This document shows positions 1 through 64,000 of a DNA stretch of 64,000 nt, one piece after another. Below the pieces are notes generated by a model. The model did no database searches. It was not told the DNA's origin and worked only from the letters and a program-made list of their open reading frames with translations. This DNA is from Magallana gigas (lineage: Eukaryota): the NCBI RefSeq assembly GCF_963853765.1, contig NC_088853.1, positions 25,916,001-25,980,000 on the forward strand, written 5' to 3'. Positions within the stretch are counted from its first letter, which is position 1, and the number at the start of each line of letters is the position of its first letter. Both the position numbers and the translations under genes were made by a program.

Positions 1-21047: not shown

Positions 21048-23334
21048 CTCTCTTAAAACTGTGAAAAAATACCTTATGCACTGCTATAGAAAAAAAACAA
21101 TACATGTATTAATTTCATTTTCCATATCTATGCTTATTAAGTGCATGAACCATTTAGAAAGGTTTATGAATGAGATAATTAAGTCATATGTGTTTTGCAT
21201 TTTATACAGTACACATCCATTAACAAGTTTACAGTGGAATTTACAAACATGTTTTCATGTATCTGGTTATAAAATTTAATATTATAAATTTATGAAAAAT
21301 ACTTCAAAACAGAATGGGTTTTTTTCACTAGAAAGCAACAGACGCTGCAACTTTACATGACATGTTTACTAACTGTTTGATCATATGTTTTCTTTTAAAG
21401 TTTTAATTTGTTTGTAAATGTACATATGTGTGTAAAAATTTTAGGGAGGTTATTACAAAACCGGAATATTTTCTACGAATCAAACAAAAGAGCATCTGTT
21501 TTACTTTTGAATTTTCCACAATGAGTTTATTTCATTATGAACAAATACTTATACATGTATTCCTACTTCATTTATAAAAAGGACTGTTTACAATTTAGAT
21601 TAATATGTGTTAAAAACATGACCACTACAACTACAAAAACACATAATTATTAAGTGTAATCCTATCTTAGAGTTAATCCTGACAAAATTCTTAATTCTAT
21701 GGCGACTATTTCTCGTCACTCACCCTATAGGTGATTCCGTGAGGCAGATTACAGTTACAGAGTGTTGCCTTTTTACACATTCGTTGATACAACAATGGGA
21801 AAAAAATAACCGTACATGTAGGGCCTAGAAAGAATTACATATTATATTATTGCTACTAATCTGTTCGTGTTGAAGGCAATTCTTTAAAGGAGTTAAAGTC
21901 CACTATAGTCTGTCCCAAGTTATTGCTTCTATCGCTTTTTGATAACTTTTAATAAAATTACACATACCTGTGAAAGAAATGCAGTTGAAATCGTTAAAAG
22001 GGAATATATCCAAGATATCTTCATTGAACAATTATCCCTTTCCACTCAGAAAAATTAACAGGAACGAAAACAGATTCCTTACGGAGATTTATAATGGGGA
22101 ATGTTTACATCTTTTCTCCATTCGGAATACACTCGGAATACATCGCGCAATTTTTTAACATTATCATCCGGGCTTATTAATGGCTGTTGCAATGCAAAAT
22201 CTCCGTAGACTTTCAATTTCGGGATGTGTATTGAAACCTGAAGCGGTAGAGGGGGCGTTTCAAAACAGATAATCTGGACATTTTTTATATTAGTGGATGA
22301 ACGTAGTTTGAGCACAAAGGTATTTACTATTGTTGAAATATCAAGCAAAAAGTGGTGGAAGCAAAAACTCGGGACAGAGTATAACTATATATATATGATA
22401 AATAAAATACATATACAACATACTTCTATCTGTTTTTCTCAAATGTACAAATCTACTGCAAAGATTCTACATATCTTTCTTCTCCCGCTATTCTATTGTT
22501 GTTGTCTGCTTCTTTTTTTCCGATCTCCTTTTGTAAAGAGCTCGTACAAGGTAGATAATCCAATCTTTTTTGTTTCAAATTTTACAACAATTCATTCGGA
22601 TATTTTTCTGTAATTCTTCAGTGCTTACCAAATTTAATTGAATTGAAAAGAGTATTCTGTCGCTGAATATCAGAATTCTGTCAAGTTGTCTAGATTTTGC
22701 ATAACCAATATACTTTAAACAATCTATTTCGGACAGGTAAATATTTAATTTTTAATTTATGTGTAAAAAAACCCAACTATCCTGTAGAAAAAATATGGTG
22801 CATCTAACCCAATATTTGAATTAAACATGAACTTTGTAGATAAAATATTTAATTTATATTAAATAAGGTCAAAATAATATTTCTGTAATAAACAATAATA
22901 ACTGGCCTGGATGCCATGGAACCAAGAGGGTATATGTCTTGGTAACTTAATTTTTTATGCATCATTTTTTTTTTTGGGCAAAGTGTTCCATATAGAGTAT
23001 ACCATATCTCTGGATATGAGATTTTTACCTGCTTTTAAAGTATTGCACCTTCTCTTAACTTTAATAAAAGACAAATTCTTACAATCCACTTTTGGAGTAG
23101 TTTTTCCTCTTTGGTTGAAGCGTGGAATTCCTAATGAAAGAACAAGAATAGAATTCCTGGGTCCCCCGCCGGTCAATTATTATACTTACATATATCTCAG
23201 ATGTTAATAAACTAGCAATATATTCGATGATGGGGCGGAGCGGAGCGCGATATAACAGTATACAGATGGAGAAACAGACGCACGTTTGTACTGAATTACA
23301 GACGGAAAGGAGTAAAACAATATGCCCCCTCCAG

Positions 23335-23843
23335 CTCGTCTTTGTTTGAGCATTTAACATTTGGTATACATTTTATGAATATTTTAAAATTTGTAGGCAT
23401 GAAAGCACTTTTAAGGTCAATTTTTGATATAATAATGAAGTAATTATTGTGGTCAAAATCCCATAACTCCAACAAAAAGTATCGACCAAGGCTGAATTAG
23501 TAACTTGATCAAGATAATAGTGGTATTAACATTTGGTATAAATTTCATGTAAATCCGTCAAAATTTGTAGGCATCAGAGTGCTAACAAGGTCGGTTTTTG
23601 GATAAAACGGAGTCATTATTGTGGTCAAAGTCCCATAACTCCAACAAAACGTATCGACATATGTTGATTTTCGAACTTGACCAAAGTATTAGTGGTATAA
23701 ACATGTGGTATAAATTTATTGAAAATCCGTCAAAATTTGTAGGCATGAGAGCACTTACAAAAAAGTGTGACGGACGGAAACACGGACGGACGGACGCCCG
23801 GCATTTCTATGTCCCCGCTCCGCGTTGCGGCGGGGACAATAAC
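23335..23843 (+). mobile_element. Non-autonomous Helentron-like element with ~172-bp internal repeats
   Basis: aacat.tggtata...aaaatttgtaggcat occurs three times (~23356, 23528, 23699), followed by (GACG)n and the terminal hairpin tgtccccgctccgcgttgcggcggggaca. Confidence 0.65.
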
Positions 23844-23983
23844 GTTTTCTAACTTTAAAATACCTGGAAGCCGTTCCTGCACAAGTGTTTCAGCAACTAG
23901 AAGTAGAAGATATCCTGTCACTTTCCTTTGATTCATAGATCCTCTCAATTTACACCAAGACGTTTAAGTCGAATGGTCATAAA

Positions 23984-24119
23984 CACTGGCGTCGGAAGCA
24001 AATTGAAATTGGGGGGGGGGGGGGGGGGGGCTAGACTGAACCTCAGAAATATTGAGGCTAAGCCCACCCCCTAGCCCCCTCCCCCCCCCCCCCCCCCTCT
24101 CCCGGTTCCGACACCTATG
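23984..24119. mobile_element. Short MITE with imperfect TIRs and poly-G/poly-C tracts
   Basis: CACTGGCGTCGGAA ... TTCCGACACCTATG flanking long G and C runs. Confidence 0.45.
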
Positions 24120-25360
24120 AATAAAGGTATATGCTAATGCATCCATAGTCAAAAATGTTTCACACTAGAGGTGTTTTACCTACCAAATTAGGTATAACTA
24201 ATAAAGTCATTAGAAACCCTCCCGCTCTGCTTCCCCCACAGAAAGCCTAGGGCCATACATGTAGCAAATTATTTGGGAAAAAGTCCTTGTCCGTAGCATA
24301 CCTTTTCTTTCATTGATCCAATCTGGCTCATACTTTACTCACAAAGTGACAATGGTCATTGGGTCGTTGTGACCTTTAATGGTGGCATCCCTCTGGGCAC
24401 CAACACTGCTGGTCGATTAAAACAAAAAATTATTGAATTCAAATCTCTTCTGCCAGACAACAAAGAGACTACAGTTTCGATTAAGATTGATAAAAAAGTA
24501 CATGTTTTTCAAATACCGTTTCTGCAAAAAATCAAAATTTGATCTTTATTGATCAGTGGTCAACAGCCTTCGTTCATTTTATGGCTATCTATATTGAGCA
24601 AAAACCCTAGGATGCCCCTCATCTTTTTTAAATAGGATTCAGTTATTCGGGAAATCACAGCCAATAATGGGGATGCTGCTTGGAGATATTATGAATTTTT
24701 TTAGGAAGTTGCGTCAGTCAAATAATCTGCCCCGGCAAACCACTCTGTCAGAATTGTTGGTATCTGCATGCACTCTTCATCGTACTAAGCAGCCATTTCG
24801 GTCCTCTTTTCGAAACAAGTCGGACAAATTCTCAAAATTTTGCTTCAATTTCAATAATAATTGAATTGATTATAATAATTCTTTAACAATTATAATAAAG
24901 AGAACTTTGATATTTTTTTATTTATTAAATAACAGTTCATACAATTTTCTAAATCTAATTAGTGGTAATTTTGCAGTGCTCTATAATTGTTGCCGAAGGA
25001 AGAAAAATATATGAACCTAAGTAAAATTGACATTGTACCACTTGCAGTCGTTTTGTTAAAAAATTATAGACATTAATTTAGGATCCAATAAAACGTAATT
25101 GAGCTTATTTTCATATTTTCAAAAATGGAGGACTCAATAGAGTTTTGACGATATAAAAACATCCTCTAAAAGTCTGCTTGAAGCAGAGATGTTTATATTG
25201 GGATCGATAATGAAAATGAGAATGGGTGACAGAGATTGGAAATAGGATATGGGTTTAACAGCCATAAAAATAAAAGCAATTAGTAAAGGACTAGAGTACA
25301 AAGAAAAGAAAATTAAAGAAAGTTGCCAAAAAAAGAATTAAGAAAACAAGACCCTGAAAA

Positions 25361-25566
25361 GAAAACTTGAACAAATAGAACCTGAAATGAAAAAAATGAA
25401 AAGTGAAAATGATGATTTGAGAAATGAACTTTCAGTTTGATATACGAGTGATGAGGACGAGGAAAACTTGAACAAATAGAACCCGAAATGAAAAAAAATG
25501 AAAAGTGAAAATGGTGATTTGAGAAATGAACTTTCAGTTTGATATACGAGTGATGAGGACGAGGAA
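25361..25566 (+). repeat. ~101-bp perfect-like tandem duplication in a coiled-coil coding remnant
   Basis: gaaaacttgaacaaatagaacc..gatatacgagtgatgaggacgag occurs at 25361 and 25462. Confidence 0.85.
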
Positions 25567-25609
25567 AAGAGTGTGAAAGCAAGTACATCATCCATTGAAA
25601 ATGTGAGAA

Positions 25610-27500
25610 ATTACAATCATACATGGAAAGACCTAGATGCAGCAATGGAAGAACTGAAACAAAGAAACTTTAAACAACAAATGGAACAATGTAGATCCAA
25701 GCACTGAAGCTCAGGAAAAAGGAGACATAGATGAAGGCAAAAAAGAAATAGTGGAATACCCCTCTTATGACACTCCAAATATATCCCTTTTAGAAAATGT
25801 GTCCACAGAATCACAAGAAATAGGGACAAAATTCTTAAAAGACAGCGAATACTTTTCTTTGGTTCAATCTCTTAACAAAGAACAGTATATCTTTTTTCAG
25901 CACATCCTTAGTTGGATGAAAAATGAGGATAAACCGATCAATGCATTTCTGACTGGAGGAGTAGGAGTTGGAAAAACAGTATTGGTCAAATCTTTATTTC
26001 AAGTCTAATTCGATATTTTAACAAAGAACCAAAAAGCAATCCTAATGATCCAAAAGTTTTGTTAGCTGCCCCGACTGGAAAAGCAGCTTTCCTCATCATT
26101 GGAAATACTATGCACGGTTTATTTCAGATACCAGCAAACGGAATGTTACAATACATTCATCAAAGACTAAAGCAGATTACAGGTTCAAGAAAACATATTG
26201 CTGGAATTTCAATATTTGCTGTTGGGGACTTATTTCAATTAAAACCGATTTTTGATGGATGGATTTTTGAAAATCTAAAAGACGATTATGGACTTTTGGC
26301 TTTAAATATTTGGCGTGACAATTTCCAAGTATACAATTTAAATGAAATAATGCGTAAAAAAATAAATAAAAACAATTTGCATGTATTTTGAATAGAATCC
26401 GTGAATGCAAACGTACAAAGGAAGACTTTGATGTCCTAAGAACAAGAATGATCAGCAAAAATGAACAATCTCTTGAAAATCCACTGTTGCAGCCTCACAT
26501 TTTTTTGCAAATTAAGATGTTCAAAGTTTCAATTTACAGATTTGTGAACTGTCAAAAGAAGAAAATTGTACAAATGAGGCACAAGATAATATCATTGGAG
26601 ATGTTGATGAAGAAATACAGCTAAAAGTTAGAAAAACATTCCAACTGATACCAACAAAACTATCTAAAAAATCTTAAATTATGCTATGGAATGCGATCTA
26701 AAATTACTGTTCATATATATGTAGATGATGGTCTTTAAAATGGGCCTTCTGGTGTGCTGATGGGTGTTGCAAAATAATTCAGGATTTGACATAATTTTGA
26801 TTAAGTTTGACGACGAAAATATAGGGAATAATTGTAGAAATAATGGGAAATTTTTTACAATTCAAAGATAAATACAGCTTGGACACCATTACTCAAAGTA
26901 AAAAGAGCATTAATGGTTGGTAGATATAAATCAGTACAGGTTATCAGAGAACAGTTTCCGATTTGAACAGCTGCAGCTAAATCTTGTCGAAGATGTCAAG
27001 AAGATACCATGGATTCAGCTGTTGTTGATTTCAATGGACGATGTTTTCCACACTGTCATTATGTGTCTCTTAGCAGAGTGAAGAAAATGGAATCACGTTT
27101 TATTCGAGATCTGAATGAGAAAAATATTCATGTTGATGCAACTGTTGTTGAAGAAATGCAAAGACTACAGAAAAATATGAAATTAATAACATCATTCAAA
27201 GTTTTATCAGAACCATCCAATTATTTTAGTTTATTATCAAAATGTTCGATCTTTTAACAAGCATTACAGTTGAAATTGCTGTAGGAGATATCAATATGGA
27301 TGGAAACTAAAAAGGCATAGTTGAAAAATTTCTTCGACTTTTTCAAAGCTATACACAACTAATTTCAAAACCAACAAAAGAATATAATCCACTGCTAGAC
27401 CATGTCTATGTCAAAAATGATTTGAAAGAAAGTGCAAATTGTCATGTTTTGGAAACATTTTTTTCAGATCATTTTCCAATTCACATCTCTCTTAAAACTG
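25610..27500 (+). pseudogene. Degenerate autonomous Helentron: PIF1-like helicase followed by AP-endonuclease C-terminus
   Basis: Fragments FLTGGVGVGKT (Walker A), LAAPTGKAAF..GNTMHGLF, FAVGDLFQLKPI, NEIMRK and HYVSLSRVK, then LLDHVYVKND...ETFFSDHFPI (27392-27481). Many stops and frameshifts. Confidence 0.88.
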
Positions 27501-27884
27501 TTTGTGAAGAGAACAGTTGCAGACCCATAATATACATTATAACTGTATAATATAAGTAAAACTCTTCATGTTCTTTGAACATCAATTTATTTACACAACC
27601 AGAAATGTTTCATGGATTATGCATGCCTGACGAAACAAAAATGTCTCATAAAAGTAAGTGAACTATTTGTACCACAGTTTATTAACCTTATTTCATATTA
27701 GGTTTTATCATACTCATACCCAAGTGTTTGACATGCTATATAGACAAGCTGCTTCACCTTTCGAAAACAGTGTCATTTACAACATATCAGATGTTTTTCA
27801 TGTGTTACCTCGGGAAACTCAATTGCTCAGTCTTGACTTGAAGTGCACCAGCTGATCGGACTTTTGACACAATGCTATTTACCT

Positions 27885-28425
27885 TTTCAGAAATAACTTC
27901 CATATGTGTGACCTTAAAGAACAAAACGACAAATAACTTCCATTTGTATGACCTGAAAGAACTCATGAACGTTTTTTTTTATCAACAGCTTTACTATATT
28001 CATCATCTATTAATCCAATAGATATCAACTCACATATGATCCAGTGACATCAGACTTAACTTCCATATAAGTGACCTGAAAGAACTCCTCCTAACAGTAA
28101 ATATTCATCATCATTTCTACCAGTTCCATTCACTATAAATCGATGATAGCCAGGTGACATCAGAAATAACTGTATTTGACCTGAAAGAACTCCTTAAACT
28201 TAATTTTCATCATCATCTTTACTAGATTCATCTACTTTTAATCCAACATGAGATATCAACTCACAAATGATCCAGTAACATCAGAAATAACTTCCGTGAC
28301 ATCAGAAATAACTTCCGTGTAAGTGACCTAAAAGAAGTCAACAGTAAATAAATCATAATCTCTACCAGATGTATCCACTATTAATCCAAGATATCACCTT
28401 GCAAATGGCCAGGTGAAATCAGAAA
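27885..28425 (+). repeat. Diverged tandem repeats downstream of the Helentron ORF
   Basis: The motif gacatcagaaataacttcc...tgacctgaaagaactc recurs about 5-6 times. Confidence 0.6.
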
Positions 28426-28972
28426 CAAGCATTCTGAGGGTATTGCATAAGCAATACACGTCTCATACCGGTTTGTAGAAATTTGTGAAAACAATGCCAC
28501 TGTTATGCAGAATATCATTTCTTACCGTCTCAACAGACCGACCCGATAACGAACCCGATGGTAATAATACAAAAAACCCCTGTCGATTAAATTTACAACA
28601 CAATGCTTGACACTATTTATCAGAACTTATTTGTTTGTTAGAAACAATAAAAGGAATGGTCCAAGTAATGCACGATATTATTACTGACAACATACTTTCC
28701 TCGTATATTTGATACACACCGAGGACGATAACGAACCAGAACACATTAAAAAATTGGAATATAAAAAAATAATTTTCTCGAACATATGTCAACCAGACTC
28801 TACAAAAGTGTAAACTTGATCTGCAGTTTGACATTTTGAAGCTGTTCAGCAAATTTCATATTATTCATCAAACGCATAAAGAACAAATGTGTGGAAAACT
28901 GAAGTGAGACAGACAGACGGACGCAGAGGAAAGCTATAGTCCCCTCCGATGAAAACCGGTAGGGGACTAATA
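28424..28972 (+). mobile_element. Non-autonomous Helentron-like element
   Basis: aaacaag start, (GACA/GACG)n microsatellite, terminal hairpin tagtcccctccgatgaaaaccggtaggggacta. Confidence 0.6.
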
Positions 28973-29015
28973 ACTTCAATGTATGTGACTTTGAATCTCC
29001 TTTGCCTAAGGGTGC

Positions 29016-29751
29016 TGTATTGCCCTGCATTTTATTTATATCATTTGGAACCTGTAACCTTTATATTTTAGTAACATTTACAAATGTATCAAACTTTGTG
29101 CAATTAAGCAAGTTTAGTGTTTCTGTTGTTTTTTATAACTAATGTGATATCACGCTTAAATTCGGTTTGCTAACCATAAGTTTATTAGTAGTGTCTGCTG
29201 TTTACGTTAAAGTAGAATTTTGTTGCGCTTTGTTTACTTAAGTTGGTTAAAGCCTGCATTTTGATACTTATCTTAATTATGGAACCTTGTCGTTTCCTGT
29301 GTGAATCTGGCCACTTTATCAGTATTTTAGACATGCAAATTCATTCCTGTAAAAGTCTCTGAACTGTCCAGACGTTATTTAACCTAGAGACACTGTAGCC
29401 GATCGCGATGTAAGTTTTGATAGTATTGCTTTAAAACTATATGTTAAGAGATATTAATTAAGAACCTTTTTAATGTTCATTTATGCGTGCTGAACTATGT
29501 TTTTAATTTGTTGACAAACTGATTTTTATTACTTTGTACGTATTCATTTATTTGTATTTTTATGTGTGTTTGTTGTAGCTTTTTACCATTCACACAAACT
29601 TCATTTCACCACTCAAGTGACACTGTGCGCATATCAGGAGCTGCGCTTTTCCTTGTTTACTTAGATGTCGTGGATAATAAAATGAAACTAGTTAACTAAC
29701 TGTAATCTGTGTTGTTAAGTTCTGAAGCAAATACACACGGAAGGCAGTACA
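29016..29751 (+). repeat. 5' LTR of BEL element 2, containing an intron-like segment (29410-29578)
   Basis: TGTATTGCC...GGCAGTACA inverted termini, AATAAA at 29675-29680, followed by GTAAAAAAGATC and then the gag ATG at 29819. Confidence 0.8.
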
Positions 29752-29818
29752 GTAAAAAAGATCACAAGTGGCCAAGTGATTCAGAATATCGGACAACCAT
29801 AGCATAAATTCGTCCATC

Positions 29819-32800
29819 ATGAGTGACCAGGAATCGCGTGAAAGAACACTAACCGAGGAAGAACTTTAGCTCTATGTAATCCAACAAGAGAAGTCATGAA
29901 ACCAAAACAAGCAACATTTGGAGTCACCTTTGCGCGTGCATTAAGGATATTGATTGACAGTGCAGCTCTTGAGAAAATACTTATTGATGTTCAACAGTTA
30001 TTTGAAGAGTATAAAGTGAAATCGTTTGAATTTCTGGAATTTCTCGGGATACAGAAAACGGAACAAAGTTCAAATGATAGAGTAAGTTTCGAAGCTTCTC
30101 ATGAAAAGAATATCCGCATAATCGAAGGAAATTTGATGAAGTCTACGCAAAGAAAGAAGCGGACATTGAAAGACAAAAGGCGGCTATGAAAGAACAAATA
30201 GCTGTACAAAATGCAGCCATGGAAAAAGAGAACGCCGAGTTAGAAGCAGATTTTGAACATTTAGCTCATGTGAGAGAAATTGCCGCTATAGAGGCAGCCA
30301 TAAAAACTCTACAAATAGAAGAAGAAAAAGTAAAAGAGCTAATGAACATTCCATTAGTTCCGAAAAGGGAATTAACCGAAAAATATGTGAACGACCTTCC
30401 AGATGAAGATTACAACACTCCTCGACTAATGTCACAACTTCCGAGTCAGCATTTAAACTTCGGTCAGCCAATTATGATGACTTTTCAGCGAAGTCAGTTT
30501 GAACCACATGCGTTCGTGAAACTTCAGAAAGAAAGTATACGACCAGCTCACAGGACTTCTAATCAAGAGCAAACTACTGTAGATCAAAATCGTGGACTTG
30601 CAACAGACTTCACACGATTCTTACTTAAGAAGAGACCAACTATAGGACTCGTGCGAATCTGGGAACGCTTGGAAGAAAGGTACGACAGCCCTGAAATGAT
30701 TGATAGTGCTTTGAAAGCTAAACTTCATCCTTCCAAAAACTATCAAATACATAGTGGAAAAAACTCTACGATCTAGCTGATATCCTTGCGGAGATTGAAG
30801 CCTTGAAGGAAGATGACATGTATGGACCTGTTTTCGTATTTTGATTCATCTATTGGGATCGGCCCCATAGTTTGCAAATTGCCAAACATGTTGCAAGAAA
30901 AATGGACAAATATGGCAGCTCAATACAACAAAAAACACCTTATCTTACATCCGCCATTTGCTACATTTTGCGAAATGGTACAATAACAAAGCAAAATACG
31001 CAACAATCCTTCGTTACAGTACGCGCAGGAATCTACAAATGGGAATGCATCTGCTTCAAGACAAGACATAAGCCTTTTGAAAAACAGGGATATCGTGCGA
31101 CAACGAATAAAACAGATATTCATATTTCCAACTCACCAGACTCAGATTGTCCCATACACAACACCGGGCATTCCCTAAACAAATGCAGATCCTTCGGCAT
31201 GAAACCAATGGCCTTTAGGTAAAAGATTCTTAAAGATATAGGCATATGTTTTAAATGTTGCGCAGGATTTCATCTTGCAGTCAATTGCTCCAATTTAATA
31301 TCATGTGAAAATTGCAAAGGCAGGAATCACCCAACGTGGTACCAGACTCGCACAGATGGCAGAAATCGCATGGCGGGGAGCAGGCAGAACGCACGTTTGA
31401 AGTGACGCCCTACAAAATACAGAAGTCAAGCCATATTGTACGCAGATATGTAGGAAATCCTTCGCAGGACAATCATGTGCAAAAACGGTGTTAGTTCGCT
31501 TGCATTCACAGAGCCAACCATCAAAAGAAAAGGTATGCTACGCTATGATTGACGACCCGTCGAATCAGTCCTTGGCAACACCATTGATCTGTGACTATTT
31601 TAAAGAAAATTGTACCAGGGAATCTACATATTTACTGTCTACCTGTTCCGGTCAAACACGCCGTACTGGTAGAAAAATGAAGAATGTCAACATAGAATCA
31701 TATGATGACAGCCACAGGTTCCGCCTACCAGATGTTCTAGAGTGTGACCAAATTCCGGGTATTAGAAACGAGATTCCAACCCCTGACGTTGCCTCTCACT
31801 ACCCTCACTCACGTGACATTGAACCCTTCATTCCACCATTGAACCCGAATGCGCAGATAATGCTGTTAAGGCAGGGACCTAATCGAGGCACACCATGTCC
31901 TTGAACAACGAATCGGACCGCCGAACTCTCATTACGCCCAGAAATTGCCCCTTAGATGGACAATAATCGGAGAAACTTGTCTCGACAAGGTACATCGTCC
32001 AAATGCTGTTAACGTCATGAAAACTTACCCGACAAGCGAAGTTCGTGTTACACTCTTTAACCCATGCATCAATTCGTTCGCTGTACGAGATGAAAATCCA
32101 GATCCATCTCGCGTACTCGGAGAAAATGTGTTTCTTCGGACAGAATCCGATGACAAACCTGGGCTATCAACAGACGACAGAAAATTCCTAGATATAATGG
32201 ACAAAGGTTTCCATAAGACAGAAGAAGGAAATTGGTCAGTTCCACTTCCGTTCCGCGTTCGGGACATTAAGATTCCCAATAACAAGCCACAAGCTGAAAA
32301 GAGAGCGAGGACCCTTGAATCCAGCCTACGTCGAGATCCGGTGAAAAAGGAACACTTTTTTTAGTTTATGCAAGGGATATTAGACTGCGGACATGCTGAA
32401 AAGGTGCCACCTATCACAGAAGAAAGAGAATAATGGTATTTACCAAAATTTGGTGTCCATCATCCCCGAAAACCAAATCAACTGCGAGCCGTATTTGATT
32501 CTTCGGCAAAATACAGAGGAATATTATTGAACGACACACTTTACACAAGTCCAGATCTTACCAACAGTTTATTAGGAATTCTATTGAGATTCCGTCGAGA
32601 ACCTGTAGCAGTCATGGGCGACATTCAGCAAATGTAGAGACTTTGTCAGTTTCCTTTGGTATGAAAATAACGACCAAGTCATTAATAGAATATCGCATGT
32701 GTGCGCATGTCTTTGGAAATAGCCCTTCACCAACAATCGCTACTTACGGACTCCGTAAAATTGTGAAAATTAGCAAAGAATCCTACGGTGATGATGTCAC

Positions 32801-33310
32801 TCATTTTGTTTGCAATGATTTCTACGTGGACGATGGGCTCACTTCGCTTCCAACATCAGACATGGCGATAGATCGAATGAAGAGAACACAGTCTGCACTT
32901 CAAACAATGGGAAATCTTCGTCTTCACAAAATTGTTTCAAACAGTGAAGAAGTGATGAAAGCCTTTCTGACCGTCCGATCTAGCTAAAAACCTGAGGGAC
33001 CTTGACCTCTCGAACGATTCACTTCCTGCTGAAAGAAGTCTTGGACATTGAATCAGATAGCTTTGTGTTCAAACTAAGCAAAGATACCAAGCCACTACCA
33101 GATGCGGAATATTGTCAACAATTAACAGCGTGTATGACCCCCTGGGTTTCCTCGCTCCAGTTCTTATCAAAGACAAGCTCATGTTCAGAGAGTTAACCTG
33201 AGGAAATGTGGATTGGGATGAAGCACTGCCTCAGTCTAAATTCGAGGAATGGGAATCCTGGGAAACTCAAGCAGTAAATATACATGTACCCGGTCTAACA
33301 ATACTAACCT
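29819..33310 (+). pseudogene. Decayed, 3'-truncated BEL/Pao gag-pol (different family from element 1)
   Basis: Fragments WERLEERYDSPEMIDSAL, CPIHNTGH...CFKC..H..C..CENC..H, YAMIDDPSNQSL, EYRMCAHVFGNSPSP and FYVDDGL, co-linear with element 1. Many stops and frameshifts; no integrase or 3' LTR seen. Confidence 0.93.
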
Positions 33311-33414
33311 CCCTTTCGTAAAATCTGGTAAATATACATGCATGTACATTGTATATGCTTGTGTGAACATTGTCATTTAAAAAAACAACAATTTAATTTC
33401 TGATTTATTTAAAC

Positions 33415-33518
33415 AATAAAATGCTTTCTTTGGTGATTTATTCGGGATATAAGGGTAGCGACATTGCAGGAAAAATACCTTCATAACCCGCATGAATCAT
33501 CAAAGAAAGCATTTTATT
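33415..33518. repeat. Long imperfect palindrome next to the point where BEL element 2 breaks off (Crypton-like non-autonomous end?)
   Basis: aataaaatgctttctttggtgatttattcgggatataagg ... ccttcataacccgcatgaatcatcaaagaaagcattttatt. Confidence 0.7.
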
Positions 33519-33924
33519 CTTTATATTTACACCTTTCTTTAACTAATTAATAAACTGATTATGAAGAGTTAATAACATTCACTAAATTACTCTTAATGTA
33601 CATTTTGAGTCTGGCATCGTCATGATTTTTTCGTGCAGTCCGGGATTTTACGAAGGTCGCTGTAGGTTCAGACCAATCGATAAACAGGGCGTTTCAATTT
33701 CAGTCCTATTACTTTCAGCCGCTGTAGATTTCGACGAATCGATAAATAGGGCGTGTTTCTTTAGAGCTATGAATTAGCTATGTTTCCGTAAGAAATAGAG
33801 GAAATTATGCTTGGTAGATGTAGTTATTGTTTAATCAATTTCAAATAATTCATAAGGACTTTGTTTATTTCTTGAATTTTTTGTTTCGCGCCCTCTCTTC
33901 CTTTCCCTCAATTCCAACAATTCT

Positions 33925-34175
33925 CTTTCTTCTTGACCATCCAAGAGAAGCAGTTGGGGGCGTTCGGGCCCACAGTGCTGTAGTAATAAATCCCGAAACC
34001 ATTTCTACGCGATTTCCTCGTTTTTCCACCCATTCTCTTGAAAAGCAAAGATGGTACCATCTGGCGCATCGAGGACATTCAATCCATAAAGGATGCAGAA
34101 GTTTTCCCCTTAACAATGACTATTGGGACCAGCTTTTCCCGCGCACCGTTAACACAAGCCATTGTCATGTTTATG
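33925..34175 (-). pseudogene. pogo/Tigger-type (DDE_1) transposase fragment
   Basis: MTMACVNGAREKLVPIVIVKGK then, after a frameshift, QENGWKNEEIA*KWFRDLLLQHCGPERPQLLLLDG. Confidence 0.8.
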
Positions 34176-35153
34176 TGTAATAGGGTTTATAAATGACAAA
34201 ATTTTTTTTTCATAATTGGTAACATCTGTACTATATTATGCTTCAGTCATATCATTTTGGAAAATCTAAATTTGTAATTGGAAAATAATTAGTTTAATCT
34301 GAACTACGGAAAGTTGCATTCACATATATTAGTAATTTCATCTAGACATCTCCCTTCCCTGAATCTTGGTATCAATGTCATTATTCTTTAATTATTGTCA
34401 AATTAACGGTTAGATCTGAGAAATACGTTTTTTTGATTTATTCATGGTTAGAATTACGGTTTCAAATTTATTTGAAACTTTATAATTAATTCTATTGGTC
34501 AGTTAGGTGAGAGTAGGCGGAGTTGTCAAAGATGAAAAGTGTGCGAGAGAAAAATTCTGTGTTCTTCTATTTTCCGACCTTTGTTAAATTGTATGTAATG
34601 TGAAATACTGATTTTGGGACTTAATAAATTTTGGAAATTTTAAAACGATATTTATTATTCAACATCAAAGTGAATACGTTACATGGTGGAGAATCTAAAT
34701 TAGTTGCAAATTGCAAAAAGAACATTACGCTTTCGGTTTTTCTATTTCCTAGAAGAGACTTTTATTGAAATGCCGAAAGAAGAACCATCCAGGAACAATT
34801 CTTTTATATTTGCTAAATGTGAACCATTTTATGGCTATTCAACGGAGAACGCAGCAAAATTCCTCTCCGCATTCCGTTCCTATTGTACGCTACAGAACCG
34901 TATCGATGACAAGAGAATCATCGCAGCGTTCCACCTGCATTTAAGGTTACCTGCATTGATATGGTTCAATACATTGAACGAGTCGAAAATAATCCTATGG
35001 ACAGTGTTGCAAGGGGCTTTTCAGAATCGATACATATCCAGAGATATTTCTGACCCATCTATCATCGCGGAATCGGCGATATTTGACGCGTTGACACTCC
35101 ATCCAACCATTGCCATTGAGACCTTTCATGGTCAAGCGTTAGAAAAGGGATAA
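34176..35153 (+). mobile_element. Gypsy LTR retrotransposon 5' remnant: LTR, tRNA-Ala-type PBS and gag start
   Basis: TGTAAT (34176)...GTTACA (34683), then TGGTGGAGAAT (34684), then a gag-like ORF (FYGYSTENAAKFLSAF...FHLHLRLPALIWFNTL). The LTR start is inferred from the inverted termini. Confidence 0.7.
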
Positions 35154-36076
35154 TTTAGCTTATGCTCAAGCTTAAGCTCGGAAATTTTTTGACCAAGGTC
35201 AGTCGTGTATCTTTCAACAACAGTGAGATTAAACATCCTGGCTCGCGAATTTCCCTGGTTTTCTGATGGCAAGCTGTGGGTGACGTTTGTTTTTTAAAGC
35301 AATTCCACCGTCCTCTCCCGGGAGCGCCATTTTCGAAGGCCGAAACCCGATGGCGTTTGCATAAACAAGGTGTCCGCTGAAAACGCTGCGCCCTTGAAAC
35401 TCCCATTCCCCTTTTTGAGGCTTCAACGACATTTTAGATATTTTATTTTCAACACATTCAGGGAGAGATGGTTTTCGCCCCTTTATTTGCGTCAATTTCG
35501 CTTCTTTCAGTTACTTTATATTTTGGGGTCATGAAATGTCTCGGCAGCTTTTCTAATGGACATTAGATTTGAACGCACTGCCTGCACGGCTTTAACCACA
35601 TTAGAATAATGGTATTGTTGTAATTTTCGTCCAGCCTCTTACTAGGACCGTTTCTCTTGGGTAATATGATTAAGTTGATATTAGATTTACAGGTCTTTGA
35701 AATAAGACACGCAAAATTTACGGGGCTTGGGTGGGGTGCTGCTGACTTTTTTCCATTTCCATAATAAAAACTAATTTATGGGGAGGGGTTGTTCATAGCA
35801 CCAACGTGTTTTAGAAGCAGTTGATTTTTTATTTCGTTGGTATGGACCCACTAATGTTAGTATGCATTTACTAAAAATTAATAAAAAAAATTAACAAATA
35901 ACAAGAAAAAGGAAGATTTTATTAATATACACGTAATTAATATATTTTAAGAACAACCGCGTGACCTTCCCACAATTGCTTTTTTAGGAATGTGTTCGTT
36001 ATCTGTCTCGAACCCTAAGTTGCATCACTGTGTCGGTCCGGAGTATGGTCTAAACTTGGTAGAATCGTCCTTTGCT

Positions 36077-36322
36077 TTAAAGAATACCAAACCATGTGGC
36101 AAGTTTTCCTCGAATTTTCGCACTATAACTTTTGCATATATTTTTTTTAAGGTAAGCACATCTACTTTTCATCCCTCTGTCTTTAAAAATTGCGACAGCA
36201 TATTTATCAAAATGATTCTCAGGCTTGTTTTTAACGTACAAAATGTCGTCGATTTCTAGGCTTCTTTGACTCCAGTGGTGCATTCCTACAGCATAAATGC
36301 CTTTGATAATAAAGTTTATCAT
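36077..36322 (-). pseudogene. HIRAN-like domain coding fragment
   Basis: GIYAVGMHHWSQRSLEIDDILYVKNKPENHFDKYAVAIF resembles the HIRAN pattern (..EP.N.xD.xAVxV). Confidence 0.55.
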
Positions 36323-38444
36323 TGTTTTCCTGAAATAAGTTTTATGAAAATTTGTATTTTAATCAATATTATGTATCTCGTTATTTCCATATATCGCGCT
36401 TGACCTATCAAAAGATATGATATGCAGATCGATATATTAAACTAGATTTTTTTTTTTATAAAAATCATGCATACTTAAGGGAAAAACTAACTGGAGAACA
36501 CATAGAACTTAACTATTTTAAATCAAATTTATTTTTAAAATTAAAACTTTTATTTGTCCAGAATTTATAACATTGCTTAAATTCTATTCATAATGATTGC
36601 ATTCGGTTATTAGGCTTGTATTTAAACAATATTGTTTTTTCCTTAACATCCCATTCATAACATTGTGGATTCTCGGATCAAGGTAGCCGAATGCAATTAA
36701 AACTGAATCTGAAGTAAATGCATCCTCTTTTTCGGCAACTGAACTATAAATAAGTGGAATGCCGACACTTAAGTTTTGGGAATCATTTTTCCAATTCTTT
36801 TCAATAAGTTCGTAAAGATCACTCAACGTTACTTTGGCTCAAGAATCTAAGAGCGTAAAGTTCACTAAGTGGTCCAGTAAGAACAGGCCCAGGAAATTGA
36901 CAGCACAAAGTGTAAGGCTCATGGCCATAAAACCATATATTATAAAGTTAAGCCATACACTATAGGTTTATGTCCATAATCATTGAGCGTATCTATACAG
37001 TTTTAAATATTATCTTACCTGTTGATCGATCTGCTGCAAGCATGCAAGTGAGAAAACCATCTGGTCATACTTGCACGAATATGAGTTTTACCCATAAGAT
37101 TATTGAACCAGTTTCAAGACTTTCAGTTTAAATCTTGGGACAAATTTCGTTTTGATTCAATTTTGAAATATGAAATAGTGACGTGAAATATACAAGAAAA
37201 CCTTCACAGACTACGTTTTCATTTAGCCTCTGTCACTTCATTAGTTGAGGTTGACTTCGTTGTGAAATAAGTTTGATCTCTTAACCTTAACATTAAACAA
37301 GTAATAGCTTTCCAAAAAGCTTGCCTGACTAAACAAAATTATTCAATGGAAGCATGCATGTGTCAAATAGGCTATCTATTGCGATCTTTTGGAAGAGAAT
37401 TAACACACACGCACACTTGAATAGTACTTGTTTATAATAAGTAATGTATATTAGTTAGACACGCGAGTTATGTACCCTTTTCTAGCTGTGCTCCGTAAAT
37501 TGCAGTTTTTTACTATAGGAGGCACTCTAGCTCCCAGGTCGTCTATCCGAATTTTTTTAAGACCGGGAGCTACAGTCCTGCAGCTAACCCTTTTCAAGAT
37601 GACTGAAATTGCCCAATCGATCGAAATTTGTGTGTGCTTCGATCGGCGATTTAGTTCCCCCAGTAAACAATCCAGCAATGTGAATACGTATTAGTTCTAA
37701 TCCAAACTGATGATTCTTTGGCAATGTCGATAATCCAACACCAATTACTGTACTTACATTGTACCGTAATAGACAATATGTAAGAAATGGTTGCTATGAA
37801 TGTGGCTAATCTATTTGAAAAGAGGGGAAAATCTATAAGCCCGTGACCTGAAACAACCGGAAGCTCCGTGAAGTCAAGTACACAAAAATCGCATACGTCA
37901 TTTAACCTACTTTCTCTTTTAAATAGCAGCCGCGCTCTCGATAAACACCCTATTTGTAAGCGACACTTTCATGTGATGATTTGTAGCTTAAATGGCAGAT
38001 ACAACCGCAGGGTTTGTTATACAAAATGTTCATTCGACGTTGTGTTTCGTCAGAGGAAACACTGAATCAAGTCATCGAAGCGCACTCAATACACACGGAT
38101 GTCAATTTGTGTCATGGTATGCAAAAAGATTTTCAAATCCAAGATGCTAACTTTTAATAACCATGTTTGTTTAGTTTAGTTTTTACAAGATTAATTGAGT
38201 ATTTTTTTATCTGATCATAATTTCTGTCTGATGAGAATTTAAAAAAACGTAACTAAATTGCACGACTGTGTCCGTACGTACAACAGCTAAACAGCTTATT
38301 TATTGTATTGCTTTTTCTAATCAAATCATTAAAAAATTATTTGTACTTATTCATCACGTTAATATTATTATCGGAAGCCTATAGCTAACATATCATTTAA
38401 TAATATTTGAGGAAAAGAATTCTTGTGCAACAAGTTAGAACAAT

Positions 38445-38810
38445 ATGGCTCTGAATTTATCTCTTACCCAAACTAACTCTGACGCGGACTTGAGGGAAGC
38501 CAACAATATCATACGTACTTACAATGAGGCCCTCACCCAAAACTTACAAAATAGACAGGAAAAGAAATTCGTCCGTGATAATGTCAGTTTGAAATCCAAC
38601 AGCAGGACAAATAACATTACTAACGTGTCTCGGAAGTAAACCAAAGCAGTAGACTCTTTGTACGGTAAACATTTCCAACCACAGACGGGGAAAATTCTAA
38701 CGCTAAGGTTTGTCCTGTACTGAACGTTTCTAGTGTATCTCTTACCGAATCTGAAACATCACTACTTTCCAAAGACTCAACTTTTGCCCTACACCCCGGT
38801 GTTAAAAGAG
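38445..38810 (+). pseudogene. Penelope-like retroelement N-terminal remnant
   Basis: VLNVSSVSLTESETSLLSK at ~38715-38775 matches the PLE motif V.NLS..xLT.xE.xLLSKGL; preceded by RQEKKFVRD. Confidence 0.6.
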
Positions 38811-40108
38811 AGATTATTTGAGCATGTTGAGACATAGGAATTTGTCCAGTATTAAATTTTCCTGCCTGCACGAAAATAAAACTGGGGTAAATATTTCACT
38901 GTATACAGTGGTCCCCATCTTAATTATGTATAATTCATTTTAAAGTAGAAGGCATTTTTTTCTAGAAGCATCAAATCTTTAACTAATACTGTATTTTCTT
39001 TATTATTCAAGGTCCATATATAGCAGTTACTATACTTGTAAAGATCTGAAAAACAACATTCTGGAGCTGTTAAAAGAGTATTAAATGTAAGTACATATGT
39101 ACGAGCTATCAAAAGCTATTGGTAAATTGCCAAAACTTACATCTTGTTTTTATGCAATCAAATTTTAAGAGCTCAATATTGATGTTATCAGTTTGATTTT
39201 GACATATCTACGGTATTTCTTTTTTACTTTTTATCTTAAAAATTGCACATTTTGTTTATAATTGTTTGCTCTGTTGATTTTATTAATAATAAAAATTATT
39301 TTATTTCAATTGTCATTCATTATTTACAGAATTGGCATGCACTATATGACCCATGTTTTAATGAAGGAGGCCTTAGTTCTTTGTGTCTCAGAACAGGACT
39401 GTCATTAGAAGAGGCAGAAACAATATGCAAAGAAAGCAAGACATCAATTAGGAGGCTATTGAAGAAAAATAAATAATTAGGTCCGTGTTCAGTGCACTTT
39501 ATTCAAGATGGACAGTCTGAATGGACAAGTTGGAAAATATTACATGCAATATGTCTTGAGAAATGGTTTTGAAAAAAGTTTATATAGTGTATGTATATAT
39601 ATGTGTATTGTTTGTTATGGTTTTGCCAAGAGTAGTATATAATAACGTAAACATTTCTCAGTAAATAGATAAGATATGTACTGATAAATCCACATTGAAT
39701 GTTGATATGTACAAAACTGTATAACTTATCTGATCCAGGGGCCCCTTGCAACCCTAGGTGACGATATATCCAAGGGTCTCTGGGGAGATTTTACTTCACT
39801 TGTTAAGTAATTTATTGGATACAAAAAAGTAAACATTTCCAAAAGGCATACCTTTTTAATGTTGATTTTATTACTCTTTTTGTGTTAAGCTCCCTTCCAA
39901 ATTAGAGATTGTATTCAGCTCATATGCAGTTCGTCAATTTTACTTGAAAAAAAATGTAAACACTTACTTCCTTGTTGTTTCAATCTTGTTTAAATAAATA
40001 AAACTAAGTATTTCATAAACATTAGGTCTTACTGAATTCACTGAGCCTCACATATATAGTACTGTATAAGGTAGATAAGTTCACGGGCCTCATATAGAAG
40101 AGAAATTA

Positions 40109-40227
40109 CTTAGACTGCAAATGCTGCTTAACGGAATAAAACGGCAACAAAAGTCTCACCAACCTAGTAGAAAACTTATCACCACCAAAATCTTACACGA
40201 CATGGTAACATCACTTCAACAAGGGCA
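40109..40227 (+). pseudogene. DIRS/Ngaro-type tyrosine recombinase fragment
   Basis: LRLQMLLNGIKRQQKSHQPSRKLITTKILHDMVTSLQQG resembles the L.GIKR....R.PIT...L motif. Confidence 0.5.
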
Positions 40228-40957
40228 CCGCTAAGCGGAGCATCCCCTCGCGACATGATTTATTGTGTGTAAGGATGTATTATTTAGGAATATATAGTTA
40301 TGTTAATGATAAGACCACATTCTACTAACCCTCTATTACTGCAAAACCTACATTTTCTTTACCTGTACTAGATCTAATTCCAAAAAATATCAAGTTGTTG
40401 ATTTAACTGCTTACTTTCGAAGTGAAGCGGACGATTGATAACTCTTACTCAGAAAGTTCGATTGATAAGTTGATTATGACATTGATTTAGTGAAATAATA
40501 ATTTGTAATAGTATTAATGGTTTGGAAAGGCACATGCTTTTTTTTATTTTTTATTTCACAGAAATGTGCAATCTATGATAAATATTTTTAGTTTTGAACG
40601 AATTTTGTCATTATATATGAACCCCCCCTCCTCTACAATGGTTTAATTTTATCTAAGTTTTTGCATAAAAAAATTGACCAATTAATATGATGTTGCATTT
40701 GTTTTAATCTTTTACGTTGAGGCATACATGTGCAAAGGTTAAGGAAATTCCATTGGAAGTTTTTTTTTTAAATTTACTAGAAAATTGAGATCATGCCGAG
40801 AAATCCTCCGTGTAGGAGAACCGTTAGCAATTGGTAATTATATGAATATGTCAAAGTATTATGACTTGTCTATTAGTTTGTTGTGATTTTGCCGCCATTC
40901 TTATTTAACGTGTTCTGCGTGAACCCGGTGTTTTTTATTGACTTTGCCATCCAAATA

Positions 40958-41217
40958 TGGTGTCAGAAGGGAATATAAATTAAAAATGTCGAAGTTTATT
41001 CCACCAGAAAACTTTTAGTTCACCAGGCCGACCGAATGACCAGAATGGAAACAGAGATTCACTCGATTCCAGATAGCAACGAAGCTCACGGAGGAGGACG
41101 AGGAAATCCAGATAAGTTCCTTAATTTATGCCATGGGACCACAAGCAGAAGGGATATTCAAATCATTTGCATTCTCTAATGGTGATGAGAGGAAATATAA
41201 GAAAGTTCTGGAGAAAG
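40958..41217 (+). mobile_element. Gypsy remnant: tRNA-Leu-type PBS plus gag N-terminus
   Basis: TGGTGTCAGAAG at 40958; ATG at 40986: MSKFIPPENF*FTRPTE*PEWKQRFTRFQIATKLTEEDEEIQISSLIYAMGPQAEGIFKSF. Confidence 0.8.
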
Positions 41218-41607
41218 ACAAATTGATAATAAGAGACAGTGTTTATCAGCAGTAAACAATATATAGAATTAAACACAATCATAATTTTAATATTTAATTC
41301 AATATGAAACGAGAAAAAAAAATATTTCTAAACTTAAATTTTTAATTAAAATTCAAAACTTTTCAAGAATTAGGTGACCTGAATCATACTTTGTTTTAAG
41401 GATTTTTTTTAATCTGCAGTACCTTAGTGTACATTTGATCAATGAAGGATAACCATAAATAACACAAATAAAACAAAAATGCGTTTTTGTAACAGTGGAG
41501 ATTATTTTGACTTTAAAAAAAATTATTCAGGTTTTTACTCTTCAAATGAACTTTAACTCGACGCCATTGTGGCCCTTCAGGCCTTTGATTTTGTACCTGG
41601 AAGGAAT

Positions 41608-42972
41608 ATTTATACCCCCGCAAACGAAGTTTAGGGGGGTATATTGGTTTCACCCTGTCCATCTGTCTGTCCGTCCGTCTGTCCGTCTGTCTGTAGACGC
41701 AACTTTGTCCCCCCTATAGAATTTTTTATTACTGCATGGAACAGTTTGAAAATTTGTACATATGTTGAACACCATCTGAAGATGTGCACCTGCAATTTTT
41801 GTTAAGATCAGACAAGATTTAATGATTTTAAAACAGTTTTCATTTCCCTTATTCTATATATTGTACACTAAAGTTGAAAAGTAAGGGAGGTAATCCTTAC
41901 AGATTTTATTAATTAATTAATAGAAAACACTCTAAAATATATTTATATAAATACATCCAGATGGAGTTTTTTGTCTTTATGTCTTAATTAATAAACAAAT
42001 TTTATTTTTTATAAGTATTATATCAACTGACAATGCAAAGTTTTTGTTTGTCAATGATAAATTCTTAGGAGCTAATAAGAACATCAAAGACAAGTGTGGC
42101 TGAATTCATTTGTCCCAAGGGAGCCTTTATCTGAGCCATGGTTCAGATGGAGCATGTGTATAGGGGAAATTGATAATCTGTAAAATGGGTGATGGTTTTG
42201 GGGCTATTTTAAAACTGTTTCATGTAAACCAAAAGGTCTATCAGTATAAGGAAATAAATAATATAATTATTGATAAAGAAGTTAAACTATTTTTAGAGGT
42301 TGTTTAAATTTATTTGTCAAGTAAATTGATGAAGTGACCCTATTGGGCATTAATTTAAATGAAATTCAAAATTACTGATATGATTGTAGTGTTTTGGCAA
42401 TTTTAAAATTGTTTGTAATATTAAATTTTCTTTTTTTACATATTTTTACATAGTATGGTAATTATGGTAATGTTTTGGGAGTTTATTAAATTTAACAAGT
42501 TCATCAAAGAAAATCATAGTCCTATGGGATCAATTTTCTGATATGGAGTTCCATTGTGCCATAGGAGAAAGTGAGGAAAATTTGAAACAACTAATTGCAT
42601 CTGTCAAGACTCTTATTAGAAAGATATTGAAAGTTTTATCAACAGAGGAGATTGCTTGGCTACCGGTATTTCTATTCACTGCAAAGGGAGGGGTTATTGT
42701 CATTTTGTTGGTTTTTCTTTAAATGAATTAAATTAAAAAAATATATCATCAAATACATACATTTGTAAATGTATTACTGTTATAGATATGTATTTACAGT
42801 GAAATTCTGACAATTTTGATTTTAATTTTTCTTTGTTAACTAACTTTTTTTTTTACAATTCTAGAAATTTTTTTTTGTATGTGTTCCAAACCTTTATTAT
42901 TCAATTCAATTATTTGTCCCATTTGAAATTAGCCTAGCGGGGGTATTAGTCCCATTAGGACAGTTCTAGTTT
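41608..42972 (+). mobile_element. Non-autonomous Helentron/pearl-like element; a partial second copy lies at 53458-54189
   Basis: tttatacccccgcaaacgaagtttaggggggt start, (CCGT/CTGT)n, and end gcgggggtattagtcccattaggacagttctagttt. Segment 41637-42392 aligns by eye with 53458-54189. Confidence 0.75.
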
Positions 42973-43164
42973 GAAACAAAATATGCAAGATGTAATGTCT
43001 TTTTTAAACTACATGCATCATGTTGAACTAAGTTAGAATGTCATGTAGATTGACTTTTTCTACTGTTATTTACATTTACAAAGTGTTATATCGCTGTTAT
43101 ATATTTGTAATCAATGTTATACCTCTGACAATATATTTTGAATTTTAACAAACCTCTGTGTTGC

Positions 43165-44173
43165 TTCCTATTGCCTTTTAAATCGAGCAACTAAAACAAA
43201 CTTTTTTCCCTTTATGTCGAGTCCTCTGCCTGAGAGTTCATCTTTTAGCTGGCTTTTTGTAAGGCTCTCAACATTCACATAACGGCGGTCTCTTTGATCA
43301 CTAAGAACATTGGCTAACTGCATTTTATAAATAACTGTTCTCAAGTCATCTCCTTATATAAAAAATAATTCAAAATAAATCAAATAGCTAGCAAAGCCAT
43401 CTGTTATCATCAGATAAGTTACAAATGTAAGAAATGTTTGATTTGGAGAGAAAAATAAAAATTGTAATAATAGATTACACAATCTTACCATTTGGCTGCG
43501 ACCACTTCTTGACTTTTATATTCAACTTGTCGTCCCCTTTCTCTACCCATATCTTATAGGAAACACCTATCCTTCTAAGCTCTTTACAAAGATCATCTTC
43601 AGTTTTCTGGTCAATGGACCACGTTACAACCTAACAATAAACAAGGTGCATTACATGTATTATTATCTATAATTAATTACACTTATGCATGAATGTATTT
43701 TCACTGCCTTAAATTACAGGAACATTTGGTATCGGTCTTGATAAAGTCAAACCTTTAATAACTCAGTGCATTTTGATCATCAGAATATAACAAATTATTC
43801 TGCTACCTGTTTAAAAAAAGTTTTTGAGAAATCCTAATCCGAAGATGAAGGTTATCAACAGGCATGTCATCATAAGGAATGAATGGACATAAGTCTTTTT
43901 CCTTGTATCCAAAGGTGTTTTCTGACAAGTTCCTCACTTGTTCTAATTGGCATCTTTGAATTGGGCATGAGGGAACTAAAATTGAAATGGAACTTTGTAA
44001 TGTAATGTAAAAGTTTTAAGAATTGTACAATTTTAGAATGATAATGTTATTTACTTACTACTGAAATCACATATCTGTTTCTTAGAGCAGTGGCACCACA
44101 TACAAAAGTACTGACACTGGGCCCATTGATCCCTCTTATTATTGAAAGTGTTTTCCAATCACATGTAATAATC
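43165..44173 (-). pseudogene. Intron-split Transib/Chapaev/RAG1-like DDE transposase remnant with an inserted SAP motif
   Basis: Four GT-AG-bounded exons (44173-44059, 43975-43807, 43630-43489, 43352-~43165) give IITCDWKTLSIIRGINGPS/YFCMWCHCSKKQICDFS|IPSCPIQR...PFIPYDDMPVDNLHLRIRISQKL|VVTW...KELRRIGVSYKIW...KWSQPN|GDDLR...VESLTKSQLKDELSGRGLDIKGKK. At least 3 frameshifts. Confidence 0.72.
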
Positions 44174-44859
44174 CTTGAAAATTTCAAAATTTGGTGACTT
44201 AATATCATGAAAATATGACTTTAAAACAGCAAATTATGGACAATGTTACAATAAACTCTCATTAGCAACTGTTCCTCATGTTAATATTAAAAGAAAATTC
44301 AAATTTATAGATAATTTACCATTTTAATTTACCACTGAGAGAATAAATCTAGTGATTAAAATTATCTACTTTGATATAGTTGTTTGATTTTCCCGGTTAG
44401 AAGTAATTTTTAAAAAATTTCCATGGGGACTTATTTTACATAATATACCGTTTTGTCAATTTTCTACAATTATGAAGGCCGGGATTGAGTAAAATTTAGA
44501 CAAAGTATCGGACAATTCCAAAAAAGTCGAACTAACATAGATTGTAAGAACTAATTCAAACTCATAAATTTTGGAAGCATATTCGAGGAAATCCAGGACA
44601 ATTACAAATTCAAACTTTCAAAACCCCGTCTTTCAGTACTCTCAGTACCTTGATTAAAGAAGAATTACACACGTGCATGATGTTCATCAACTCCTAATCA
44701 CTGTGTTTTACATAACATATAACCTTTTTATCAGTTGTGAATGTAAGTGCCGACACATTAAACATGCATTTGTTAATCCTTTTTGTGAAAATCTTGATAT
44801 TGCTTGTTCCCATTGTCTGCCCTGTTTAGGAGAAAGCAACTTTTAAACCTTAGAACGCC

Positions 44860-45268
44860 CGGCAATAAATTTGGTTAAATGATATAATACAAGTGAAAAC
44901 TGTCAATGTGACAGCAAACCGGGTTTTCTTTTATGTGAACTGTATCCATAATCCATGTCAACCCGTATCCAGTGAAATGGATAAGGTGAAAGGGTACCCT
45001 ATATGGCGTATATGCAATATTTTGCCCAAAAAAATGACTAAGTTCAAAAGCTGGTATTTTTTTCCATAAATTATCTGAAATCAAAATCCTAGCAATATGC
45101 ACACCTCTGATATATGTACAATTGATCTGCAAAAGAACAACTTCCTATCTTGAAAACTGTACGAGGAGTTATCCGTACAATGAGGGTACCCTTTTGGTAG
45201 CCGCCCGCCCGCCCGCCATTTTCACCATTTTAATAACCGAATTTTTCCGTTGGAAAACCCGGTTAACA
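44860..45268 (+). mobile_element. Non-autonomous Helentron-like fragment
   Basis: aatacaag...aaaccgggttttc start, (CCGC)n microsatellite, end ttttccgttggaaaacccggttaacaag. Confidence 0.45.
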
Positions 45269-45429
45269 AGTATTCTTTAAAATACACGTGGTTTAAAGAA
45301 TGTGAATATTAATTGCACGTACGACTTAACATTTGGCGTAGAACTTACAAAAGGATAACTCGTACAACTGTTTTCTTTATATGTATATAAAATCAAAGTC
45401 GAATATTGTACGTACAACTAGAAAAATAC

Positions 45430-47600
45430 CTTGACTTCCATTTTACTGCAAAGACACTATAATAAACCATGAAGGTCCAATTTGGCATGATGCTCACACA
45501 AGAGCAAAGCACTGGAGGCTGAAGAAACATAAATTAGTCATGATCAATTCATAAGATCCTGACAAATAAAAGCTGCTGAATGCTTGACCACAAGACATTA
45601 TACTGAGTATAACCAGAAAGCAAGCAGCAAATTAGAAAATCAAGGGACAGCAAAAGTAAGAGTGCGCAATTCAAAGCCAAGGATGGGCGTCGCAGAGGTC
45701 CTGGCCATAGGGGATGGAGCAGCCCTCCAAGTATTTGAGAAGTCAAACAAGAACACAGATCAGCAAGACAGGAAAATGCATTCTGAAGGATGTGGCCTAA
45801 GCCATAGAGACCACAGGACCCATCATGCAACTCCGCCCGAGAACTGCATGCACAGTGCTTGAGAAGGACAACCCTAGCAAACAGGAGTAGAACTCCTACA
45901 GAATGCTCCACATGGGGAAGACGTGTGAGATGTTCAACACTGCCTACCAGCAGCACAAACTACTGAGTCTTAATGCACTACTACCTTGAGATTGACTTTG
46001 AAGCTTAACAACAAAAGGGAGTCTGCTGGAAGGAGACCCTTAAATGCCGGTACTGCAATTTCCGTACAGGACAAAATAACCTGTACGAAGAAATGCAGAC
46101 AAACAACCGGTGTCCAAAGACTGCTAAACCAAACATAAGCCTATGGGTAGCCTTAATGGACAATCCAATAATGGGGACCAGCCTACAAGAAATATTCCTG
46201 GCCCTCAACTGTCCAGCCCCATTCTACACTGGACTGCAACGCAATGGGGGTAAGGTTGGTCCCAGGATGGTGGCCATGGTAAAAGAAGACTTGAGACGTG
46301 AAAGAACCTACGAGAAGGACACTCTAGAAAAGTGCGGATGCCCACGCCTCACACCCATACCAGTTGAAGGTGACGGCCGCTACAACAACCCACTGTACTG
46401 GTCTCGGGACAAGAATCCATTCCAGCTTGCAACACACAGTACTTACACCAGAAGTGAAAATGTTACCTCTGATAAAAAAGAATCATAGGTGTCACTGCAA
46501 AAAACAAGCTTTGCCGTAAGCGTACAAAGGGGAGCAAGTGCCAAGAGCATCCAGGAAAATGCTCAGCGTCCCTAACAATGGATGCACCCATCGGCTGTGA
46601 ACACATCGCCACCGACGAAATCTGTCAAGACTTCCTTACAGACAGAGAAGCCACCCTCATTAGCCATATGACTACAGACGGAGACAGCGCTGCATTCCAC
46701 GGTGTGCTGAAAGCAATGAGGGAACATGGAAGGACCGTGGAAGCCCTGAGAGATACCCGGCACCTTGCCCTGTCCCAGAAGAAGGCGGCGGACAATGCAA
46801 AATTTAGCCAGAACATGTTCCCCTGGAGGACCGCCCCTGATAGGCAGGCCAAAAAAGAAAATTTTCAGTAGACCTAATGAAGAGGTGCACAGCTGAGTAT
46901 GATATAGCACAGAAAAAAATCTGCGGGGATTTAGAAAAGCTGATCCATACCCTAAGCTTTGCAACAGATGCCATAGTTGAGTGCTAGTCGGGCCAATGCG
47001 GCAGTACTTGCACAGAACACTCACTCGTTTGCAGCGGCCTACCTACAGACTGCTGGCCAAAGGAGTACCTACCACCAAACTCAAGGACCTTTAACCCCAC
47101 CCTGGAGGATTAAAAGACCATACGCCGCCTCGTGGACTTCCGGTTTAGCAGGAGTACCATCACCACTACCAGATATGGTACAAATACTCAGAAGTCTGAG
47201 GCACTTCATAGAGGATACTCTAAATCCAATCCAAAGAATGTTACCTGTGCTGTGAGCTTTGAGCCCCCAATCTATTCTGCCATCCACCGGATGAACCATG
47301 GTCCTGGGAAATCCACCGTCCTAAAGTGTGCTGCCTTTGGTGCTCTCCTGCCTGAAGATACCCGGGTGACGAGACAACTAAAAAGAAAACGGGAGATATA
47401 CATAACAGACAAGAAGAGGAAAAAATCATCCGTGTACCGCACAAGAAGACGGGCCTTCGTCAAGGAGAATTTCGAGATGTACTTCCGAAAAAAAACTGGT
47501 ACCGAGGCTGGATATTCCAAGGGAATGAGTGATCCCCCATACCAAAGAGTGTCACTAAGAACAAAAGTGAACACTCGTACAACAAGCAACAAAAGTGACT
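45430..47600 (+). pseudogene. KolobokP-like DDD/E transposase (Mutator-like family), degenerate
   Basis: Fragments IPVEGDGRYNN (D at 46372), MTTDGDS (D at 46677), LRDTRH, NTQKSEALH..SKSNPKN (E at 47198) and a C-terminal EHSY. Multiple stops and frameshifts. Confidence 0.75.
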
Positions 47601-47605
47601 TACCT

Positions 47606-47968
47606 CTACCGCTCAAAAAGACAATCAGGATAGCCGGCATGTTTTATCATTGACATGTGCTCTCTCTAGACTTAAGTGTAATGGATTTATGCAGAGTGAA
47701 TTGTGACATATGTGTGAAATATGTTTATCATGTGGAATATGTAATGTATTTGTGTGCAACATGTACAAAAATCTGTGTGCCAGGAAAACATTTCTTGTGT
47801 TGTCAGGTAATGTAATTTTGACCCTACCATACTTTGATTATTCCCCCTCCTCCGACAATTTGTAGCTAAACTGTTGTAAAAACAATCACACCCCAAACTA
47901 TTCACCCTTCCCCTATCAACTTTTTCTAATAAAACTTCTAATTTCACTCGTCTCCATTCAGCATCCAT
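47606..47968 (-). pseudogene. His-Me finger (homing-type) endonuclease, convergent with the transposase
   Basis: MDAEWRRVKLEVLLEKVDRG..LGC / SKYGRVKI..FLAHRFLYML...HISHICHNSLCINPLHLSLERAHVN (motif 47717-47664) / HAGYPDCLF. Two frameshifts, so the motif is hidden from the ORF track. Confidence 0.85.
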
Positions 47969-50284
47969 GATTTTTGTAAAAATCCCTTTAAGGACAAAGA
48001 CTTCCTATAGATGCTAATAGTAACCCATGAAACTAAGGTAACCATAAACACTTTTTTTCCGAGTTTTCTCTCTTTAGGTTGCACAACACTATTAAATTCC
48101 CCGATTTATCTTACCAAACCCACTCAAATTTAGACTGCTCTCACACTCAGCTGTGTTTTCTTTCAGCTTCTCAGCCATACTGCCTCAGCCGCCGGCTGAG
48201 CTGACTTAAATACCCTTGGATCAGTTCATTCTAAGGGATATCAGGTCATTCCATTTTTAAGTTTGCGTTCAATTCGTTTCAGTATATTTTTACATATAGG
48301 TCCTACTATAGGTATATATATTTAAAGTAAATGATAGTATAATTTATTCTTAAGCAGGGGGAAGTGTAGCAGGAATAGGTTCAGTTCACGTTAATGATTC
48401 CATTTGTGACCCTATTTTCGTTTACAATAATATTTGGACGTTTCAAGTTTATATACTTACTTCTGTTGGTACTATAAATAGGTTCGTTTTGACATATAGA
48501 TCGATAATAATCCTTCACATGTGTTCGAGCATCATAGAAGATATCCAGTCTTTGTTTATATTTTTCTATTTGTTAATATACCTGAATATACCATTAACAA
48601 GCTTTTGCTTTGAAAGTAACACCTTAGATTTATCTAAAGCACAATTAACAACCATAATTTTAACCATTACTCGCAATCGACGTCATCAAACAGGCAGTTT
48701 TAACATTTGACAAAAGGCGCAAAAACCCCCAGAGGAAATTCGAAATAGCAGTAAATATGAACGAATTCGTAATGTTACGCAGTATATAAATCAAAAGTTT
48801 TTTCTTATTAGTAACATTTGTGCTAATGAAACATATTGATGTAGAAAATATGCGTGAATACCAATGAATTGTTGATTTACTTACCCATTGAATCTTTCCA
48901 CGAGCTATGTTTAGATGGTTTCGGAATAGATCAGTCGTAAAATTACCATATTCTCCTAATATAGACATTTCACCTTTTAAACCGGCATAAATTACAATCG
49001 TTACCCATCGGGATTTGTCCACTAAACAACGTAACACAAAGCATGAATGGCGAGATCACATTTTCATAATATCGGGATCGAAGTTACGAAGCGCCGCCTA
49101 GCGAGTGTGGTGGTTGCTACTTGCAATTATCGATTTTTATGAGGCTTGTACAATAGTGTTTTGATAGTAATTTGTTATCAGACACGATTGATTGCCCAAG
49201 CGTAATGACGCATGCCAATGTTTACACAACACAGTTGTAGGTCGTCCTACGGGTTATTTTTATACAATTTAATGAAGGTTATAATTCTTTTCATAGCCTT
49301 TAACGTTAAATGACCAATTTATAAATCTAATTTGGGCTAATTCTCACAATATCCACCGACTAGTTGTTTAATTTTCAAAATTCTCTTAAATTAATGAATC
49401 ATAAACGGTATTTATTGTATTAAATGATAGATCTAAGTTATGAAAAGGGCAAGTTTTATATTTTATACGGATAATTATTGTAGATTTTTTTAATCGTTCT
49501 TCGAAGTACAGGAATATTTTTTTTTAATGAAGAAAAACATGGCAATTTTTATATATCAAAATTCTTTAAATAGAATGAATTCAAACCGGTTACATTGGTA
49601 CTAAATGATAGATCTCTATTATGAAAAAGTCAAGTTCCATATATAGTACAGAAAATTGTTGTCGAAATTTATTTTCTTAAAACAAAAGGTGCACATATGT
49701 TTTTGCATTTGAATCAAACTTTTCTGCAAAATGATTTACGCCATTGGATATAAATTTGATTTACAATGCTTGAATATATTTTAAAATTGTATCTGGTGAC
49801 TGTTTATGCCTTAAATGATGTTTGTTATAAAAAATAACAGACAATATTACACATTATGTCGACATGTTTGCTATTCTATCTGAAGAATATAATGCAATTT
49901 AAGATGTAATTAAAGAAAAAGTAAAGATGCACAGTGATGTGTTTGATAAAAAAAAAATTCAAATTTCTAATATGGATATTATTTATTGCAGAGAAATGCC
50001 TCGTCTCAAACGAAGAAGTGGTTCCATTGGTCAAAGAAAAAAGTACCATTCCAAGAGACATCCAAGTCAAAGTCTGTCCGATAAATGCGACTCCATATTC
50101 TCTAATAGTACTACAGCACAACCTCATGTGGACCACAACTATTTATCTCTAGCAGCCCAACACTAAGACCATGACTTTAGTACTCTATCTGCCCAACCTT
50201 CGGTCCTACACTATTCATGCCTGACCTTGGACTACTGTTGTTCTACAGGACAGATCACCACTGACATTATTTTGCCAACTGAAA

Positions 50285-50608
50285 CTGTGCCTGTTGAAAA
50301 TGTGACACACTGTCTGAACACATATGGATACCCTCAAGGAATAAAACTTGGTAAAGAACAGTTCCCTTGAATGGGGATCACACAAATTTGAGCTGAAGAT
50401 GTCTTTCATGTGTCCCACTAAAGGTGACTCTAAGAACTGGGCCTGGCTCTGTGCCTGTTGAAAATGTGACACACTGTCTGAACACATATGGATACCCTCA
50501 AGGAATAAAACTTGGTAAAGAACAGTTCCCTTGAATGGGGATCACACAAATTTGAGCTGAAGATGTCTTTCATGTGTCCCAATAAAGGTGGCTCTAAGAA
50601 CTGGGCCT
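50285..50608 (+). repeat. 164-bp tandem duplication, plus a third partial copy at 50912-51009, in an unidentified coding remnant
   Basis: ctgtgcctgttgaaaatgtgacacactgtctgaacacatatggata... starts at 50285, 50449 and ~50939. Confidence 0.85.
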
Positions 50609-51439
50609 TGCTGCAAAACCTGGCCAACCTCACGATCACACTTTCCCCGAACGAGTTGTGCATAGGACATTCTTATAATCTTGTCAGCGTTTGAAGACTT
50701 GCCTCATGGAGAATACTTTCAATGTCCCCGGAGCAGGAGGGGGAAGGAGACTCGTTGTTTTCTGCAGTGGCACAAGAAGTTGCTGTTACTCTATTGTCAC
50801 TAGCTAGAAAAATAAGATAAATTTATTAATTAATATTTATATAATGCTACAAGATATTATTATTAATGAATTAATTTTTAATGTAAATATATTTTACGAA
50901 CGATTCAAAATGATCACCACTGACATTGTCAACTGAAACTGTGCCTGTTGAAAATGTGACACACTGTCTGAACACATATGGATAGCCTCAAGGAATAAAA
51001 CTTGGTAAATACTAAACTAAAATGCAGTTTACAGGAAGTAACGTTTAACAGTGACAATTTAATCCATTTTTTATTTTTCTCAGTAACTAGTGTTTCAATT
51101 TCTTTTGGTACAATCAAAGTGAGCATTTTGCTCTGGTCACAAACTGTGAAGTCCTTTTGTTTTTCTTTTTGGTCTTCCCTTTGAACACAATCACACTTGT
51201 CTTCCAGATAAATGTTTTCTTTATCAATGTTATCTTTCATCATTGGTGCATTCAGTCCATTTGAAACTTTTATTTCGAGCTCTTTTTCCAAGCCATGAGC
51301 AAACTATAATAAATAAACTGGTCAATGCATTTTTTACAAACAGAATATGCACATAATAAGAAATGCATTAAATCCAAAGACCACAGAGGGAATACAATAC
51401 GTCGGAAACGAGTCCCAGGTGTGCAACGGAATTGAAGGG

Positions 51440-52000
51440 TTCATTTACCAGGTACGTGTACCTGTGTGACGGTTCCTATTTACGAGCGGTGTTCAGCTTC
51501 AAGGTTCTTTTGACATTATTGCAAGATTTACCGTGGATTTACCGTGGATTTCTAAGAATAATATTTCTAAGAATAATATTTTAGTCCCGTGATCATGATT
51601 TATTGAAAATTGAGATGAATCCATGTGTCTGTGTTCGTCCTTCGCTCTTAATGCAAATAGTTTGCCGTTGTAAAATATATACACAGTTGGAAATTCCTGA
51701 GCAGTATTCATGTTCTTAACTTCTGATTTCTATGGCTGCTCATCATTTTGAATAATGGCAGGATCTGCACGGTTAATATTGGTGCCGATACCTATGTTTG
51801 TCAGTTCTTTAATTCTAGAGTCCTATTAGCAAATCAAAAGTTGTATCATCTTATTTTTAAAAGCAGATAGCCGCCTATTTACATTCCTTTCTCTAAAAAA
51901 CGTTGAATTTTGGCGGCAATGCTTGTCAGTTTGTTTGGTGGATAGTATATTTTTTGTTTAATATCATTGATGAATCTTTGAATCAAGAACTGCAAGTTTT
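51440..52000 (-). pseudogene. Degenerate Crypton tyrosine recombinase (second copy)
   Basis: ENLQFLIQRFINDIKQKIYYPPNKLTSIAAKIQRFFRE...DSRIKELTNIGIGTNINRADP...FYNGKLFALRAKDEHRHM aligns motif-for-motif with the 55289 ORF (ETLNYWMQRFVLEVRKQ..YPPRSL..LDARMKELLSKGLG..QADP..FYNCKLFGLRAYDEHKSL). Confidence 0.85.
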
Positions 52001-52451
52001 CAATACTTTTGAATCGTTAGCTTAATTATATTTAAATATACTACAGTTATATATTTATGCTCAGTGTTTGTATGATTATGTACTATTAACCAATTTAAAT
52101 AATAGTGTTAATCATTATTAAATATGTCTTGCATTCTGATTCACTGTACATATGCATATTAGTTTAGTTCTGAAAAATTGAAGAAAAAAAAGTTTCTGAT
52201 TGATTTAATCTCTATGGATATTAGTACTTTTTAATTCATAAAACAATGCTGATTTGTAATAAATAATACTTAATATCAAAATTGCAGTTTGACTGAAAAA
52301 CAATACATGCATTAGTGCAAGTATTTTGCTTCATTTTTCTACTATTATTTCTGTTTGCAAAATGATGACGAATTTTACAATGTTACGAATATTTAATGAT
52401 TATATGATTTTTATTTTTGATATATTTAGTTATTGATTTGAATGTTTTTAG

Positions 52452-52670
52452 GAGGACATGGCAAAAACCAAAAAAATAAAAAAAAGTACGTGGACAGAAT
52501 GTCACCGTCAAGACTGTACATGTAAGCTTGAAAGATAACACAGACACCATTAAAGTCTCGCTCTGGAGGGATTTGGCAGAACCATCATTTGTTGAAAATT
52601 TTCTCCGGATGACAAATGTGGTTGTGACTGCATTTAATGACGAAATCTCAATATCGTCAAACTCTAAAGA
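52452..52670 (+). pseudogene. OB-fold-like exon remnant
   Basis: VRGQNVTVKTVHVSLKDNTDTIKVSLWRDLAEPSFVENFLRMTNVVVTAFNDEISISS resembles an RPA-like OB fold (L.D.T..I.xxLW). Confidence 0.4.
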
Positions 52671-53132
52671 CCTTTTTACACGGATGTGATTTTACAGATC
52701 TGACTCGCCACATTTTACAAATCAGACCGTGTAAATAGAAAAATCATAAGACAGATACGAAGTCAGATGGAATAGAGACATGCTCTATTCTGTCTGGCTA
52801 GTCAGATGGTTTTGACCAATCATTTAACATTTGACCAATCATATCATGCTACAAAATCAAACACAAAACCAGGCCATATGCTCACCATGGAATCTCGAGC
52901 ACTGGAGTCACGACACTCAAAGCTGAGCTTGCTCCACAACGGGAAGAATAAATCATTTTAATTTTTAAATATGTTGGTGATAAATACCTTTTGTTTTGCT
53001 TTTCTTGTACTGCCTAGTTATGTGTCCCCGAAAACCAGATATGGAGTGCAGGATCTTCCTGGAGTCGGGGCACTGGTAACTGTGTTCTTCTTTTAGTGGC
53101 TGGTCACAAGACTTCATGGTCTGTGTTCTCCC

Positions 53133-53457
53133 CTAAAAGTTAATCCAAATCAATGACATTATCCCAACACAAGAAATCTTCCTGGTTCCTGGTTCTGAGT
53201 ATTCTTCATCAAATGTACCAGAAGGGGTATACTTTGCTCTGGATAGAGTTTTTGTTCTCAGATTGTTATGGAGTGCGCAGCAAGCCAAAACAATTTTCTG
53301 GGCCCTCTCTAGTTCCATATCAATTGTACTTTTAAAAGCTCTAAACCTACTTGCTAAAATACCAAAAACATTCTCGACATCTTTTCTTGCCCTAGAAAGC
53401 CCGTAGTTAAAAATTCCTTTTGATTAATCAAATGGTCTTGAAGGATACGGCTTCATT
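53133..53457 (-). pseudogene. PIF/Harbinger (DDE_Tnp_4) transposase C-terminal fragment, cut by a Helentron-like insertion at 53458
   Basis: MKPYPSRPFD*SKGIFNYGLSRARKDVENVFGILASRFRAF...LERAQKIVLACCALHNNLR. Confidence 0.85.
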
Positions 53458-54189
53458 GGGGTATATTGGTTTCACCCTGTCCGTCTTTCTGTAGACGCAA
53501 CTTTGTCCCACCCTATAGAGTTTTTTATTACTGCATGGAACAGTTTAAAAACTTGTACATATGTTGAACACCATCTGAAGATGTGCACCTGCAATTCTTT
53601 TCAAGATCAGACAAGATTTAATGATTTTATGATAATATTCATTTTCCTTATTCTATATATTGTACACTAATGTTGAAAAGTATAGAGGTAATCCTTACAG
53701 ATTTTATTGATTAATTAATATTATTAAAACACTCTAAAATATATTTATATAATACATGTAGATGAAGGTTTTTTGTCTTCATGTCTTAATTAATAAAAAA
53801 ATATTTTTTATAAGTATTCTATCAACTACAATACAAAAGTTTTGTATGTTAATGATAAATTCTTAGGAGCTAATGCGAACATCAAAGACAAGTGTGGCTG
53901 AATTCGTTTGTCCCAAGGGGGCCATAATCTGAACCATGGTTTAGATGGAGCATGTGTTTAGGGAAAATTGATTATCTGTAAAATGGGCGTTGGTTTTGGG
54001 GCTATTTAAAAACTGTTTCATGTAAACCAAAAATTTCTATCATTATAAGGAAATTAATAATAGCATTATTGATAAAGAGGTTAACTATTTTAAGAAGTTG
54101 TTTAAATTTATTAGTGAAGTAAATTGAACTGACCCTATAGAGCATTAATTTAAATGAAATTCAAAATTACTGATATGATTGTAGTGTTT
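53458..54189 (+). mobile_element. Truncated copy of the 41608-42972 element
   Basis: ggggtatattggtttcaccctgtcc...gtagacgcaacttt...attactgatatgattgtagtgttt is shared with 41637-42392. Confidence 0.8.
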
Positions 54190-55036
54190 AACTTACTAAC
54201 AAACAAAAATGTGAAAATTCTGTTTAACAAAAACATGTCAATATTTAGTCCTTCTTTGATCCAAAAATTTCCCTAAACAGTTCTAACTTCTTTTCCTGCA
54301 TTTTTCCATTTGATCCATGAACAACTTAAATTTCTGATCCTGTTTTTCTGATTCCTCTCTAAAAAAAAGTCTGAAGGCTCTGACCTAGGGCGCTTTCTTT
54401 TCTCTTTGAAACATTTTGGCGAGTCAGTCTCCTTTGTTAAAGTGTCATCAGATGAGGAAGAGGTGGAAGGTCCTGCTGCTGATGACAGGGTGAACATGAA
54501 AAAGTTGTTAAAGTAAACACAACTTGAAGGGAAAAATGTCATTAATATGTCACTAAAACTTTCTAAATCTAAAGCAAATATATACAAGTAAATGTAAACC
54601 ATCCAAAACATCAGAAGTATACTAATGCAAATCAGTGGAATGTTATATACAAGAACAAACTAACAATGTAGTACTTTTTAGTTTTTAAAAGTAAGTTAGA
54701 TTGTAATACATTGATCTCGTTTTCTCATTTCAAGTTTAACATATGTGTAAAAAATCAGTATTTTTAAGGAAGTCAAATGACATTACTAATTAACTAGAAT
54801 AATGAGATCTCAAGTATCATGCAAAAAAAAAAACCCACCAAAAACAAAAAACTCACAGAGATAATACATGTCACAAATTTACAACTACCTGAGTTTTAAA
54901 ACTATTCTCTAATAAATGATTGTATAAAATTATTTTATCATTATTAGAAGGGAGCTGATATTTCAAAAAGAGAAAAAAACTTAACAGTGTACAATTCTAA
55001 GAAAAGTTATAAATGTGTGATAGTTTTTATAAGTAA

Positions 55037-57133
55037 TATTTAGAGTACCTTTGAACGAGTGTATCTTCCGATACCGGTCGAGGGGGCGGAGCCCCCGAGA
55101 CTGGTATCGGAAGATGCACGAGTTCAAAGGTTACTCTAAATGTTTTGTATCATTGCGTATTCAAATTATTGCATCAGTTTTAATAATAAAACTGTGATCT
55201 AACATGAAATTGGCGCGGCTAAAATTTGACCAATCGGACCTCAATCTGGAAACCACGAGAACAAAATTCAGTTTGCAGACAGTTAATTATGGAGGACGGC
55301 ATGGATTTTTTGTTGTCCCAATGTGCGGAATCTGTAGAAAATCAAATATTTATGGAAGATTCGTTTGATTCTTTAACTCTTTCCCAAATAAGTGAATTAC
55401 CGGAAATGAAGAATGAACTCGACATGGACGTTGATTTTGATATAGGAGATGTTTTACAAATGTTGGAGACTGCTGCTGAAAACGCCCAAAATTCGACCAC
55501 TTCCGAATCTGAAGTTGACGATAAAATGAAAAAAGAACGATTTGGTCAGGTTTCAGATGATGAAATTCAACGTTTAATTGACTCCCAAACAAATTCAAAT
55601 ACGCGCAAGAATACCAAGTGGGCGATTGAGACATTCAACAAGTGGCGTATCGCGCGGGTCAATGTACCACTGTTGACCGAGATGACGAGTGAAACTCTTA
55701 ATTACTGGATGCAACGATTTGTTTTGGAGGTTAGAAAACAAGACGGATCGGAATACCCACCGCGTTCGCTCTACTACATTGTGTGTGGTTTATTACGTTA
55801 CTTGAGGGATGAAAGCATTCACAATATGAACTTTTTAGACGAAAAGGATCACAGATTTGCAGTATTTCAGCGGGTTTTGGACGCGCGAATGAAAGAACTG
55901 CTGTCAAAGGGATTAGGAACAAAAGTTCGCCAGGCGGATCCAATTTTACAAGAAGACGAAGAAAAAATTTGGAGCCAAAAAGTATTTGGTATGCATTCTT
56001 CTAAAGCGTTGCAATACACAGGGTTTTTCTATAACTGTAAACTGTTTGGACTACGTGCGTATGATGAACACAAATCACTGGAATGCGATCAGTTTGATTT
56101 AGGCTGTGGTGACAGAGGGAAATACATCCATTTTCATGGACGATCATCAAAAACTTATAAAGGAGGCCTAAGGCATATTCAGTTGCAAAACAAGGACATC
56201 AAACACTACTGCCTCAATGGTGAGTTAAACTTTGTAAATATTATTAAAGTATAAAATGTATATTTTTATAATGTGCATTTTCCCATGAGATATTGGTTAA
56301 GGTTTCCCGTTATTAGGATTTATGGAAATAGAGTAGCTGTATTTAAATTTTTTATATTTGTAAATACAGTACTTAACGTGACCATCGAATTCTTGTTTTG
56401 TTTTTTCAGCGGAGTCTGGCTGACTTTTACCTGGCATATATCGACGCCCTCGGACACAGGGGTCCATTTTACAGACGACCTTTGGCAAGTGGTATCAAGT
56501 ACAGCGAGCAGGTTCTTGGGATAAACAAAATCAAGGGTCTGATGAAAGAGATAACCAGAAACGCTGGACTTGTCGGGAATTTTACAAATCATTCCGGTAA
56601 AAGGACTTGTGCTACCCAGCTGTATCAAGCGGGCGTCGACGAGCAAGATATCATGAGTAGAACCGGTCATAGGTCCGAATCCGCTGTTAGGAAGTACAAG
56701 CGTACAAATTCCGTTCTTCAAGAAAGTGTTTCGAAAGTTTTGGATCCGCCTAAGAAGACGAAATGTGATATTGCATTAACGCCCGAGATTGATCTTGATG
56801 TATCGCCATTATTAGGAAAACATCCCGACATCGACGAGAAAAGTGATTCCTCGAAGTCAGTCTTTAACAATTGTGTTTTTAATTTTACGGCATAAAACAA
56901 ATGCGTGTGAATTTTTAAAACTATGCACTTTTGGATCCTAATTTTGCACTCGGTTCAGTGTCATGCTTTAAAAAAGTTTGTGTTTTGATATATGCAAGGA
57001 AACATTTTTTTTTCATTATTTTGTCAATAAATCTTTTTTTGCTTGTTTCACTTTATTTATAATCTGAATATGGTTTATCTGGATACACCACAGCTGTTAG
57101 AGCACAGCAAAACCATGGTGTATCAGAAATAAA
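55037..57133 (+). mobile_element. Crypton (tyrosine-recombinase DNA transposon) bracketed by two hairpins
   Basis: Hairpin 55037-55143 (ttagagtacctttgaac..tcttccgatacc.gtc GGGGGCGGAGCCCCC gactggtatcggaaga..gttcaaaggttactctaa) and hairpin 57074-57133 (gatacacca...tggtgtatc) flank the recombinase gene. Exact termini not determined. Confidence 0.8.
55289..56895 (+). CDS. Crypton/DUF3504-type tyrosine recombinase, two exons (intron ~56220/56234-56409)
   Basis: NTRKNTKWAIETF..W, YPPRSLY, GLRAYDEH (R), SKTYKGGL (K), NHSGKRTCAT (H-x-x-K in place of H-x-x-R), TGHRS (H), RKYKR (Y). Donor G|GTGAGT and acceptor ttttttcAG|. Confidence 0.88.
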
Positions 57134-57593
57134 AACACAAAGGTCATCAAAGCAAAACCATCGCAGCAATGATACAAATTTAATATAAGGGGAGCATTTC
57201 GCTGTCTTGTGGATCTTCGAGGGTGTTGGCAGCGGCGAGGTTGTTGACAGGGGGAGGTTGTTGATAAGGTTGTGGTCGATTCTGTTTAGGGAAAATTTGC
57301 TGGATAATTCTTGGATATATTATAAGGAGGATGAATAGGCACTGAATTAACACGATTACTAATTTAAGAATTCTTTGAATTGTCAGTTCAAATTTTGCCA
57401 GAACATCTACAATAAAAAAAAATAAATTAAAAAAATAAGATTACAAAAATTTAGAGTTCCCGTTCAAATGCTCGGTCAAAATGAATGTTTTCGTTTGAAC
57501 AGGGGCAGACACTATTTGCAATGACTCTCAAGGAATGTTTTCTTCACTAGATGGCATATGATGATATTAATAGAAGAATTACTGAAATATAAA

Positions 57594-58744
57594 TAAAGTA
57601 TCAAATTAAGCAGAATGATCTTTAGGAATTTCTTGCAGAGGAAAGGCATGATGCTGGAATTGTCTAATATGTCTTCTTTTAAATTTCCTAACACCATAAG
57701 CAATTATGGTGATTAGGATGATCAGAAATAGATAAATTAAAAAAACCACATACTGTAGAAGCACATATTTTCGTTGGGTCGAAATTTCGTTGTTTTTGAA
57801 CCAAATAAAATTCGTTGGCTTTAAATTTCGTCACATCATAATATCTTTGTATTCATTATTACTTTGTTTAAAAATTCGTCATGGATTTAATTTCGTTGAT
57901 TTCTACTGCCAACGAAAATAACGAAATTAAATCCTCAACGAATATTTCTGCTTCTACAGTACGTTATATTAAATGTAGTACAAACAAGAAAAAAAAAGTT
58001 ACCTATTACACCAGTCAGAATGTATGCGGTCAATTCCCAAGGCTTATTGTCATTGGAAGGTTGGAGAGGTGTCATACTTGTTGAGGTTGCAGTTACTGTT
58101 GTTTTGGGTTGAGTCGTTGTTTTGAGTTGAGCTGCTGTTTTGAGTTGAGCCGTTGTTTTGGGTTGAGTGTACTCAGTTGAGGCGTTACTGTGATAATTAC
58201 TGTAGACGTTTTTGTGAAATCCATCACCTTAATAGAACAAGTTATGAACAATTAGAATGTGCTATCATATTTGTTCTAATATGTAAACAAAGAATATTCA
58301 TGTTATGTACATATATGATAGAATTGATTGGGTGGGTAGACTTGATCAAAGTTCAATAGATAACACTTTGACAACACATGTTTCTTTTTCCAATTTTCTA
58401 ATGAAATTTACAAACACATCGTGTTCTGCATATGTATAAAGCAACATTCAGAGGCGAAATAACATTTCGACAAGGGGCATCTCCTTCTAAAATTTCGATT
58501 TTTGATAACTGGCCCGCGAATTCACCTGAAACAAATCAAGTGGAGGATTCTGTTAGTTTTGTCATAAATAAGATTTCCTCTCTTAAAAAGAATCAACTTC
58601 ATAGTGGCCCTATCCTCTCCATTCGCACTTTAGGATGATTCCTCTTTCACTTCCGCAGTCATTTCCATTAATTGCGATTGAAACTGCTGTAGAAAGTCCG
58701 ATCGAAAACCCCAACACAATAATCAGACGTATCGTGCCTGCCAT
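57594..58744 (-). pseudogene. Probable type-I membrane protein gene (signal peptide, Thr/Gln-rich stalk, TM, basic tail), frameshifted
   Basis: ccaccaATGG at 58744 gives MAGTIRLIIVLGFSIGLSTAVS. A later exon has QPKTTAQLKTAAQLKTTTQPKTT...WELTAYILTGVI|gtaac, and the next reads VCG(F)LIYLFLIILITIIAYGVRKFKRRH after a 1-nt correction in a T7 run. Confidence 0.55.
58097..58168. repeat. Four 18-bp tandem units encoding (T/A)Q(P/L)KT(T/A) on the minus strand
   Basis: tgttgttttgggttgagt cgttgttttgagttgagc tgctgttttgagttgagc cgttgttttgggttgagt. Confidence 0.9.
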
Positions 58745-61465
58745 TGGTGGCAGGGGATAAATTCGAAAGAAAGACCCGGTCAAAATTTTGAAATAAAGGG
58801 AGAACCTGAGGTTTTCCTGGTTATTTGAGGGGTATAAATTGCTAGAATATTTATTGCATTCATTTTGTGGATAGAGGAGCTCATGTCAATGTCATTGATA
58901 TATGACACTTTTATACTGGTAGCACTTTTCATCAGATATGGAATGGAAATGCGAAACTGTGGCCAAAGTTTTCACTTTCGGGTTGTGCTTGAAAAGTAGG
59001 GTGGACTCAGAGCACGAAATGTCACTCGAAAAGAAGGTGATTGACCCCCCATCAATTGGTGATTATTTGCATGTGTATACATTAAGCTACCAATCCTATG
59101 GTAGTTTATGGCAGTTGCTCGGGACTGGAGCGTGGTGCTGGATCCGTTAAAATGTGAAAAAGGGCAATTTTCCGGAAAATTTTGAGACCGTCCCTGGCTA
59201 TTCTATATAGTGCTATATGTAACTTGTAAATTTTTTATTCTGAAATGTTTAACAATTCTCAAGAGTTGGGACCATGTGTCCCCTGCATGCAAACCAATTT
59301 TAGAATACTTGAAAATCCACTGGAAAATTAAATCACATATATGAGCACTATCTGCCTCAAATTTCTTCGACCAAAAAAACTATCCCCTGCCACCCACTGT
59401 CATCGGTCTACGAAGAAACTCGTACAGGAAATGATTTGAATTCTTTTTATTCAATATATATATGCAAAATCTTGTCTTTTAAAAAAAGATGCACAGAAGA
59501 ACTTAGAGATTTGTTTGTTTGTATCTTATTGTTTTTTATAGACAAGTAGACAATATTCAGAAGATTAATATCTGTCATTGAAGATAAAATTGAAGTATGA
59601 ACATTTTTCCAAAAAAAAATCAAATTTTGCAAAGAAATGCGAACGCTAACGCCTGTTTCCTATTTTTTACATTTTACATCAAAATATATCGGAATTTTTG
59701 TCAGATATCCTAAAACTAAGTTTTCAACTAAAAAGTATACTCAAACCCTAATCAATTTAATTCAAAAAAAAAAAATTGTAATCAAATTATTTATTTTTTA
59801 ACAAAAATTTTGCTAACGCGGGGTCTTAAAAAATGTCATTGAAATCGGTCTCTATGAGTGAGGAAAATATTATTTAGCGGCCAATATTTGCATAAAAATT
59901 TAATAATTACATATTTACAATATATATTAAAGTAAAATTTCATTTGAATTCATATCTGTTTATTATTTTTCGAAAATTTACAAAGCAAAATCCTTTTTTT
60001 GGAATGTATTTCGGTCAGTAGACATATGCCCCCCCCCCCCCCCCCCCCGTAAAACAACAAACCCTTTGGTTTGCGCCGGTGTCTGAGGGTTAGGGGTTGA
60101 GGTACATGGCTGCGCAACTTCCTGCAATGACGTTTCTGTTTCAGCGCTAGCACTACCAAAATCTAAGTCTATCCCCTCCAAATTCTCTAAGTCTTTGTTT
60201 GTAATTACGATTTGCTGCTGTGTGCACGGCTTGAGGAAAAATGGCATCCCCTGTAAATGATCCGTGATATTTTTGAGATTCCCTTTGCCACGTCCTCTAT
60301 CTGTTTATTTAACTGTTCTATGTCCCTGCGCACTGCCTGACTTTCCGCTTCGACTGCAGAAAGTCTCTTAGATACCAAATTTAGTACCTCGACATTTTCC
60401 TTTTTGATTTGTGCGCTCCCTTCTATGTAGGTCTCCAAAACCTCCGGAAGCTGCTGTGCTTCTTCTGAAATAAGACACAATCCAGTTGTATTTTTGAGTC
60501 ATACAACACATTTATCAGAAAATAATATCGAATTTGTTTCGATGTTAGATAGATTTTTTTTCTTTAACTAATAAAAAAAATTATCAAGCATGAAACATTG
60601 ATGAAACTTGAGACTTATCCGAGTCTTGTTCGTCACTCATTGGTCTGTAATACAGCACCCCAAGCAAACTGAAATGAAAACAATATTAATATTTATTTCA
60701 AAATAATAAACCCACAAATCTCTATTCCAATCTTTTAACCAGAGCATATCATAATACTGAACAGGAAGTATCCGACCTATATATGGGTATAGTCCACTAA
60801 TGCATTTTCCATAGGCGGTAATGTTAACGTTATGGTTCATAGCTCCGGCCCTAATTTTCGTTCAGCAACGAGGGACCTCTTGAATGAAAGCTCATCAAAT
60901 TGTCTCTTTCCTGTTAAAATTTCGTGGTTTGAAGTCAGATTCGTTTTCCGGCAAAATGCGTCTGTATTGAAAAACTCTGAAAATGAAAGTAAAAGTAATG
61001 AATTTCTCAGTTTGGAAAGGGTGTACATCAAACAATTTCAATTCTTTTCTTCAAATGATAATTCAATTTTGACACTTGTTTTAAAAATTGCAAATCCTCT
61101 TTTCTGACATGTGTCAAGCATTCTGATTTAAAATGTCCCAATAAATGTATATACACTCTGCAAGTATAGGGACTATTTTGCTTAAAGGCACTTCTTTGTT
61201 GTCCTACCGATTCTAAAAATAGAGGGATATACCCATATAATGAAATGATAAAAGTGCGACAAGTAAGAATCGGTAATGGCGGAATCTTAATAAATAACTT
61301 GATTAATGGTGTGTGTTGAGGACTGAGGGTTGCGGACGATATTGGGCTAGGGAACGAGGGTTGAGTGTTAAGTTAGGGGATCCAGAATGATGGTTGCGGG
61401 CTTAGGGCATACGGTTGAGGACTGAGGAGTGTGGTTTGCGGATCGAACAGGGTTAGGGTTAGGGG

Positions 61466-61940
61466 TTATGAATTTCACAATTTTGGTAAAGGACCTCATG
61501 TACATCATAATCATGCATTTAGTTTTTAACAAATGTATATGGGAGTAGATAAGAAGATTTCCTAAGATTTAGTACATTTAACTATATGGTCCAACCCATA
61601 GCTTGAACCCATGGGTCATGAATTTCACAATTTAAGCAGAGGACTTCATGGACATCATATTTATGCAACCAGTTTCATCCTCACATATGTGGGAGTAGAG
61701 AAAAAGATTTTTTTTTTTAATTTGGCGTTTTTTGCATATTTGGCCCCACATACGGCGCCCCGGGGGTGGTAGAGCCATGCATTTCACAGTTTAGATTTCT
61801 CTTACCATTGAGATGCCTCACACCAAAACTGGTAATAATCAGCCTTTGGTTTTTAAGAAGTTAAAAATGTAAAATTGTTAACACATGACGACGGACGAAA
61901 ACGGATAGCAATAGGTCATCTGAGTTTACTCAGGTGACCG
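61466..61940 (+). mobile_element. Non-autonomous Helentron-like 3' fragment; an inverted relative lies at ~6180-6420
   Basis: Two diverged units (atgaatttcacaattt..ggac.tcatg.acatcat..atgggagtaga), (GACG)n and the hairpin ggtcatctgagtttactcaggtgacc. Confidence 0.6.
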
Positions 61941-63884
61941 CAAAATGGTGGACCTACAAATCACTTCAACGCATCATTGTATTCGAGATATCAAAGTTCA
62001 ACTGTAAGTAATATTTTATTTGATAACGTCAATGATTAATAAGACTGACCTCGAACATATATGCCTTAAGTTTGAATAATATTTTGTATATTTACCTTTT
62101 CTAGCACACTGGCCTTATGATGGAAACATACAACTGAAACCAATTTATTTTCAAAGTTTTTATATAAATCCGTCCAGTACGACATTTTTGAAATTCTTGT
62201 CACGCTGTTGAAGATCTCCAGTAATAAAATGACTGGACTCCATCAATGGATATGAAGAACCAGTTACTTAGAGAAGGGAAGCCATCTTGCCAGCTGCTGA
62301 ATATAGGACAGTGAGTGAGGTAGGTTATTGACTATGTTTCTTATCATATAGGAATTTATTTGTCCCAAATCAGAATTGAGTTATTTCATTCATCCTTCAT
62401 CAATAATATGATGTGAAATTTTGTATTGAATATTTTGTCACGTTAACACGGGAGTTTACCCGGATAGCTGTTTACCCTAGCTACATGTTTACAAATCGCA
62501 CAAAGCTACAATTTGTAGTACAAAATAATGTTTTCTGTATTTACATGTACATTTGACATATTTAGAGGCAGATAATGCAGTGTTCGAATTTTTCTCATGG
62601 TTAAATTTTTATGTTTTCATTTATTTTTGTGATTATGATGACGTCACTTTAGCTCAGAATTCTCCAAATTATAAATTTCAACTTGTGGGTATGTGTATAT
62701 AATTTATATGAAAATGACATTTCATGGTTTGAATGATAGAATAACAAAGCAAAATATTATCATGTCAGAAGCAGATTTTACTTCACTTCATGAAGAGTAC
62801 AAAAAAAGATAAATATTAAGTATTTAAAGGTCCATGAACTAAGGGTTGAAATCAGAATATTTGTATGACATCACAGGAAGTAATAATGCTGGACAAAATA
62901 AAGAGCTACAGAAACTTCAACTCAAGATGGAGGATATTCCAATTGGATTTATATTATAATCCACTTAAGTCGAAGATAAAATATTGATTGACTCTTCTGT
63001 TTCATAATGACGTGCATTCCAAAAGCAATACCAGTTTTCTCAAACAGGTTCTTGTAAACCATTCCGTTTTCTGTACACCTAAATTTATTAACTGACTGTG
63101 AGGACAAAGCAAGTGTGATGCATATGGTCCACAAGCAAGTGTGATGATGCAACTTTTTCCCCGTGAAGAAATTGAGGGAAAATGCTGTCGAGAGGGACAA
63201 TAACCGTACTACATGTATGCCCAAATAGTTAGTAAAAACCTGATATGTATTTTATCATACCAAAGTTTTATTTGTTCTCGTTACTTTGAGAAATCTACAA
63301 TATCTTTAAAGCACAATAGTCCACTCCACACTTTTCAACAGTTGTTTTTCTTTGCGGGGTCAACCTAAAGGTCAGAAGGAAAAAAAACCCAAAAATTCCC
63401 CTTCATTATACAATCAAATAATTGGGCGTACTGGGATGAAATCGCTTGGGATTGGATTTATTCATTTGATATGTGGTGGCAACCCACATATTTAATAAGT
63501 CATGTTGGGGCAATCAAAATACGTACATGTAGTACACGTTTAACCGAAAACGGAGTTTTAATGTCAACTCATATAAATACAAACATACAGATACAAACGC
63601 CTATACTACAAAAGCTACTGTGATAAATCTATAGGTTTTCCCCAAAAGATGACGATAAAGAGACACAACATTTGTAAAGTGTGGATTGTGATCACAACTA
63701 CGATTTCCACAGATCTATCCATGTAGGTAACTCACGACCAGTTGTGCGAGTAAGCGTTGGGTATTAGTACACGAATGAGATGCTGGCTGTGGATTTTCGA
63801 CAACAATAATTATCATTCATGTAATATGCCACTTTCAAACGGCGCCACCGTCTAACAGTACTTTCAGTACTTTGATTTGTTAAC

Positions 63885-64000
63885 AAGAGGTCAGTTAACC
63901 GAACAGGAAACAGCACTGTACTACAAGATTGCAAGAGTCCGCATCCATAAGAGGATCAAGAACTATGAAATTCTCCGACACACCCCTGCCACCTACAGAC
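63885..64000 (+). pseudogene. Harbinger/ISL2EU (DDE_Tnp_4) transposase fragment
   Basis: GQLTEQETALYYKIARVRIHKRIKNYEILRH resembles IAxxRIHVERxIxRIKNYxIL, with the VERAI segment deleted. Confidence 0.6.

Follow-up and report, generated by a model that had tools for sequence, protein, structure and literature searches.

In a dead oyster retrotransposon of the BEL/Pao superfamily, and in 14 related families from five animal phyla, the site at which DNA copying must start matches the element's own RNA only once a small intron inside the terminal repeat has been spliced out. This points to a splicing-dependent way of priming reverse transcription, for which we found no published description, although our access to subscription journals was limited and prior work cannot be excluded. 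The split complementarity (11-16 nt) occurs in all 15 non-tRNA-type families that we examined, from 10 species and 5 phyla, it co-varies family by family, and it is almost absent at decoy positions. Moreover, the oyster genome holds copies of the long terminal repeat (LTR) that lack exactly the predicted intron in three related lineages, which indirectly shows that these splice sites are used and that spliced RNA is reverse-transcribed. The reading we favour is self-priming of the Tf1 type by a 5' end that splicing assembles, with the transcription start and the priming step itself being inferred.

Results

We analysed a 64,000-nt stretch of DNA (hereafter the window), most likely from the Pacific oyster Magallana gigas, in which two BEL/Pao elements were found. 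Element 2, on the forward strand, is a dead, 3'-truncated copy whose 5' LTR spans 29016-29751 (736 bp, TGTATT...GTACA). No second copy of this LTR, and hence no 3' LTR, was found in the window, but a search of the whole 564-Mb assembly returned 18 matches. Alignment with ten other genomic copies, several of them solo LTRs with 5-bp target duplications such as CTAGT, ACGTC and AATAT, fixed the LTR boundaries, so that the primer-binding site (PBS) starts at the first base after the LTR. The sequence-only reading had proposed an intron inside this LTR and a PBS complementary to the spliced junction, and the features on which it rested are all present: gatcgcgat|GTAAGT with the donor G at 29410, ttgttgtAG|CTTTTTACCAT with the AG ending at 29578, an interval of 169 nt between them, a TATA-like TATTTAA at 29376-29382, and GTAAAAAAGATCACA at 29752-29766.

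Joining GAT, which precedes GTAAGT, to CTTTTTAC, the first 8 nt of exon 2 (29579-29586), gives an 11-nt stretch that in the element-2 family is an exact complement of the PBS at the LTR edge. The inferred first exon is 5 nt long (29405-29409), reading GCGAT in the window and ACGAT in most other copies, and is preceded by C, so that the motif is C-A-N4|GT. The putative 169-nt spliceosomal intron (29410-29578; GTAAGT ... tgtttgttgtAG) has the GT...AG borders, strong donor and pyrimidine tract of a U2-type intron, and would lie inside the R region: GTAAGT is kept in 9 of 11 LTR copies, and TTGTAG in all 10 copies that retain that stretch. TATTTAA, present in all 11 aligned copies, lies 29 nt before the inferred start base at 29405, although its role as a promoter element is inferred. 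Further downstream, an AATAAA polyadenylation signal in exon 2 (29676-29681) places the end of R about 40-60 nt before the LTR end, and such a signal lies downstream of the acceptor in every family where this was listed.

Comparison with sister copies both supports and corrects the sequence-only reading. The PBS (29752-29763) reads GTAAAAAAGATC in the window, where one A is a private insertion, as had been predicted, and the family state is GTAAAAAGATC; the only two other copies that keep the sequence after the LTR read GTAAAAAGATCACA and GTAAAAAGATCTCA. The 8 nt at 29579-29586 are complementary to the first 8 PBS bases in the family's other copies, and the same 8-mer and PBS occur in Saccostrea and Pinctada relatives. 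The G at 29405 (GATCGCGAT) is likewise private to the window copy: most of the other ten copies read GATCACGAT, while two carry a different single change elsewhere in the motif and the most divergent solo LTR lacks this stretch. The true complementarity is thus 11 nt, not 14. The proposal that the PBS mismatches arose by CpG decay from a CpG-rich ancestor, GTAAAAAGATCGCG, is not supported, as sister copies do not carry the predicted CG bases. Nor is such decay needed, since other CpGs in the LTR are kept in most copies and pairing simply stops after 3 of the 5 exon-1 bases, as it does in seven other families. Finally, whereas the LTRs of the two elements had been read as having no evident similarity, they are not unrelated: they share the donor block, the acceptor/exon-2 block and the U5 end, and both elements appear to belong to a clade that we call group I, although element 2, its pol being too broken, was not placed on the tree.

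The internal region of element 2 (29764-33318, forward strand) is degenerate. In a tblastn search with element-1 Gag and Pol, its gag and pol remnants match at 34-64% identity across seven pieces in changing frames, end near Pol residue 800, and show two internal deletions relative to sister copies. A sister copy at C3:6528697 of the assembly is a hit to the Pao-type peptidase profile (PF05380) inside a 2012-aa open frame.

Element 1 (7850-15295, reverse strand) is a related, young BEL/Pao copy with the same design. Its LTRs are 99.5% identical, its target duplication is CTGGG, and it hits the Pfam families Peptidase_A17 (PF05380, E 2e-44), DUF5641, rve and DUF1759. Exon 1 lies at 15119-15115, the intron at 15114-14770, the exon-2 8-mer at 14769-14762 and the PBS at 14673-14662; the junction AAAT|CCTTTTAC is opposite the PBS GTAAAAGGATTT, giving 12 nt of pairing across a 345-nt interval. 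Element 1 has separate gag (532 aa) and pol (1502 aa) frames, whereas a 98%-identical relative has one 2005-aa frame; as the two differ by 2 nt in length near 13005 (12990-13072), the window copy may be frame-broken there rather than using programmed frameshifting. Between the two elements lies a satellite rich in C tracts, a tandem array of about 11 units of 162-167 bp that are 80-100% alike (17675-19506). Elsewhere in the window, two direct repeats (41709-42234 and 53508-54032), 91-92% alike and 11.8 kb apart, flank a G+C-richer stretch (46-48 kb) with only short open frames and are possibly an old LTR pair of another element, and a 164-bp unit is duplicated in tandem (50285-50612, 98% alike), with a third partial copy 490 bp further on (50926-51009).

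A PF05380 profile scan of the genome gave at least 150 hits, and further oyster families are named here F3, F4, L054, L057 and L056/L058. In F3 the junction AGA|TTTCTTAC pairs over 11 nt across a 459-nt intron, and in F4 AAATT|CAATTTAC pairs over 13 nt across a 484-nt intron, whilst L054 and L057 each combine 11 nt of exon 1 with 5 nt of exon 2, giving 16 paired nt across introns of 476 nt and 535 nt, respectively. By contrast, L056/L058 (C1:20.74 Mb and C1:43.82 Mb) has a 133-bp LTR, no LTR intron and a classical TGG-type PBS (TGGTAGCAGAGCGTGG). Using homologues of element-1 Pol, we then retrieved loci from other species, and the architecture was seen in all nine: Saccostrea cucullata (12 paired nt), Pinctada imbricata (13), Haliotis cracherodii (11), Thunnus maccoyii (14), Lingula anatina (11), Oratosquilla oratoria (11), Mytilus trossulus (11), Xiphophorus hellerii (11) and Priapulus caudatus (11). 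The design is thus found in Mollusca, Brachiopoda, Arthropoda, Priapulida and teleost fishes, among only 10 oyster elements and 10 loci from other species analysed.

In all 11 protostome group-I families a pyrimidine-A sits 6 and 5 nt before the donor, and in the two fish families an A sits 6 nt before it. Pairing never extends past that A, so 11-13 of the first 13 nt pair (14 in tuna). Donors are GTAAGT, GTGAGT or GTAAGA and acceptors are a pyrimidine tract plus AG in every family, while the three exon bases before the donor are free to vary. In the Oratosquilla oratoria LTR, two donor-like sites (LTR positions 175-186 and 366) could each extend the PBS complement: ATCGTT|GTAAGT with a 2-nt overlap, and CTCG|GTGAGT with a clean 3+8 match.

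Several controls argue that this pattern is more than chance. With the donor and acceptor rule held fixed, 14 of 14 families tested have a split complement of at least 11 nt at the PBS, against 3 of 10,500 decoy positions, sampled at every fourth position of 3 kb of internal sequence in the same 14 elements. With donors held fixed, the run of exon-1 bases that continues the PBS complement averages 4.9 for a family's own PBS and 0.37 for another family's PBS, and 0 of 100,000 random re-pairings reached the observed total. Close relatives also show matched double changes: element 1 has CCTTTTAC with GTAAAAGG, whereas its Saccostrea relative has CTTTTTAC with GTAAAAAG. Minimum-free-energy folds of all spliced leaders pair the 5' end with the PBS. 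In an alignment of LTRs from three related families, the conserved islands are the LTR ends, the block ending CTCAAA(A/T)T|GTAAG, the polyadenylation signal, and a U5 hairpin with the PBS; the intron itself is not conserved. A maximum-likelihood pol tree gives three deep, fully supported groups, namely the tRNA-type family, the 11+5 group, and the 5+8 group, in which the two fish elements are sister to the protostome elements. The trait maps to two sister clades with 100/100 support, apart from a tRNA-PBS family.

The best evidence that the intron is spliced comes from the genome itself. Searching for the predicted exon-exon junctions as DNA, with a reversed-pattern control that gave 0 hits, we found one exact hit for F3, two hits 5.8 kb apart for L057 and three for L054, but none for element 1, element 2 or F4. 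The L057-family element has both LTRs passing directly from the last exon-1 base to the first exon-2 base; it lacks exactly 535 nt, keeps an intact PBS, and its LTRs are 93% identical. The F3-family copy (C1:63189113) is a 5' LTR lacking exactly 459 nt and joined to internal sequence, and is followed by GTAAA GTAAGAAATCTGG, a 5-nt duplication of the start of the PBS that is perhaps a scar of aberrant priming or strand transfer. The L054-like copies are intron-less solo LTRs, one with a CATGC target duplication, and two being a segmental duplicate of one insertion. Precise loss at GT...AG borders in three lineages is the signature of reverse transcription of spliced RNA; for element 2 itself, splicing is inferred by homology.

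RNA data were less telling. Three poly(A) RNA runs mapped to the 5' part of element 1 gave only 8, 92 and 32 reads, and no splice junction reached the three-read threshold, in a test that is underpowered and cannot see a 5-nt exon. Sense-strand depth in one run is zero across most of the intron while both sides are covered, another run has two reads entering the intron, and contigs of a fourth run cross both splice sites unspliced. Assembled Logan contigs carrying a 98%-identical Gag-Pol are one LTR plus the internal region collapsed at the repeat, and so are uninformative about splicing, and a metagenome scan for the element-1 junction gave 0 hits.

Discussion

We consider it probable that element 2 belongs to a large BEL/Pao lineage that primes its own reverse transcription with the 5' end of its own spliced RNA, the window copy being a dead relic with a changed start base, one extra A in the PBS and a broken, truncated pol. 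In the mechanism we propose, transcription starts about 5 nt before a strong GTAAGT donor inside the LTR, the spliceosome removes a 150-540-nt intron that lies wholly within R, and the new 5' end (5 nt of exon 1 plus 8 nt of exon 2, 13 nt in all) folds back onto the PBS that abuts U5. As in Tf1 (PMC4600332), RNase H would cut after the duplex and the short 5' fragment would prime minus-strand DNA. This rests on an inferred start site, cleavage and priming step and on an inferred 5'-spliced, 3'-unspliced state of the genomic RNA, and a 5-nt capped first exon would probably be unusually short for U1 and cap-complex recognition.

Such a design would also answer the question of how the intron is retained. 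Because the cut lies 3' of the exon junction, strong-stop DNA would carry only exon 2 and U5, and after the jump to the 3' end of the RNA it would copy the 8-mer, the intron, exon 1 and U3 from the unspliced 3' LTR, so that both new LTRs keep the intron. The intron would therefore survive as long as the 3' copy is unspliced, although how it escapes splicing in packaged RNA is unexplained, and the rare intron-less elements are what is expected when the 3' copy is spliced too. Plus-strand strong-stop synthesis would copy the primer and so rewrite the PBS in each cycle, which would account for the tight covariation.

Could the same components act differently? It is possible, though in our view less likely, that the primer is donated in trans, with a spliced RNA (a co-packaged partner or a short spliced transcript) annealing through its 5' end to the PBS of an unspliced genomic RNA. 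The template would then never need to be spliced, and the intron would be inherited without any special rule for the 3' LTR. Indeed, nearly all genomic LTR copies keep the intron, unspliced LTR sequence is present in an RNA library, and retroelement RNAs in general are probably packaged as dimers. On the other hand, folds show that intramolecular pairing is favourable, and Tf1 appears to prime within one molecule (PMC4600332), but nothing in our data distinguishes cis from trans. A more doubtful alternative is that the intron is real but the junction-PBS pairing is a regulatory switch, for example marking spliced RNA for translation or keeping it out of particles, while another RNA primes. Priming was indeed not observed, and element 2 has a TGG-initiated stretch, TGGCCAAGTGATTCAG (29770-29785), conserved in all three copies that reach it, which loosely resembles a tRNA-type PBS. 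However, this stretch, which was not compared with oyster tRNA genes, lies 18 nt from the LTR and has no counterpart in the other families, whereas the 3' end of the complementary stretch sits 0-3 nt from the LTR edge in every family, where a minus-strand primer must sit to rebuild the LTR. PBS sequences also differ between families and follow each family's own LTR, so no shared host RNA fits, and if the PBS were not copied from this primer, such strict covariation would need constant double mutations.

That there is no splicing at all, the PBS pairing with two separate pieces of unspliced RNA and the splice-like signals being incidental, seems very unlikely. The absence of a junction read is in its favour, but canonical donors and acceptors flank the interval in 15 families, DNA copies in three lineages lack exactly that interval, and a primer ending in the 8-mer but still joined to the intron would, by inference from the replication scheme, rewrite the PBS with intron sequence and not exon-1 sequence. 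Although only 3 of the 11 paired bases cross the junction in the element-2 family, a chance resemblance is the least plausible explanation of all, given the decoy and permutation controls and the 15 concordant families.

We posit, as somewhat more likely than not, that a bilaterian-wide branch of BEL/Pao retroelements replicates by splicing-dependent self-priming, with a capped first exon of only 5-6 nt joined across an intron within the LTR to make a 13-nt primer, and with the placement of the RNase H cut just past the exon junction letting both LTRs inherit the intron from the 3' end of the RNA. This would overturn the reference statement that the family is tRNA-primed, and would make the spliceosome an obligatory step in a retroelement's DNA synthesis. 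If the spliced 5' end is the primer, a whole branch of a major retroelement superfamily, present from oysters to tuna, uses a mechanism known so far only from Tf1/sushi elements, with a new dependence on the spliceosome and an exceptionally short predicted first exon. It would also explain why LTR annotation pipelines that look for a tRNA-type PBS would miss these elements, and offer a sequence rule (junction = PBS) for finding active families and their transcription starts.

Priming is the least understood step of BEL/Pao replication. The elements described here share with Belpaoviridae, as currently described, their gene content, LTRs with TG..CA ends, 5-bp target duplications and a purine tract (AGACGGGGAG) before the 3' LTR. 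However, the ICTV profile states an 18-nt PBS for tRNA-Arg or tRNA-Gly and priming by a host tRNA, whilst calling replication poorly understood (PMC8742986), and the insect member Achilles has a tRNA-Tyr PBS (PMC4580426); the main comparative survey of BEL/Pao does not mention the PBS, tRNA or introns at all. In element 2 the sequence at the LTR edge is GTAAAAA..., not TGG..., and only one oyster family seen here, L056/L058, has a TGG-type PBS; as it sits on a deep separate branch of the pol tree, both priming styles would coexist in one genome.

The closest mechanism is the self-primed reverse transcription of Tf1, Tf2, Tj1 and the Tf1/sushi group of Ty3/gypsy elements, in which the PBS next to U5 is complementary to the first 11 or so bases of the element's own transcript, the RNA folds back, and RNase H is thought to release the primer (PMC4600332, which cites the original work by Levin and by Lin and Levin). 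The primer length here is similar (11-13 of the first 13 nt, or 16), and there is a hairpin just before the PBS. By descent, however, these elements are not members of that clade: Pfam assigns the Pao peptidase (Peptidase_A17), and the homologues are BEL/Pao proteins of molluscs, fishes and others. Furthermore, whereas in Tf1 the primer sequence is contiguous in the DNA, here it exists only after an intron inside the LTR is removed.
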